The notes under the pieces: generated by a model
Told to the model about the DNA's origin: nothing
The model's database searches: none
What the model saw: the letters and a program-made list of their open reading frames with translations, nothing else
Source of the DNA: a virus
Strand: one strand, 5' to 3'
IMG/VR virus record: IMGVR_UViG_3300036985_006490
Coordinates: 32,001 to 96,000 of that record
DNA: 64,000 nt
Part shown: positions 1-64,000 of the stretch, piece after piece
Position numbering within the stretch: the first letter of the stretch is position 1
Layout: the number at the start of each line of letters is the position of its first letter
Translations under genes and position numbers: made by a program

Positions 1-77
1 TCCAAACTCTCACACTCCAACTCAACGGTAATAAACTCCGTATAAACCCTAACCCCATTAAATTGATATGTATTCAT
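1..77 (-). CDS. hypothetical protein, 5' part only (runs off window start)
   Basis: ATG at 77 (MNTYQFNGVRVYTEF...), preceded by TATCTTTG at 93-100; not in ORF track. Confidence 0.5.
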   Translation of the reverse strand, partial: MNTYQFNGVRVYTEFITVELECESL

Positions 78-191
78 AGTTTCCTTTTTTTACAAAGATA
101 CATATTCCCCAAAATTTTTCCAAAAATTTTTTTTAGGATTTGGGGTCTATTTCAGAAGGGAGGTTATGTTTATAGAAATGACTACCCCATA

Positions 192-575
192 TTATGAATT
201 GGTCCTTACAAACTTATCCATATATGACTTGTCATTTATTCTTACATCTTTAGGTGTTATCCCAAAATTATCGGTAAACCATTTTTCAAAAAACTTAATG
301 GTATATTCACTTTCAGTCAAAGCAGGATAATACCTAAACATTTCCCAATACACATGATAGGTAACATATAGTAAATCCTTGTTTGGATAATATTCCATTA
401 TCACCGATGGGTCCTTGTGTCTATTATTACTATAATCATAATTAGCACTTAACTTATCCCCATGATAAACATACCACTTGGTTTTAGTCTTTTTGTATCT
501 TGTTCTTGGATATAGAATATCAAACAATTTACCCATCGTTTTAAATAATTGACTTTCCGTTATGACATATTCCAT
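192..575 (-). CDS. small phage protein, 'MxYIITESQL...WF' paralog family
   Basis: N-terminal YVITESQL, C-terminal KWFTDNFG; TATTTAT upstream. Confidence 0.75.
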   Translation of the reverse strand: MEYVITESQLFKTMGKLFDILYPRTRYKKTKTKWYVYHGDKLSANYDYSNNRHKDPSVIMEYYPNKDLLYVTYHVYWEMFRYYPALTESEYTIKFFEKWFTDNFGITPKDVRINDKSYMDKFVRTNS

Positions 576-580
576 AACAT

Positions 581-630
581 ATAAATAGACAGGAGGGGAA
601 ATAAAAACCCCACTCTTATGAATGGGGGTT
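581..630 (-). terminator. terminator hairpin + TATTTAT promoter module
   Basis: minus strand: CCCCCATT..AGTGGGG hairpin, T-tract, then TATTTAT 6 nt before next ATG. Confidence 0.7.
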
Positions 631-946
631 AAAAATATATTGAATAATAAACATCATAAATGGGTTCATCAGGATATTTTTTCTCAAACCATCGTTGAAT
701 TAATTTTTCAGTCTCAGAAAAATTCCTCCCGAACAATTCACTTATTGTTACAAACAAATTCTTACTAACTCCCAAGTGTTTACCAAAATACTGAAATACC
801 ATATTTCCATTTTCATCAACAATGTCGAAGTCCTTTTCATCCCCAAGTTGATGACTTGACTCTCTATGAATAAGTTCCCCCACCACTGAAGTAATATACT
901 CATCAACCAATCTTAAAAGTCTATCTTCACTTATAATATATTTCAT
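629..946 (-). CDS. small phage protein, 'MKYIISE...WF' paralog family
   Basis: MKYIISEDRL start, LFG...IQRWFEKKY end. Confidence 0.8.
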   Translation of the reverse strand: MKYIISEDRLLRLVDEYITSVVGELIHRESSHQLGDEKDFDIVDENGNMVFQYFGKHLGVSKNLFVTISELFGRNFSETEKLIQRWFEKKYPDEPIYDVYYSIYF

Positions 947-950
947 ACTA

Positions 951-994
951 ATAAATACCCATAAAATAAAAAACCCCTCTTAGTGGAGGGGTCA
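951..994 (-). terminator. terminator hairpin + TATTTAT promoter module
   Basis: ataaata...aaaaaacccctc ttagtg gaggggt. Confidence 0.7.
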
Positions 995-999
995 TTTAA

Positions 1000-1263
1000 T
1001 TAATCTTTATTTACTTTATTAGTTTCCCAAAATTGTCTTATACGAGATCTAGATGCTTGATCAGTATAATCTTCCCATCTATCGTCCATACCATTTGGAG
1101 TTTCCAATCCAATAACTATATCAGGGTTAAACATACTCAGTCTTTTAACTTCACGAAAATCTGAATCTATTGACAAATGTTTAGATCTAACAACATCATT
1201 GTCCACATCATAAATAAGTTCGATAGTGCTTCCAAATGAATCTACAATTGTTTCTTGTATCAT
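1000..1263 (-). CDS. hypothetical protein
   Basis: start moved to MIQETIV, which follows TATTTAT at 1280-1286. Confidence 0.65.
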   Translation of the reverse strand: MIQETIVDSFGSTIELIYDVDNDVVRSKHLSIDSDFREVKRLSMFNPDIVIGLETPNGMDDRWEDYTDQASRSRIRQFWETNKVNKD

Positions 1264-1279
1264 AATATTAATGTTTATT

Positions 1280-1324
1280 ATAAATATCATGGAGAATAAA
1301 AAAACCCCTCTATCGGGAGGGGTT
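1280..1324 (-). terminator. terminator hairpin + TATTTAT promoter module
   Basis: ataaata...aaaaaaacccctc tatcgg gaggggtt. Confidence 0.7.
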
Positions 1325-1346
1325 CATTAAAAATTACTTATATAAC

Positions 1347-1799
1347 TTAGAATCTATCACTGTCATCATTTGATTTTGACATTCGACTTTGAGTTGCAAA
1401 TGGAATAAGCTTACGGAAAAGTGACCTTGTCTCCCCTTGAATGTCATTTAACTCCAAAGAATTACCTCCCCATAGAATTTCTGATGTTTCTGAATCTACA
1501 ACCAAACTCTTACCGTTTAACCGAGCTATCATGACCCGAGGTTTGATTTCCCTAACATTAGTTACCATCTCATATGAGGGGTCCATCTCCAATGTTCGAT
1601 AAATGGTCTCCAAAGATTTACGGTCTTTAGAATTTTCAATACCCATAGCATCCTTTGCTCCTTTCATTATCTTAGAAAAGAATCCCTCAGGCTTTCTCAT
1701 TGGACCTTCCTTAAAATCCTCATTCATTTCTTGTTCTTTAATAGCCTTCTTTACCAATCTGACAAGATCTGATTCCGTTAATCTTATTACCTTTTTCAT
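1347..1799 (-). CDS. phage protein with MKKVIRLTESDL N-terminal tag
   Basis: N-terminal motif shared with 1867-2163 and 16483-17361. Confidence 0.8.
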   Translation of the reverse strand: MKKVIRLTESDLVRLVKKAIKEQEMNEDFKEGPMRKPEGFFSKIMKGAKDAMGIENSKDRKSLETIYRTLEMDPSYEMVTNVREIKPRVMIARLNGKSLVVDSETSEILWGGNSLELNDIQGETRSLFRKLIPFATQSRMSKSNDDSDRF

Positions 1800-1816
1800 A
1801 TAAAAATTGTTTTATT

Positions 1817-1862
1817 ATAAATAGTCAGAAAATAAAAAAACCCCTCGTTGAAGGGAGGGGTT
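1817..1862 (-). terminator. terminator hairpin + TATTTAT promoter module
   Basis: ataaata...aaaaaaacccctc gttgaagg gaggggtt. Confidence 0.7.
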
Positions 1863-1866
1863 AATA

Positions 1867-2163
1867 TTAGTTCAACTTCTTTATGTATTTACCAACACCC
1901 ATACTCATCATACTCATGAATCCATTTTTTCTCAACTTACCTTTAATCCTAATACCTGTATCCTTATCAAACCCCTCCGATTCAAAATAACCTGGACTTT
2001 CCACATCAACCACAACATAACTCCCCACATATTTTACCGTCACACATCCCGAATCCATATAAGGTTCCAAGTCATCAATAATATCAATACCCCGACCTTC
2101 TTCAATAACCTTTTGTACAATCTTAACCAATTCAGATTCCGTAAGTCTTACTATCTTTTTCAT
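1867..2163 (-). CDS. phage protein with MKKIVRLTESEL N-terminal tag
   Basis: start moved to 2163; TATTTAT at 2168-2174. Confidence 0.75.
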   Translation of the reverse strand: MKKIVRLTESELVKIVQKVIEEGRGIDIIDDLEPYMDSGCVTVKYVGSYVVVDVESPGYFESEGFDKDTGIRIKGKLRKNGFMSMMSMGVGKYIKKLN

Positions 2164-2257
2164 ATTAATAAATACCCAAAAAAGGTCATTTTTTTTCCCA
2201 AAAATTTTTTTGCGCAATATTGGGGATTATCCCCCCAAAACTGACATTCTGACAGGA

Positions 2258-2299
2258 GGGGAGGGGGGATACGGGGGGTAGGGGCCCCATATGGGGGGG
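2258..2299 (+). other. G-tract cluster, potential G-quadruplex
   Basis: GGGG-A-GGGGGG-ATAC-GGGGGG-TA-GGGG...GGGGGGG in an AT-rich genome. Confidence 0.55.
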
Positions 2300-2359
2300 T
2301 GTACCCCATGCCAGAGGGGAGGTATCAGGTATATTTATTTATCCCCCACCCCCTATGAG

Positions 2360-2422
2360 TTATCCACAAGTTGTTAGTGTGGATAACTTGTGGACATAAA
2401 CAGAATAATATATTGTGGATAA
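2360..2422. promoter_or_regulatory. DnaA box cluster 1 (three perfect boxes)
   Basis: TTATCCACA 2360-2368; TGTGGATAA 2378-2386 and 2414-2422. Confidence 0.75.
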
Positions 2423-2517
2423 GTGGTATGACAAGCGGACAGTAATCAAAACCACGTAGGGGTAACCGAAGAATGTTCTGTATGATAGTACAATTATATC
2501 TTGGTTTTGTATGCTCT

Positions 2518-2545
2518 ACTTAACATAATCCAGATTATGTAACAT
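2518..2545 (-). other. dif-like XerC/XerD recombination site
   Basis: minus strand ATGTTACATAA-TCTGGA-TTATGTTAAGT, 11-6-11 layout; XerD arm 10/11 identical to E. coli TTATGTTAAAT. Confidence 0.7.
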
Positions 2546-2644
2546 ACTTCTATAACTCCCCCAACCTTTTATTGTATTATGTGGGGAATGTTTAGACACA
2601 CCTTAAAAGTTTTGTGGACTCTAATGTCCCCGACCACAGGGAGG

Positions 2645-3082
2645 TTAGAACGTATACTTAGGTTTCCCCTCCTTACGGTTAACATGCCATGTTCCAATAG
2701 CAACAGGACGCTGTCCTTGTATCTTTAACTCAGGGGGGACAGCATCTGAATTGACAACCTCTGACATAACCTTCTCAATACTTTTCTTAATTGATTGGTA
2801 ATCATCATACGTCATATCGGTTGCTGTAATGGGGTATGACAAATCAATATAACTACCCAAGTCCGTTTCCTCCTTTAACCAACCCTTCATTTCATCATCA
2901 TACATCTCTCCCCAAATGGCGGGGTCAAAATCAAAGTTAAGGAATATACTATTGTATTTCCCCAAGTCAGATTGATTAACAAACACATCCTTAATGTAGG
3001 GGAACTCCCTTGTTAATGATCTCTTTATTAATTTGAATGTATAATTGTCATACAATTTCTCCGTACTGTACTGATATCCCAT
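2645..3082 (-). CDS. hypothetical protein
   Basis: 145-aa ORF with TATTTAT upstream. Confidence 0.7.
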   Translation of the reverse strand: MGYQYSTEKLYDNYTFKLIKRSLTREFPYIKDVFVNQSDLGKYNSIFLNFDFDPAIWGEMYDDEMKGWLKEETDLGSYIDLSYPITATDMTYDDYQSIKKSIEKVMSEVVNSDAVPPELKIQGQRPVAIGTWHVNRKEGKPKYTF

Positions 3083-3150
3083 TGAAATTTAGTTTATTAT
3101 AAATACCAAAATAGTTGGAACTTCCCCAAACTTATATTACATTTGTAATT

Positions 3151-3252
3151 ATGAGAAAAATATTGTTCTACGTGCTTTTGGGATGGTTTGCTTACAACGT
3201 GTTTAAGTGGTATAAAAAATCACAGAAACCACAAGCCCCACAGAATCCCTAA
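3151..3252 (+). CDS. 33-aa membrane peptide
   Basis: MRKILFYVLLGWFAYNVFKWYKK...; TACATTTG at 3138-3145; not in ORF track. Confidence 0.5.
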   Translation: MRKILFYVLLGWFAYNVFKWYKKSQKPQAPQNP

Positions 3253-3509
3253 CCATTCATATATTCACGTATGAGTGATTGACACTTGCCCACAATATCC
3301 TTGGGGGTAATGTCATAGTCAGTCATCTCATACAACCCTTCGACCTTCGCATCGACACAAGCCCATGAGTTCATACTCACAGGCTTTCGATGGAAGGTCT
3401 TTTTTGCTTTCTCGAAATATAAGGAACCTGCCTCAACATCGTTGAGAGAAATAATAAACCTTATTCTTCCCTCCTCCATTAACTCCATCTTATAAACAAA
3501 ATCTTCCAT
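3249..3509 (-). CDS. hypothetical protein
   Basis: start moved to MEDFVYK; TATTTAT immediately upstream, overlapping a DnaA box. Confidence 0.6.
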   Translation of the reverse strand: MEDFVYKMELMEEGRIRFIISLNDVEAGSLYFEKAKKTFHRKPVSMNSWACVDAKVEGLYEMTDYDITPKDIVGKCQSLIREYMNG

Positions 3510-3612
3510 GTGGATAAATATACACTCGGAACATATAAAAATAAAGTTATCCACACACTGACATTCTGTCCGTAGGGGGCAACATGTGGAAAACTTTTTC
3601 CTTTGTGGATAA
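3509..3612. promoter_or_regulatory. DnaA box cluster 2
   Basis: perfect boxes at 3509-3517, 3547-3555, 3604-3612; TTTTCCACA variant at 3585-3593. Confidence 0.75.
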
Positions 3613-3697
3613 ATAAATAGGGGGAAAAACTTGACTTTGACAAAATGTCAGGGGAGCTTTGCATGGGGGATAATCCCTTTGGGGGGTTTTGGTTCCC

Positions 3698-3721
3698 CCA
3701 CTCTCTACCACTTTCCCCCAC
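3698..3721 (-). promoter_or_regulatory. MraZ-type repeats, three GTGG at 10-bp period
   Basis: minus strand GTGG-GGGAAA-GTGG-TAGAGA-GTGG; a second pair GTGGG-AGAAT-GTGGG at 3982-3996. Confidence 0.45.
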
Positions 3722-4366
3722 CATTAGTAGTGTATTCATGGCTGGTTATAGTGTAATGACCACTTTTTTCCCCCTGACGATAGTGTGAAGACCATATTTT
3801 TACTATCTTTGTTTCCTAGCAAAAAAAGGAATAGTAAGTGAGAGGTCGCGTGTAACGAACGTAGTGAGTGTTATATGAGTATTCACTCATAGTTTTAACC
3901 CCCCTTCAACGAACATTAGGGTATCTTAGATGACCCCTCATATAGACCATTACATTCCCCTTCAACGACATATCGTAGATGGTGGGAGAATGTGGGACTA
4001 ATGAATATAACATCTAATTACTACCGAAGGTCTTATCTTTAATGTTATCTCACCATAGAATTGTAATGTGAAATAATATATGTTAATTCGGATCCCCACC
4101 GAATAGGTGGTGCTTATTTAACATCTCACCTTCACACAATATCACCATGTCATTTGATGTCCTGTAGTTGGCGGGGGACACTATATTAGGTGGGGACAGT
4201 TTGTCCCCATGTATAACTCTCCAAATGTGTGTTAAAAAATGAGTTTTGGAGGATTATACAGTAATAAGAATGTGGAATAAATGAACGAATGAAATGGTCG
4301 GGAACACGACAGTGTTCCTCATCCGACCATGTAGTGAGTGAATTATATTACACATTCTCTATAATA

Positions 4367-4395
4367 TAAAAACCCCCACCTTTTGAGTGAGGGTT
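4367..4395 (-). terminator. repeated terminator hairpin
   Basis: aaaaacccccaccttttgagtgagggtt, same as the copy at about 10251. Confidence 0.7.
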
Positions 4396-4443
4396 GTAAA
4401 ATTTAGAATGCCAAACTAATGACCCACAAGAATCCTCCGAGAG

Positions 4444-5886
4444 TTATTTACATTCATATTTAATTGAGTAGTCGTTAAATCTTGGGTGTTTATTTTTTAT
4501 TCTTCCTATAGTACCCCATCCTGAATTTGTTAACTTAATCACTTCAGTTAAAGTGTGGTTCCCTGATTCTATGAGTTGTCTTATATTTTTATAATCTTCA
4601 TAACTAATTAAACCTAAGAATTTCTTTTTAGATGAGGAGTCGTCTCCGAAATAGTCTACTTGGAACTCTCCCCATGTTTTATATTTAGAGTTACCGTTTT
4701 TTCTGATAGAAAGATAAAAAAACATACAGACATCGTCGTGTGAATGTTTTTTTAATTCCCTTTGATATTGAGGGAATTTACCTAACTTTTTAGTTATATA
4801 TGAAACCGCCCATTTAAAAACATCCTCATTAGAAAAATCATATAGTTTATCATATGGTGCGGAGTCTCCCAATATTTCATGAATAAGGTGATAATTCTCA
4901 CCTGCTTCGTACAAATTACGTTTGAACGATTCTGTTCCACCATGTTTAGGTAAAAAATTTACAACATTTTGAAATCCGTTTTTTCTCATTTCATCCACAG
5001 TTGGGAATCTATTAAGTGTCTTAATCAAATCACTCATGACCCTAACGCAGTAATTAACATCGTTACATTCAAAAGTTTTTTCCTCGTATACCCACGTCTC
5101 ATTAAAATGTTTATTACAGTACTTAACAAAAGTAGAAAACTTACTAAAATAGTGTGTTACCTGATGTCGTAAAGTTGGACTTAATGTATGGTATCTTGGA
5201 TTTTCACTACCAAAATAACTTTTAACATTATTATAGATATCCTCTAATTTTAACACTTTACCTGTAATTAAATCTAATGGAGAAAAATCTTTACCCTCAT
5301 TGAATTTAATATCTACCCCATTTGTTAATAGTAGTTCCTTCAAATGAGTATAAAACCAATCAACCCCTTTTTTTGAACAGTCATCATCATATGTTGATAT
5401 TAAATTATACCCTAACTTTAAATACTGTTCTTTTTTATAATCATTTCTTTTATTCAATCCCCCCCAATGTTCCCAATATATGTTATAGTCAACTAAATAA
5501 CCATCAGCCAAGTAATTTTCGAACACTTTTGGATTTCCGTCAATGTTTACCCCCCAAGCTTTCATAAAACAAAAGGCAACAAATTCATAAAACCCCCTGA
5601 AAACATTACCATCTAAATAATAACCCGATTTTTTTTCAGGATAGTCGTAACCGAGTTCATCCAAAACCTTTTTGTACCATTCAGAACGTGATAATTTTCT
5701 ATTTGCAATTGCACTAGTTATTTTTCCATACTCAGGATGATTTCTGAAGTACACAAATGGAGGAGCGAATCCAAATTTATCCACTGTAATTTGAACCGCA
5801 TCTTTTAATTCGGAATAGATTGAATCTATATTCCAAATTTCATTATGATGAACCCCACTAAGAAATTGACCTTTATCGTTTCGCAT
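4444..5886 (-). CDS. putative free-standing homing endonuclease-like protein (PD-(D/E)xK-type core plus helical repeats)
   Basis: N-terminal RNDKGQF; YLADGYL...IYWEHWG nuclease-like motif; repeated LGRFP/LGKFP-like helices; C-terminal HTH-like segment. Confidence 0.5.
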   Translation of the reverse strand: MRNDKGQFLSGVHHNEIWNIDSIYSELKDAVQITVDKFGFAPPFVYFRNHPEYGKITSAIANRKLSRSEWYKKVLDELGYDYPEKKSGYYLDGNVFRGFYEFVAFCFMKAWGVNIDGNPKVFENYLADGYLVDYNIYWEHWGGLNKRNDYKKEQYLKLGYNLISTYDDDCSKKGVDWFYTHLKELLLTNGVDIKFNEGKDFSPLDLITGKVLKLEDIYNNVKSYFGSENPRYHTLSPTLRHQVTHYFSKFSTFVKYCNKHFNETWVYEEKTFECNDVNYCVRVMSDLIKTLNRFPTVDEMRKNGFQNVVNFLPKHGGTESFKRNLYEAGENYHLIHEILGDSAPYDKLYDFSNEDVFKWAVSYITKKLGKFPQYQRELKKHSHDDVCMFFYLSIRKNGNSKYKTWGEFQVDYFGDDSSSKKKFLGLISYEDYKNIRQLIESGNHTLTEVIKLTNSGWGTIGRIKNKHPRFNDYSIKYECK

Positions 5887-5997
5887 AACACAAAGGAACT
5901 AAAAAAATTCGACTAATCCAAAAATTATGAAAAAATATCGTGGATAATCATCACAATTATTTAATATGGTGTGAGTTTCTTTATTCTATTTATTGTT

Positions 5998-6696
5998 ATG
6001 ATAAAAGACTTACTAACAATCGTTATACCTTGTAAGAATGAATCAGAGTTAATTGATTTGACTCTGAGTTTATTAAACAAACAAAAAGATATATCAGGCA
6101 CAAAAGTTATTATTGCTGATTCATCTGATGATTCTACAAGAGATATTATATTATCAGGAGACCATAGTAATTTAAACATTACTATTATTGATGGTGGGTA
6201 TCCGAGTGTTGCAAGAAACAAGGGTGCCATGATGTCCACAACCCCTTACATTTTATTCTTGGACGCTGATATATACTTAATTGATAATGCCACCATAAAA
6301 GAGTGTATGGATATTATACAGAAAGAATCATTGGAGTTATTAACCTGTAAGTTTAGATGTGAAGGTAGGTATTCATTTGTTTTCCCCATCTTTGAATTCT
6401 TTAGAGATTTATCGATTAGATATTCCCCATGTGCTATTGGAGGTTTTATGTTGTTTGAGTATGATTCCTTTATAAGAGTCGGAGGGTTTGATGATGAAGA
6501 TAAATTTGCTGAGGACTTTCATCTTAGTAGTAAAATCCCCTCTGAATCTTTTAAGGTTATAAATAAAAAGATATATACCACAGATAGAAGATTTCAGAAG
6601 AAGGGATTATTTTATATGGTTCGTGTTGCCATTTTATCCATAATGAATAAAAACAATCCCGCGTTTTTCAAATATGACCACAACTACTGGCTATAA
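5998..6696 (+). CDS. glycosyltransferase family 2
   Basis: TIVIPCKNE, IIADSSDD, ARNKGA, LFLDAD, GGFD, AED motifs. Confidence 0.9.
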   Translation: MIKDLLTIVIPCKNESELIDLTLSLLNKQKDISGTKVIIADSSDDSTRDIILSGDHSNLNITIIDGGYPSVARNKGAMMSTTPYILFLDADIYLIDNATIKECMDIIQKESLELLTCKFRCEGRYSFVFPIFEFFRDLSIRYSPCAIGGFMLFEYDSFIRVGGFDDEDKFAEDFHLSSKIPSESFKVINKKIYTTDRRFQKKGLFYMVRVAILSIMNKNNPAFFKYDHNYWL

Positions 6697-7399
6697 GGTC
6701 GTGATAATGTCCGACCTCCACTTGGGAATGAAAGACTGTAAACCTAAACGTATTCTTGAATTCCTTGATACCATCGATACAAACCTCCTTATACTTAACG
6801 GAGATATTATTGATATTGATGCTCTTCGTCGTGGTAGTAAGTGGAAAGATAAACATATGAAGGTTCTTATTAAGTTATTGGATATGTCCCGCCATACAGA
6901 GATTATCTATATCAGAGGGAACCACGATAATGATGTGAAGGATCTATATAACAGCATCCTCGGGAATATTAAATTCATGGATGAATATATGTTTTTTGCT
7001 GGTGGCAAGAAGTATCTCATATTCCATGGTGATAAGATTGATATCACAACCAAATATAAATTGCTTACTCAGATTGGTTCCATTGGTTATGACCTCGCCC
7101 TTCGTCTTAATACATGGTACAACAGGTATAGAGAATTCACAGGCAAACCATATTATAGCATTTCTAAAGTTATTAAGGAGAACTTTAAGAATGCCGTATC
7201 ATTCATTAACGACTTCGAGGTGAATGCCTGTGATTATGCTAAGACCCTTGGTTGTGATGGTGTTATCTGCGGACATATTCATATCCCCTCCGCTAAGGTT
7301 ATTAACAACATAGAATACTACAACTCAGGTGATTGGGTGGAGAACTTCTCCGCTCTTGTTCTTACTCAGGATAATGAATGGAAATTGATTGATTCTTAA
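6674..7399 (+). CDS. UDP-2,3-diacylglucosamine diphosphatase-like metallophosphoesterase (LpxH-like)
   Basis: SDLHLG, NGDIID, GNHD, HGD, CGHIH, NSGDWVE. Confidence 0.85.
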   Translation: MTTTTGYKVVIMSDLHLGMKDCKPKRILEFLDTIDTNLLILNGDIIDIDALRRGSKWKDKHMKVLIKLLDMSRHTEIIYIRGNHDNDVKDLYNSILGNIKFMDEYMFFAGGKKYLIFHGDKIDITTKYKLLTQIGSIGYDLALRLNTWYNRYREFTGKPYYSISKVIKENFKNAVSFINDFEVNACDYAKTLGCDGVICGHIHIPSAKVINNIEYYNSGDWVENFSALVLTQDNEWKLIDS

Positions 7400-7442
7400 A
7401 TCAATCTTGTTAATCTCATTCTTATTCCGTACCTTTGTAACT

Positions 7443-7823
7443 ATGAAGAATACCCTGAAGATGAAGAGACTTATGATATCGTATTTGGATTCGATGTATC
7501 CTGGAATTTACCTGTTGAAATTGGATTTCTTGGGTGATGTGGTAGAGACCTTTGATAAGGATCCACAAGGCAATTGGTTTGACGATAGAAGAGTCGGTAG
7601 ATCTAAAAATAGTTGGTTTGACATGAGAAAGGAAATCATCTCGAGATTGGAGTTGATGTTCTCTGTGAATTATATCACCGCTGATAGTGTATTGAATGAT
7701 TGGGTAAACTGTCGACCTAAGTATAAATATGTGAGAAAGTCTATGGACGAGCAAGTTCTTGTGCAAGTGAAAGAGGAATGGGTTCTTGCCCCAGTGATTG
7801 AGAAATGTCATACAATGATGTAA
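7443..7823 (+). CDS. hypothetical protein
   Basis: ATG 7443 after TACCTTTG (7430-7437). Confidence 0.6.
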   Translation: MKNTLKMKRLMISYLDSMYPGIYLLKLDFLGDVVETFDKDPQGNWFDDRRVGRSKNSWFDMRKEIISRLELMFSVNYITADSVLNDWVNCRPKYKYVRKSMDEQVLVQVKEEWVLAPVIEKCHTMM

Positions 7824-7886
7824 CTGTCATATGCCGGGTTCGATTATCCCCCAACCCCCTTTTTTATTTTAATGATATTTATAACT

Positions 7887-8198
7887 ATGAAGTATATCAT
7901 ATCTGAACAAAGATTAGGACGAATAGTGAACAAGTACTTAGATGACTTGGGATTTACAGAAGGAAACGATGATGCTGATGGGTTTGATATAATGCGTGGC
8001 AATAGTCAAGTACTGGCTTACCGCAATGAAGAAGAGAGATTATATATTAGTACTGATTTAATTAGAGATGTAAGAGACCTTTTTGGATTACCCCAAAAAG
8101 AAAGTATGAACTATATCAGGAATTGGTTTCAGGATGAATATAATACACCAGCAAGGACAGTATGGTTGTTATTTCCTGATGAACCATTCACCTATTAA
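7887..8198 (+). CDS. small phage protein, 'MKYIISE...WF' paralog family
   Basis: MKYIISEQRL; LFGL...IRNWF; TATTTAT 7876-7882. Confidence 0.8.
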   Translation: MKYIISEQRLGRIVNKYLDDLGFTEGNDDADGFDIMRGNSQVLAYRNEEERLYISTDLIRDVRDLFGLPQKESMNYIRNWFQDEYNTPARTVWLLFPDEPFTY

Positions 8199-8217
8199 TT
8201 TCCTTATATTTATCTAT

Positions 8218-8502
8218 ATGAAATACATTATCTCCGAGAGTCGACTTGATGGTATTATGACAGAATATTTGAATTCATCCCTATTGAATAAGAATATTAT
8301 TGATAACCAAGCGGGTATCGCCGTGTATGACGATGAGGAGGATTATTTACAATATTTTCCGAGAAAAAGAGAACTGTTCATATTGGGTGAATTCTTGGAT
8401 GAGTTCGAAACTATGTTCGGTCTTAGTCGAAAGGAATCAGTTAGATTCATTACGAATTGGTTCGAAAATGAATTTTATGTGAAAGTTCACATGGCTGGGT
8501 AA
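8218..8502 (+). CDS. small phage protein, 'MKYIISE...WF' paralog family
   Basis: MKYIISESRL; MFGL...ITNWF; TATTTAT 8207-8213. Confidence 0.8.
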   Translation: MKYIISESRLDGIMTEYLNSSLLNKNIIDNQAGIAVYDDEEDYLQYFPRKRELFILGEFLDEFETMFGLSRKESVRFITNWFENEFYVKVHMAG

Positions 8503-8509
8503 TTGGTTT

Positions 8510-8851
8510 CTACCCAACATATTTTCTAGCACCACGTGTATATAAATCCACAAACTTCTCAAACAACTTCTTATCATTTTTGATTAAATTACGAAGTCCG
8601 TCTTCTAATTCTTTCATTTGTGGAACATGGGTATCAGCATAGTCCATAGGTATTACACTTACAACCCCCGAGTATATTGCTCTATCTAAGTATGTATCGA
8701 AGTCGGGCACGGAATATGGTATGTACCAATCTGCGGCTTGAATAACTGCATTGATGAGTTCGGGCAATCTTCTTTTAAGGTATGGATTTACGTTACCTTC
8801 ATTAATCCCCATCACTTCTTTAATTCTATCTATGTCTTCTTGTAAATTCAT
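8510..8851 (-). CDS. phage protein, 'MNLxEDIxRIKEVMGINE' family
   Basis: shared 18-aa N-terminus with the next two genes. Confidence 0.75.
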   Translation of the reverse strand: MNLQEDIDRIKEVMGINEGNVNPYLKRRLPELINAVIQAADWYIPYSVPDFDTYLDRAIYSGVVSVIPMDYADTHVPQMKELEDGLRNLIKNDKKLFEKFVDLYTRGARKYVG

Positions 8852-8855
8852 TTGG

Positions 8856-9488
8856 TTATATGTTGGAGATATAGTGGTCATAAATCTCATCGTGTATCGA
8901 ATGTTTCTTGATTAAATCCAATATCATTGGCTCTAACTCCTCACGAATGTTTAACTGATCCTCGTATTCCCCTCCTATTTCATCGTGAACGAAATCTCTT
9001 GTTGCCATGAATACAACCCTTTTTAGAAAATGGTCAAAGTCTCTGAATCTACGTGGAGATAACCAATCATATGAATGTTCAATATAATCAATTAAAGCAT
9101 CCATTCTTCTTTTAACAAGAAGTAGTTCTTTAGATTCATTAATCCCCTCGCTTGTATCAGACTTTTGCGAATAGTAGTTTTCTTTGATTTTTCTAAATAA
9201 TCTTTTATCATTACGTAATAATTGAAGAGCAAGTGGGAGTAACTCATCTATTTCTTCAGAAGTCACGAGAGTATTATTATATTCAAAGAAACCATCTATT
9301 GAATGCCTTAAAATTAACTTAAGATATTCTTCAAAACTATCCATTTCTTCTATAAATTCATCCATCCATTCGAAAGAATTAAGGAGAACATCAAGAAATT
9401 CATTTTGTCTTCTCTTGAAGAAAGTATCACGACTTTCGTTAATCCCCATGACTTCCTTAATCCTGTTTATGTCTTCACTCAAATTCAT
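8856..9488 (-). CDS. phage protein, 'MNLxEDI' family, two tandem domains
   Basis: GINES...KRR occurs twice. Confidence 0.8.
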   Translation of the reverse strand: MNLSEDINRIKEVMGINESRDTFFKRRQNEFLDVLLNSFEWMDEFIEEMDSFEEYLKLILRHSIDGFFEYNNTLVTSEEIDELLPLALQLLRNDKRLFRKIKENYYSQKSDTSEGINESKELLLVKRRMDALIDYIEHSYDWLSPRRFRDFDHFLKRVVFMATRDFVHDEIGGEYEDQLNIREELEPMILDLIKKHSIHDEIYDHYISNI

Positions 9489-9492
9489 ATTG

Positions 9493-9538
9493 ATAAATAT
9501 AAAGGAAATGAAAAACCCCTACTTTTTGGGTGAGGGTT
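9493..9538 (-). terminator. terminator hairpin + TATTTAT promoter module
   Basis: ataaata..ggaaatgaaaaacccctactttttgggtgagggtt. Confidence 0.7.
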
Positions 9539-9544
9539 AATTTG

Positions 9545-10228
9545 TTATTCATAATTTCTCATATTTTCAAACAGACCTGGCGGTTTTTCAATTATATTCA
9601 TTCTGTAACTTGGTATTCTATAAACAATTACCATGAATGCTTTTGCTTGGTCTTCAGTTATTTCACCTTTTTCTAATAACTCCAATATTGCCATGACTCT
9701 GTGCCATCCTTCTTGAAGGTATAGTTTGTTGTTCACAGATTCAAAAACCAATGGTTCATTTTCAGGTGTAACAACTGTAGTGTCATAACCATTCTCCCTT
9801 ATTTTATTCAATTGAAATTCTAATCTTTTTTGGAATGTTGGAGTATTCTTTTTCATTTGAAACCAACTTTGAGTTCTATCCGCAAACTGACTCGGATTAA
9901 TTGTTTTTACACCAATAGTGATATTCCTCGTATCTCTATTTTCAACTTTCGCCATCTGCTCAAGTGTAAAAGTATATGGTTGACCAAAATTTAATCTCAT
10001 TGGATCTTGTGGAATGAACGAACCATTTGGCATTAACGGAAACAACCATTCTCTAACCGCGCTTACAGGAAATTTTTTCGGTTCCCCTGTAAAACATGAA
10101 AACATAGATGCCAATTCATCTCTCCCAAATTTATCACCATTGCGATATGTTTTTGGTAAACAATTTTTTGAAGATTCATTAATCCCCATTACTTGTTTAA
10201 TCCTTTCTATGTCTTCACGTAAATTCAT
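9545..10228 (-). CDS. 'MNLxEDI' family protein with C-terminal ParB/Srx-like domain
   Basis: PLVFE...LYLQEGWHRVMA resembles the ParB GxHR motif. Confidence 0.6.
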   Translation of the reverse strand: MNLREDIERIKQVMGINESSKNCLPKTYRNGDKFGRDELASMFSCFTGEPKKFPVSAVREWLFPLMPNGSFIPQDPMRLNFGQPYTFTLEQMAKVENRDTRNITIGVKTINPSQFADRTQSWFQMKKNTPTFQKRLEFQLNKIRENGYDTTVVTPENEPLVFESVNNKLYLQEGWHRVMAILELLEKGEITEDQAKAFMVIVYRIPSYRMNIIEKPPGLFENMRNYE

Positions 10229-10232
10229 AATG

Positions 10233-10278
10233 ATAAATATATTGGAAATGAAAAACCCCCACCTTTTGAGTGAGGGTT
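10233..10278 (-). terminator. terminator hairpin + TATTTAT promoter module
   Basis: ataaata..ggaaatgaaaaacccccaccttttgagtgagggtt. Confidence 0.7.
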
Positions 10279-10284
10279 TGTCTA

Positions 10285-10893
10285 TTAGTTATTTTTCTTA
10301 ATATCATTGATTAAATTTACAGGAATGATTGTTCCTACTGAGTATGTTGACCCTACAGGTGCTTGTGTTACAGATGTTTCACCTGGACGAGCTCTAAGTG
10401 CTTTTCTCATTGGAAATGCTAACTCATTAAGTGGGCCATAACATTCTGCGATTGTTACACCATTAACTTTATTTGGTAATATATTACATGGCATACACCA
10501 CATATTACTCATTCCACCCTCAGGACCTTTTGCTACAATAAATGTTCTGCTCACCGTTGGTAAGTTCTTCCAAGTTGGTGCTTGAGGAACACTATCATAA
10601 TACCAAAAATAAGACCATACAGTCTTATCTGTACCGTCAGGTGTAACTGAAGGATTAGGAACCAAGATTGTATTTGCAACTGAAGGACCATCCATTACAG
10701 GACAAACGGAAACACCTTCGAAGAACTTTCTGCCTTCTATGGTTATTACCTTTCCCGTTGGTTTTGCTGATGATGCTCCACAGAATGCAAACTTTCCTAC
10801 AACAATTGTTAATGCTTTGTCTTTGTGTTGTCTTTGGGCAAATACTGTTGTTGCTAACCCCAATACCGCCAATAGTAATAATAATTTTTTCAT
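10285..10893 (-). CDS. secreted Cys-rich protein
   Basis: signal peptide MKKLLLLLAVLGLATTVFA; several Cys. Confidence 0.75.
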   Translation of the reverse strand: MKKLLLLLAVLGLATTVFAQRQHKDKALTIVVGKFAFCGASSAKPTGKVITIEGRKFFEGVSVCPVMDGPSVANTILVPNPSVTPDGTDKTVWSYFWYYDSVPQAPTWKNLPTVSRTFIVAKGPEGGMSNMWCMPCNILPNKVNGVTIAECYGPLNELAFPMRKALRARPGETSVTQAPVGSTYSVGTIIPVNLINDIKKNN

Positions 10894-10907
10894 AGTTTTG
10901 TTTTATT

Positions 10908-10953
10908 ATAAATAGTTTTGAAATGAAAAACCCCCACCGTTTGGGTGAGGGTT
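10908..10953 (-). terminator. terminator hairpin + TATTTAT promoter module
   Basis: ataaata..gaaatgaaaaacccccaccgtttgggtgagggtt. Confidence 0.7.
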
Positions 10954-10959
10954 TCATTA

Positions 10960-11826
10960 TTATAATTGACTTTCTGCCGTGACTTTGACGTTTAATAACT
11001 TCCATCCCGCATCACATAGTTGGTCACTGTAACAATTTCCCGTGAACCACGGAGTTGATGACGGTCCTTTAGGTGAATATCCTTCCCAATATGATGGTGT
11101 TATCCACCATCCTTTTTCCATACTTGATTTTAGTGTGGACATATCTACTGTTGTACCATCCGCTCCACCATCTGCTAATACATCATATATTACAGCACTC
11201 ATTCCGTTTTGTGAAACAGATACTGTCATATTAGTATAATCAGAGTTGAACTCTATTATCATATCAAATGGTTTATCAATATCTAATACATCAACCAAAT
11301 TATGTGTACCTTTAGATGAATCGTTTGACAAATTTGCCTGAGTATAACAATTATCATCTAATATCCCATCAGTATATGAATATTCATATCTTTGGGTATT
11401 GTTCAAATGAATAGTTTGTTGAAAGATTCTATTACCATTTGTTTCCAAGAAATCAATTTCATTACAATAAGGTGATCCAGCGTTTCCCGCGTCACAATAG
11501 TTAGTTCCTTTAGGTTGAACTGAATTGTTAACCATGTAGAAAGAAGCATTTAACCAATTGTTTTTTTGTACACTGTTTGGTTCTAAACCTGATAAATCAA
11601 TTGTCGCAGTGATTTTGGATATGTTCTTATATCCATGAGTTGAGACAACCCGACCTGGATTAAATGTAACACTTGAATCTGTAATAACAGGATCGAGTGT
11701 TGGATTACACCAATCACTAACCCAATCTTCTTCAAATGTAACATCATACGTTGTATTCGTGACGGTTTTTGGTTGACATCCGAATACCAATAATGTCATT
11801 AAACCAAGGATAAATAATTTTTTCAT
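10960..11826 (-). CDS. lipoprotein with clan GH-B glycoside hydrolase domain (GH7/GH16-like)
   Basis: lipobox VFGC; YCDA...CNEIDFLETN catalytic ExDxxE. Confidence 0.7.
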   Translation of the reverse strand: MKKLFILGLMTLLVFGCQPKTVTNTTYDVTFEEDWVSDWCNPTLDPVITDSSVTFNPGRVVSTHGYKNISKITATIDLSGLEPNSVQKNNWLNASFYMVNNSVQPKGTNYCDAGNAGSPYCNEIDFLETNGNRIFQQTIHLNNTQRYEYSYTDGILDDNCYTQANLSNDSSKGTHNLVDVLDIDKPFDMIIEFNSDYTNMTVSVSQNGMSAVIYDVLADGGADGTTVDMSTLKSSMEKGWWITPSYWEGYSPKGPSSTPWFTGNCYSDQLCDAGWKLLNVKVTAESQL

Positions 11827-11915
11827 AGTTTTGTTTTATAATAAATAGTTTTGAATTAGGACGGTGAACTAAAACTACAACCAAAAATATATAAATTATT
11901 TTTTATCGTAGAAAG

Positions 11916-12833
11916 TCAAATTAATTTCTTAATTTTATAATCATTACTGATTGAGTTAATTACATTTTTCGCAATTACTTCATGACAATATTTTGACGGA
12001 TGAATATCGCTCAAAGCATTTTCAGGTATCTTCCCCCCAAATCCCTCTTTATCATTTGCAATAACAAATCTTTCTTCGCAACTATTTTGTAAATCCCATA
12101 TCGTTTTATAGGTTTTACCCTCGTGTTCTAATAATATATGTCTGTCTTTATAGAAATCATCATCAAACACTACTGAGGATTCATTCATCCAAAACAATAC
12201 TTTAGTTTTTATACCGTTGGCCTCTAAGTATTTAAGATAATTTTTAATTTCATTATTAAAATGATTCATATGTAAATCAAGGTAGTCTTGAATAGTGTAA
12301 TTATTCTCATCTAACCATTTAAGAAAAATATCATCAATACCATTTTCAACATTTTCCTCCAAACCGTCCTCTAACATCTCACGAATAATAGACACATTAT
12401 TAAATTTAGGAGTGGGATACACAATATAATTTTTTCCCTTATATATAAACTTGAATCCAGATCTATATGGTTGTGTCATTTGAAAAATAACATATTCAAT
12501 ATCATCAAAATAATAATTTTCTTCACTTAACCAAGGACAACTTCTAATTAAAGGATTTGCGGTTTGCTGATATTTATCGAATATTTTTTTTAAAAACATT
12601 AAACTTGTTACATCACTGCCACCATTTGTTGCTTTACACACGTCGAAAGTATTAAAATGATTTGCAACTAGTCTTGGAAACCTAATTGTGTCCTTAAATT
12701 TAATTAACGCATCCGTCATTAAACTGTAGTCATACACCCAATCATCAAATTTAGGAGTGTGATTAAGGTCGGAGTAAAAATATAACCCTTGACCCCAAGT
12801 AAAGGAACAACCCGCAAAAACTAATCCTTTCAT
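11916..12833 (-). CDS. SGNH-hydrolase-like protein
   Basis: FAGCSFTWG at N-terminus, SDIHP at C-terminus. Confidence 0.6.
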   Translation of the reverse strand: MKGLVFAGCSFTWGQGLYFYSDLNHTPKFDDWVYDYSLMTDALIKFKDTIRFPRLVANHFNTFDVCKATNGGSDVTSLMFLKKIFDKYQQTANPLIRSCPWLSEENYYFDDIEYVIFQMTQPYRSGFKFIYKGKNYIVYPTPKFNNVSIIREMLEDGLEENVENGIDDIFLKWLDENNYTIQDYLDLHMNHFNNEIKNYLKYLEANGIKTKVLFWMNESSVVFDDDFYKDRHILLEHEGKTYKTIWDLQNSCEERFVIANDKEGFGGKIPENALSDIHPSKYCHEVIAKNVINSISNDYKIKKLI

Positions 12834-13600
12834 TATATAAATTTATTTTTTTTACTAAAATCGACAAAATGTCTGTTATTTGTTTTTTTTAAATCAATTA
12901 TTTTTTTTGGAATACTATTTTCCCAATTTTCACAGATTAAATCCATTTCTTTTACGTAATATTTTTTCATGTTTTGTTTAACCCATTCTAAATATGTTGA
13001 AGTTGGTGGGTGACCGTCAATTTTGTTTGGTAAATCATCAAAATAATAATGTTGATTTTTTTTAGTATGAAATTCAACGAAACTTTCCCCTATAATCATT
13101 TTATTTATTATGTCCAAACAAATATCCACTTTTGAATTTGGGTTATTTGGTTTTTCATATTCTCTTGCACCATCAATTTGATTGAAATTAAAAGATTTCA
13201 TTAATTGATACTCACAACCTATTGAATCTAAGAGTTGTTTTGCCGATGTTATCGAAAACCAACTATTATATAAACCAAATTCTTCACTCCATTTATTAAA
13301 AACAAAATCTCCATATAAACTATGACTCTCACCATATATACTACCATTAGTTTCAAAATCAGAATTTTGATTTATATAATCAAATCTATCTATGGATGAA
13401 AACATAATCAAAACCACATCGTCTTTAGTAATCTTATTCATAGAGTGACACTCATATAGGCCACTTGATATGAAAAAATTACCAGCACCTGGCTTACCCC
13501 AATTTTGAAATTCTTCAAATTGGGTTCCAATAATATCAGCCCACGTTTGCCATTTATAATTTGTAAAACTACAACCAAAAGTAAAAAGTCTGCCCTTCAT
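12833..13600 (-). CDS. SGNH-hydrolase-like protein
   Basis: FGCSFT, GAGN, DGHP. Confidence 0.6.
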   Translation of the reverse strand: MKGRLFTFGCSFTNYKWQTWADIIGTQFEEFQNWGKPGAGNFFISSGLYECHSMNKITKDDVVLIMFSSIDRFDYINQNSDFETNGSIYGESHSLYGDFVFNKWSEEFGLYNSWFSITSAKQLLDSIGCEYQLMKSFNFNQIDGAREYEKPNNPNSKVDICLDIINKMIIGESFVEFHTKKNQHYYFDDLPNKIDGHPPTSTYLEWVKQNMKKYYVKEMDLICENWENSIPKKIIDLKKTNNRHFVDFSKKNKFI

Positions 13601-13608
13601 ATTTAAAA

Positions 13609-14724
13609 TTAAACTCTATTTGAATATTTTTTATAAAACTCTACATATGGGTTGAATTCATCATTTTCACAATTTTCCCATATCTTGAGCGCAAGATTCT
13701 TATTGTATTCTAACTTAAGTTCGATTTTTTTGTATAAATCGTAATAATTTTTTTCTTTCAAATTATTTAAGTTTTCAATTATTCCTGATATTCTATCGTT
13801 GATATTATCTTTTGAATCAAATTCATAATCAAATATTTCATCATATAATTCAAATCCATATTTGGTAATTTCCTTATTTTGATTTTTTGCCCCAAAACAA
13901 AGAAATGGATGTTTTAACAGAATTGGACGATAAGTTTTTTCGGTTACAAACGGTATATACATAGAAGTTTCACCAACTAAAGACATAAAACAGTCTGGAT
14001 TTGTAATTATGTCAGTATATTCATCTGTGAATCCAAATTCTTTTATCCCATACCCATCTACATTCATGTGTTTTTCTTCCCAATATTTTAATTTATAAAC
14101 AAAATCATCATTTACTAATAAATCCGTTATTCCAGATTCAGCTATTGTTTGATTCCAAGAATTAATCCCGAATTCAAATAAATTATTATAATATAATTGG
14201 TCAATCATTAAACATCTATGATATCTCGACTTGTTGTTAAGGTTTAAATACAATTTACTAAAACTATTTTTTACTGATAAATCTTTGATATTTAATAGTC
14301 CTTTTAATCCTCTCGGGCCAAGGCAAAAATCTTCTAAACCGTTATATGTATGCGATATTAAATAAGTTGGCCAATATAAAATTTTGAAATTCTTTATTGA
14401 ATTTTCAAACGGTTTATATAATTCAGGGTAATGGCCACCAAGTACTAAATAAAAATTACAATTATTTTGTAGTAATATATTTTCTAATTCAAAAAATTCA
14501 GGATGAATGGCGAAACCTGTATTCAAAGTGTAACATCGAGTCAACCACTCCACCTGCATCTCTGTTGGATAATTATAAATTATACATTCTGGTTTCTTTT
14601 CAAGAACTAAATCAATTATTGGCCTTAATGTTAAATCAGAATGATTTATTGATCTATCAATAAACAAACATTTATCATTGTTGTGATGATGGTAAAAATA
14701 CCCTAAATAATCTTTTGCTAGCAT
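13609..14724 (-). CDS. glycosyltransferase-like protein (GT10-like C-terminus)
   Basis: HR, SLVGET...TEKTYRPI, GFELYDEIFDYEFD. Confidence 0.5.
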   Translation of the reverse strand: MLAKDYLGYFYHHHNNDKCLFIDRSINHSDLTLRPIIDLVLEKKPECIIYNYPTEMQVEWLTRCYTLNTGFAIHPEFFELENILLQNNCNFYLVLGGHYPELYKPFENSIKNFKILYWPTYLISHTYNGLEDFCLGPRGLKGLLNIKDLSVKNSFSKLYLNLNNKSRYHRCLMIDQLYYNNLFEFGINSWNQTIAESGITDLLVNDDFVYKLKYWEEKHMNVDGYGIKEFGFTDEYTDIITNPDCFMSLVGETSMYIPFVTEKTYRPILLKHPFLCFGAKNQNKEITKYGFELYDEIFDYEFDSKDNINDRISGIIENLNNLKEKNYYDLYKKIELKLEYNKNLALKIWENCENDEFNPYVEFYKKYSNRV

Positions 14725-14733
14725 CCCTTTTTG

Positions 14734-15720
14734 TTATTTTATTAATAAATCAATCAAAATATCCATCATCATATCTCTATTTTTATTTTTGAATTCGAAA
14801 AAATGTTCTTTATGTTTATGAAAAAGTTCACGAATCTCTGTAGAAATATAATAATCATTTTTCAATATAGAAATCGCATTATCTTTATTATATTTTATTT
14901 TTTCTTTAACTAAATCATACAGTTCTTCAGGTTTCCGAGTTTTTAACTTATTAAGATTTTTAATTATACCGTCAATTCTATTTTCTATTAATAGATCAGA
15001 ATCAAACTCATAATCGAATATTTCATCATATAGTTCAAAACCATATTTTTTTAAATAAAGATTTTGATTTGGAAATCCATAACATAAAAATGCCTGTTCA
15101 CCTAAAATTGGTTTAAATGTTTTCTCACTAAAAAATAATCTTTCTGAATTAGATTCGGAAACCAAGTTTAAAAAACATTTAGAGTCAAAATAAAAGTCTT
15201 CATCATATCCATTTATTTCCATTCTGGTTTCTTTCCAATGCTCGAAAATATGATTATTTAAAATTGTATCAACTTGTCTCCAAGATATTTTTCCATAGGG
15301 AAATAAATCATTTTTAAAAAGTGAGTCGATTAATTTCGATCTATGTGTGTGTGATCTTCTGTTTAAACATATAAATAAGTTCTCGAATTCATCATTAGAG
15401 TTTATATTTTTTATGCATCTGTCAGTATAATGTAACAATGATGTTGGCCATCCTAAAATTTTGATATTATTACTTCGGTCGTTATCATAAAAATTTTGCT
15501 CAAATGGTGAACCAAATAACGCAAAAAAAGTTACGTTTTTTTCATTTATTAACGTTATCAGTTTATTGAAACTCTCACCACTATCATTGAAACGTCCGTC
15601 GCCAGGAAAATAATGTTCCATTGGTGACCAAAAAAGAAATTCATCAATTAAATCTCTTTCAATGTCACTAATTATTTCATTCAATACTATTTTACTCGGC
15701 GCATAAATTTTAAAACTCAT
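14734..15720 (-). CDS. glycosyltransferase-like protein, paralog of adjacent gene
   Basis: NLVSES...SEKTFKPI, identical GFELYDEIFDYEFD. Confidence 0.5.
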   Translation of the reverse strand: MSFKIYAPSKIVLNEIISDIERDLIDEFLFWSPMEHYFPGDGRFNDSGESFNKLITLINEKNVTFFALFGSPFEQNFYDNDRSNNIKILGWPTSLLHYTDRCIKNINSNDEFENLFICLNRRSHTHRSKLIDSLFKNDLFPYGKISWRQVDTILNNHIFEHWKETRMEINGYDEDFYFDSKCFLNLVSESNSERLFFSEKTFKPILGEQAFLCYGFPNQNLYLKKYGFELYDEIFDYEFDSDLLIENRIDGIIKNLNKLKTRKPEELYDLVKEKIKYNKDNAISILKNDYYISTEIRELFHKHKEHFFEFKNKNRDMMMDILIDLLIK

Positions 15721-15765
15721 TATTTATATCTTCTTGTAGATTTATTTTAATAAATATCTGCATAA

Positions 15766-15793
15766 TAAAACCCCCCACCTTTTGGGTGAGGGT
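15766..15793 (-). terminator. repeated terminator hairpin
   Basis: aaaaccccccaccttttgggtgagggt. Confidence 0.65.
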
Positions 15794-15798
15794 CTTAA

Positions 15799-16137
15799 TT
15801 AAAATACTCTTAGAAAATGTCCCAAGAGACCCGTTACTCCAATCATAATTGGAATGTAGGTTTTTGCTCCACCCATTAATGACAAGTGCATTACGACCGC
15901 AGCACTCATGAATGATGCGATTAGAATTGCTCCGAATAATGATGTGGTTGGAATCAATAGTAATACAACTCCTAATAATTCACCTAATCCTGTGACAACT
16001 CTATACTTCTCTATCTTCATAAATGCGAAGTTTCCCACCATTTCTTGTGTTCCGATAAGTTTATCGATTGCACCTTTTCCTAAAAATAGTGCTGTGATTA
16101 CGGATAGTGTCCATCCGATAATTTGTAGTAGTTCCAT
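15799..16137 (-). CDS. DoxX-like membrane protein
   Basis: four TM segments; GLGELLGVVLLLIP...GAILIASFMSAAVVMHL. Confidence 0.75.
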   Translation of the reverse strand: MELLQIIGWTLSVITALFLGKGAIDKLIGTQEMVGNFAFMKIEKYRVVTGLGELLGVVLLLIPTTSLFGAILIASFMSAAVVMHLSLMGGAKTYIPIMIGVTGLLGHFLRVF

Positions 16138-16142
16138 AATTT

Positions 16143-16397
16143 TTATTTTTTATATTTTTCTTCTAATTTTTTTAATTCTTCTTCATTCAAATCTTGTTCA
16201 TCATCTAATGAATATTCAATGTCATATGAATCAGTATAAACATTTTCATCATCGTGGTGATAGATATCATCACATTCTCCATCAGGACAATTTTCAACTA
16301 ATTCTAATGCATCATCGTAATTTTCAGCCAAAACACTATATGTCCACGCGTGAACAAATGTTCTTTCCGCAATAATTGTAAACTTTTTCTTTCCCAT
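16143..16397 (-). CDS. acidic hypothetical protein
   Basis: ORF with TATATTTG upstream (16425-16432). Confidence 0.65.
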   Translation of the reverse strand: MGKKKFTIIAERTFVHAWTYSVLAENYDDALELVENCPDGECDDIYHHDDENVYTDSYDIEYSLDDEQDLNEEELKKLEEKYKK

Positions 16398-16482
16398 ATT
16401 ATTATTTTTATTTTAGATGTAATCCAAATATAAGAAAAAATATTAAATAAAAAAACCCCACCGTTATAATAAGGTTAATTAT

Positions 16483-17361
16483 TTACCAAGCTTTGCATGA
16501 CCAATATCTCGGACGGTCTTTAGGACCTGGATTTTCACAATGGTGTCTAGCCCTAAATGATTTACGACGTGACGGAATATTTTTTTTAATTCTCATATTT
16601 GGGTCACCAAAATTAACTTTTACAATGTTTCCTTTATCGTTTTTAACATATACTGAACGTTTTTTAGGGCCTTTTGGGGTTAAAAATGGTTTATTAAGAG
16701 TAACTTTTCTTCCTTGATATTCCGCTTCAGTTAATAAGTCTCCAACAACAAAGTTTGTCTCTTCGACTGACCCATATTCATCTTCATACAAAGTTTCATT
16801 TTTGGGTTCGATACCATTTTTCTTCATGTTGATAGTAATGGCATCCTGTTGTGCCGGATTTATCGCTTCATCTGTCTCTCCCACCGATTCTTTTTTAACA
16901 CAGTTTGGATATCTTTTTCCAAACATAGTTTTCATACCTTTTTGTGTGTAACCCTTCCAACATCTTTCTGTGATTTCACCCTCTTTCATCTCCTCAGTTT
17001 TCTTTTTTGATTTTTCTTTTTGAGTTTCGATATACTCAAAAGCCGTTTTCAATCTTTCTTTAACTTCAGGGTCTTTTGCTCTTTCTAAAGCTACCCTCAA
17101 TCTTTGATGAATTAAGTTAATAATTTGTGATTGTCTTTGATGTGATTTTGATTTAAAACTATCCTTATTTAACGTATCGATAATATCTTGTTTAGTCCTG
17201 AACTTTACAGATACAGTATCTTTAGGATTTTCATCAGTATATAATCTCCTTTCTGAATCTTTTGGTTTTTTTCCAGTACCAACTTTTGGGTCAGACTCAT
17301 TAATCACTTTTTTAACTATTGTTAAAAGTTCTAATTCAGTTAATTTAATTATTTTTTTCAT
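16483..17361 (-). CDS. multi-module phage protein with LTE tag
   Basis: MKKIIKLTELEL; modules LYTDENP, CWKGY..PNCVK, AEYQGRKV...FRARHHC..RYWSCKAW. Confidence 0.75.
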   Translation of the reverse strand: MKKIIKLTELELLTIVKKVINESDPKVGTGKKPKDSERRLYTDENPKDTVSVKFRTKQDIIDTLNKDSFKSKSHQRQSQIINLIHQRLRVALERAKDPEVKERLKTAFEYIETQKEKSKKKTEEMKEGEITERCWKGYTQKGMKTMFGKRYPNCVKKESVGETDEAINPAQQDAITINMKKNGIEPKNETLYEDEYGSVEETNFVVGDLLTEAEYQGRKVTLNKPFLTPKGPKKRSVYVKNDKGNIVKVNFGDPNMRIKKNIPSRRKSFRARHHCENPGPKDRPRYWSCKAW

Positions 17362-17365
17362 AATA

Positions 17366-17824
17366 TTATCTGTTATATGGCCTAAATCTCATGGGAGTGG
17401 ACTTTATTGCAGATTTAGGGAATCTTAATCCAACACCCTGTTGTCTTGCGTTTTTTAATGTTCTTGAGTATTCTGATAATTCTTCATCAGAGGAATCTAC
17501 GTTTTTACAACCTCTAACGTACTTTCTTTTCAGATTTGGCTGTATATCAAAATGACTATCCAACAACATATAAATGTCATTCATAATATCCTCTTGCACT
17601 GAAGAACCTCCAAAAGCATTCGCCATTACTTGAAACGGATCGATATCGAAAGTCACAGTAACTAAATAACTTTTGTATTCACCAGCCTCTATTACATCGA
17701 TATCAACATCACAGATTTCTTTTTCGTACTGACGAACAATAATTCCGTTAATCAGTTTTCTAATCAATGGAGTTAAATCTTTTCGAGTTTCTTCGTGTAA
17801 TATTTTTCTAATAAGGTCTCTCAT
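17366..17824 (-). CDS. phage protein with MRDLIRKILHEE tag
   Basis: start moved to 17824; TATTTAT at 17830. Confidence 0.7.
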   Translation of the reverse strand: MRDLIRKILHEETRKDLTPLIRKLINGIIVRQYEKEICDVDIDVIEAGEYKSYLVTVTFDIDPFQVMANAFGGSSVQEDIMNDIYMLLDSHFDIQPNLKRKYVRGCKNVDSSDEELSEYSRTLKNARQQGVGLRFPKSAIKSTPMRFRPYNR

Positions 17825-17861
17825 TGTATATAAATACCACAAGAATGAATTACTTCCGATA

Positions 17862-18671
17862 TTAGAACAATTTTGAGTAAACTTCAAGTTTTTTTGGATA
17901 AGGTGTATTTGTTAAGTACGAATAAAAAATTTCCGCCTGTACTTTGTGACCTGTTCCTCCTAAGTGCATATTATCATCAGCCGTACCATCGGAATCATCC
18001 ACAACAGTTTTTGCTCCATATTCTTTGAATATATTAAATGGAATACAACAAAAATTATAATTATACTTCGTTGAATCATATTTTTCAATCAAGTCGTGTA
18101 TTATATACTTTTCTTGATTTAAGTTGAATTCTAATTTAGAAAAGTTTTTAAATAAAAAATCATCGGTGAACCAATAATATACTTTAAACCCGACTGAACT
18201 TGCTAAAGAATCAATGAGTTGTTGGTATCTTAATACCTCATATGTCCATGAAAAATGTGTTCTATTAACAGCAATTATATCATATGCACTTTTATATATC
18301 TTATGAGGGTCATAGTGTTCTCCATGATAAGGGCTAGTACTTGTTAGATGGTTTTGGTTATCATCCTCAACATCAGACATTACCCAAAGACACCTTTGTA
18401 TGTAAGTCCAATTTATTATAACAATATCATCCTTTTTTAATTTTGAAGACTGCTCACAAAACCTTAAAAGAGTTTCATGATTTGACGAGCCACCTTTAGC
18501 ATAGTTAAAAGATTCTACCCCTAATTTTTCACCAAGTATTTCTGACCATATGGGTGGCATATCCATAGGGTCATCAACTCCCAATGATTTTCTGTATGCT
18601 ACATATGGAGGAAATAATATATCCTTTTTGTATCCTTCCGTATAACTATCTCCGAAACAATATAGTGCCAT
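17862..18671 (-). CDS. SGNH-hydrolase-like protein
   Basis: FGDSYT, GGSSN, DNMH. Confidence 0.6.
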   Translation of the reverse strand: MALYCFGDSYTEGYKKDILFPPYVAYRKSLGVDDPMDMPPIWSEILGEKLGVESFNYAKGGSSNHETLLRFCEQSSKLKKDDIVIINWTYIQRCLWVMSDVEDDNQNHLTSTSPYHGEHYDPHKIYKSAYDIIAVNRTHFSWTYEVLRYQQLIDSLASSVGFKVYYWFTDDFLFKNFSKLEFNLNQEKYIIHDLIEKYDSTKYNYNFCCIPFNIFKEYGAKTVVDDSDGTADDNMHLGGTGHKVQAEIFYSYLTNTPYPKKLEVYSKLF

Positions 18672-18698
18672 AAAATATTTTCTTAATAACTTAACTTA

Positions 18699-19043
18699 TC
18701 AAAATAACTTTGACAAAAATTTGAGTTTGATGTTGTCCATCTTTGTAGCACCATCACGGGTCCATAACGCTTTATCAATTAAACTTTCGTATTTCTTGTA
18801 AAGGTAATTTCTTAAAAATAAAAAATCCCAATGGTCAACAACAAACCTCTTTACATTAGTCTTATTTGGTAACCTGAAAGAAAAAGATAATAATGACCTC
18901 TTTTTAAGTTTATTGAGGATTGTGAAAACTCTGAAGTTAAATGACGAAGAGTCTCCATAATACCCAACAGTAAATAAATTAACTTTAAACCTAACTCTAT
19001 GTAGTTTCCACGAAACTTTCTCTAAAAACGCATTTATATTCAT
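18699..19043 (-). CDS. hypothetical protein
   Basis: ORF only. Confidence 0.6.
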   Translation of the reverse strand: MNINAFLEKVSWKLHRVRFKVNLFTVGYYGDSSSFNFRVFTILNKLKKRSLLSFSFRLPNKTNVKRFVVDHWDFLFLRNYLYKKYESLIDKALWTRDGATKMDNIKLKFLSKLF

Positions 19044-19124
19044 AATAAAAAAATAAGAAAAATTATCTCATTATAAAGAAATTGAAATCATTTTTTCAAT
19101 CTTTTTTTTGTTATATTTTTTAAT

Positions 19125-19388
19125 ATGACAACCATCGAAAAACATATTGTGAAATACATTGATGATAAATTCGGTTTCCCTTACCTTCATTATAGCCGAG
19201 AAGAACAGACATGGGTAAATGAGTTTTTCTTATTTGATATCAAAACAAAGACAATGTATATTTCAGATTTGGTTAAGTTTGATTTGAATAAAAAATTTGG
19301 TAAAGGATATATTGATAATATACTTTTGACCGTAATTAATTATTGGTTTAAAAAAACATATAAACTTGAAGTAAACGAAGTTGAATAG
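19125..19388 (+). CDS. small phage protein related to the 'WF' family
   Basis: KYIDDKF...MYIS...INYWFKKTY. Confidence 0.6.
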   Translation: MTTIEKHIVKYIDDKFGFPYLHYSREEQTWVNEFFLFDIKTKTMYISDLVKFDLNKKFGKGYIDNILLTVINYWFKKTYKLEVNEVE

Positions 19389-19434
19389 ATTTTACAAACT
19401 AACTAATTTTTCGTATTTTTGAAAAAAACAATTT

Positions 19435-20148
19435 ATGTCATATTTGAACACACCCTTACCAATAGTCGAAGCATACATCCGAGGAAATTTTTTGAGAAAT
19501 CAAGAAGATTCCTTCGATAAAAAATTTCCCTGTTATATTTTTGGAATGTCATCAATACCTGCACAAGCTCCACTTTTTCATTTTATGATGGAAGATGGTG
19601 GAATATGGTGGAGAATGCCAATACACGCATTTTGTTGGAAAGAGGATGCTCCTCAACAAGAATTAGATGAACTTGTCTTATGGGACTCTTTTACTTATCA
19701 CGTAGGTGTCACAGCATTTCCAATCCTTAAAAACAAAACCTGTAAATTTACCTCAAGAAGAAGGGTTCAATATTCAGGTCGTTATTTATTTACATTAGAT
19801 TGGGGGAGTTCAACTGATATGTCAGATACTGATTTTGGATTGAGTGAATTCCCATCCCAACACAAATGTGGGCATTTTATACAAATGGATAATGGTAACT
19901 TCGCAATACAACCTAATAATCGTTTGATAATGCATGACCCATCTTTCACAGTGAAACAAGATATTGTTATACACAGAAAATATAACACAACTCTTTGGAC
20001 TGCAGAAAGAAATGGAAGGTGGGTAACCCCTGATACAGATGTATTCAATTACGACCATACAGACTTAGAATCGGGTGAGTCCAACAAAGATAGGTCTGAA
20101 GAATACGACAGGTTAGACTTAAAATATACCAATGAAAATAATCTTTGA
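19435..20148 (+). CDS. conserved phage protein of unknown function
   Basis: YLFTLDW, HKCGH, GNFAIQPNNR motifs; TATTTTTG upstream. Confidence 0.75.
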   Translation: MSYLNTPLPIVEAYIRGNFLRNQEDSFDKKFPCYIFGMSSIPAQAPLFHFMMEDGGIWWRMPIHAFCWKEDAPQQELDELVLWDSFTYHVGVTAFPILKNKTCKFTSRRRVQYSGRYLFTLDWGSSTDMSDTDFGLSEFPSQHKCGHFIQMDNGNFAIQPNNRLIMHDPSFTVKQDIVIHRKYNTTLWTAERNGRWVTPDTDVFNYDHTDLESGESNKDRSEEYDRLDLKYTNENNL

Positions 20149-20752
20149 TCATTTACACGGACATGTAAAAAATGATAGAGTTTTTTGTGAAGCGTTTGCA
20201 TTACCTGAAGGAGAAACAGAGGATGAACTTTTGGAATTAGGGTTTCTTCCGAACATTCAACCTCCAGTTTATTGGTACCAAGCAAAGAGTTGTAGAATCA
20301 ATAATGATAAAATCAAATTATCCTACAAACGAAGAAAATTATTATCGGAACTCGAAGTTAGAGTATTCCCTTATGAAAAAAATAGTGAGGAGGTAAACTT
20401 ATTTTTTCAGAGGTATTTCCAAAGAAAAAAATTCAATTTATTAGATTATTATGATAATAATTCAAATTTTGGGGATTTGAAAATTATTGAACTTAGACAC
20501 AACGGTGAAATAGTTGCCTTAACACGTTTCAGGGAGTTCAAAAAAGTTCTTTTAGGATTAGAAACTGCTTTCCTCGAAAATATACCTAAATTTTCTTTGG
20601 GTAAAGATGCTATCTTAGTATTAAGTAATTACGGAAAAATCCAAAGTAAAAATTTATTATACATTTATGAATCTTATGAAAATTATTTCCCATATAAATT
20701 AGAAATCACAGGTTGCGAATATTGGGAAGGTGAAAAATGGATTACACCATAG
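20132..20752 (+). CDS. aminoacyl-tRNA--protein transferase-like (Bpt/ATE1 family)
   Basis: LLELGF..WYQ..SCRI; FSLGK..IL; YIYESY..YKL pattern of the ATE C-domain. Confidence 0.5.
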   Translation: MKIIFDHLHGHVKNDRVFCEAFALPEGETEDELLELGFLPNIQPPVYWYQAKSCRINNDKIKLSYKRRKLLSELEVRVFPYEKNSEEVNLFFQRYFQRKKFNLLDYYDNNSNFGDLKIIELRHNGEIVALTRFREFKKVLLGLETAFLENIPKFSLGKDAILVLSNYGKIQSKNLLYIYESYENYFPYKLEITGCEYWEGEKWITP

Positions 20753-20764
20753 TATTTATCGTAT

Positions 20765-21472
20765 ATGGAAGGAAATCACAAAAAATTAGTAGATACAATT
20801 TTATCCCTAAAAAAATTCAATAAAGTATTATTTTTGACTTGCTCCAATAGATACAAAAATATTCTAAAAACCCAATCTCCTAAGTCTACCATTTTAGCAG
20901 AAGTAATGTTAAAAAAATTGGATAATGTGACAATTATTAACGTTCCTGATTTAGTAATTCATCCCTGTGAAGGAAACGTATCAAGAGAAGATGGAAATAA
21001 ATGTGGAATAAAACAAGCATTACTTAAAGACAAAGAAAAAAATCCTTCAGGTTATCACAGATGTTGGGCTTCTCTACATAACCCTGACGATGAATTATGG
21101 AAAATTTCTAAAGAATTATTCGAGTCAGATTGTGTTATATTTTTTTCCTCCGTAAGATGGGGATCGGCCAATATGTTTTATCAAAAATTAATTGAACGGT
21201 TGAATTGGATTAACAATAGATACATTCCTTATGGAGAGTCTAACATTATAAAAGACGTTACTTCAGGTTTCATCTGTGTTGGTCAACATAAGTATGCCGA
21301 GGAAATTTGTGAACGTCAATACGATAATCACGAGTATTATGGATTTAAACCTGATAAAAATCTATATTGGTATTGGAATGCTGAGGATATTGATTATGAT
21401 GATGAAACACTTGAAGGATATTTAGAAAGTTATCCTGAGTTTTACGAAGAATTTAAAATAGTAAAAAGTTAA
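20765..21472 (+). CDS. flavodoxin-fold NADPH-dependent FMN reductase / iron-sulfur flavoprotein-like
   Basis: CSNR..KSTILAE, IHPCEG..C..C, DDEL..I..ELFESDCVIFFSSVRWG..QKLIERL. Confidence 0.75.
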   Translation: MEGNHKKLVDTILSLKKFNKVLFLTCSNRYKNILKTQSPKSTILAEVMLKKLDNVTIINVPDLVIHPCEGNVSREDGNKCGIKQALLKDKEKNPSGYHRCWASLHNPDDELWKISKELFESDCVIFFSSVRWGSANMFYQKLIERLNWINNRYIPYGESNIIKDVTSGFICVGQHKYAEEICERQYDNHEYYGFKPDKNLYWYWNAEDIDYDDETLEGYLESYPEFYEEFKIVKS

Positions 21473-22266
21473 ATTTCACCAATCAAAACTATTGGAGTAA
21501 TCCCTAAAGCCGCTGCGGTTGAAAGTCTTGTGTTTCCGGCAACTAAATGATATCTGTCACCAAACTTCAATATTAGTGGTCTGTCATATTCACCACTAAT
21601 AAGTTTCTTAGCCAATTTGATTGGATTAGATTTACGATATCTTTTTGCCAACTCCTTAACCTTATCCATTTCACCTTTTTTTATTTGATTGGATTCGGTA
21701 TTTTCCAATTTACCCCAAACTTCGGCAGGAAGTAAGGTCTCTTCAGCATTTCTAAATGCTCTGATTACGTCTATTACGGAAATATCAATACCCTCATCTC
21801 TTGATAAGTCTTGAACAACTCTTTGGAACTCGTCCATTTCCTTGTCAAGTTGGATTTCTTCTTTCTTACCTTCGTAAAGTCTATCTTTGAAATCAGGATT
21901 TTGTTTGTCAAACTTCTTAATAAAAATACCTGAGAGGACATTACTCATGTTCTCCTCAGGTCCCCCAATGTCTTGTATTTTTTCTTTTTCGTCAACACCC
22001 ATTTCCTGAGTCTGATACTCATGAACCCATTCATGCGATAAGGTTCTTAAGATATCAACTAACATTCTACCTTTAGCTAAAATGCTAATCTTACTATCTG
22101 GCATTCTCACACCTGTTGTACCAGTTTGGTTTTGGTCATCCACAAATTTTATTTCTACATCTGAAGACAACGGAAGTTGGCTTTGTAAAAATTTGATAAA
22201 TGAAGAGATAACCTCCACTTGTTCCTTGCTAACTCCTGATTTTGATATTTTGATACAAACTTTCAT
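21469..22266 (-). CDS. HExxH metallopeptidase-like domain fused to ParB-like domain
   Basis: RTLSHEWVHE; RPLIL...HLVAGNTRL. Confidence 0.6.
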   Translation of the reverse strand: MKVCIKISKSGVSKEQVEVISSFIKFLQSQLPLSSDVEIKFVDDQNQTGTTGVRMPDSKISILAKGRMLVDILRTLSHEWVHEYQTQEMGVDEKEKIQDIGGPEENMSNVLSGIFIKKFDKQNPDFKDRLYEGKKEEIQLDKEMDEFQRVVQDLSRDEGIDISVIDVIRAFRNAEETLLPAEVWGKLENTESNQIKKGEMDKVKELAKRYRKSNPIKLAKKLISGEYDRPLILKFGDRYHLVAGNTRLSTAAALGITPIVLIGEI

Positions 22267-22483
22267 CAGGTATAAATATTATGAAATATTGTAATTTTAT
22301 TGAGAAGTGTCTTTTCGTCTTTTACTTTCAATTTTTTTACACTTATTTGTAACAACTTTAATAAATTCTCCCAGTGGATTGTTAGCCAAAAAAAACCTCA
22401 TTCTTGTGTCCGATTCTAATCTTCTTACGTTCATATTTTGTTATTGTTTACTACTTAAATAAATAGTTGTATTTAACCAAATA

Positions 22484-22735
22484 TTATTTGGTGTGATGTG
22501 ATTTGTCAATTGCTTTAATACACTTTTTCATGGCTTCGAACTGACCCCAAGTCAACATAAATCGAAGTGGACCGTTTACGTCCTCGATATGTATATCATA
22601 CCCATCACCATTTGACCATTCAGTGACTTCCAAAAAATCACCTTTACCTTTTCTATCACCTAATGAATGATGACAAAAATCTTCCAAATCAACAAACGTT
22701 GATTTTCTGTTTTCAACTTTTATTTCTTTTTTCAT
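22484..22735 (-). CDS. hypothetical protein
   Basis: ORF; EVTEWSNGDGYDI. Confidence 0.65.
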   Translation of the reverse strand: MKKEIKVENRKSTFVDLEDFCHHSLGDRKGKGDFLEVTEWSNGDGYDIHIEDVNGPLRFMLTWGQFEAMKKCIKAIDKSHHTK

Positions 22736-22746
22736 TTATAGTTTAA

Positions 22747-23370
22747 TTATATTAATGTCTTCCTCACTTTTAATTTACTTGATAAAATATATTTTTTATA
22801 CAACTCATCATCTAAAGTAATACCTATGTATTCAAACATTTCGATTATTTTATTTTTGTTTTTTTGGAGGTAAATGTCTTCATAAAAGAATAAGGGATAT
22901 CCAATTTGTGAATACTCAAATAATTTTTGAGATTCGACTGATAGTTTATTTACTAAATCCTCTATTTCAAGTTTCGTGATATTCGAAAGATTGTAATATT
23001 CTTTTTTGTGCCAACTTTTTAAATTAGATTGTTTATTATGATACAAAAAACTCTCACTTTGTGAAACTTTATCAATTCTATCTAAGAGTATAATTTTGTC
23101 AAAATACCCAAAAAACCAATCCCAATAAGATTTCAAATCACTCTGAAATATTGAAGGAATGTGTACTTCATCAATAAATGTTTTTATAAAAACATTTTTA
23201 TGGTTTGAAAAAAAAATTGTATCTAGTTGTTCAAGTCCCACGTCATGTCTCCAATGATAATTAAATGGTTCCGATTCCATTATGTAATTATCAAAACTAA
23301 GATGGTTGGCAATAAAATCATAAAGAGATTGTGATCCAGTACGCGGACTTCCTAACAATGCTATTCTCAT
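22747..23370 (-). CDS. sulfotransferase-like protein (Stf0-like P-loop fold)
   Basis: GSPRTGS 5'-PSB loop, SEPF, ILLDR..VSQSES, FFYEDI. Confidence 0.6.
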   Translation of the reverse strand: MRIALLGSPRTGSQSLYDFIANHLSFDNYIMESEPFNYHWRHDVGLEQLDTIFFSNHKNVFIKTFIDEVHIPSIFQSDLKSYWDWFFGYFDKIILLDRIDKVSQSESFLYHNKQSNLKSWHKKEYYNLSNITKLEIEDLVNKLSVESQKLFEYSQIGYPLFFYEDIYLQKNKNKIIEMFEYIGITLDDELYKKYILSSKLKVRKTLI

Positions 23371-23386
23371 ACTATTCTGTTTTCAT

Positions 23387-23755
23387 CTACATTTGATTTG
23401 TACCATATGATTTAGGTGAAGGTAATCCACTATACTCACAAAACAATTCTTCTCTTTCTTTCTCCAACTTTTCCTTTACTTCATCAGAAAAATACATACC
23501 ATCCGATTCCATATCAGCAATAGTTCTATCAAGAGTTTTGATTAGTTTAGCCTTATCTTCTTTTGTTTGTTTAGTATCATCAAACATTCGTTCCATCATA
23601 TCATATATCGCGTCTCTACCAAACTTTTTACTATTAGTTGACGACTTATATTCCTCTTTTCCCATCTTAGAGAATTCTCTAAAGCAACCTACAATAAAGA
23701 TTAAAAATCCAATTGCAACAAATGCAGATAAGATTATTACATCAAGATTTTCCAT
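23387..23755 (-). CDS. membrane-anchored hypothetical protein
   Basis: N-terminal TM; CEYSGLPS C-terminus. Confidence 0.65.
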   Translation of the reverse strand: MENLDVIILSAFVAIGFLIFIVGCFREFSKMGKEEYKSSTNSKKFGRDAIYDMMERMFDDTKQTKEDKAKLIKTLDRTIADMESDGMYFSDEVKEKLEKEREELFCEYSGLPSPKSYGTNQM

Positions 23756-23927
23756 TTCTACCCTTAAGATTAAAGATTATCACAAAAAGCAAGATTGTAG
23801 GACACCACAATCCAATAAAGATTGCCTTAAAAGGGTCGTCCAAAACTACGAAATAATATTCCGATACAGCAATCAGACTCAATACAATTACAAGGAGAGC
23901 TAACTCCGATTTTTTAAATTTATTCAT
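23742..23927 (-). CDS. small two-TM membrane protein
   Basis: hydrophobic, AIFIGLWCPT; TACCTTTG upstream. Confidence 0.6.
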   Translation of the reverse strand: MNKFKKSELALLVIVLSLIAVSEYYFVVLDDPFKAIFIGLWCPTILLFVIIFNLKGRNGKS

Positions 23928-23995
23928 ATTCCTTTTTTTTAGTTGATTACAAAGGTAAATGAAATAAATAAGTTAAAAAAGTTTTGATATAAATT

Positions 23996-24391
23996 TTATT
24001 CCCAAGTTCCCTCAGAGGTGATGAGAGGTTTATTATTTCTATCAATCATTATCCATTCCGCTTTAACTAATCCGAATGATTTAAAACATTCCATGACTTG
24101 TTCCAAAGTAAAAGATTTACAGGAATAAATGTCGAATTGTGCCATGGGTAATTCTAAATTATCCCATATATGTATGGATGCATGTGAAGTTGCCAAAGTT
24201 ACAGTACCAGTCAAACCTTCATTACCTGGATCCGATACATATACACTTGTTGGTCCAGCGACAACTTTCATCCCCACCTTTTCAACTAAGTTTATGAACC
24301 AATCATTCAATTCTTCCACCTTTTTAGGTGGATTAGTCGCCCAGCATCTAACTAATAAATGTTGGTGGTAAGGATTAAATTTTCTCATCAA
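23996..24391 (-). CDS. speD: S-adenosylmethionine decarboxylase proenzyme
   Basis: GLTGTVTLATSHASIHIW, FDIYSCK. Confidence 0.85.
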   Translation of the reverse strand: MMRKFNPYHQHLLVRCWATNPPKKVEELNDWFINLVEKVGMKVVAGPTSVYVSDPGNEGLTGTVTLATSHASIHIWDNLELPMAQFDIYSCKSFTLEQVMECFKSFGLVKAEWIMIDRNNKPLITSEGTWE

Positions 24392-24439
24392 TATATCATG
24401 TAATTTTTACATATATATCAGGATTTTGGAAAAAATTAA

Positions 24440-24754
24440 TTATCCACAATTATCAGGGTTAGGACAAGTTTGGCCAGCTCCTTCAATATAACCGTAGCGA
24501 AGATTAATATTTGTACTTTTGAGATATGGAGTTATCTTTCCACACACAACACAAGTATCATAGTCATCAGAACGATTTATAGCGGTCACCAGTCCATCTT
24601 CATTGATTGTGAGACCAACGTGTTCATCATCAAATTGAGGACCTTCTAAGTCCCTCTTTGCTTGCCAATATTTGTTGTTTACTAACTTACCCAACTCAAA
24701 ATAATTTGGGGTTTCTAAAATTTCTTTTTCGGTTACAATGATTTGAAATGACAT
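24440..24754 (-). CDS. hypothetical protein with C-terminal CxxC
   Basis: CVVCGK...RYGYIEGAGQTC. Confidence 0.65.
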   Translation of the reverse strand: MSFQIIVTEKEILETPNYFELGKLVNNKYWQAKRDLEGPQFDDEHVGLTINEDGLVTAINRSDDYDTCVVCGKITPYLKSTNINLRYGYIEGAGQTCPNPDNCG

Positions 24755-24816
24755 AATATGTTTTTTATATTCAAAACATAATCAGATAAAAAGAAAAACT
24801 AAATGTATTTATCAAT

Positions 24817-25182
24817 ATGATTGACACAAAAAAACTATCAGAAAAATTAAAATATTTAATAGAACAAGAATCAAATCAACAATTTGAAATATTTGATTTG
24901 GATGTGGATTTTTATGACGGAAACAGTGGTTATCAATTATTCATTAAGTTTGATTACTTTGGGGTAATCGATTCTCAGATGCCTGGCTTTGCTAGAGATA
25001 TATCTATAATGATAGAAAAAATAGAAAAAATTGTATCCAAAGTTACAATCACACCTGAAAAAAAATTATCTTTGTCTCAGAAAGTTGAGGTCGAATCTTT
25101 TATCGATAAAATTGATTATAAGATTGAAGATAAACATATTTTTACTATTTCTTTCTTAGTTCACTACCTTGATAATAATTAA
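24817..25182 (+). CDS. hypothetical protein
   Basis: TATTTAT at 24806-24812. Confidence 0.65.
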   Translation: MIDTKKLSEKLKYLIEQESNQQFEIFDLDVDFYDGNSGYQLFIKFDYFGVIDSQMPGFARDISIMIEKIEKIVSKVTITPEKKLSLSQKVEVESFIDKIDYKIEDKHIFTISFLVHYLDNN

Positions 25183-25185
25183 TTT

Positions 25186-26016
25186 ATGAACGAGAAATTA
25201 AAAAAAATTGCCCTAAAACTCGAGGACTCAATCAAAAAATTTGATTCGATACAGGACTTGTATTTCAAGTTGAAGAGAATTGCTATATCTCAGTCAGATT
25301 ATTTTTCTTATTTAGGCCCTGCCAACTTAATTAAATTATCCTTATACATTTACTCATACAAAATGACGAAAGGTTTTGATATGGGAGATAAAATGATAAA
25401 CAATTTATCATTTGCTGAATTGATGAACCCACTCGAGATACAATACTTGAAAACTTGCGAAGAATGTGAGGGAGATGGAGAGATGAAATGTCTATATTGT
25501 GGTGGAACCCATGAAATCAATTGTAAAAAGTGTAAAGGTGAGGGAGAAATAGATTGTGAATATTGCAATCCTGAAGTATATTCATATGAGTGTGATGAAT
25601 GTTTTGGTGAAGAGAGGGTCGATTGTGACGAATGTTATGGTAGAGGAGTTGTAAAATGTGAGGAATGTGATGTAAATGGAACAGTAGAATGTGATGAATG
25701 TGAAGGACAAGGGGAAATCGAAACGGATGAAGTTGTAGTACGGTTTGTTTTTATCGCAACTTGGAGCAAGAGAATCAAAGACCAATGTGAACTAAGTGTT
25801 GGAACCAAAACCCCAATTATATCTGAAGATGAATTTTTGTCATTGCAATCTGACTTTATAATATTATCTTCTGGCGAAGGTCATCAAATTTTAGATGTAG
25901 AACCATATCAAATGTATTGTTTAAGTTATTCTGATGAACCAGCAATAACTCTACATCCAAATTCTATGAACATTCTACCTACCAACAAAACGAAAAACTT
26001 AGAATATTGGAAATAA
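25186..26016 (+). CDS. protein with DnaJ-type CxxCxGxG zinc-finger repeats
   Basis: about eight CxxC units, no J domain. Confidence 0.75.
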   Translation: MNEKLKKIALKLEDSIKKFDSIQDLYFKLKRIAISQSDYFSYLGPANLIKLSLYIYSYKMTKGFDMGDKMINNLSFAELMNPLEIQYLKTCEECEGDGEMKCLYCGGTHEINCKKCKGEGEIDCEYCNPEVYSYECDECFGEERVDCDECYGRGVVKCEECDVNGTVECDECEGQGEIETDEVVVRFVFIATWSKRIKDQCELSVGTKTPIISEDEFLSLQSDFIILSSGEGHQILDVEPYQMYCLSYSDEPAITLHPNSMNILPTNKTKNLEYWK

Positions 26017-26079
26017 AAAAGGAGACCGAAGTCTCCTTTAATTGGGCTCACAGGTTTGTGAAGCGTCCACCACCAAGTT

Positions 26080-26379
26080 TCATCTAACTTGGAAATCGTC
26101 CTTTCTGAAAAGTACATTGGCAAAATCCTCCAAGTCTTTTCCACTCACATAACCAACAACATCATCCCCACTTTCAGGAAAAAAGAACTTGGTAATGAAT
26201 CTATGGTCTTGAGAATCAAATACCGCAATCTCGAAAGTTTTTTCGAAATCCCCATAAAGGCCCCGACCACCTCCAACAATAGATAACTCGTATTTACGGT
26301 TGAATATGTTTGTCACCCTACCGTTTTGATCCGAAGGGTGAGGTTTTGACCATTTTTTTATGTCCTTGATTGTAATCAT
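26080..26379 (-). CDS. hypothetical protein
   Basis: GLYGD..TFEIA, DDVVGY. Confidence 0.65.
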   Translation of the reverse strand: MITIKDIKKWSKPHPSDQNGRVTNIFNRKYELSIVGGGRGLYGDFEKTFEIAVFDSQDHRFITKFFFPESGDDVVGYVSGKDLEDFANVLFRKDDFQVR

Positions 26380-26657
26380 TTTGTTACTTCCGCCTCAATT
26401 TTAGATTTGTTAATAAGATGCTCCGCTAATGTATAAGTATCCACATTCGTGGTAATGATGGATTCAACCAAATGTTTGTAAGGGACGTGCACAAAGAAAT
26501 CCACTCCATTGAAGAAAGTCAAATCGTTTTTCAACTCAATACTTCCCTGAACCATTTTAAGGAACAGTTTGAACTGAGTACCATTCACAAAGGTCTCATT
26601 CAAAAGGACTCCAAATTTTTCGTGTTGAATCTTGATGTTGTGGGATGCCATGTTCAT
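26376..26657 (-). CDS. hypothetical protein
   Basis: start moved to 26657; TATATTTG at 26677-26684. Confidence 0.65.
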   Translation of the reverse strand: MNMASHNIKIQHEKFGVLLNETFVNGTQFKLFLKMVQGSIELKNDLTFFNGVDFFVHVPYKHLVESIITTNVDTYTLAEHLINKSKIEAEVTK

Positions 26658-26808
26658 ATCTTCGTCGTTTGTCTTACAAATATAATTAAATTCCGAACAA
26701 TAAAAAAAAAATCCCCTACTTTTTTTTTTAGTAGGGGAAGTGAGAAAAATAAGAAGAGGGTTTACGACCCTCCACATTGATGACCGAACTTATCTATTCG
26801 GTCGGCTG

Positions 26809-26880
26809 TTGCAGGAGAAAGATTCGAACTTTCGACCTTCAGGTTATGAGCCTGACGAGCTTCCACTGCTCTACCCTGCG
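26809..26880 (-). tRNA. tRNA-Met(CAT), initiator-like
   Basis: cloverleaf CGCAGGG/TCCTGCA with C1xA72 mismatch, GAGC/GCTC D-stem, TCAGG-CTCATAA-CCTGA, GTTCGAATC; no encoded CCA. Confidence 0.93.
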
Positions 26881-27071
26881 ATATATTTTACGTTTAAAAA
26901 CTTCTAACAAAAAAGTCCCACAAACTCTTTTTCTCTCGAACTCTCATTTGTAGGACAAATGTTTCACAAACATAGTAAGAATATTTTATTATATCAAACT
27001 AAAATGAAACTTTTTGGGGGTGTTGAATCTCTCGACTCAGTTTTATAAATATAAGCAAGTTTAATGAAAAA

Positions 27072-27485
27072 TCAAACTACCTCGAAATATTTTTTTAATA
27101 TTGTTTGTAAATTGGATTCCAATCCCAATTTTTTTGTTTCTTGGAAGGTGAAGTATCCACATTTGGTATGCTCATGTCCGTCTACAGCTGAATCCAAATC
27201 AGGTAATATTTCATCGCTAAGTTCAGATATAAACACATAAATGAAACCCTTGTCGGACTTATCATCATTGTCGATTACAGGAATTGTTCCAATGAAATCA
27301 ATATCATTCTCCGATAATTCAAAATCAGTTTCTTCATAAAGTTCACGAACAGCAGCCTCGCGTGGAGTTTCCCCTCTTTCAATTTTACCTGTAGGAATGA
27401 ACCATTGGTTAGGATTCGAATCCTCTCCATTTCGTTTACACAGTAAACACTTATCCTTGTATTTTAATATTACACCTGAGTACAT
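27072..27485 (-). CDS. NUDIX hydrolase
   Basis: GKIERGETPREAAVRELYEET Nudix box. Confidence 0.9.
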   Translation of the reverse strand: MYSGVILKYKDKCLLCKRNGEDSNPNQWFIPTGKIERGETPREAAVRELYEETDFELSENDIDFIGTIPVIDNDDKSDKGFIYVFISELSDEILPDLDSAVDGHEHTKCGYFTFQETKKLGLESNLQTILKKYFEVV

Positions 27486-27512
27486 TTCAACTTAAATTGT
27501 ATTTATATAATT

Positions 27513-27860
27513 ATGGACGTATCAATAAATAATCATAGATTCGAAGTTACAACATTAATCGACCCGAAATCCCAAAGAATTGGAATGATGGGTAAAAGAT
27601 TTTCACACATCAAACAAGGTATGTTGTTTTTGATGGGGGGAAAAGAACAATGTTTTTGGATGAAAAACTGTATCATTCCCCTCGATATAATCATAATAAA
27701 GAATAATGTTATTGTCAACATCCATCACGATTGTCCTCCGTGCCAACAAGATGATTGTGCTTCTTACTGTGGCAACGGAAATATTGTGTTAGAATTACGT
27801 GGAGGCGCTTGTCTGAAGTTAGATATCAAACCAGGAGATACTATCAATTATTTGTTTTAG
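27513..27860 (+). CDS. DUF192 family protein
   Basis: GMMG..GMLF..FWMKNCIIPLDII..VLELRGG. Confidence 0.85.
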   Translation: MDVSINNHRFEVTTLIDPKSQRIGMMGKRFSHIKQGMLFLMGGKEQCFWMKNCIIPLDIIIIKNNVIVNIHHDCPPCQQDDCASYCGNGNIVLELRGGACLKLDIKPGDTINYLF

Positions 27861-29247
27861 ACAACTCAATTTTTTCTTTCAATGTTTTTTGAAATTGATT
27901 TGCTATCATCTTTGTGAACTTAACTGTTGGTGAATCTTCCGATTCTCCGTATCTTACTCCTCCACTTGGAGGTCTTGTACTTCTCCCAAGATAATTTAAC
28001 CCTGAAATGTTTGTTATACATTTGTGACCTCCCGAGTTGGCTTGTATCAAATCCCAAGCATTTACACCGATTTTGTCCAAAATCTTCATTTCATCTTCAG
28101 TCAAACTTTTGAAAGATTTTTCCATCATGGTACCAATCTTATCTAAGATTTGTTCACCATTATCCATGAACATTATTTTTTCGCCATATAGGGCTTTGAA
28201 ATCTTTGAATGTAAATCCAATACTTTCAGGCCCAACACTAGTTTCACTCACCCACTTTATTGTTGATAGTGGTACAGTTTTTTGTTTTAATTGGTCTTCC
28301 CATTTACTTAAAACTTCTTGTGCGATTTCCCCTAAATTAACACCTTTGAGTTCTCTATCTTTCTTAAACGGATTACAGGATGCTTGAACAAGTCCCATAG
28401 GCCATGCCATAATTAAAAAATCAGCCTCAGGATTATTTTTATAAGGAGTGTATCTATCATAAGAACCTGGCTTGAACATACTACCTCCACCATATTGGAA
28501 AATAATATTATCAGTTACAGTTGGGAAAGATTTCATTTGTTGAGTGTAATCTTGAGCATTCTTTTGTAACTGATCGGGTGATGCAGCACTTGTAGATTTC
28601 ATCCAAGATTTAATGTTATTTAAAATAGACAATAACGAGGGTTCGGAGTCCATTACCAACATTTCCAAAAACCCTGGTTTATTTTTGAATGCCAATAAAA
28701 GTTTGTTAATAACTAACCCTAATAACATTTTATTGGATTGAAGAGATTTTTCTTTATCGAATCGATATAAATAATTAACAACATCTTCAGGTGTTAAGTT
28801 TTTTCTGGCAAAGTCCGCAGAGTCAACAGTGCTAATCAATAAAATGTCGGATGATGGAAATAATTCTTTTGGTGAAACAATCTGAGAAAGTGTTTCTACG
28901 TTTGAACGTGATTGTCTAAAAGAAGTAGACTTGGTATCTTCGGCACCTGCCTGTCTATCATGGTGGTCAGTATGAATTACAAACATTGGTTTACCATGGG
29001 CAAAATCAACAAGAACAGGCATTGTGTCTCCTTGAGCGTCATTCTTCTTTACTGCAAATTCTTTGTCTCCATATTGAATGATATGGGTATCAACAACATC
29101 AATACCATTGTTTTCCAAATACTTTTTCATGGCAATGGCAGTCGTAACACCGTCCAAGTCTTGATGAAAATAAATTTCTGCTTTGGGATATCTTTTACTT
29201 AACTCTTTTATATCCCTTATTCCGCTCTCCTTTAATATTTTTTTCAT
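27844..29247 (-). CDS. DHH-family phosphoesterase
   Basis: HQDLDG, VLVDF, TDHH, SGGHK. Confidence 0.8.
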   Translation of the reverse strand: MKKILKESGIRDIKELSKRYPKAEIYFHQDLDGVTTAIAMKKYLENNGIDVVDTHIIQYGDKEFAVKKNDAQGDTMPVLVDFAHGKPMFVIHTDHHDRQAGAEDTKSTSFRQSRSNVETLSQIVSPKELFPSSDILLISTVDSADFARKNLTPEDVVNYLYRFDKEKSLQSNKMLLGLVINKLLLAFKNKPGFLEMLVMDSEPSLLSILNNIKSWMKSTSAASPDQLQKNAQDYTQQMKSFPTVTDNIIFQYGGGSMFKPGSYDRYTPYKNNPEADFLIMAWPMGLVQASCNPFKKDRELKGVNLGEIAQEVLSKWEDQLKQKTVPLSTIKWVSETSVGPESIGFTFKDFKALYGEKIMFMDNGEQILDKIGTMMEKSFKSLTEDEMKILDKIGVNAWDLIQANSGGHKCITNISGLNYLGRSTRPPSGGVRYGESEDSPTVKFTKMIANQFQKTLKEKIELSKTNN

Positions 29248-29278
29248 TGAAATTTTGTCAACCCAATTTAGAAACTAT

Positions 29279-29650
29279 TTAATATTTCAATGTTACGAGA
29301 TATTTCGACTTATTTATCAAAGCCAACATTTCATCTCGAATATTCAACAAATCAGTATCGTATCTCGAATCAAGTTGGTCTGAAAAACTCACCAAAAATT
29401 CTGTTATTCCATCCATAAAATTTTGAATGCTAAGTGATGATATATCTTGAAACATAAGAGCAAATTCAGGTTCGAACTCAGGTCTTCCATATTTACCCAT
29501 CATTGCCTCAGTAAAATCATCTATTAAATCTCCGAGTCCGTCATATATTTTTCCATAAGTTTTGTGTTTAGCATCTCCAAATGTTTGCCAATGTAAAAAC
29601 TTCCATTGTAATTGTATCTGTACTAATTTTTTAATAAATTCTTCTTTCAT
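29279..29650 (-). CDS. ferritin/Dps-like protein
   Basis: LHWQT...HK..G..YD.L..LID..TE four-helix ferroxidase pattern. Confidence 0.7.
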   Translation of the reverse strand: MKEEFIKKLVQIQLQWKFLHWQTFGDAKHKTYGKIYDGLGDLIDDFTEAMMGKYGRPEFEPEFALMFQDISSLSIQNFMDGITEFLVSFSDQLDSRYDTDLLNIRDEMLALINKSKYLVTLKY

Positions 29651-29662
29651 AGTTGTATTTTA

Positions 29663-30748
29663 TTATACTCCAGGAATAGGGTTTAATTGGCCCAAAAGCA
29701 GATTCTTGAGAAATTTAGCAAGTGGATCCATCACTTCACCACTACTTGAAGAATTTGCTTCGGTGTTTTGTGGTTGTGATGGCTGTGATTGTTGTGATTC
29801 TTGTCCTTGTGATCCTTCAGGGAATTCCTGATTAAAATATTCTTTGGCTTGAGGTGTGGACTGATACTCTTCAAGTTTTTTCATAAATTGTTCATCTCCC
29901 ATTTTTTTAGAAATTTCCTCAACTCCCACATAATTACCTAAACCAATATAGTCCAAAAATCCTAACCACCATTTTGTTGATTGCATTAAAATTCTAAGTC
30001 TTCTACCATCTGAAGACCTAAATAATCTTGGAATACCTCCAAAAAAAGTTTGACTTAAAAATCCAGGTTTAGACAATGCCGCGGCGTCAAATATTTTACT
30101 TGTTTTAAGAAATTTTTGAATTACAGGAATATTTCTTTGAAGATTTGCCGGAGATGGGGCTTGTAATAATACTTTTAATCTACTTTGAAGCCCGACACTT
30201 TTTTCACCAGCCCTTCCTAACAAAGTAATATAATCCATCAATGCGTTTTTCATACCTTTGAAAGGTCCTAAAGGTATCATGTCTAAAACTTTATTTACTT
30301 TTTGTGCCCATCCATTTGCTCCTCCCGCAGCCTGTAAAAATTTTCCAACAGGTCCAGATTCTTTGGATAATACCCTAAGAGTGTCAAGTGCGGCATCGTA
30401 TTGTTTACTCCCTTTCGCAGCGGTTTGTGCGGTTTTTAAAGCTGATTGTAATGCCTTTGTACTTTTTGATCCCAATTTTAACGCTCCCATTACTGGTTTT
30501 GCCACCGCATCTCCAGCGTATGGAATGGCCGAAACTATACTTAAAACGCCAAATAACATATCCCCTTGGACAAAATAAGAAATACCATTTACTATGTCTA
30601 CTATACCAGTTGGGTCAGCTAAACCTAATATTTCCATGGCAGTATTGTACCATTCCTCATTTAAAGTTTCTTGCTCTGTGTCTTCGGAAGGTCTATAAGT
30701 TTCTTGAAGTCTGTTTAGTTGACTTTCAGTAATAATAATTTGAGACAT
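29663..30748 (-). CDS. tagged phage protein with pre-toxin TG-like domain
   Basis: MSQIIITESQL; GLADPTGIVDIVNGISY..GD....LSIVSAIPYAGD. Confidence 0.55.
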   Translation of the reverse strand: MSQIIITESQLNRLQETYRPSEDTEQETLNEEWYNTAMEILGLADPTGIVDIVNGISYFVQGDMLFGVLSIVSAIPYAGDAVAKPVMGALKLGSKSTKALQSALKTAQTAAKGSKQYDAALDTLRVLSKESGPVGKFLQAAGGANGWAQKVNKVLDMIPLGPFKGMKNALMDYITLLGRAGEKSVGLQSRLKVLLQAPSPANLQRNIPVIQKFLKTSKIFDAAALSKPGFLSQTFFGGIPRLFRSSDGRRLRILMQSTKWWLGFLDYIGLGNYVGVEEISKKMGDEQFMKKLEEYQSTPQAKEYFNQEFPEGSQGQESQQSQPSQPQNTEANSSSSGEVMDPLAKFLKNLLLGQLNPIPGV

Positions 30749-30804
30749 TTACAGTTTTTTAAATAAATATCATTATAAACAAAAAAAAGGTCGTTAAGAC
30801 CTTT

Positions 30805-31665
30805 TTAAGTTTTAGATTCAAAATCAAGAACTCCTTGTTTTTTTTGATTAATAAAATGTTGTACTCTTTTAGTCGCCACTTCACAATAATTCGAACTGAG
30901 TTCGATTCCAATCCATCTGCGTCCTAAAATTTCTGCAGAAACCAAACTTGTTCCGCTTCCAGCGAAAGGATCCATAACAATATCATTTTTATACGTAAGA
31001 ATTTTTATCGCTTTAGTCGGGATATCCATTGAAAAAGTTGCCTTTGTTTGTTGTCTTGTATCCGCAAAATATTCCCATTGACCATACACCAAACTCATGA
31101 AGTCTTTCTTATCTTCATCTTGATACATGGTTTTCTTCTTTATTGTTCCGTCTTCTTGTTCAACATCAACAACTTCCCCAACCCACTGAGGTTCCCCTTT
31201 AACTTTCTTAATCCTATCTTTCTTATAAGCAAGGATTACACATTCTTTTGGATTGTAAATGTAAGGTGAAGATGGAGACATCCAAGAACCCCAAGCGGTG
31301 GTCTTGCTTCTGTGTGGTGCATTCTCATCAAGGTCAACAAGTCCATAAAATTTGAACCCAACCTTTTTCATAACAGACCAAAATTCTGACATGAACAATA
31401 CTCTACCACCTCTATCTTGGACGTTAATTTCATATGGAATATTGACCGCAATCCTCCCATCATCTTTAAGAACACGAAATGATTCACCCACCCATTCTTC
31501 TGTAAATTTCCAATATTCCTCCATCGATTGGTTATCGTCATGGTTATCGTAGTCAATACCGACATTATAAGGTGGAGAGGTAACAATTAAATCAATTATT
31601 GACTCAGGTAATTTACCCATCTCAACAACACAATCGCCATTTATAATCCTATTTGTTTCTAACAT
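30805..31665 (-). CDS. DNA methyltransferase, N4/N6 beta class
   Basis: TSPPYN early, DPFAGSGT late. Confidence 0.92.
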
Positions 31666-32066
31666 CGTAATTTACCTTCGTTTCTTAATTGTTCTCTAAT
31701 TTTGGTCGCAGAAATATCACTAACTTCTTGAGGTGGAATATGTTCTATAATATCATAACCAACACCTCTTCCGAAGTTTATCGATTCAATATCAGGTATT
31801 ATCATAACTTTCACCCTTTTGTCCACAATCAATTCCTCGAGTTCAAGGGAAATATTTTCATAAACTTGTTGTGCTGTAAATGGATTTTTATCATCAGGTT
31901 CGATATCCCTTACACAAATAAGAACATTTTTGCCATCGTTTAAGATTTCATCCACAATCCATCGGTGGCCCCCATGAAATGGCTGGAACCGCCCCACAAA
32001 CATAGAATACTGTTTCCCTCCAGTATTTTTCAATTTAGGGTCTCCTTCTACATGTATCTTTTTCAT
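31659..32066 (-). CDS. HIGH-family nucleotidyltransferase
   Basis: [21 protein letters not shown]. Confidence 0.8.
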
Positions 32067-32512
32067 TTTTGATTTGTTTTTATAAATTCAATTATCGTAT
32101 CAGCACAAACATCAATTGAAATATTTGTTGTGTTAATATCCAAGAAGTTTTCAGTTGGTTGCTGATACTCTTTAACGAAATAATCTTCTCTCCCCCTAAC
32201 TTCGGTGGTGTGTACATAAACTTCAATAAGATTATCCCCCATCTTTGATTTGAACTTATCTCTTTGGTCTTTATATGGAGACACCAAGGAAACAAATACG
32301 TGTTTACCTTTGTTATGAAGATATTCTGAAATTTGTTGTGCGAGTTCAATATTCTTTTTACGTCCAACTTCAGAATAATCCTTATTATCAAATAAATCCC
32401 TTAAATCATCTCCATCAATATGAAATACATCCGAACCCATGTTTAACATCATTTGTTTACATAGGGTTGTCTTACCTGAACCAGGTTGTCCTGTTAACCA
32501 AATTACTGACAT
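32063..32512 (-). CDS. cysC: adenylyl-sulfate kinase
   Basis: WLTGQPGSGKTT, IDGDDLR, GR..NI, VSLVSPY. Confidence 0.85.
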   Translation of the reverse strand: MSVIWLTGQPGSGKTTLCKQMMLNMGSDVFHIDGDDLRDLFDNKDYSEVGRKKNIELAQQISEYLHNKGKHVFVSLVSPYKDQRDKFKSKMGDNLIEVYVHTTEVRGREDYFVKEYQQPTENFLDINTTNISIDVCADTIIEFIKTNQK

Positions 32513-32733
32513 TTTTCTAAGTTTTTAATTTTACGATCCAAATAGAATGCCGCTTTCTTCAGGTCTTCAAGTTCCTTTGTTCGGTCTTTTACACCCGCTC
32601 TTGCAACATATTTTACCACGTTGAACAAATAAGCATCGTGGTCTAACCCCCAAGCTTCGCAAACCTTAATAACTTCGTACGGATTCTCTTCACCCCCATA
32701 ATGGTTCGGGTGATTTACCATTTCTTTATTCAT
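32503..32733 (-). CDS. DUF3310 family protein
   Basis: VNHPNHY, NVVKYVARAG.K, EDLKKAAFYL; start uncertain. Confidence 0.85.
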   Translation of the reverse strand: MNKEMVNHPNHYGGEENPYEVIKVCEAWGLDHDAYLFNVVKYVARAGVKDRTKELEDLKKAAFYLDRKIKNLEKCQ

Positions 32734-32849
32734 TATTTTTTCCCCACTTTTTTCCAATGTATTCATTGTATCTATCATATTTTCTTGGACTATATAACAT
32801 CCAAACAAAATATATATCAATGAACCATTCTATCTTTTTGAGAATTTTT

Positions 32850-33071
32850 TTAATCTTTTCCAAAATATTGTTCGATAGTTTGAAGTCGTTCATCAGCATC
32901 TGCCAACATACGGAGAGCTTCTTCAGCATTCTCATAAAAATCTTTTGTTGAATGGTCACCAATACCTACTCCAGTATTACCCAACAAGTCCAAAGTTAAT
33001 AGCGCTTTTGCCTTATCTGCCTCTGCTGAGGTCTTTAACATTTTGATTAGATGTTTATTCATAACTTTCAT
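32850..33071 (-). CDS. hypothetical protein
   Basis: VGIGDHS motif. Confidence 0.7.
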   Translation of the reverse strand: MKVMNKHLIKMLKTSAEADKAKALLTLDLLGNTGVGIGDHSTKDFYENAEEALRMLADADERLQTIEQYFGKD

Positions 33072-33073
33072 TT

Positions 33074-33256
33074 TTATTTAATTATATTCAGTATTTCTTT
33101 ATCGGGTTTTCCTTCGATGTGAAGATTATATATCAAGGAACAAGTGGTGTCTTGAAAAAGTAACATCTCACTTTTACCGTAATATTCTTTTAATTTACCT
33201 TCTTTGAGGGCTGAGACACATTGGTCAAGGGTCACCCATCTCTTGTTGAAACTCAT
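33074..33256 (-). CDS. hypothetical protein
   Basis: ORF in operon-like run. Confidence 0.55.
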   Translation of the reverse strand: MSFNKRWVTLDQCVSALKEGKLKEYYGKSEMLLFQDTTCSLIYNLHIEGKPDKEILNIIK

Positions 33257-33274
33257 TTTAAAAATATAAGAATT

Positions 33275-34054
33275 TTAGTTCGTAGAGTCAAAGTTGTTTG
33301 CCTTCTCAAAATTAACCACTTGAAAAATATAAGACATCACTTTTCTTTTGATGATAGGAACCATTGTTTCCTCAAAAGGAAAATTCTGTGAGCATTTGAT
33401 TTCAAATATGGGTAAATGCTTATAGAATTCTGTTTGATTCCATTTTGAATTAGTGTTAATAATTTCTGTCAGGGTTTTTTCATCAACACCACCATCAGAA
33501 ATTAACCCCAAGTATGTTCGATTTGTAGATTTGTCTTTCTTATCAGGTCTAATTTCATACTCCCAAACGTATAATTTTTCTTTAGATTTCTGATAGAAAA
33601 AAATATATCCTGATCCAGCGACTAAGTTGTTCTTGTTTTTCCTAAGATACAAGTCAATCGATTCGAAAGCGATATTCCATATTGATTTAGCAATGTTAAA
33701 GGCATCAAATAATTTTGGACCTGAGAATTTCAGAGTCTTATCTAATTCATCTTCTTCTTTATCACTTAATTTTCTTGGTTTTTTTGGAGTCAATTCCTTA
33801 ACCAATATTTCATCATCAAAAGATTCAAACTTTTTGTTGGTTAATAACAGTGTATTTTCCTTAGAAATTGATTGAATGTTTGCCAAGTGTAATGATAACT
33901 CCACAAAATTTGGGTATAGTTCAAACTTGTCAAAACTCTTATCACATTTCTGTAGATAGTCCAACAATGTGTATTTGTTGTATTCAAAATCCAATGGCTC
34001 TTTGTAAATCCATTCAGGATCTAATTGGAATGATATCTTTTTCTTTCTACCCAT
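33275..34054 (-). CDS. hypothetical protein
   Basis: 259-aa ORF. Confidence 0.7.
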   Translation of the reverse strand: MGRKKKISFQLDPEWIYKEPLDFEYNKYTLLDYLQKCDKSFDKFELYPNFVELSLHLANIQSISKENTLLLTNKKFESFDDEILVKELTPKKPRKLSDKEEDELDKTLKFSGPKLFDAFNIAKSIWNIAFESIDLYLRKNKNNLVAGSGYIFFYQKSKEKLYVWEYEIRPDKKDKSTNRTYLGLISDGGVDEKTLTEIINTNSKWNQTEFYKHLPIFEIKCSQNFPFEETMVPIIKRKVMSYIFQVVNFEKANNFDSTN

Positions 34055-34080
34055 ACAAAAATTATAATGGTTAAATACTT

Positions 34081-34929
34081 TTAATCAATTCTCATGATGA
34101 AAAATAAATCTCCATCAACAAAAACCTCATCAGCACTACCATCATATCTATTAAGGGTATGTCCGTATCCGTCAGTATTTATAATTTCTTCGATGAATTT
34201 CTTTTTATTGATGTAGTTTGAAAAATCTAACCCAAAATCATCTATAAATTGCATAGGATTTCTTTTAACCTCACGTACATTATCGTCAATTACTTGACTA
34301 ACTAAGTCTTCAGGGTAGTCACCATCGGGGTCACCCTTTATCATTTCAATTTCCTCATCAAATTCTTCAACAATACCTTCCAACTCTTTGATTTTTCTAC
34401 GGTACCACTCATCGTTTTCTCCTCCCAAACCATTCAAAAATTGTTCAATGCTTCTATTAAGACGGTCTTTTCTCATTTCGAAAATATCAACTTGTTCTTT
34501 TTGCTTATTAGACAACATTCTTTTATCGTCATCTAAATAACTTTCAGGGTTACTATAAACATCATCTTCATAAAAATCTTTGGCATAATAAGATACTTCT
34601 TCTTCGTCAATAAATTCTTCCAAAAGTGACCTACTAAACCCTTCATATCCCATTTCATCTATCATTTCTTCAAGAGATTGTTTCGAGCTTGACATCATCT
34701 CATTGTCAGTACCAACAGTAAAAACTCCATCAACACCTTCTACCTCAAATTCATCTGTGTCATAATAAGAACCTCTATGCTCAATATCTGAAATAGAAAC
34801 TTCATCTGGATCTTCGCCATTCTCAATCAACCACTCATAAAGCACATTAGCCTTTACGTCAATCATGTCCACGGGGCCCTTAGTTGAATCTTGTTCTGGT
34901 AATATTCCTTTAATCATCGAAAATTTCAT
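34081..34929 (-). CDS. acidic hypothetical protein
   Basis: TATTTAT at 34944-34950. Confidence 0.7.
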   Translation of the reverse strand: MKFSMIKGILPEQDSTKGPVDMIDVKANVLYEWLIENGEDPDEVSISDIEHRGSYYDTDEFEVEGVDGVFTVGTDNEMMSSSKQSLEEMIDEMGYEGFSRSLLEEFIDEEEVSYYAKDFYEDDVYSNPESYLDDDKRMLSNKQKEQVDIFEMRKDRLNRSIEQFLNGLGGENDEWYRRKIKELEGIVEEFDEEIEMIKGDPDGDYPEDLVSQVIDDNVREVKRNPMQFIDDFGLDFSNYINKKKFIEEIINTDGYGHTLNRYDGSADEVFVDGDLFFIMRID

Positions 34930-35016
34930 CAGTTTTTTATTTAATAAATATCTTTATGCAATATAATTAAAGTAAGGAACTATTTATAAACATAAACAAA
35001 TTAAATTATTATCACT

Positions 35017-35175
35017 ATGAGCTGCGGATGCAAAAATAACAATCAATCACAGGCACAAACTCAACAACAAGTTCAATCCTCTCAATTAGCGAAAGAACAA
35101 CAAACTGAGAGTGTTAAATCTGCTATCAAAAAAACTGTAGAGAAGTATTATAACGTAAATAAAACTTCTAAATAA
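35017..35175 (+). CDS. 52-aa protein starting MSCGCK, Gln-rich
   Basis: intact ORF after TATTTAT (34981); below ORF-track cutoff. Confidence 0.6.
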   Translation: MSCGCKNNNQSQAQTQQQVQSSQLAKEQQTESVKSAIKKTVEKYYNVNKTSK

Positions 35176-35236
35176 GTTTAGGTAAAAGGGATATATGAAA
35201 GGGACAATTTTTTTGTCCCTTTTTATATTTATTGAT

Positions 35237-36235
35237 ATGGATTTTCAAGAACTTATAGATGATTTACACGATGGAGGAGATCTCGCCAAATCTTTTTTTG
35301 GAGATTTTCAAACATTTTTTGCCGTGTTGGCTAAAAGAGGTTATTTAGACCAAATAGATATTGAGGATTCGGAAATACAAAATGAATTATTACTTTTCCT
35401 GAAAAAATCTTATCCTCAACAATTCAATCAATTCATAATGGATAAGTTAACCGATTTGGAAATCGATGAAGATGGTAGAGTATTCTTAGACCTTTCGGAC
35501 CTATCAGACTTATCAGAATTGTTTTGTGATAGTCCAAGAAATGGTTTATCTAAATCCATGGTTGAACAAATTATGAATGGTGAATTTGATAATTGGTTTG
35601 AATACACAACAAACTCAGTTGAAGAAAAATATGATGATGTTATTTCTGAATTGAATCCAAAGAATCATAAAATATTGGCAGATTACATTGTTGACGCGTT
35701 ACAAAATATTCAAATTAATCCTGAAACTGAAGTACTTTCCGAAATTGCTGATGAACAGGGACATCCTGAATATGTAATAGTTGATTCATCCGTCGTAGAA
35801 ACAATTTTGGATGACAAAGAAACAATGTCTCGCCTATTAAACAACGAACTCGAAGACCTTGATACCAATTTGTACCACATATACCGTAATGCTTACTCAT
35901 CAGCATATGAAAGTGATGTAATTGATTTAATTTTCAGTGAATTACAGGAATATGTAGAGGGTAAAGGTCAATTTTACTCAATACCTCATAGATTCAAAAA
36001 AGACACTGTAACTCAAAGGTTTACAATACCAGTCGCTTCCAACTTTTATGAAATAATTGATGACTATTTACGAGATAATGTAAACACTGGTAGTAGAGGT
36101 TTATTAGAATACTATGCGTCATACATATCATTACTTGTAGATAACTTCGATTGTTTAACAGTACATGCCCCAGATTATCCTGATTACAGTGAAATCAAAA
36201 ATAATATCAATGAAATTTTCACAGATTATCTGTAA
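35237..36235 (+). CDS. acidic hypothetical protein
   Basis: start moved to 35237; TATTTAT at 35226. Confidence 0.7.
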   Translation: MDFQELIDDLHDGGDLAKSFFGDFQTFFAVLAKRGYLDQIDIEDSEIQNELLLFLKKSYPQQFNQFIMDKLTDLEIDEDGRVFLDLSDLSDLSELFCDSPRNGLSKSMVEQIMNGEFDNWFEYTTNSVEEKYDDVISELNPKNHKILADYIVDALQNIQINPETEVLSEIADEQGHPEYVIVDSSVVETILDDKETMSRLLNNELEDLDTNLYHIYRNAYSSAYESDVIDLIFSELQEYVEGKGQFYSIPHRFKKDTVTQRFTIPVASNFYEIIDDYLRDNVNTGSRGLLEYYASYISLLVDNFDCLTVHAPDYPDYSEIKNNINEIFTDYL

Positions 36236-36292
36236 AAATTCTATTCTTTTTGTTTTTTTATTTTCTTATCATTCAACAAATTAGAGAATTTA

Positions 36293-37039
36293 ATGATACT
36301 TAAAAAAACAAATAGTAGAGTCTACATTATAAATTTATTTTCAGACTTTTTACTAACAAAAATTCCTCACAGCGAAGAATCAATTTTTTCCGTAGTTGAT
36401 TGTAATAACTTTGTAATTATAAAGGGTAAAACTACTCATAAAGAAATTTTAGATATAAGTTCAATTACAAAAGAATTTAACGAAAAGTATGAACCATCTA
36501 AGCCAGTATCACATACAATAGATTTAATTGAGTATAATAGTAAGTTACCTAAAGTAAAAAACTTAGAATTCATTTTACATAAATCTGAAAATTGTTCTTA
36601 CCATAAAAATCAAGTTGAAAAATTTTTAATTAGTGAATCATCTGTTGATTATAAAGGTTTCCCTTCAGAACTTACTGATGAGGAATTAGTTATCACATCA
36701 GAATTTCCTCATGGTTATTCATTACATCAAGGGAGATTGATATATCTTTACGGTAAACATATTTTTTATAACATCACAACTAACTATACTGGATCATCCA
36801 TAATCTTTAATTTATCATTGGATAAAAATGAAGAAAATGAAAACATAATTTCCATTTTTAATGTTGATAAAAATTCTGAGGATGAGAAATTAAAATCAGC
36901 TATATTAGACGTATTTGATTTCGATGTGTCATCCATGTCCTCTGAAATGAAAAAAGTGGATTGGAGTATTGAACTCACAAATCCACTCGAAGATTATTCT
37001 TTTGTAAAAAAGAAAAATAAAGATTTTATTATTTTTTAA
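36293..37039 (+). CDS. hypothetical protein, possible degenerate MetK fold
   Basis: weak colinear resemblance to MetK; no GHPDK motif. Confidence 0.35.
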   Translation: MILKKTNSRVYIINLFSDFLLTKIPHSEESIFSVVDCNNFVIIKGKTTHKEILDISSITKEFNEKYEPSKPVSHTIDLIEYNSKLPKVKNLEFILHKSENCSYHKNQVEKFLISESSVDYKGFPSELTDEELVITSEFPHGYSLHQGRLIYLYGKHIFYNITTNYTGSSIIFNLSLDKNEENENIISIFNVDKNSEDEKLKSAILDVFDFDVSSMSSEMKKVDWSIELTNPLEDYSFVKKKNKDFIIF

Positions 37040-37335
37040 ATGATACCGACATTTTTTCGGTGTTCTTTAATTATTTGAATTGCCTCAGTCAACTCATTAT
37101 AATTTTTATCAGGAGTGTATAGAAAGGACTTATAATCCTTCCTATTTCCCTCAATAATAAGTAATGCTGGTATTAAATCATTGTCTGTTATTTCACTGAA
37201 TACATCATATTCATCTTTATATTCATCGATATCTCTATCGAAAAACTCTATACCTTCTTCAGTTAACATTTTTTTGAAGTCAACACAGAAAGGACATCCT
37301 TTCATGGTATAGACAATAACATTCAAATCTTTCAT
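37036..37335 (-). CDS. glutaredoxin
   Basis: VYTMKGCPFC. Confidence 0.85.
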   Translation of the reverse strand: MKDLNVIVYTMKGCPFCVDFKKMLTEEGIEFFDRDIDEYKDEYDVFSEITDNDLIPALLIIEGNRKDYKSFLYTPDKNYNELTEAIQIIKEHRKNVGII

Positions 37336-37340
37336 AATTA

Positions 37341-37658
37341 TTAATCTAATAATGTAAGAAGTTGATCTGGTGACATCACACCTGGTCTTGAAAAAGTTTC
37401 CTCACCATTCTCGAATATTTTAATCGTCGGAACACCCCTAACATTCCATTCCTTCATAAGGTCCATATCTTGTTCAATGTCAAATTTATAAACGCTATAT
37501 TTTGGTGTTCCTTTTTGTATTAAAGATTCATTAACTTTTTCAAGGTTACCCAACATTATTTTACACGGTCCACACCAAGTCGCAAATAGGTCAAGTACGA
37601 AGTTTTCCTTGTTGTTAATTTTTTGTTTTAGTTCTTCACTTGTTAGTTGTTTTGTCAT
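37341..37658 (-). CDS. trxA: thioredoxin
   Basis: FATWCGPC, VRGVPT. Confidence 0.9.
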   Translation of the reverse strand: MTKQLTSEELKQKINNKENFVLDLFATWCGPCKIMLGNLEKVNESLIQKGTPKYSVYKFDIEQDMDLMKEWNVRGVPTIKIFENGEETFSRPGVMSPDQLLTLLD

Positions 37659-37980
37659 TGTTAAATTGTTTTATAAGTTGTTTTAAAAAAATTGTTAATT
37701 CACTTTCTTGATTTTGTTTATAATAAACAACTAAATTCACATCGGTAGTATTCAATAATAAATACAAATAGAATCCTTGTTTTGTTTTGAAAATTATTTT
37801 TTCGAGTATAATTTTTCCTGAACCTGCGTCTACATCAATTAGTCCTTTACTCCAAACGACTTCGAAACTTCTACCATTCAAGAATTTGAAAATAGAATCG
37901 TCAGGAAAATTGATTTGGATCGATGACAAAACCCCTAAAGATTTTTCATTATTCTTTATAAATTTTGGTTTTTTTATCAT
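37636..37980 (-). CDS. hypothetical protein
   Basis: ORF in operon. Confidence 0.6.
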   Translation of the reverse strand: MIKKPKFIKNNEKSLGVLSSIQINFPDDSIFKFLNGRSFEVVWSKGLIDVDAGSGKIILEKIIFKTKQGFYLYLLLNTTDVNLVVYYKQNQESELTIFLKQLIKQFNNDKTTNK

Positions 37981-37985
37981 AGTAA

Positions 37986-39662
37986 TTAAAAGTCTAATGT
38001 ACGAGGTCCCTCGAGTATTTTATTATCCCAGTTCAAAAAACCATCCTCACCCCAATATGAGTCGGATTCAAAGAATGTTCCATTATAACACTTTTTGGTT
38101 ATTTTTACGGGTTCAAATCTGTCATCGTTTACGTAATATAACATTTTCAAATCCAATTTCAATAGCCAGTGTATCCATTCATCCGATAATTTCCCATTGT
38201 ATTTCCCCAAACTTTGTACTCTACGACACTTGGCCTTATCATCCTCTCGATATAACTGATATTCAATAGTTGCCCTATCTTCAGAATATCTTGAACCCTT
38301 TCTTAAAGATATAATTATATTTGACGGCTTTCCAATATAGGTTTTTACACAATTTGATTGGGCTGAACTCTCTTCATTATATGATATTGAATCATCCAAT
38401 AATACAGGATAATACTCTCCTAATGGTTGTTCCAAATGTTCGTAAGAATAGATAGGATAAATCCTTTCATAGTGACCATTTTTATAGAATGTTAATTTAT
38501 CCGACCAATCCAAATGTTCATTTCTGAAGACATCCACATCATTACTCATCCACCTCAAATCAGTTTCACCATACATTTTTAATTGGGTGTAAATTTCAAT
38601 GTGGTCGATGAATGTATAGGTGTCTAACATTTCCTCAAAATATACTTTCTTGAATAGATTGAATACTCTACGTAGTTCATCTTTACCAATTACATTTACA
38701 AACTCAGCGGGAATATTTCTATCATTGATTTTGAACTCAGAATTCAAAGTTTGTAAAATAAAATCATCATCCTGATTAATCCAATCATCACCGAATAATT
38801 TTCTTGCTATCAAGTACAAGTCCAAGTTAAGTCCTTTGCAACTATGAAGACATTTTTTTAATTTCTTTCCAGTCAATCCATTATGTATCATAAACGTATC
38901 CACCAATCGATTGTCATTCTTTTTGAGTATCTTTCTAAAGATCGGGCCAACTAATTTGGAAGAATACAAAAGGAAATTGTTTGGATACTTAATTCCTTTT
39001 TTGTCTAAATAAAACTTGAATAATCTTTTATCCAGACTAAACTCACTAAACGATCCTCTCCCATCAATCTCATTAACAAATTTTGATAATGCGTCCACAG
39101 CAACCTCTACAGAGTTATGCGAATATGACCATATCTTATCTCTTATAACATATCCAATATTTGATGCCGGTTCGTTTAAGAAATAATTTTTGTTAAGTTT
39201 TTTCCTTACTTTCTTTTTATTTTGATAATTGTGTAGAAATCCTGAATATACATCACCATTTTTGGTGTTAACGGTAATATAGTCCACGTTCCGAACAACT
39301 TTGAACCACTTGTTTCCAACTCTTCTTTCTCTGAACCCATTAAAGACCTTCATAGAGACCTTATCTCCATCACGTTCAACCACAACCATCAAATAAGATT
39401 TGAGTACTCTGGCTAAAGGATTTCCGTAGTGTAAAACAAAATCCTCCTCAACATTAGAAACAAAATTCTCTAAATAAACATCAGATTTTTTTGAATAGTT
39501 TACTTTATCATTTGCGTGAAGTAATTGATTCCAAATATCTGCCTCAGTTTCATCCTCAAAAAAATATTTGTTCTTTGAATGTGGAAATGTAATCGGGACG
39601 GTGTCATGAAACACGACCGTGGTGTAAGATTCATAATTAACTTTGAAAATTTCTTCTTTCAT
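37986..39662 (-). CDS. PcfJ-domain protein
   Basis: EESSAQSNCVKTY..ISLR..RATIEY..VQSLGKYN. Confidence 0.7.
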   Translation of the reverse strand: MKEEIFKVNYESYTTVVFHDTVPITFPHSKNKYFFEDETEADIWNQLLHANDKVNYSKKSDVYLENFVSNVEEDFVLHYGNPLARVLKSYLMVVVERDGDKVSMKVFNGFRERRVGNKWFKVVRNVDYITVNTKNGDVYSGFLHNYQNKKKVRKKLNKNYFLNEPASNIGYVIRDKIWSYSHNSVEVAVDALSKFVNEIDGRGSFSEFSLDKRLFKFYLDKKGIKYPNNFLLYSSKLVGPIFRKILKKNDNRLVDTFMIHNGLTGKKLKKCLHSCKGLNLDLYLIARKLFGDDWINQDDDFILQTLNSEFKINDRNIPAEFVNVIGKDELRRVFNLFKKVYFEEMLDTYTFIDHIEIYTQLKMYGETDLRWMSNDVDVFRNEHLDWSDKLTFYKNGHYERIYPIYSYEHLEQPLGEYYPVLLDDSISYNEESSAQSNCVKTYIGKPSNIIISLRKGSRYSEDRATIEYQLYREDDKAKCRRVQSLGKYNGKLSDEWIHWLLKLDLKMLYYVNDDRFEPVKITKKCYNGTFFESDSYWGEDGFLNWDNKILEGPRTLDF

Positions 39663-39709
39663 ATTTTAATTATAATAAAAAAAATGGGGGATATAAACCC
39701 CCCACTTAA

Positions 39710-40459
39710 TTAACAATAAGACTCTGCCAACTCCCAAAGATTAGTATTAATCTTGTTGATGGATTGGAAGTTTTTCAATTCCTTCATTGAAGTAAATCTT
39801 CCTTTTTCGGATTGGTATCTCAAACCTCCTCGAACAAACTTCTCTTGGATTACGTTGAACGTAGTCCAAACTGAACTTCCCGAATCCTCATGTCTGATAG
39901 GGTGAAGGAAGTCCTCAAATTTGATTTTAGGAACTGATCCTTTTTCCCAACGGATTGAGGTGGCTTTGGTGACAAAGTCAACCACTTTTTCTTCATCCAA
40001 GAATGTGGTCTCCATTTTACCCACAGACCTTTGGATTACTGGCAGTCTTTCCGCAAATTGGTCTGTGATTTGTTTCACTGTTCCCATGTCAAACTTCATG
40101 TGTTTAACAGAAATTTTATCCGAAAGGGATGTTGGTACTGTTAAACCATTAGAACAAACTAATCGATGAAGTCCTGCACTTACTGAGAACGTACTCATTC
40201 CGTTGTGGGAATTTTTGATAATCGCCTCAACCAAAGAATCACCTACCTGTGGAAATTCCACATTACGTAGTCTTAACTCATGCTGAGCGTAAAATCCTCT
40301 ACCATTTTGGTTAGCGGAGAATACTTTCCATCCTTCATTCTCAAAGTTTTCGAGAATATCCATTGTCGGTACAAAAGTGTACTTGTTCGACATTTTTGGA
40401 GATGGAGAGGTGGTGAATACTGAGGGAGCGATTCTCTTGAGGTAGTCTGTCGTTATCAT
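39710..40459 (-). CDS. DUF932/DUF945 family protein
   Basis: SNKYTFVPT, NSHNG, GLHRLVCSNGL, WTTFNVIQE. Confidence 0.85.
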   Translation of the reverse strand: MITTDYLKRIAPSVFTTSPSPKMSNKYTFVPTMDILENFENEGWKVFSANQNGRGFYAQHELRLRNVEFPQVGDSLVEAIIKNSHNGMSTFSVSAGLHRLVCSNGLTVPTSLSDKISVKHMKFDMGTVKQITDQFAERLPVIQRSVGKMETTFLDEEKVVDFVTKATSIRWEKGSVPKIKFEDFLHPIRHEDSGSSVWTTFNVIQEKFVRGGLRYQSEKGRFTSMKELKNFQSINKINTNLWELAESYC

Positions 40460-40511
40460 GTCTTATTGATTTAGAATTCAAAGATATGATAAAAAATTTA
40501 ATTCACCAAAC

Positions 40512-40781
40512 TCAATTCAAAAAAAGATCTCCAAAAATAGTTTTTTGTGTTGCGTTAATTTTAGTTTCTTTAGGATGATTAATTTCTGAACACAAATGTA
40601 GTAATTGCGATTGAGTGAGGCTAACATCCTCGCCCTTTTCATAATTTTTAATCGCGGCTTCTTTGATTTTTATATAAAAAGATTCCTCCCTGTCTTTTGA
40701 CACCAAGTTCAATAAATCATTAGGATTTTCTCTGAAAAACTTAATGACATTGTTCATGTATATTTCTACATCAAGATTCAT
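40512..40781 (-). CDS. hypothetical protein
   Basis: ORF. Confidence 0.6.
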   Translation of the reverse strand: MNLDVEIYMNNVIKFFRENPNDLLNLVSKDREESFYIKIKEAAIKNYEKGEDVSLTQSQLLHLCSEINHPKETKINATQKTIFGDLFLN

Positions 40782-40798
40782 AAAACATCATTTAAGAA

Positions 40799-42124
40799 TT
40801 AACCACCCAAATCCCACATACCAGGTTGCATCTCTTCACCCTTCTCAGTAATTGAACTTGGAATTTTCGCATTAGGACTTTCCTTAAGATTCAAGAACAT
40901 TAGACTTGGTAAATTAGCGATACATTCAGGTACCGTTGTCAACTCAGGATTTTTCATTACCGCCAAGAATTTCAATCTTGGTAAATCACAAACTGATTCT
41001 GGTATACTTTTGAATGAAACATTATCTGTAATAATATGAACCAAATTCTGAAATTTACCAATCTCTTGGGGAAGTTCTATTTTGACACTATCTTTACTGT
41101 CTCTATTTTGTATCGAGAAAGATTCTAATGTATCAGGTAAACTTCCAATCAAGTCATCCAATCCATATAAGGAAATAAATTTACCAACTGCACCAGAAGA
41201 TAAACCATCGACTTTGAACTCTTTCCCTGAAGTACCTGTAAGACCTTTTGCAAACTCAGGTTTGAAGAAATCTTTAAGTTCATTCATAGGTCCATTTAAT
41301 AACTGAACCAAATCCTGTTGACGATCATCCTTATCCATGAATTGATTGGATGGGAAGTGAAACTGATATCTATTTTTGGGTAGACCTGTGGTTGGACTAA
41401 CATCTGTGTCGTTTGGATTGAAGACAACATATAATGGTCCGTCTTTAATGTATCTTTCAAACCAACTAGCTCCTGGCGCCGATGTACACCATCTTGTTTC
41501 TACATTGTTACCACCATAAAAACATGCCGCTTCTTTTCCAACTTGTCCTTTATCTTCAATTTCCACAACTCTCCAATTAGGACCTTCAAATACCAATTTA
41601 GCACCAGGGTGAACTGGCGCAGATTTTCTTTCTGCCTTGGTTGTAGTTGCTAAGGTTAAATCAAAATCCTTAACCGCATCATATAATTGGTCAGCCGTCA
41701 ATTTATTAATGTCTCTCATTTCTTGAGGAAGACGGCCCTTAAATCTCTCAAACTTTTTAAGATCATCAGTTACTTTATATAAGTCTTCCAAGAAAACTTC
41801 TTTAGATCTCTTTACATCTCTTTCGTATGAATAATCACCAAAAGAACTTTCAGTCTTAGGCTGTAAATAATTTTTTATCAACCATGGTACATAACTACCA
41901 GCCTTGATTTTACCTAATTCTTCAGGAGTTGCAGTTTCAACATCTACGTTGTTCAATCTAGTTGTCGGGTCAGCCAAAACTAAATTCAAAAATTCTTTCT
42001 TGGAAAGTTTTGGTTTTGTCTTCTTCCCCTCTTTATCCTCACCAGGTTTGGTTAAAGCATTCAATAATACCTCAAATCTTGACTGTTCAACTATGATTGA
42101 TTTTAATAACGAAGTAAATTTCAT
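40799..42124 (-). CDS. tagged phage protein with TRWCTS domain and C-terminal leucine-rich repeats
   Basis: MKFTSLLKSIIVEQ; LPQEIGKFQNL, IPESVCDLPRL, VPECIANLPSL. Confidence 0.75.
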   Translation of the reverse strand: MKFTSLLKSIIVEQSRFEVLLNALTKPGEDKEGKKTKPKLSKKEFLNLVLADPTTRLNNVDVETATPEELGKIKAGSYVPWLIKNYLQPKTESSFGDYSYERDVKRSKEVFLEDLYKVTDDLKKFERFKGRLPQEMRDINKLTADQLYDAVKDFDLTLATTTKAERKSAPVHPGAKLVFEGPNWRVVEIEDKGQVGKEAACFYGGNNVETRWCTSAPGASWFERYIKDGPLYVVFNPNDTDVSPTTGLPKNRYQFHFPSNQFMDKDDRQQDLVQLLNGPMNELKDFFKPEFAKGLTGTSGKEFKVDGLSSGAVGKFISLYGLDDLIGSLPDTLESFSIQNRDSKDSVKIELPQEIGKFQNLVHIITDNVSFKSIPESVCDLPRLKFLAVMKNPELTTVPECIANLPSLMFLNLKESPNAKIPSSITEKGEEMQPGMWDLGG

Positions 42125-42168
42125 CTATTTTTAATTTATTAATAAATATATTGTTATTACAAAAATAA

Positions 42169-43008
42169 TTAATAATTCAATATTAACAGCTCTTCTCCCA
42201 TATTTTGTTTTATACCCTTCTTAGCCGCGGCTGCCTTCGCAAATTCTTTTTTCTCCCATCGGAAACTATCTTCAGGAAACCATTTGTGTAACAACTCAAA
42301 ATCATAATAAGATAAACTAAATTTTCCTTGAACCTTGTTCAACACATTTGCCAATCTCTCATGGTCTTCCCTGTCGAAGTCGTGATTACTATAATAGTTT
42401 TCAGTCTTCCAATAAGGAGGATCCATATAGATGTAGGTTGTCGGAGAATCATACTTCTCAATCACATCTTGAAAGTCTAAATTTTCAACATGAGTGATTT
42501 TTGTGAAATGTTCAACCCAATTAGGTTTACTCAATTTATCTCTAAAAGCAAGATACTTTGACCTATACTTTCCTTTAAGGTCTATAAAGCTTGATGTCTC
42601 AGGTTTACTTCCACTAAATACTTGTGATAACACATAGACATACTTTGCTGCTGTAACATAGTCAGGATATTCAACCTTAAATCCCTCTCCAAATATTTCA
42701 CTTTGGAAACTTACAAATTTTTCTTTCAGCTCTTGTGAAGCATTATCCACACCGACTTGTTGGACTTCAATTTCATCCATTACACGTTGAAGTTCGGATG
42801 GGTTTTGAACACACTTGAATAAATTGTAATTTAATGGATTAAAGTCATTGTAAACGACTTTCTTAAGGTTTGGATACTTCTCCAAGTCCATATTAAAAAA
42901 ACACCAGAACATACCTGAAAATGGTTCTACGTACGTTTCCATGTCTGTGGGATAAAATGGAACAATCCATTTACCTATTTTTGATTTACCTCCAATATAA
43001 CTTATCAT
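42169..43008 (-). CDS. DNA adenine methyltransferase, Dam/D12 alpha class
   Basis: YIGGKS, YVEPFSG, VYND, YMDPPY, ELLILNY. Confidence 0.92.
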   Translation of the reverse strand: MISYIGGKSKIGKWIVPFYPTDMETYVEPFSGMFWCFFNMDLEKYPNLKKVVYNDFNPLNYNLFKCVQNPSELQRVMDEIEVQQVGVDNASQELKEKFVSFQSEIFGEGFKVEYPDYVTAAKYVYVLSQVFSGSKPETSSFIDLKGKYRSKYLAFRDKLSKPNWVEHFTKITHVENLDFQDVIEKYDSPTTYIYMDPPYWKTENYYSNHDFDREDHERLANVLNKVQGKFSLSYYDFELLHKWFPEDSFRWEKKEFAKAAAAKKGIKQNMGEELLILNY

Positions 43009-43043
43009 GAAACAATGATAATAAAAAAATTCAACAAAGGCAA

Positions 43044-43217
43044 TTACTTATAACAATTTTTGTATGGACGACATGAAGCTTTCTGAGTGAATCCCATTTC
43101 ATCACACGGAGTAGATTCACAATAGGATTTACTATACTTACGAGGTTTTTTATATTTCCCCTGTTCCTTTTCATCAAGGTACATATAAAGAATTCTACGA
43201 ATTTGTTCACTTAACAT
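43044..43217 (-). CDS. 57-aa Cys-containing tagged protein
   Basis: MLSEQIRRIL...YCESTPCDEMGFTQKASCRPYKNCYK; below ORF-track cutoff. Confidence 0.6.
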   Translation of the reverse strand: MLSEQIRRILYMYLDEKEQGKYKKPRKYSKSYCESTPCDEMGFTQKASCRPYKNCYK

Positions 43218-43227
43218 ACTTATAATT

Positions 43228-43368
43228 ATGGCCGAATGTAAAAAATGTAATCAAAAACCAACCAGCAAGACCCAATATTTTACAATTATCGTTGGAGTTT
43301 ATCTATTAGTTTCCTCAGTTTACGGTACAATTAAAATATTAGAATCTATTTTTGAATTATTTAAGTAG
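43228..43368 (+). CDS. 46-aa membrane peptide with CxxC
   Basis: MAECKKC...[19 protein letters not shown]; below cutoff. Confidence 0.55.
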
Positions 43369-44278
43369 TCTTCTCAAATTTGACGTTCAATTTTAGATAC
43401 ATGTCACCACCATTATAACCCTTCCCTCTTAATCTCAAAGGTTTAGACGAATCAAATATCTTTGGTGAATCTATTCTTAACTCGCCATCGGGATGTGGAA
43501 TATTATATTTATCTTTTTTCAGGTCTTCTAAATTAAAAAACAAATTGTAAATTAAATCATTATTGAATTTCTCGAACCCATCTTTTGGTACAAGCTCAAT
43601 TTGAATCACTAAATCCCCATACTCCCCATTCTTAAAATCACCCGCTCTTTCTACTTTTAGATACTGTCCACTATCAACACCTTTGGGTATCATAATCCTT
43701 AAGTCCGCGGCGTTCTGTTTGGTACCTCTACCATCACACCCATAACATCTATGAACCAAAGTATATCCTCGACCTCCACACGTTGGACATGCTGACCTAA
43801 TTTGTTGGCTCATGAATCCAGTTCCCATAGTTTTAATAAAAACCCCTTGCCCATTACAAGAACCGCAGACTTGTTGTTCACCACCTGACCCACTACATAC
43901 ATTACAATGAGTATCTTTCATGTATTGGATAGTCTTCTCATCACCTTTGTAGGATTCAATAGGACTAATTTGTACCTTTACAATCTTATCGGGGGCACTT
44001 TTCCTTTTGGGTTGTTGAACCCCTCCACCACCAAACATTTGTGAGAACATTTGTTCATAAGCAGTACCTTGGAACGGGTTACTACCTCTGTTATCATATT
44101 GAGATCGTTTTTCAGGGTTACTAAGGGTCTCATAAGCCTCAGCAATTTCTTTGAACATCTCCTCCCCTTGAGGGTTTTTATCTGGATGGTATTGAGATGC
44201 GAGTTTCCTATAGGACTTTTTTATTTCGTCCTGAGAGGCTTTCTCTTCAACTTCTAAAATTTTATAGTAATCTTTCAT
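43361..44278 (-). CDS. dnaJ: DnaJ chaperone
   Basis: KDYYKIL, YHPDKN, four CxxCxGxG, C-terminal domain. Confidence 0.92.
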
Positions 44279-44280
44279 AT

Positions 44281-44925
44281 ATGGAGAACTACATGGTAGT
44301 CTTATTTAAGAATAAAAAAAAGAAAAAAATTATAAATAAATTTATAACATTCTCCCGTGCTAAACAATTTTATGATAAATTAATCAAAGAATCAAACGAA
44401 GTATTGTTTGATGTTAAAGTTGAAGGTGGTAAAGAATGTAGGTATGAATTGGGTATTATAGAAATGAGTGCAAAACAACTAATACCAGTTTATATGACCG
44501 ATGAGTTTGGAAGAAATATTAAAGTTAAATTGGATGAAGATGGAATGACTCTGTTCAAGATTGATTCATATAAAAAAGAAGAAACCATTTATGATATTAA
44601 AGAACAGAAAAAGATTACAACACAAACTTTAATTAAAAAATATTTGAAGGGTGATGGTCTAAAAATGATTTCAGTCCTTAATAATAAAATTGTCCTTCAA
44701 GAAGATGAAAAGATTCACCTCTTTACATTAAAGTCAGAGAGTGAATCTTCAAGGTTTGCTGATAGTTTGTCCTCACATTTTTTCAAAATAAAAAGAGGAG
44801 ATTGTTTGTTTGTCAAAGACTATTCAATAGCGCAAAGGAAATCTTTATATCAGTTGTTAGAGTCTTCAGGTATTGACAAAAAAATCCTTTATAGAAAATT
44901 TACGACGTTACCTCCGTCAAAATAA
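44281..44925 (+). CDS. hypothetical protein
   Basis: first ATG not overlapping dnaJ. Confidence 0.65.
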
Positions 44926-45130
44926 AATGAAAATCCGTACCTGAAATATCAATGGAGAATTGTTTGTGATGTCTATCCACTTCTCTGAAGTGGTTAATGA
45001 CACTATTGTATTCTCCTTTTGGTAACTCAAAAACAATTGTCGCCTTACCACTGAAAATAGTTTGACAGGATTCAGCAATTAACGCCAACTTTTCTAATTC
45101 CCCAAAATTAATATCTTTATCTTCTGCCAT
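44900..45130 (-). CDS. hypothetical protein
   Basis: ORF in operon. Confidence 0.55.
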   Translation of the reverse strand: MAEDKDINFGELEKLALIAESCQTIFSGKATIVFELPKGEYNSVINHFREVDRHHKQFSIDISGTDFHFILTEVTS

Positions 45131-45288
45131 AATGTTAGTTTTTTAGGTATTACAAATAATTCTTCTTTTTTGATATTTCGGATCTCTTCGATATATTTTC
45201 TTTTTGTATTTTCGATGTCCTTACTATCTTTTAGTTTTTCACTTTCCAACCAATTCAGTATCGATTGGTCCCTGTTCGTCTTGCTCAT
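45094..45288 (-). CDS. hypothetical protein
   Basis: ORF in operon. Confidence 0.5.
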   Translation of the reverse strand: MSKTNRDQSILNWLESEKLKDSKDIENTKRKYIEEIRNIKKEELFVIPKKLTLWQKIKILILGN

Positions 45289-45712
45289 AGTCTAAATCAT
45301 TATCAGTATCATCTAAATCAACATTTAACTCAGGTGTTTCATCCTCTTCTTCAAAATAAAAATTTAGATTTTTGAGTTTATCTAAATCAGTTTTTTCAAA
45401 AGTGCTCTTCAATTGTTCTACGGTTTCTTTGAACAGTCTTTCCTTTAATTCTTTTTCTTTATTCAGTTTAATGATTTTAGCGATTTTGGCTAAACTTTTA
45501 GAAACTTCTGAATCATCGATTGGTGAAACAAATGAAATACCTTTTAAATTTTGATTTTCAGCCTCGAACCCAACAATTTGACCTTCCTCAACAAGATTTC
45601 TGGGAAGTGACCATTTACTGGGGAAAACCATATCAAAACTGAGATAGTTTTTTAGTTTCCTAATTGAATGTATATACTCGACAAATGGACTTAATTCTGT
45701 GTAAAAACTCAT
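45239..45712 (-). CDS. hypothetical protein
   Basis: ORF in operon. Confidence 0.65.
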   Translation of the reverse strand: MSFYTELSPFVEYIHSIRKLKNYLSFDMVFPSKWSLPRNLVEEGQIVGFEAENQNLKGISFVSPIDDSEVSKSLAKIAKIIKLNKEKELKERLFKETVEQLKSTFEKTDLDKLKNLNFYFEEEDETPELNVDLDDTDNDLDYEQDEQGPIDTELVGK

Positions 45713-45897
45713 GATACGTATATGTAGGTGATGATATAGCTTATTGATAAACCTAAAATTATAAGTTCCCTGTTAGTATAAACCAATGGTTTTGGATTCT
45801 TTTCTAACAGGGCCCTCACAATTTTTAGTCCGTGTCTTAATGACACTAATATTGTTAACACAAATATAAACAAATATATTGTATTAATATTATGCAT
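45709..45897 (-). CDS. small two-TM membrane protein
   Basis: hydrophobic segments; start at MHNIN. Confidence 0.55.
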   Translation of the reverse strand: MHNINTIYLFIFVLTILVSLRHGLKIVRALLEKNPKPLVYTNRELIILGLSISYIITYIYVS

Positions 45898-46072
45898 TTT
45901 TATCTGCTTTGCTGTGTTCAAGAACTTCAGTTCTAAATTCTTGAAGTAATGATTTTAATTCTTGTGCAGATTTTCTTGCACGGGTACCCGCACTTTTATT
46001 ACCTTTATAGAATTTAGTTGCATCAACTGATAATAACTCAGTAAGTTCTTTAATTTTTTCTAATGTTTCCAT
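45890..46072 (-). CDS. histone H1-like Hc1 family protein (short Bacteroidota type)
   Basis: KGNKSAGTRARK..QELK..LQEFR. Confidence 0.8.
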   Translation of the reverse strand: METLEKIKELTELLSVDATKFYKGNKSAGTRARKSAQELKSLLQEFRTEVLEHSKADKNA

Positions 46073-46153
46073 TTCTAATTTAATTAATGTTTATTGTTTA
46101 TGTTCATAAAAATAACTTTTTTTACTCCTGTGTAAATAGAGTATGGTTTTTTT

Positions 46154-46630
46154 CTACTTAACATTTTTTTCCATCATCTTATAAATCTCAGTAATCATGT
46201 CTAAATCTGATTTACTAAATGGTTTAGATATGTTGAATATCTCATTAAGAAATACTGGCACAGAGTCTTTAACATTCTTCTGAGTTTGATGGTAAAATGT
46301 GTCCATATAAAATGACTTCAAATAGTTTTTGTGCTCCCCATCTATTGTGATAGTAATATTTTCTTTCTGAAAATTTTCAACCATCTTGCCCCAACACCAA
46401 TCGAAGTGAGATTTTTTATCATCGGGAGACATAACTATTTTAGTTTCGGGTGAATCCCCATTTGAATCACCCATGTAGGTGTCAGTAATAACATAGTGTA
46501 ATGATTTGAATATATCTCCGTATAATTCAATTTTCTCATAAATCATGTTGTGTACATTGAACCATGTAACCACCTCATCATTCGGAAGTGGTTTGGCTAT
46601 CCAATTAAAAAAATTCTCCATAGAGTTCAT
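46154..46630 (-). CDS. hypothetical protein
   Basis: ORF. Confidence 0.65.
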   Translation of the reverse strand: MNSMENFFNWIAKPLPNDEVVTWFNVHNMIYEKIELYGDIFKSLHYVITDTYMGDSNGDSPETKIVMSPDDKKSHFDWCWGKMVENFQKENITITIDGEHKNYLKSFYMDTFYHQTQKNVKDSVPVFLNEIFNISKPFSKSDLDMITEIYKMMEKNVK

Positions 46631-46669
46631 CTATGGAGAATATAATATAAATCTAATAAATGTGAATTT

Positions 46670-48136
46670 TTATTGTGTTTTTCTGTTGTAACCAATAAGA
46701 TTTTTCATCTTATTCATTTCTTCAGAGATAACTTTTGACTTTTTATCTTCAGTTGATTCTAAGGTGTTAAGTATTTTAGTTGCCTTATTAATTGAACTTG
46801 ATTTGTCAGCTCCTTGTTTAGACTTTAAAGAACCTTTTGATTTACCTTCACCTTCAACCTCAACAGGTTGTGATTGTCTCTTATAAGATGCTTTCATTTG
46901 TTCAGCGCCATATAAGTTTTCATCGTAATTCTTTTTAAATCTTTCTCCAACTTCTCCACTTCTTTTTGATACATTACCTAAAGCTTTACCATCTTTATCT
47001 GTAACTGCATTTCCTGTAGTTACATCACCTTTTAATTGCTTGTCAATTCTCTTATCATCAGGTTTGATTTCATCATAAACTAAGTTTGTCATACCAGGGT
47101 AAGCAAACGCCTCAATGTATTCTTCAACTGCGTCAGATGGATGGTATTTCATTTCGTTGTGTTCTTTTTCCATATCATAATTACTTTGAGGGAAGTCGTC
47201 AGGATTTTCATCATATCCGTTACTACCTGAGAACATATCCTTCATATAATCCTTCATTTTCTCAACAACCTCTTTTGCGTAATCATCATTTTCTTTCTTA
47301 TTCTTACCAAGAACATCTTGAGTCTTCTTAAGACCTACAGGACTTTTTTTGCTAATGTTTTCTTTCTCAGCAATATCCTTAACTTTTTGTTCCAAAACAA
47401 TTTGTTCAATCATATCAATTAGTTCGTCCTCAGTAAGTCTCAAAGATGACTTTCTACTTTCTTTCCGTACATTATATGTTTTTCCATTAACCTTAAAGGT
47501 TTTATCTCCATCCTCCCTTGCGTCATCTAAAGCTCCTGAAAATGCATTTCCTTCTTCAGTCTCAGCTTCTTCCATATCTCTTGGAGTTCTAACTCTAAAT
47601 GGTTTCCCGAACCTTTCTTTATACATGTCAAAGAATTTTCTACCCTCTTTACCTGGTGCGAATAATCTTTGCTTCCCTCCATACTTAGAATCAAATGAAT
47701 CGAAATCGTCAAACTCTTCTTCATCATAGTCAAAGTCAAAATCTCCAGTATATTGTCTTTCGTCTTCGTCATAAAATCCGTGGTCATCATCAAATGAACC
47801 CATCATTTTTGGTTTACGAGTTACATGAAAGTTATCTCTACCCATTTCCATTTCTTCATCTTCAGAATCATCCCCATCAACATCGAAGTAAAACTCATCA
47901 ACTTCTTTTTTATTTGTTTTCTTATCTCTAAGTTTTTTGAAATCCGCCGCTGTGATTTTACCTTTTGGTTCGGCAACATCAATCTTTTTTTGACCACCTT
48001 TAAGTTGTTCTCCAACTTCAATTTCAGTCCACTCTCCTTCTTCTAACTGTTCAGAAATTTGTTTTGCTTTATTTTCAATTTCCTCGTTTAATATTTTGGA
48101 AACTAATTTGTCTATGTCAATTTTGAAATTACTCAT
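46670..48136 (-). CDS. acidic multi-module phage protein, probable virion-associated
   Basis: KILNEE, internal LRLTEDEL..IVLEQ, QKKIDV..GKITAADF, C-terminal ISEEMNKMKNL; TATTTAT upstream. Confidence 0.65.
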   Translation of the reverse strand: MSNFKIDIDKLVSKILNEEIENKAKQISEQLEEGEWTEIEVGEQLKGGQKKIDVAEPKGKITAADFKKLRDKKTNKKEVDEFYFDVDGDDSEDEEMEMGRDNFHVTRKPKMMGSFDDDHGFYDEDERQYTGDFDFDYDEEEFDDFDSFDSKYGGKQRLFAPGKEGRKFFDMYKERFGKPFRVRTPRDMEEAETEEGNAFSGALDDAREDGDKTFKVNGKTYNVRKESRKSSLRLTEDELIDMIEQIVLEQKVKDIAEKENISKKSPVGLKKTQDVLGKNKKENDDYAKEVVEKMKDYMKDMFSGSNGYDENPDDFPQSNYDMEKEHNEMKYHPSDAVEEYIEAFAYPGMTNLVYDEIKPDDKRIDKQLKGDVTTGNAVTDKDGKALGNVSKRSGEVGERFKKNYDENLYGAEQMKASYKRQSQPVEVEGEGKSKGSLKSKQGADKSSSINKATKILNTLESTEDKKSKVISEEMNKMKNLIGYNRKTQ

Positions 48137-48163
48137 TGTTTTTATTTTTTATAATAAATATCT

Positions 48164-48925
48164 TTATTTGTTCCTTTTATTCTTCATTTGGTATTCATGT
48201 TCCAAAATAGTTATAATAAGAGATTCATCAATATTCAATTTACTTGCGACATTCTTTATTGCTTCTTTAACTGATTCATTTTTACTTAATTTCAAATTTG
48301 TGATATCACCCTGATTACAATATGGGAATGTTGTACATTTCTTCTTAATCTTTACAAATGACCCTCCTTTATATTGTGTTTTTCGACTTGGGCCCCAATC
48401 TTTCTTCTTAGTTGATTTAGCCCACATTGCAGGTGATTCATATCCTCCTGATGAACCTGTTGTTGTTGCCTCTTTTGCTTCAACCTTTTCGACTTCACTC
48501 TCTCCCAATTTTGGTGTCTCACTTCTACTTCTTTTCCAAAAAGCGTCGTCTCCTCCGAATACAGGCCCTGAATAAGCTCCTGAAGAACCTGAACCAGTCG
48601 CCTCTTTGGGCTCTGATTTTTTACTTTGTTTGAAACTACATTTCTTCAAAAAATCTACGTGGTCAAAATCAACTTTTTCCCTCTTCAATTTTTTAACCAT
48701 ATTTTGTGCAACTTCTTTTCTATTAGAAGTATCTTTAATTTGCTTGATAATTTCAATTATTCCATCAACCATTTCTTTATCATCTTGGTTGGAACTATCT
48801 TCAAGTTTTTCTTCTTTGAATCCTTGTTTGTATTTCATATGGTCTCCTAACGTTGATTGGTTTAAGTTTATGTGAGAAAACGCTTTATCTAAATTTTTTT
48901 TAAACAATTCTCCAGAACTTTCCAT
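48164..48925 (-). CDS. hypothetical phage protein with EATxxGSSGxY repeats
   Basis: EATGSGSSGAY and EATTTGSSGGY. Confidence 0.65.
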   Translation of the reverse strand: MESSGELFKKNLDKAFSHINLNQSTLGDHMKYKQGFKEEKLEDSSNQDDKEMVDGIIEIIKQIKDTSNRKEVAQNMVKKLKREKVDFDHVDFLKKCSFKQSKKSEPKEATGSGSSGAYSGPVFGGDDAFWKRSRSETPKLGESEVEKVEAKEATTTGSSGGYESPAMWAKSTKKKDWGPSRKTQYKGGSFVKIKKKCTTFPYCNQGDITNLKLSKNESVKEAIKNVASKLNIDESLIITILEHEYQMKNKRNK

Positions 48926-48927
48926 AA

Positions 48928-49173
48928 TTATGCGTTTTTAAGTCTTGGTTCCCAATAACTTCTATTCACCCACATGAACTGATAGAATTCTCGGAACATT
49001 CTTATTGTAATTTCTTTTACTTCACCTTCGAGTTTACCTCGTTTCATTTCTTTTTGAATCCTGTCCATCAACTGGTCTTCAAATTGTTTGACGGTGTTGT
49101 TATTCATAAAGGATTTTATTTCTTTACGAATCATAACTTCTATTTCTTTTGATTCTGAACTTGTAAGTGCCAT
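48928..49173 (-). CDS. hypothetical protein
   Basis: start moved to MALTSSE. Confidence 0.6.
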   Translation of the reverse strand: MALTSSESKEIEVMIRKEIKSFMNNNTVKQFEDQLMDRIQKEMKRGKLEGEVKEITIRMFREFYQFMWVNRSYWEPRLKNA

Positions 49174-49598
49174 TAGTATATAATTAGTAATGATGTAGTT
49201 AATCCCAATCCTATAAACGCACCGGATCTCCACAAGAAAGTTTTGGTCCGTTGACCTTTTAATTCTTTATGTAAAGCATCAGTTAATTGTTTGGATATTT
49301 GAAGTTGTTCGTCTTTCTTTGATATAATGAATTGATTGTTCTCATCTTTTTTTGTGAGAATTGTAATAATATTGTCTTTCTGAATTTCTCTTTCCTCAAC
49401 TTTTTCAAGTTTGAATTTTATCAAACCTATTTCTTCCTTAAGCCCATCATACTTCAATAAGTCTTGGTAAACTAATCTCGCAGTTTTAACACTTAATACT
49501 ACCTTTGTAGAATCAATTTCTTTAGTTGGGATAACGTTCTGTGAAAATCCTTTCAAGCTCAACATTACCAATAAACCCAACATTAATAACTTTTTCAT
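49173..49598 (-). CDS. secreted coiled-coil protein, spanin-like
   Basis: signal peptide, coiled coil, C-terminal TM; overlaps partner gene near amidase. Confidence 0.45.
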   Translation of the reverse strand: MKKLLMLGLLVMLSLKGFSQNVIPTKEIDSTKVVLSVKTARLVYQDLLKYDGLKEEIGLIKFKLEKVEEREIQKDNIITILTKKDENNQFIISKKDEQLQISKQLTDALHKELKGQRTKTFLWRSGAFIGLGLTTSLLIIY

Positions 49599-49872
49599 TA
49601 GTTTGTTCTTTTACCGTTTCTATATTATTATCGATTTCATAAATCTCTTTGGTAATAGAGTTTACAGACTCTTTTATTACCAAAACTTTTTCATCCATCT
49701 CTTTGTTAATTAATTGTGCAGAATCCACTTCAACTTGAATATTCTCAATTTTTTCTTTATAGGACTTCACATCAGTTTTAATCCCATTTGTATTCAAAAT
49801 ATTCCATAACACTAACACTATTACTATCGCTAATAATATAGTTTGTCTATTATTGATTATTTTTTCTCTCAT
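49522..49872 (-). CDS. membrane-anchored coiled-coil protein, i-spanin-like
   Basis: N-terminal TM plus coiled coil. Confidence 0.45.
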   Translation of the reverse strand: MREKIINNRQTILLAIVIVLVLWNILNTNGIKTDVKSYKEKIENIQVEVDSAQLINKEMDEKVLVIKESVNSITKEIYEIDNNIETVKEQTNEKVINVGFIGNVELERIFTERYPN

Positions 49873-50444
49873 TATACTGGTGACTCCATAGTCTTTTTTC
49901 TACTAGCCAAAACTCTACCCCACTTAGACTTAAATTTTTGGTAAAATTGTTGTAACTTATTTATCAAATCAAGGAATTCACTATCAACCTTAATCATTTC
50001 ACCGTTGATATAAATTCCACTGTCTTCTCCGATAGTAAAAATAAATTCAAGGTCTTGGTCAATAAGTTTTCCAGACCACTCAACACTATTTTTGTATACA
50101 TTGAGGGTTTCGAAGTCAACCAAGTCAGAAACTTCTTCAACGAATTCATCCATGGTTTCTTGGAAAGCAATTTTCTCATCAGTTGTGATGTCCAAATCAC
50201 TTCTATCTTTACCATGAAGTTTCAAGATACCACCTGAAATTCTATATTTTTGGGATTTATCCTTCGGTGTTGGTTCTTCACCACTTTCAACCTCAGTCTC
50301 GGCTGTATCATACTCAGCATCTTGAGCTATTCTACTTTCAAGATCCTTAGCAACATTTATTTGTCCCTCTTGCTCAAAGAGTAATTTGGACTTCTTTAAT
50401 AGAGATTTAATCTCGTCGTACCTTTCGTTATGCAAATTGCTCAT
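49872..50444 (-). CDS. hypothetical protein
   Basis: 190-aa ORF. Confidence 0.65.
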   Translation of the reverse strand: MSNLHNERYDEIKSLLKKSKLLFEQEGQINVAKDLESRIAQDAEYDTAETEVESGEEPTPKDKSQKYRISGGILKLHGKDRSDLDITTDEKIAFQETMDEFVEEVSDLVDFETLNVYKNSVEWSGKLIDQDLEFIFTIGEDSGIYINGEMIKVDSEFLDLINKLQQFYQKFKSKWGRVLASRKKTMESPV

Positions 50445-51033
50445 TTTCTAAAAATTTAATAAAGGTTTCAAAATTGAATGATGGGTTTAGGTCAGTATAA
50501 TTGGAATCGTAATTACTTCTTGAACAAATCCCTTCGAAGTTTTCTATACCATCCACCTTTGTGTTATGACCTACACACGTCTTTTCAATTTGAAGAGTTT
50601 CTGTTAAGTGTTTACACAATTCAGCACTCATTTTGATTTGCTGAGGTGTGTAAGGTTGCCAGAAATAGAAATCTCTCCATTTTTTTTCGTAAACCTGTTC
50701 ATTATAAATACTTCCTTTCCAGTTAATATAATGGTTGGTTAATGGTTTCTTTTCCAACCACCCTAAATTCTCCAACATGACAAATATTGAAAGTTTATTT
50801 GTGATATGGTCATCAAAGAAATTGCCATATCCTTGGTCCGATAACAACTGTAAAACTTTACCCTCTCGGGTCACAACATAGTTAGGTATTTTGTCATACT
50901 TGGAATTATACCTAAATTTAAGGGAAGCCAAGTATTCCTCGACTTCCCTTGAAGTATGACACAAAATTATTTGTGTCTTTTTTTTGTACTTACCTACTGA
51001 TTTGAAATTTCCGTGTTTTTCAAAATTAACCAT
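50428..51033 (-). CDS. N-acetylmuramoyl-L-alanine amidase (Amidase_2), probable endolysin
   Basis: IILCHT, NYVVTREGKV.QL, YTPQQI, VGHN, DLNP. Confidence 0.8.
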   Translation of the reverse strand: MVNFEKHGNFKSVGKYKKKTQIILCHTSREVEEYLASLKFRYNSKYDKIPNYVVTREGKVLQLLSDQGYGNFFDDHITNKLSIFVMLENLGWLEKKPLTNHYINWKGSIYNEQVYEKKWRDFYFWQPYTPQQIKMSAELCKHLTETLQIEKTCVGHNTKVDGIENFEGICSRSNYDSNYTDLNPSFNFETFIKFLENEQFA

Positions 51034-51781
51034 GACTTCTTACGTAACTGAGTCTTTTAATTTCGGAATCATATAACGGTGACTCATCTTCGAAAAATTC
51101 GGATTCATCTTCCATTTGTTCGGTGATTTCTGTACCTTCAAGTTCTAGTGAACCAAATTTTTGTTCGTTCAGTTTTCTTAATTCATCTTCCAACTTTTCC
51201 AATTCTTCTTTAGTTGGTGTATATTTTTCTTGATTAATCTGTGCTTCCATCTTGCCAGCCTGAATACTCAACTGGTCAATATCTATAACCTGAGGTTGTG
51301 GTGTCGGAACTTTTTTCTTCTCCTCTTCTTCAAATTTTACTAACATGTGTAAGAATGAAAGAGAAATTATTGGTAACATTCCACCAGAAAACAAAGATAA
51401 AAATCTCTTATGACCAACATAATCACCTGATTCAACTCCCAAGTATGAAACCAATGGGTCAACTAAATCAACCCAATCCTTAAACGCTGGTGAATTAATA
51501 TCAATGTATTGATAAGCAAAGAAGATATTTCCAATGAATTGTATAAGAGTTACAATACCAAATGGGAAATATACCTTAGAACCCATCTGAGCTGATATTG
51601 CAGCAAGTGCTGACAAAGCAGCAATTTCAATACCAACAGACAAATATATTGACCAACTAACAGGATTTGACAATCCATACCAAGAAGTAACGTGAGATAT
51701 GGAAACAAATGCCACAGTTAAAATTGGAACAAGGAATGAAATATAAATTATTGCTTTGAAATTCCTTTGTATCCAATTCAT
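51026..51781 (-). CDS. multi-TM membrane protein
   Basis: four hydrophobic helices then acidic tail; adjacent to amidase. Confidence 0.7.
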   Translation of the reverse strand: MNWIQRNFKAIIYISFLVPILTVAFVSISHVTSWYGLSNPVSWSIYLSVGIEIAALSALAAISAQMGSKVYFPFGIVTLIQFIGNIFFAYQYIDINSPAFKDWVDLVDPLVSYLGVESGDYVGHKRFLSLFSGGMLPIISLSFLHMLVKFEEEEKKKVPTPQPQVIDIDQLSIQAGKMEAQINQEKYTPTKEELEKLEDELRKLNEQKFGSLELEGTEITEQMEDESEFFEDESPLYDSEIKRLSYVRSHG

Positions 51782-52065
51782 TTCCTCTGTAATTTAAGTT
51801 TTTTTATCTCCTCTTCAATTTCACTTTGTCTTCTAACATCGAATAATTTTCTGTCAGTTGCCTGAATCATTCTTTTCTCGGCTTCTAATCCTGAAATTTG
51901 TAATTCAACATTTAATTCTTGTTTGGTGTATGTCGAGTCTTTGATTGCGGTTACCTCCTGTCTCACTTTGGTTAATTCTCTTGAATCACCGCAGGACTTA
52001 AATAACGTAAGTAATGCAATTACCAAAACGATTATCACGAAGTTGTTTTCTATAAATTTTTTCAT
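51778..52065 (-). CDS. membrane/lipoprotein with coiled coil
   Basis: N-terminal TM ending LFKSC. Confidence 0.6.
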   Translation of the reverse strand: MKKFIENNFVIIVLVIALLTLFKSCGDSRELTKVRQEVTAIKDSTYTKQELNVELQISGLEAEKRMIQATDRKLFDVRRQSEIEEEIKKLKLQRK

Positions 52066-52134
52066 ATAAATTTTATTTTAATTTATCCTTAAAATATAAA
52101 AGGTGTATTAAATAAATACACCCTTTATTACATT

Positions 52135-52932
52135 TTACAAATAATCAAACAAAGAAGCTGTCTCGTTTCTCAATTTTCTCAAGGCTTTTTCTTTGATTTG
52201 TCTTACTCTTTCCTTAGTCAAATCAAAGTCACTACCGATGTCCTCAAGGGTTCTGGTTGAACCAGATAACCCAAAATAATCTTCAATGATAACCTTTTCC
52301 CTCTCATCCAAGACATTCAACATATTCAAAAGTTTTTCTTTCAGGGTGTCTTCTGTAGATAAATTTTTATCCGCAGAATCTGCATTAGGGTTAACCAAAA
52401 TGTCCAACAATGTATCACCTTCTTCATTAAGTGGCTTATCCAAATTAATTGTATAAGGTAAGGTCACCATTTTATCTGGTAATGCAACTCCAGCCCTTTC
52501 AAGTTCCTTCTTAGCCTTATGAAGTTCTTGAACAACGTTTACTGGTAGACGAATGGTACGAGCATTCTCATTTAATGATTGTAAGATAGATTGTCTAACC
52601 CACCAAACCGCATAAGAAATAAATCTTAATCTTTTTGTCCAATCGAAGTTTTCAATCGCTTTCATTAACCCAAGGTTACCTTCAGCAATCAAGTCAGACA
52701 AATCCAAACCTTGATTCTGATATTGTTTGGAAACCGTAATAACGAAACGAAGGTTACCAACAAGCAATTCTTTTTCAATTTCTTTCCGTTCTTCTTCAGT
52801 AAGAACACCTGAAAGCATTCTCTCAGCAAGTTCACGCTCCCTCTCAGGAGTCATGACCTTAATCTTTCGAATGTCTTTCAGATAATGACTAATCTCTTCT
52901 TGATTGATTGGAATTGAGGATTTCTCTTTCAT
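52135..52932 (-). CDS. RNA polymerase sigma-70 factor, RpoD/SigA family lacking region 1.1
   Basis: NLRFVITVSKQY, DLIAEGNLGL, RFISYAVWWVRQ, RTIRLP, LTKERVRQI. Confidence 0.95.
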   Translation of the reverse strand: MKEKSSIPINQEEISHYLKDIRKIKVMTPERERELAERMLSGVLTEEERKEIEKELLVGNLRFVITVSKQYQNQGLDLSDLIAEGNLGLMKAIENFDWTKRLRFISYAVWWVRQSILQSLNENARTIRLPVNVVQELHKAKKELERAGVALPDKMVTLPYTINLDKPLNEEGDTLLDILVNPNADSADKNLSTEDTLKEKLLNMLNVLDEREKVIIEDYFGLSGSTRTLEDIGSDFDLTKERVRQIKEKALRKLRNETASLFDYL

Positions 52933-52933
52933 A

Positions 52934-53506
52934 TTAGTTATTGCTGTAGTTTTGAAGTAGAGTTAATTCGTGTTTGGTAAGGGAGTCCATTCCTAAAACA
53001 TTAATCTTATCCAAGATGGTATCCAAAGTTGTTTTGGTTGCAGGAGTACCCATCCATTGTGAAATCTTAGCCTTAATCTCTGAATGTAATTCGTTTGGAA
53101 GAATTACTTCGTTTGAAAAACTGATGTCAATATCGTCCTCATCATAGTCATCATACAAATCAGTATTCTCAACAACACCTTTCATGTCGATTGAATAGTC
53201 ATTATTTTGACCAGGATTATCCAAATCAAATAAATGACCAGATTTTTCGTAAGGGACGTGAACTGACACTTTGTCAGATACTTCTGTCAAAATTAGTATT
53301 TCACTATCAACATGGATAAGTCCAGTGATATATTCAAAGATTTCGTCTTTGGGAACCTCTGTTGCGAAGTGCATCATTATAATTCCTCCTCCGAATTGAT
53401 ACTTCATGTTTGGTGAATCCACCAATGGTGCGACTTCCATTACTAGTTGATTACAACTTTCGTCTGTAATAAAATTCCCGATGACTGTGGCTAAGTAGTT
53501 TTTCAT
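52934..53506 (-). CDS. hypothetical protein
   Basis: C-terminal LDTILDKI...GMDSLT; TATCTTTG upstream. Confidence 0.65.
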   Translation of the reverse strand: MKNYLATVIGNFITDESCNQLVMEVAPLVDSPNMKYQFGGGIIMMHFATEVPKDEIFEYITGLIHVDSEILILTEVSDKVSVHVPYEKSGHLFDLDNPGQNNDYSIDMKGVVENTDLYDDYDEDDIDISFSNEVILPNELHSEIKAKISQWMGTPATKTTLDTILDKINVLGMDSLTKHELTLLQNYSNN

Positions 53507-53578
53507 ATTTTACGTTTAATTTTTACAAAGATACTGATTTAATATTACTAACAAAATAAACTCTTCCTTTAGTTCCTG

Positions 53579-54052
53579 TCAACTCAACATCAGGTCTGAT
53601 AAACCATCTATCTGAATCTTACATGCCAGATAACTTTCATAATTCAGATATGTTGGATTTTGCTTGGCAATTACCGTCACCTTACTATGCTCACCCTTAG
53701 ATAGTTTGACAGTTGAACAATACTTCTTTAATAGTGAAATGAATTTATCCATAGTCATGTTTTCATCCTTATCCAACTCAGAGAATATAAACCTCATCGC
53801 TTTACTCCTCTGAATGTAGTGGTCGTCCACAAGTTGGGTTAATGGTAAGTCTTTTGCATCCTCAGACATAAGGCCTGTTTTGAAATACTTACAGTTGGTG
53901 ACATCCCAAACTGGATTTCTGTTTCTAACGAAAAACTGTTTGGACTTGGTTTCATCATCCTTGAGACTTCTGTACCTTGGTAACAACGCCTTGAAGTCCT
54001 CCAAGGTTTCCTCGATGTTGGATAATTGATTATGATTTAATTTTCCCTTCAT
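53579..54052 (-). CDS. hypothetical protein, possible degenerate HNH fold
   Basis: DDHY...CSTVKLSKGEH. Confidence 0.5.
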   Translation of the reverse strand: MKGKLNHNQLSNIEETLEDFKALLPRYRSLKDDETKSKQFFVRNRNPVWDVTNCKYFKTGLMSEDAKDLPLTQLVDDHYIQRSKAMRFIFSELDKDENMTMDKFISLLKKYCSTVKLSKGEHSKVTVIAKQNPTYLNYESYLACKIQIDGLSDLMLS

Positions 54053-54120
54053 AGAGACAATGATAATAAAATTTTGTAATACTTCCAAATTAAAACCCCC
54101 ACCGTTGAAGGTGGTATGAT

Positions 54121-54864
54121 TTAACTAATTGTTTCAAGAAAAACTTCCATATTTGGAATATTATTCTTCATTATGTGTCTGTTGAGGATTTTTGCTTTCT
54201 CAGCGTTACTAATTCCTGTCCAAATCTTATATCCATTTACGTCTCGGACACTTGATTCTCTGTATGAATTCGGAAATAACTCTTTGAGAGTTTCGTTATC
54301 TGTTGCAATTATGTCAACATCTTCGTCCAATTTCTCCCAACCAACAACATCCGCAATTTTTGATAACCCTAATGCAAAGGTATCTGATGCAACATCTTGA
54401 GTCAGGTTTTCACCATTTTGTTTCAAAGTCAATTTTGTTTTTGCTCTCTTTAAAGCTTGAACCAATTCTTGTTTTTCATTTACAGAAGTTTCTTTATCTG
54501 AAGAAATTTTACTAATTACATTAATCTCAGTGGTATTCGGAATAAACTTGACTACTTTGTCAATACGAGAATTTAAAATATCAGTGTCATCTACATCAAA
54601 CCACTCTGTGGTAATATTTCTACGATCAACATACTGTTTCTGTATACGATAATCTTCAAAACAAGTATGAAGAATTTGTTCTAACATTGATTGATTTTCG
54701 GTTTCAAATACTCTAACAAAAAGAATATCTACAGGTAAATGAGTAGAATTCAACTGTGTTTCTCTTATCTTGTATTGGATACTTTTTCCAATCTTATGGA
54801 AAGCACCTAAAAAATTTCCACTATAATCAATCAATCGTGCAACGTAAACGAATCCTTTGTCCAT
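54121..54864 (-). CDS. T5orf172 / GIY-YIG superfamily protein
   Basis: GFVYV..HKIGKS..RE.QL..LEQILH..F..EWF. Confidence 0.75.
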   Translation of the reverse strand: MDKGFVYVARLIDYSGNFLGAFHKIGKSIQYKIRETQLNSTHLPVDILFVRVFETENQSMLEQILHTCFEDYRIQKQYVDRRNITTEWFDVDDTDILNSRIDKVVKFIPNTTEINVISKISSDKETSVNEKQELVQALKRAKTKLTLKQNGENLTQDVASDTFALGLSKIADVVGWEKLDEDVDIIATDNETLKELFPNSYRESSVRDVNGYKIWTGISNAEKAKILNRHIMKNNIPNMEVFLETIS

Positions 54865-54962
54865 GGTATTTTTTATTTTTTAAAATTGTGAAGAACAAAG
54901 ATACACATTAATTTAAAAAAAAATAAAAAAATCCCATTTTTTTTTAAGAATGGGATTGGGTA

Positions 54963-55826
54963 TTATACTTTACTTATCCATGAATTGCCTAACTTGACAT
55001 AATCATAGTTTAACTCAAATCCAACAAAATCACACCCTAAAGATTTTGCCACAACTAATTCACTACCCGAACCAGCAAATGGAACTATAACTTTAGGCTT
55101 AGAATCTTTTGGAATTGACGATAAAAATAATTTACGAGTAAGTTCAAATGGTTTTTGTGTTGGATGTTTAAATGTATTGTGGTCTTCATGCCCCCCCTTT
55201 TCTTTTGGATGAAATGCCTCTTCACAATCGTGGCAATAAAACCATCTTTCAACGCTACCAGAACCTCCAGCTAAAGCAGGTACTTTGAAAACGTCTCTCG
55301 GAAGAGCCCCATTCTCATTTGCATTGTATATTGTCTCTTTTTCTCCATCTCCAAATCTTCCTTTGGTTGCTTTGCGAACTTTCCCCGCAGCATTTTTTAA
55401 AAATGAATCAGTGTATTCTTCTCTTACATCATCAAGATTGAAATTTTTCTTATTACCCTTCCAAACATGAATAATTGATTCATGACTTCTCTGCCAGTCT
55501 TTTAGGCTAGGAACTGTTTTATTAGTATAATGCCACACTAACCACTTTTTGTTGTTATGAGGAATTTCAACAAATATATGAGCAAGAATTTCACTGAATC
55601 CGTAAATAAACATTGACCCTCCCTCAGTTAGAGTTCTATAACCTTCACTAATCCACTCTTGAGACCATTTAAAATAATCCCCCATATCTTGTTTATCAGA
55701 GTCATTACCAAAATCCTTACCGATGTTGTATGGAGGGTCTGCAACAATGGTATGAATACTATTATTAGGAATTTTTTTCATCCCCTCAATACAATCAATA
55801 CGTAATATTTTATTTTCCAAGTTCAT
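54963..55826 (-). CDS. DNA methyltransferase, beta class, likely cognate of adjacent REase
   Basis: ADPPYN, HPTQKP, PFAGSGS; start overlaps REase stop. Confidence 0.9.
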   Translation of the reverse strand: MNLENKILRIDCIEGMKKIPNNSIHTIVADPPYNIGKDFGNDSDKQDMGDYFKWSQEWISEGYRTLTEGGSMFIYGFSEILAHIFVEIPHNNKKWLVWHYTNKTVPSLKDWQRSHESIIHVWKGNKKNFNLDDVREEYTDSFLKNAAGKVRKATKGRFGDGEKETIYNANENGALPRDVFKVPALAGGSGSVERWFYCHDCEEAFHPKEKGGHEDHNTFKHPTQKPFELTRKLFLSSIPKDSKPKVIVPFAGSGSELVVAKSLGCDFVGFELNYDYVKLGNSWISKV

Positions 55827-56544
55827 CGAATACTTTTTTATTAAATATAATAAAACCATTGTTAAGAATATCAAGACGTGTGTCATTTCTGAAATCTAAG
55901 TAAGGTTTTCTGTAATCCCCATTTTTCTTTTTTGGATTTTTAATCACACCCTGTGGAGGAACCCAATAAGTAATCGGGACTACACCTACAGATTCCTCTC
56001 GTTTCATTTTAATAATATCTTTTCTGTTCGAGAATTTCTTGACACCATAGTCACAAATATCCATGACTCTAACGTCTACTCCCTGTCTATCAAGTTCGGG
56101 GTTAATGATAATTTTATTATTGGGATAATATTCTTCACAAACAAACCCAAATTGTATCTGAGTCAAAATTGAAGTCCAAGTTCTATATTGTCTTGCAATC
56201 CACCCTTCTTTGAATGCAAGATATGCTGAATCTGCATACTCCGAGAAATTATTTCTTTTATTATTGTAAGCAATCAAATTACTTTCAATTTTGGATATTA
56301 CCCAAAATATGAATTCTTCGAAAGGTAGAAAACTTCTTTCAACCCAATATTTTTCATAAATAAATTCTAAAATTTGAATATTTGGGGGTAAATCTTCCTC
56401 AACAGATTTGTTAGCTGCAAATTTTTTTCTATAATAATCCAAATTTATTGTTTCCAAAAACTGAATAAATTCTGTGATTGATTTTTGTGTCATTGTTTTA
56501 GTTTTTTTATAAGAATCCGCAATTTTTTTTTGTCTATCCATCAT
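55810..56544 (-). CDS. TaqI-family type II restriction endonuclease
   Basis: KSVEEDLP, YEKYW, SFLPFEEF, ARQYRT, PELDRQGVD, LNNGFIIF match R.TaqI blocks as recalled. Confidence 0.75.
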   Translation of the reverse strand: MMDRQKKIADSYKKTKTMTQKSITEFIQFLETINLDYYRKKFAANKSVEEDLPPNIQILEFIYEKYWVERSFLPFEEFIFWVISKIESNLIAYNNKRNNFSEYADSAYLAFKEGWIARQYRTWTSILTQIQFGFVCEEYYPNNKIIINPELDRQGVDVRVMDICDYGVKKFSNRKDIIKMKREESVGVVPITYWVPPQGVIKNPKKKNGDYRKPYLDFRNDTRLDILNNGFIIFNKKVFDELGK

Positions 56545-58922
56545 TGTGAGACTTTTGAAATGTTGTCAGTTTTTGTAATCTTAACTTTATTATCCGCAAA
56601 GTTGGATATGAGTTCATTATGAGATATCAAGAATATTTTTTCAAAATAATCTTTCAATTTTTTAAAAAACTCACCTATAAGCTCCATATTGTCATTAGAA
56701 ATCTTACCCCACGTTTCATCGTAGACGGATATATTTGGTTTTGGAAGTGAACATACTTTAGCAAGTACCGCTCTGATTGCCAACGCTCCGACTGTCTTCT
56801 CATATCCTGAACCTGCGGTCATTGGTTTTTCAATCCCTGTTCCGTTGTCAATCATGATGAAGTCAACCTCGTTCTTGTCATTGATACGAATCTCCAAGTT
56901 AAAGAAACATGAATCCTGAAGTAATCTCTGAAGCTCAGAGTTTATTAAAGGTAACATAGTTCTCATAATTATTTTCGATATCCCATTCTTACCATAGACT
57001 TCTACATAGATTTTGTAAATCTTCTCTCTTTCGAACTCTTCGGCAATTTTCGAGATAAGGTCTTTATTCTTTTCGATTCTTGATTCAATAGTTTCAATAC
57101 GAGTTGAGTTTGTATTTTGAACCTTCTCATACCCCCTCTTCTCATTAATCAATTCGTCAATACGTAATCCCGCCTTTAACAACTGAGCATCAATCTCATT
57201 GTTCTTCTTGATTTTGTCTTGGACTTCCTCATATCTTTTGAGTTTATCTTTGACTTGTTCCAATTTGAGTTGAGTGGATTCTAAAGATAACTCATATTTT
57301 TCTTTTATGAGTTTGTTTCTTTCATATTCATCAAAGTCTTTCTTGAGTTGTGTAAAGGATTGTTCTTTCTTTTCGTACCCATCAATTTCTTCTTTGAAGT
57401 CCTGAACAAGTCTTTTGAATGAATCGAGTTGTTTAATTTTCTCGTTGGTTAATTTAGCTTCCATCAATTTGATACCACAATGGTCACATTGAATTCCGTC
57501 ACCATACTTTTCGATAAGGTCTTGAATTTCCTCAACTTTATTCTCGCAAGTAACAAGTTCAGCGAATCTTGATTTGATAACCTCTTTTACGTTATCATGT
57601 TTGTCCTCATGATAAAATTCTTTGGGCTCAACTATCTTAATACTCTTGATGTCCTGTTCGGTCTTTTGTCTCGAGTCCTCTAAGTTGCTTATTGAAGATT
57701 GTAATAACAATGGATTTAAGACAATAAGTTCTCTGTCCAAATCAGTAAATTTAGATTTCAACAAATTATCTTTATAGTCTTGTCCTTTCTGAAGTCTTTT
57801 ATCGACATCTGAGATGTTTTTGGACATCTCGATAATCTCATCCTTCATTTCAACAATCTCCTCACCAGAGGTCTCATTATCCTGTTTAAGAGACTCTGTG
57901 TTATACACATTAGAAATCATTCCTTTGGAGAACTCTGAATAAAGTTCTTTACCAGTCTCCTCCTTTTTCTTAAGGAATTCTAACCCCAAGAATCGAGTCA
58001 ATACCTGTCCACGAGCAGTTGGTTTTGCGTCCAACAAGTCCTCAAGATTGGATGCAGTTGTAACAATGGTCATCAAAAAGTCTTCCATACTTCCGATGGA
58101 TTTCTTCATGAAGTTTTCTGTCTCACGTCTTTGTTCGCCAGTGAAGTTTTGAAGTTGACCATCAGCAAGTTTCTTAAAGAACTCAAGTTCGGTCTTAATG
58201 TTCCATTCACCCGCCTTAGACTTCTTTCTTTCAATCTGACGAACAATCACATAATCTTCACCATCAATGGTGATGTCACCCTTAACACTAACTTTGTTTA
58301 CATCAGTAAACCTGTTGAAGATTTCTTCAGCCTTTTGAGTTTTGGTTGTTGTGTTGAAGAACAAAAACAATAAAAGGTCAACGGTTAATACCGTCTTCCC
58401 TCCAAAGTTTGGTGGATCTGATTCAACTACCGTAATTCCGTTACACTTGTCAAAATCAATTACTTGATTCTGTCCATAAGATAAGAAGTTATCGAACTCA
58501 ATTTTTTTGATATACCATCTTTTGAATGGAGTGATTTCAACTTCGTTTGCCAACATTCTGTTTTCAACCGCAAGGTCGATGTTCATTAGTTGGTCGAAAT
58601 ATTGTTCTTGACCTTTGGATTCCAAATAGGTTTTTACCAACTCTGTTTGATAATTCTTATCCATGATGTTCACTGAAACATCAATGGTCTGCATGGAATC
58701 TTCATCCGATGTCTTCACTTTGGTGATTACATTAATGTTTGTTGAAGAATACTTTTTTATAAAGTACTGCTTCACAGACTTAATTCTTTCCTGAGTAAAG
58801 TTTTCGGGTGTGTCTTCCCAAATTACCTGAATGTAAGGATTTTCTAATGTAGATGTATCTAAATTAGTTGGCATATTTGAATAGTTGTAAGTTGGATATG
58901 GATTGAATAAATCCCATTTCAT
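56541..58922 (-). CDS. SbcC/Rad50-like recombination ATPase (gp46-like)
   Basis: NFLSYG, NFGGKT, coiled coil with CDHCG zinc hook, SGYEK, YDE, ISHN; start uncertain. Confidence 0.9.
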   Translation of the reverse strand: MKWDLFNPYPTYNYSNMPTNLDTSTLENPYIQVIWEDTPENFTQERIKSVKQYFIKKYSSTNINVITKVKTSDEDSMQTIDVSVNIMDKNYQTELVKTYLESKGQEQYFDQLMNIDLAVENRMLANEVEITPFKRWYIKKIEFDNFLSYGQNQVIDFDKCNGITVVESDPPNFGGKTVLTVDLLLFLFFNTTTKTQKAEEIFNRFTDVNKVSVKGDITIDGEDYVIVRQIERKKSKAGEWNIKTELEFFKKLADGQLQNFTGEQRRETENFMKKSIGSMEDFLMTIVTTASNLEDLLDAKPTARGQVLTRFLGLEFLKKKEETGKELYSEFSKGMISNVYNTESLKQDNETSGEEIVEMKDEIIEMSKNISDVDKRLQKGQDYKDNLLKSKFTDLDRELIVLNPLLLQSSISNLEDSRQKTEQDIKSIKIVEPKEFYHEDKHDNVKEVIKSRFAELVTCENKVEEIQDLIEKYGDGIQCDHCGIKLMEAKLTNEKIKQLDSFKRLVQDFKEEIDGYEKKEQSFTQLKKDFDEYERNKLIKEKYELSLESTQLKLEQVKDKLKRYEEVQDKIKKNNEIDAQLLKAGLRIDELINEKRGYEKVQNTNSTRIETIESRIEKNKDLISKIAEEFEREKIYKIYVEVYGKNGISKIIMRTMLPLINSELQRLLQDSCFFNLEIRINDKNEVDFIMIDNGTGIEKPMTAGSGYEKTVGALAIRAVLAKVCSLPKPNISVYDETWGKISNDNMELIGEFFKKLKDYFEKIFLISHNELISNFADNKVKITKTDNISKVSQ

Positions 58923-59018
58923 TTTATTGGTTTGTTTCAGAAGTTCTGTTTTGTTCTGCAATTTTAAATCCTACCCAAATATCTTTGAGGAATTGTTTAA
59001 CTTTATTTAATATACTTT

Positions 59019-60356
59019 TCATTTTAAATTATTTAATTGGGGAAATGTTAATAGTAAGTTTTTATTTCTTCTAATGTCATATTGTGTGTAAAAAGATTTA
59101 AAATTATTCAATCCTTCTTCTTTATTAATACCATATTTTTCAATATCTATTTCTCTTAAATAACTAACTAAACGCAACATATCATTTTTCTCCCACTCCA
59201 TAAAATAGTTCTTTCCTCCGTTCCAATTCTTAATAACCCAATTCTCAATATCATCAGACATTTTAAATCTCATTGATTGTGGTAAAACTAAAACAGATTG
59301 AAATGATGGATGTCTTAAAATATTAAAAGAACAACCTGGCGATATCCTATTGTATTTATTTTTTAATTCTAACATCTTATCCATAAACTCTAACAATGAA
59401 AATAAACATAGTGCATTTATTGTCATCATCATTGAAATAGAAAATGTTTTTCCGTTTTTAAAAAAGTTTTCCAAATTTCTTAACCATTTATCCCAAATTA
59501 ATCCATCTCTAATGTATTCAGCATGTGAACCAAAACTTTCATTAGATGTATATAAATTAAAATTATTAAAATGATGTGTGGATTCAATTAATTTATTTGT
59601 TATAGTTTCACTTTGCCCTAAATTAGAATTCATTGCAAAATTGATATTTGGTTTATTTATTACCCACCAATCAATTAAATCCCAAAAATGTTTTGTTGTT
59701 GTTGGTTCTCCTCCAGTTATCCTAAATTCTTGTAATGAATATTGTAATTCACTTTCCCACCATTTCCAAAATGAACTTAAATATATATCCTTAATCTCCG
59801 ATTCACCAAACTTCATCATTGAATTATTATCGTGGTCTCCATTTATTTTATAAATTCCATTTTCTTTCACGTCTTTTTGCCATGTTGTTGAAAATGTTGG
59901 ATTACAATATGAACAAGCAAAATTGCAATTACTATCAAATGAAATTTCTAATGTTTTTAATGGAACATTTGATTCCCATCCAAATTCTTTTTTACATTTA
60001 TCAATCTCTTCATCAGTGTATATTGCAGTTTTATAAACTCTATCAGAAATATTATCAGATGAAATATTTTCTATATTCCAACAATACTCACATTCTTTAC
60101 ATTTAATTCCCTCCAACATTTCTTTTCTTCTAAGTTTTTTAAAGTTGGTATTATGAAGTGCCGATGGGTTATTTATAAGCTCTTCTTCAGGTATTATATG
60201 ATTAGCTGGGTGATGGCACGATGATGTTTTTCCTTCATTTAACCAAATAGTTGCGTTGTACCATTTTGCAGCACAAAAAGAAGTTGACACAGGGTCATTT
60301 ACTCTTTTTTTATATTCTAAAAAACTTTCATCTTCTTTTTTATTAAAATTTGCCAT
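59019..60356 (-). CDS. radical SAM protein with N-terminal twitch/SPASM-like domain
   Basis: CNFACSYC, ITGGEP; N-terminal FCAAKW..SSCHH..CEYCW. Confidence 0.85.
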   Translation of the reverse strand: MANFNKKEDESFLEYKKRVNDPVSTSFCAAKWYNATIWLNEGKTSSCHHPANHIIPEEELINNPSALHNTNFKKLRRKEMLEGIKCKECEYCWNIENISSDNISDRVYKTAIYTDEEIDKCKKEFGWESNVPLKTLEISFDSNCNFACSYCNPTFSTTWQKDVKENGIYKINGDHDNNSMMKFGESEIKDIYLSSFWKWWESELQYSLQEFRITGGEPTTTKHFWDLIDWWVINKPNINFAMNSNLGQSETITNKLIESTHHFNNFNLYTSNESFGSHAEYIRDGLIWDKWLRNLENFFKNGKTFSISMMMTINALCLFSLLEFMDKMLELKNKYNRISPGCSFNILRHPSFQSVLVLPQSMRFKMSDDIENWVIKNWNGGKNYFMEWEKNDMLRLVSYLREIDIEKYGINKEEGLNNFKSFYTQYDIRRNKNLLLTFPQLNNLK

Positions 60357-60483
60357 TATTACTTTTAAAGAATGTTAATGATTACCTGTATATAAGGATT
60401 TTCCAAAATAGATACATCTATATTATTTGGCATATTTGTGTAGTTGTAAATCGGATATGGATTAAACAAATCCCATTTCATTT

Positions 60484-60672
60484 TTATTGTTGTGAATCAG
60501 AAATTCCGTCTTGTTCAGATTCTTGTTTTTTCTTGAATTCTTCCATTTGAAGTTTCATAGTCTCAGAAAATAATTTCTGAATAGTAGATTGTTGTGTCTT
60601 AATATTTTGGTTTCTGTTTTCAACCCTTTTTCTGTGTGCTTTAGCTCCACCTCTTACTTTAGATTTTCCCAT
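60484..60672 (-). CDS. small basic hypothetical protein
   Basis: ORF. Confidence 0.6.
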   Translation of the reverse strand: MGKSKVRGGAKAHRKRVENRNQNIKTQQSTIQKLFSETMKLQMEEFKKKQESEQDGISDSQQ

Positions 60673-60688
60673 TTTTTTGTTGTTTAAT

Positions 60689-61039
60689 TTATTCTGATTT
60701 TGGTCGGTTTACTTCAAACCATTCTACGATTGCATTTATTGCCCATACGGCTCCTGAGGCAAACATTCCATCAAAAAACCAAGAGTACCATAATGATTCC
60801 CCAATGATTATATTCCAAGGAGAATATACAAAAATTCCAATAAAGAATCCAACCCAAGTTGATGTACACATCATACATCTTAGCATATCCGATAAGAATA
60901 TCCAAAAATCTTGGAAAATTGAGTCAACATCTGCCGCCCATCTGTTTATTGCATTTCTTGGTCTATTGAAAATACTACCATAAACGAGGATGTTGCTCAT
61001 ACCATAAGCCATTATCATCCATATTAATATTTGTACCAT
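60689..61039 (-). CDS. DUF1360-like membrane protein
   Basis: LRCMMCTSTWVG within TM helices. Confidence 0.6.
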   Translation of the reverse strand: MVQILIWMIMAYGMSNILVYGSIFNRPRNAINRWAADVDSIFQDFWIFLSDMLRCMMCTSTWVGFFIGIFVYSPWNIIIGESLWYSWFFDGMFASGAVWAINAIVEWFEVNRPKSE

Positions 61040-61049
61040 AATTTTTTAA

Positions 61050-61778
61050 TTATAAAATTTTTTTTTTAATTTTTTTCACGTTGTAAGAATTTTCGTCTAT
61101 ATCCAAGTTTAATTTTTTTGCAAAGTATTTGAATAATTCTAAATTTCCAAAAGCCCCCAAATGCCCATCTATATATCTACCTTCACTTTCCTTGGTGATA
61201 GATGAAAAATTGTAATTATCAAAATCCAATAATTCAATCGAGTCAATTTTTTCAGCAACTTCACCTCTCCATGTTACACATAATGGTTCATATTTTTTGA
61301 AAAAAGAAGGAAAAATGTTAATAAATTTTTTTTCAAAATGATAATCCATGTCACTCATCCAATATTCATATTTTTCAACATATTGTTGTTTGAATAAGTT
61401 CAAATATTTCTTAGCTAAAACCATTTCAGGTAATGGACTTCCACTTGCAAACGTATATCTTCTATTTCCATGTGTCCATGTATATCTTTCAGATCCAGTA
61501 AAAATTATTATGATACGGTCACCTTCAGCATATTCCGGTAGATTACTTAGTTGCCAAATAATTTCTTGATTTGAAACCCCTCCTAACGCGTAAGAAACAA
61601 CTTCAAAAAAAGTTTCCATGTAATCAATCCAGTGACCAAAATTATCATAGTAGTTCACGTAGGACTCGACATGATTTAATCCAAAAAACGGTTTGGTTAT
61701 AGAATAAAATTCATTAGGTTTTTTTGTAAAATAATTGAAACCCCAACTGTCTCCGAATACAAATAACCTATTTTTCAC
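61050..61778 (-). CDS. SGNH-hydrolase-like protein
   Basis: FGDSW, GVSN, DGH. Confidence 0.6.
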   Translation of the reverse strand: MKNRLFVFGDSWGFNYFTKKPNEFYSITKPFFGLNHVESYVNYYDNFGHWIDYMETFFEVVSYALGGVSNQEIIWQLSNLPEYAEGDRIIIIFTGSERYTWTHGNRRYTFASGSPLPEMVLAKKYLNLFKQQYVEKYEYWMSDMDYHFEKKFINIFPSFFKKYEPLCVTWRGEVAEKIDSIELLDFDNYNFSSITKESEGRYIDGHLGAFGNLELFKYFAKKLNLDIDENSYNVKKIKKKIL

Positions 61779-61784
61779 AATGTA

Positions 61785-62552
61785 TCATTTATAAAGTTTA
61801 TCATCTAAGTTCGAACCTCTCAGGAACATTGCCTTCTTTTCTTCTTGAAATTTTTGGATATCTTGAATAGTTTGTTCGTACTCTCTAATTTTTTTATCTT
61901 TTTCGATGTTATCTTGTTTGAGTTTTTGAACTGTTGATTGAAGTGCCTCTAACTTTGGTTTCAAACTACTGTCACCTTCCTTCTCAATAACTATCTCTTT
62001 AATCACTTCAACTTCTCGAATAATCTCTTTGACTTCAGGTCCCTTTGTTTCGAGTTGTTGTATTTTCAACAACAATTCCTTTTTCTCATTGTGGAAATTA
62101 TTTTCCAATTCTTGTGTTTTAGTGGAAAATATTTGTCTTTGTTCTTCGAATTCTTGTTCTTTTTGAAAAATTTTTGAGTTCATTTCCTCTTGGTCCGTGA
62201 CATATACAATCTTCTCCACAGAGACTTCTTTGATAACCTCAACAACCTTTTCTACAATTCTATCAACAGTAACCTCTTTGATTACTTCAATTGGTTTTTC
62301 AACTTCAACGTATTCAATCTTCACCACTTCCTTAATAACCTCCACAGGAATCTCCACCCGTTTTTCAACAATAACCTCCTTTTCCACCTGTTTTTCACGG
62401 ATCCCACCCGTATTTAACAGACCATACCTCTCAATGTTGAATCCTTCAAGGTAAGACTTCTTAATGACTTCACTAATTCTTAAGTCATTAAGATTACAAT
62501 AAGATATGAGATCTTTGTTCTCGGTGGAAGAAATGTTAAGTTTGTATTCCAT
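61785..62552 (-). CDS. protein with (V/I)EK(V/I)/EVIKEV repeats and coiled coil
   Basis: low-complexity V/I-E-K repeat tract. Confidence 0.7.
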   Translation of the reverse strand: MEYKLNISSTENKDLISYCNLNDLRISEVIKKSYLEGFNIERYGLLNTGGIREKQVEKEVIVEKRVEIPVEVIKEVVKIEYVEVEKPIEVIKEVTVDRIVEKVVEVIKEVSVEKIVYVTDQEEMNSKIFQKEQEFEEQRQIFSTKTQELENNFHNEKKELLLKIQQLETKGPEVKEIIREVEVIKEIVIEKEGDSSLKPKLEALQSTVQKLKQDNIEKDKKIREYEQTIQDIQKFQEEKKAMFLRGSNLDDKLYK

Positions 62553-63332
62553 TTAGTAGTTTACAAGTTTCTCGGTTCCGTCGACCAAGTTGTCTATGGA
62601 GTTTATGTAAAATGATAGGAAAGGTTTTGGGTTCGGAAGGTCAACAAAGTCATACTGGTCTTTCTCAATGTCATAAACACCATAACCATGTTTTGTTACT
62701 CTCTCCCCAAAATTCTGTTGGATAGTTGACCCAACCATATACGCTTTTTTTCCACCAGGTATGTCGAACACTTGTCTCTTATGGATGTCACCACAAAGTA
62801 CCAAGTCACACCCCTTGAACTTACTAACATCAAATCCATCCTCGAACTTATATCCAATATCGGTATAAAGACCAGTGACAGGTCCGTGAAATAAACCAAT
62901 GTTCTTGTTCTTGGACTTCTGAATATCAGGTTGAATGTTGTGTTCCATCAAAGAATACACACACCAATTAATATTCTCATCCTCATACACCCCACGGTTC
63001 TTATAATAAACTATGTTATCATTCTTCAAGGAATCGATAATCGGAGTCAGAGCATCCAAACGAGTATTGTTATTCTCAAGGAAGTCGTGGTTACCAATAA
63101 TTACAATAGTCTTTGTAATTTTTGCACACTCAGTCAATATCCAAGCAACAAACTCCACCAACTCTGGTGTCATCTGATTTTTGGAATGTACCAAATCTCC
63201 AGTGAAAACTATTCTATCAGGTTGTAATGTTTTCCATTCTTTCAACGCAGACTCAAGGATTCCACGATATAAATCATGGTCCTTGAATAGTCTTACGTGT
63301 AAGTCAGAAAAATGAACTAATCTGTTAATCAT
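62553..63332 (-). CDS. SbcD/Mre11-like nuclease (gp47-like)
   Basis: SDLH, GDLVH, GNHD, FHG, GDIHKRQ, GSTIQQNFGE. Confidence 0.9.
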   Translation of the reverse strand: MINRLVHFSDLHVRLFKDHDLYRGILESALKEWKTLQPDRIVFTGDLVHSKNQMTPELVEFVAWILTECAKITKTIVIIGNHDFLENNNTRLDALTPIIDSLKNDNIVYYKNRGVYEDENINWCVYSLMEHNIQPDIQKSKNKNIGLFHGPVTGLYTDIGYKFEDGFDVSKFKGCDLVLCGDIHKRQVFDIPGGKKAYMVGSTIQQNFGERVTKHGYGVYDIEKDQYDFVDLPNPKPFLSFYINSIDNLVDGTEKLVNY

Positions 63333-63561
63333 TAATTATTACTTTCGGTTCGTCTTCGAAGGGATTGAACCCTTTGTTTATGTGTCCACAAGAATCACAC
63401 TTGTAGATTGGAAATGGTACAGTTGTGTCTTCGGATGAACCAGTCATCAACTTTGGAACTAACTTCAGGTAAGTAACTTCTCTGAAATAAACTCCTCCAC
63501 AATTATCGCACTTGATTGTCGGTACGTCTCTTAAATTAATTTTAGGTTTTTCTAACTCCAT
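63325..63561 (-). CDS. zinc-ribbon protein
   Basis: CDNC...CDSCGH. Confidence 0.7.
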   Translation of the reverse strand: MELEKPKINLRDVPTIKCDNCGGVYFREVTYLKLVPKLMTGSSEDTTVPFPIYKCDSCGHINKGFNPFEDEPKVIIND

Positions 63562-64000
63562 ATTTTGTATTGCTTAATGTTTCTATAAATGATTCTACTT
63601 TTGTTTGTGCCTTATTAATATAAGATAAATCCCCACCTTCATCAAGTCTAGACAAGTGTAACTCGAACTTTGTAAAATCAAGTTTACTGATTGTATTGAC
63701 AAATGCGTTGACGAAATCTCTACTCAGTTTACACTCTCTAGTTTTAATAAAGTGATATCTAAAGGTTGTGAAGATTTGAAATAACTTTTCAAGTTCCCAT
63801 TCACTAGCAATTAAGTGACTCTCATGAGCATACTTATCCTTCACATCATATATCTTAATACTTTCGTTCAACCCTCCTTGAGCAAACTCAAGGTACAAAG
63901 CAACTTTCCTGTAGTTCTCAGTCTTCGTTTCTGTTTTATCAATCAGATATGCAAGAAATCCGTCTCGAGTGTAGTTCTTAAAAATTGATTCGTTGTTTTT
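63542..64000 (-). CDS. hypothetical protein, 3' part (frame open to window end)
   Basis: frame continues upstream of 63898 without a stop (KNNESIFKNYTRDG...). Confidence 0.6.
   Translation of the reverse strand, partial: KNNESIFKNYTRDGFLAYLIDKTETKTENYRKVALYLEFAQGGLNESIKIYDVKDKYAHESHLIASEWELEKLFQIFTTFRYHFIKTRECKLSRDFVNAFVNTISKLDFTKFELHLSRLDEGGDLSYINKAQTKVESFIETLSNTKYGVRKT

Follow-up and report, generated by a model that had tools for sequence, protein, structure and literature searches.

Two mirrored arrays of DnaA boxes, kept in a fixed layout across a large clade of phages, flank a cassette of three small genes in the viral DNA analysed here. The number of the boxes and their conservation in relatives show them to be genuine, non-random and maintained by selection throughout this clade, which makes docking by host DnaA the natural interpretation. 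We conclude that the phages probably dock host DnaA at this island. The explanation we favour, with about even confidence, is that a clade of freshwater T4-like giant phages may have conserved the island as a cis-acting control locus, at which host DnaA would act through the two mirrored arrays. The features of the island are collected in Table 1.

Table 1. Features of the island, in window coordinates
Feature	Position	Strand	Remarks
T-run/A-run tract, outer edge of arm A	2188..2212		nearly invariant in 10 of 11 aligned sequences
Palindrome GGGGATTATCCCC, arm A	2222..2234		invariant in all relatives
Direct repeat TGACATTCTGACA, arm A	2242..2254	+	conserved in every arm A aligned
G-run block and short G/C palindromes (CCCCATATGGGG, GGGGTGTACCCC)	2257..2312	+	relatives keep 4-6 G-runs
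TATTTATTTAT, two overlapping copies of the upstream motif	2331..2341	+	point into cassette
Arm A DnaA boxes	2360..2422	2360(+), 2378(-), 2414(-)	perfect TTATCCACA; predicted sites
dif-like 11-6-11 palindrome	2518..2545		alternative: hairpin in 3' region of 145-aa gene
145-aa protein gene	2645..3082	-	fast-evolving; confident model, without known fold match
33-aa hydrophobic peptide gene	3151..3252	+	TAcaTTTG a short way upstream
86-aa protein gene	3249..3509	-	conserved GSLYFEKAK...KP.SM..W.CVDAK, two invariant Cys
Arm B DnaA boxes	3509..3612	3509(-), 3547(+), 3585(-), 3604(-)	predicted sites; all perfect TTATCCACA except 3585(-)
TGACATTCTGTC element, arm B	3558..3571		GACA-GAA-TGTC on minus strand
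TGACAAAATGTCA, arm B	3638..3650		in most relatives direct repeat TGACAnnnTGACA
Palindrome GGGGATAATCCC(T), arm B	3666..3678		outer palindrome of this arm
Three GTGG repeats (CCAC on plus strand)	3698..3721	-	CCAC-N7-CCAC-N7-CCAC, 11-bp period
Two 22-nt direct repeats (ATAGTGTAATGACCAC... / ATAGTGTGAAGACCAT...)	3748..3801
Structured RNA (or several RNAs), candidate extent	3815..4395	+	conservation, folding, no ORF
Covariation-supported RNA domain, 145 nt	3988..4132	+	outer helix enclosing two stem-loops
Two-way terminator-like hairpin	4371..4395

Mirrored DnaA-box arrays and their conservation

In the window, that is, the whole 64,000-nt stretch of DNA that was analysed, the perfect box TTATCCACA occurs 8 times, compared to 1.17 expected, a number that was reached in 0 of 100 shuffles; the total for the entire 162.8-kb record (G000) is also just 8. 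Six of them lie in the island, three in each arm, and the six perfect boxes listed by a first-pass annotation of this DNA are thus confirmed and far from chance. Arm A also has a box with two mismatches (2389-2397, minus strand), and the box of arm B at 3585 is TTTTCCACA, one mismatch away from TTATCCACA and likewise conserved in arm B of the relatives. Neighbouring boxes are separated by gaps of 9 to 29 bp, with box spacings of about 18 to 57 bp. When the six perfect sites are compared, their flanks differ and conservation is confined to 9 bp: the sites match the 9-bp DnaA box consensus TT[A/T]TNCACA (Schaper-Messer, as quoted in bioRxiv 10.1101/866236) without sharing a longer motif. The DnaA C-terminal domain was found neither in the window's record nor in three relatives (one of them complete), and on this basis the binder would not be a phage copy of DnaA.

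The whole layout of the island was found again in more than 60 related contigs. At 61 related loci, the region upstream of the 86-aa gene holds 2 to 4 sites, and 151 of the 166 TTATNNACA sites found there fit the TTATNCACA consensus. These comprise 134 TTATCCACA, 9 TTATTCACA and 8 TTATACACA, variation that falls at the sole position the DnaA consensus leaves free. The boxes of arm B occupy fixed positions across the relatives (-103, -84, -46 and -8 relative to the ATG of the 86-aa gene), and the last base of the -8 box coincides with the A of this ATG, just as that of the 3509 box does in the window. Identity to the window is 87% in the box columns, compared to 71% in the remaining non-coding columns. 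Arm A is retained with 2 to 3 boxes each in 19 further distinct relatives, where TTATCCACA accounts for 46 of 54, and its alignment displays invariant boxes and variable spacers. In a minority of lineages, sites of the form TTATCAACA or TTATTAACA are found. Some lineages (L013, L034, L104 and L116) have TTATYAACA as their sole box form, although it breaks the consensus at a position regarded as strict; some lineages have switched both arms jointly to this form, and the islands of L046 and L126 are mixed, with both forms present.

Each arm presents its parts in the same order: an outer palindrome GGGGATWATCCCC (one copy per arm), then a TGACA repeat, followed by the upstream motif TATTTATTTAT directed inwards and finally the DnaA boxes. 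The exact pattern including GGGGATTATCCCC matched 15 viral contigs. In TGACATTCTGACA, the single base that varies among all arm A sequences aligned lies within the 3-nt spacer, and this direct-repeat form is also found in arm B of most relatives. Of the TGACA-N3-TGTCA palindromes announced earlier, one perfect copy stands, at 3638, with no second perfect copy in the island; the TGACATTCTGTC element is conserved as GACAnAATGTC in an alignment of 51 sequences. The G-run cluster reported earlier is borne out by the counts: G/C runs of at least 4 number 19 per kb in the island and 2.3 per kb genome-wide, and 19 of the 82 runs of at least 5 fall in the island. In relatives, palindromes of the CCCCATATGGGG/GGGGTGTACCCC type keep their arms and vary in their centres.

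The TATTTATTTAT element of arm B runs straight into a DnaA box. Among 224 ORFs in total, 42 carry the upstream motif, TATTTAT, and in 36 of these it precedes the ATG by 10 to 24 nt. Its identification as a late promoter was rejected, as it is absent upstream of the capsid gene in the complete relative described below; we treat it as a positional motif only, and a candidate promoter.

Genes, structured RNA and host-like motifs

The island had been taken as non-coding. This holds for its gaps, where alternative codes (TAG=Q, TGA=W, TAA=Q) open no ORF, but about 36% of its length consists of three conserved small genes (145, 33 and 86 aa), which the first-pass annotation had missed. Identity of the 145-aa protein among relatives is 21 to 49%, and the 33-aa peptide has a counterpart in L013. 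For the 86-aa protein, encoded in 225 metagenome stretches, 568 homologues were found, none usefully named (their cluster names read 'hypothetical' throughout). No homologue of this protein and no DNA match was found in GenBank phages, and neither the island genes nor the small genes beside them had a match in Pfam or PHROGs. Fold searches with the models of the 145-aa and 86-aa proteins yielded no clear match (Foldseek E ≥0.13; best VIA Z 5.0), and no relatives were found with the 145-aa and 480-aa proteins or by an exact 22-mer scan. The possibility that the arms delimit a cassette able to invert or move was dropped, all relatives being collinear.

Conservation over a stretch of some 0.9 kb (3510-4395) exceeds that of the island proteins. 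The part from 3815 to 4395, which adjoins arm B and is oriented divergently to the cassette, retains 74 to 84% nucleotide identity in relatives whose 86-aa protein is just 60 to 68% identical, and contains no ORF under four genetic codes. The GA-rich hairpins described earlier do exist, inside a strongly structured stretch (fold z about -6, on both strands). A recurring loop motif of the RNA is GAACGTAGTGAG.

Covariation in the 145-nt domain was assessed with a model (R1) and 45 matches. The proportion of paired cells was 94.3%, compared to 81.5% in shuffles and 36 to 56% with slid partners. Changes on both sides were seen in 19 of 24 pairs, which was equalled in 0 of 500 shuffles, and the strands were asymmetric, with 53 G-U against 8 A-C. 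Since the compensatory base-pair changes are clear, this domain is a structured RNA; having no Rfam match, it is a candidate new phage RNA family. A second model, covering 4126-4275, gave no covariation because the sequences hardly vary. Beyond the 145-nt domain, block-wise RNAalifold did not clearly favour either strand, with better folding on the minus strand at 3694-3850. With Rfam 15, the sole match at gathering score in the whole window was a tRNA at 26809, and the sole match at E up to 5 within 2100-4500 was a spurious 34-nt viral stem-loop.

Two further motifs had been likened to host chromosomal sites. The dif-like site is present, with the 11-6-11 layout of dif and a conserved XerD-side arm, and its core CATAA-N6-TTATGTTAA occurs nowhere else in the window (at up to 1 mismatch, 0.24 matches are expected). 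We take its right arm to be one base off the E. coli XerD arm, and identical to that arm in two relatives. The site was found in 26 of 53 relatives (up to 5 substitutions), and two relatives have it with a changed spacer. One arm substitution, from C to T, still leaves a G-U wobble pair on the minus strand, which suits an RNA hairpin downstream of the 145-aa gene equally well. The GTGG repeats, said to have a 10-bp period, are three in number with a period of 11 bp; they form a single occurrence in the 162.8-kb record and are moderately to highly conserved. MraZ operators consist of at least three direct repeats of the GTGG/TGGG type about one helical turn apart, and the CCAC triplet has this arrangement, a likeness in repeat pattern alone. 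We regard the Xer and MraZ parts of the earlier readings as apparent resemblance only.

Possible roles of the island

The clade is one of uncultured T4-like giant phages from freshwater. A complete, collinear relative of 309 kb (G001) possesses a T4-type capsid gene and encodes a B-family polymerase of its own, but lacks a DnaA-like DNA-binding domain; the T4-like nature and the polymerase are read from this relative. By capsid protein, the nearest cultured T4-like phage is Flavobacterium phage immuto (44%), in which no perfect TTATCCACA box was found. In IMG/VR the records are classified as linear and lacking end repeats, and the collinearity of the window's record with the complete contig continues past the ends of that contig.

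Under the explanation we favour, host DnaA would bind the two mirrored arrays of high-affinity boxes and would gate transcription into the three-gene cassette from both sides. We infer this gating because the boxes of arm B overlap the upstream motif and one of them extends into the 86-aa gene's start codon. T4-type origins are composed of a promoter and an unwinding element and fire via a persistent transcript, and for this reason the same locus may also time the onset of phage replication by the state of the host initiator. The search for DnaA-trios, a distinct AT-rich element and a skew turn gave no direct support for such a role in replication, and the lineages with TTATYAACA alone and the lack of a perfect box in immuto count against DnaA docking. 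A candidate docking site so conserved and precisely arranged, in a widespread freshwater clade, suggests that T4-type phages read or manipulate the replication state of their host.

It is conceivable, if doubtful, that the island is a replication-control centre as such, in which host DnaA would gate inward promoters, transcripts would start DNA synthesis, and the new RNA of about 0.6 kb would take part. T4-type phages are thought to begin replication without the host initiator; if true, this would be the first T4-type phage origin dependent on it.

The first-pass annotation had proposed either a decoy or a compact replicon. As a datA-like decoy, the island would sequester or inactivate host DnaA as phage copies rise, and so block re-initiation by the host. 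At least 9 strong or near-consensus boxes per genome, amplified by a large burst, could rival the sites on the chromosome, and no phage DnaA domain was found. However, what matters for a sponge is how many boxes there are; it has no need for them to be fixed in position and orientation or to overlap a start codon and an upstream motif, and a single early genome copy titrates little. Such a fixed arrangement speaks for an ordered complex more than for a simple sponge, and we judge the decoy unlikely. Nothing supports the titration of Xer or MraZ that was part of it, the dif-like site being optional.

Alternatively, the 9-mers could be operators of a phage-encoded protein, for instance a cassette protein, that merely resemble DnaA boxes. 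One would then understand why both arms changed together to TTATYAACA in some lineages; the 145-aa protein is fast-evolving (see above), and inverted pairs of sites suit a dimer. Against this, the exact strongest DnaA box is kept in most lineages and the variation obeys TTATNCACA, the L046 and L126 islands carry both forms, and both variant forms recur in unrelated T5-like phages. The models of the cassette proteins match no known fold, DNA-binding or other, which proves nothing either way. We find this explanation rather improbable.

Little credence can be given to the compact replicon, a self-sufficient origin of the oriC or plasmid type at which DnaA would open the DNA and XerCD would resolve dimers at the dif-like site. 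The dense cluster of perfect boxes in two arms, the dif-like site between them, and G-rich blocks that could stabilise R-loops would suit it. However, no DnaA-trios ((TAG/TAA) x3 runs or their complement) were found in 2151-3900, and no separate AT-rich element lies by the boxes; the AT-richest 40-nt windows (0.83-0.85) are intergenic at 3074-3170, an observation of little force in a genome of 68% AT. T4-like phages replicate largely through recombination and with their own replisome, to which the polymerase of the complete relative can be added. Among the checks suggested earlier were cumulative GC skew and conservation of the motif set. The skew makes no turn at the island in either the window's record (162.8 kb) or the complete relative (309 kb); it tracks gene orientation in both genomes and is hence uninformative. 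As to the motif set, the DnaA boxes and the layout are kept in relatives, but about half of them are without the dif-like site, the arm substitution of which fits an RNA hairpin equally.

A T5-type injection-stop, with membrane-bound DnaA holding the entering DNA at the box arrays, is highly improbable: it offers the closest described architecture (mirrored arms, DnaA and DnaA* boxes, repeats, palindromes, 1 to 4 kb apart), but the T5 model is itself a proposal, these phages showed neither a terminal repeat nor a fixed end (the record continuing through the ends of its complete relative), T4-type phages usually package by the headful with permuted ends, and the 3-bp box pairs and 52-bp spacers of T5 are absent.

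Comparison with known systems

The structured RNA recalls GOLLD and ROOL, which are also several hundred conserved, ORF-free and highly structured bases in a phage genome; it differs from them in having no Rfam match at E up to 5 and, so far, covariation for one 145-nt domain. With oriC, datA and DARS, the island shares clusters of high-affinity DnaA boxes in both orientations. In contrast to oriC, it has no DnaA-trios, dnaA/dnaN neighbourhood, skew turn or distinct AT-rich element (a weak test at 68% AT); datA and DARS2 require an IHF site. The island resembles the T4 origins oriF, oriG and oriE in belonging to a T4-like phage and in its inward upstream motifs, transcript-like structured RNA and G-rich blocks; we know of no T4 origin that uses DnaA boxes.

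A close precedent, which the first-pass annotation had missed, is the iss region of T5-like phages, with two mirrored DnaA-box arms made of DnaA and DnaA* boxes (Davison 2020, bioRxiv 10.1101/866236). The T5 iss has eight boxes, in the pairs and with the spacers that the island lacks, and is placed inside a long terminal repeat with fixed ends, whereas the island belongs to a T4-like phage. The arms of the island, in contrast, enclose three genes. TGACA repeats, G-runs and a G/C palindrome occur in each arm, and arm B has a structured RNA next to it. Both regions are gene-poor and rich in repeats and palindromes, with mirrored arms 1 to 4 kb apart; TTATCCACA is the commonest box in both, the off-consensus forms TTATCAACA and TTATTAACA are identical, and each region is conserved across its phage family while adjacent genes diverge. 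This common spectrum of variants hints at a shared logic of DnaA-box arrays in virulent phages.

The phage and the genes of the island

The window (bases 32001-96000) belongs to a 162.8-kb IMG/VR virus record (49% complete by CheckV) that is collinear with G001, a complete 309-kb contig. Genes of G001 include those for a T4-type major capsid protein (Gp23, E 4e-62) and for a DNA polymerase of family B; judged by its capsid, the nearest phage in culture is Flavobacterium phage immuto (44% identity). These sequence matches make the window's phage a T4-like giant phage. The capsid match, together with TAnnTTTG motifs ahead of some genes, gives no more than a hint of a Bacteroidota host.

The island had been described as non-coding. 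This holds for its gaps, where none of the other genetic codes tried opened an ORF, but three small genes lie inside it and are kept in all relatives. Homologues of the 86-aa and 145-aa proteins (568 and 181, respectively) are all unnamed, and the latter protein evolves rapidly, with 21-49% identity between lineages. No convincing match was found for the 86-aa model (pLDDT 75) among solved or viral folds, or for the confident 145-aa model (pLDDT 90) in PDB or BFVD; neither predicted fold offers a functional lead. The 33-aa gene is antiparallel to the two genes it separates, and a TAnnTTTG of Bacteroidota type stands 6 nt ahead of its ATG in the window and in a related contig, L013.

To the right, a 480-aa ORF (4444-5886, minus strand) without Pfam or PHROG match is an insertion/deletion difference: L009, L010 and the majority of the other relatives lack it at this position, and there the glycosyltransferase gene directly follows the RNA region. 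A short plus-strand block (5971-7399) follows, with a family-2 glycosyltransferase and a calcineurin-like phosphoesterase, the latter being 83-92% identical in relatives and an anchor for finding them.

Features of the island (window coordinates)
Feature	Position	Strand	Location or conservation
Perfect TTATCCACA boxes, group 1	2360, 2378, 2414		arm A
dif-like site	2518-2545		3' region of 145-aa gene
145-aa protein gene	2645-3082	minus	all relatives
33-aa hydrophobic peptide gene	3151-3252	plus	all relatives
86-aa protein gene	3249-3509	minus	all relatives
Perfect TTATCCACA boxes, group 2	3509, 3547, 3604		arm B
TTTTCCACA box	3585		arm B

DnaA boxes and associated motifs

The six perfect DnaA boxes reported by the first-pass annotation are present, in two groups. 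The window holds 8 such boxes, compared to 1.17 expected, a number reached by no shuffle; searching the whole record adds none to these 8. The groups belong to two related, mutually inverted arms, each ordered from outer to inner as G/C palindrome, TGACA repeat, TATTTATTTAT and boxes, with one GGGGATWATCCCC palindrome per arm. In arm B, TATTTAT is fused with boxes (TATTTATTTATCCACA and TATATTTATCCACATG), and the -8 box overlaps the start codon of the 86-aa gene by a single base, the A. Among the 224 ORFs of at least 80 aa in the whole record, 36 of the 42 carrying TATTTAT have it 10-24 nt before the ATG (examples at 2164-2185 and 1800-1830), where a Shine-Dalgarno sequence is absent. TATTTAT is thus a true positional motif of this phage and may mark a class of promoters or leaders specific to it; the G001 capsid gene lacks the motif upstream.

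The dif-like site, G-runs and repeats noted earlier were also recovered, except that the three GTGG repeats (CCAC on the other strand) have a period of 11 bp rather than 10, and perfect TGACA-N3-TGTCA occurs once in the island. The dif-like site, GGGGATWATCCCC, TGACA-N3-TGTCA and the CCAC triplet are each rare by shuffling or unique in the record, and G/C runs are enriched eight-fold in the island.

Relatives were collected with the neighbouring metallophosphatase as query (eight viral contigs), with an exact pattern spanning the palindrome and TGACA repeat (fifteen contigs), and with a profile of the 86-aa protein (225 metagenome stretches, 80 of which were retrieved). The box census covered the 61 loci with sufficient DNA upstream of the 86-aa gene. 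All 61 have 2-4 TTATNNACA sites ahead of this gene, in recurrent layouts (for example -103, -46, -8). Positions 5-6 of the 166 sites read CC in 134, CA in 12, TC in 9, AC in 8, and GA, GG and TA in 1 each; 151 sites fit TTATNCACA, and most of the variation is at the single position where the DnaA consensus accepts any base. Identity to the window is 87% in the box columns, compared to 71% for the rest of this already conserved region. A minority of lineages, including G001, have TTATTAACA or TTATCAACA in the corresponding positions, and some islands mix these with the consensus form.

A further 19 distinct relatives retain arm A (2-3 boxes, 4-6 G-runs). Of 53 relatives, 26 have the dif-like site (0-4 substitutions); in two more it occurs with a changed spacer. 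Its commonest substitution leaves a wobble pair on the minus strand, so a hairpin located 3' in the 145-aa gene region accounts for the site no less well than Xer.

RNA structure beside arm B

From 3510 to ~4395 (0.9 kb), identity in relatives is 74-84%, with the 86-aa protein at only 60-68%, and the stretch folds much more stably than shuffles (z about -6). Within 3988-4132, a 13-sequence alignment showed compensatory changes in 9 of 24 pairs. A covariance model of this segment gave 45 matches, from which 36 distinct rows were evaluated: 94.3% of cells were paired, a share that fell to 81.5% in shuffles and to 36-56% when the partners were slid, and two-sided changes affected 19 of the 24 pairs (0 of 500 shuffles). 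G-U pairs outnumber A-C by 53 to 8, which assigns the predicted RNA to the plus strand, pointing away from the 86-aa gene; fitting the alignment to the plus strand tilts this count in its favour. Between relatives, block 4126-4275 varies too little for covariation to show, and Rfam gave no match to the region.

Different hairpins (3857-3870, 4319-4331) share a loop motif, GAACGTAGTGAG or GTAGTGAGTG. It is retained in loci L063, L053 and L080, where whole hairpins are swapped for other sequences, and is a candidate module for protein binding or tertiary contacts. L053 (282-453) and L063 (2874-3045) carry an extra ~28-nt hairpin in the apical loop of the domain's second stem; the RNA domain thus appears to tolerate modular insertions.

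Possible role of the island and binder of the boxes

We give about an even chance to the island being a control locus, in which host DnaA at the boxes would gate transcription entering the three-gene cassette and perhaps also set the start of phage replication. It had been read instead as a decoy titrating DnaA, Xer and MraZ, or as a plasmid-like replicon using DnaA and XerCD. A pure decoy is unlikely; the GTGG triplet is conserved, and no tie to MraZ was found beyond the repeat pattern. As for the replicon, the island has no DnaA-trio runs, and next to the boxes no AT-rich element stands out in this 68%-AT genome; GC skew (a proposed check), which follows gene orientation, does not turn in the window's record or G001. 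The polymerase gene lies ~150 kb away in G001, and the phage brings a replisome of its own. These results lend no support to a chromosome-style origin, and a pure origin is improbable; a putative T4-style, transcript-primed origin is possible. That the island is an injection stop of the T5 type is very improbable.

The boxes are quite probably functional sites, with host DnaA as the most likely binder. No DnaA C-terminal domain is encoded in the window's record or three relatives. The genome of phage immuto, the nearest cultured relative, has 0 perfect boxes, and the literature searched yielded no paper describing DnaA-box arrays in T4-like phages. Binding of the 9-mers by a phage-encoded protein would fit the concerted change of sites to TTATYAACA in some lineages, but is unlikely in view of the T5-like phages, in whose arrays about half of the boxes match the consensus (bioRxiv 10.1101/866236). 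These phages, of a family unrelated to the island clade, show the same spectrum of box variants, which argues for one common host binder.
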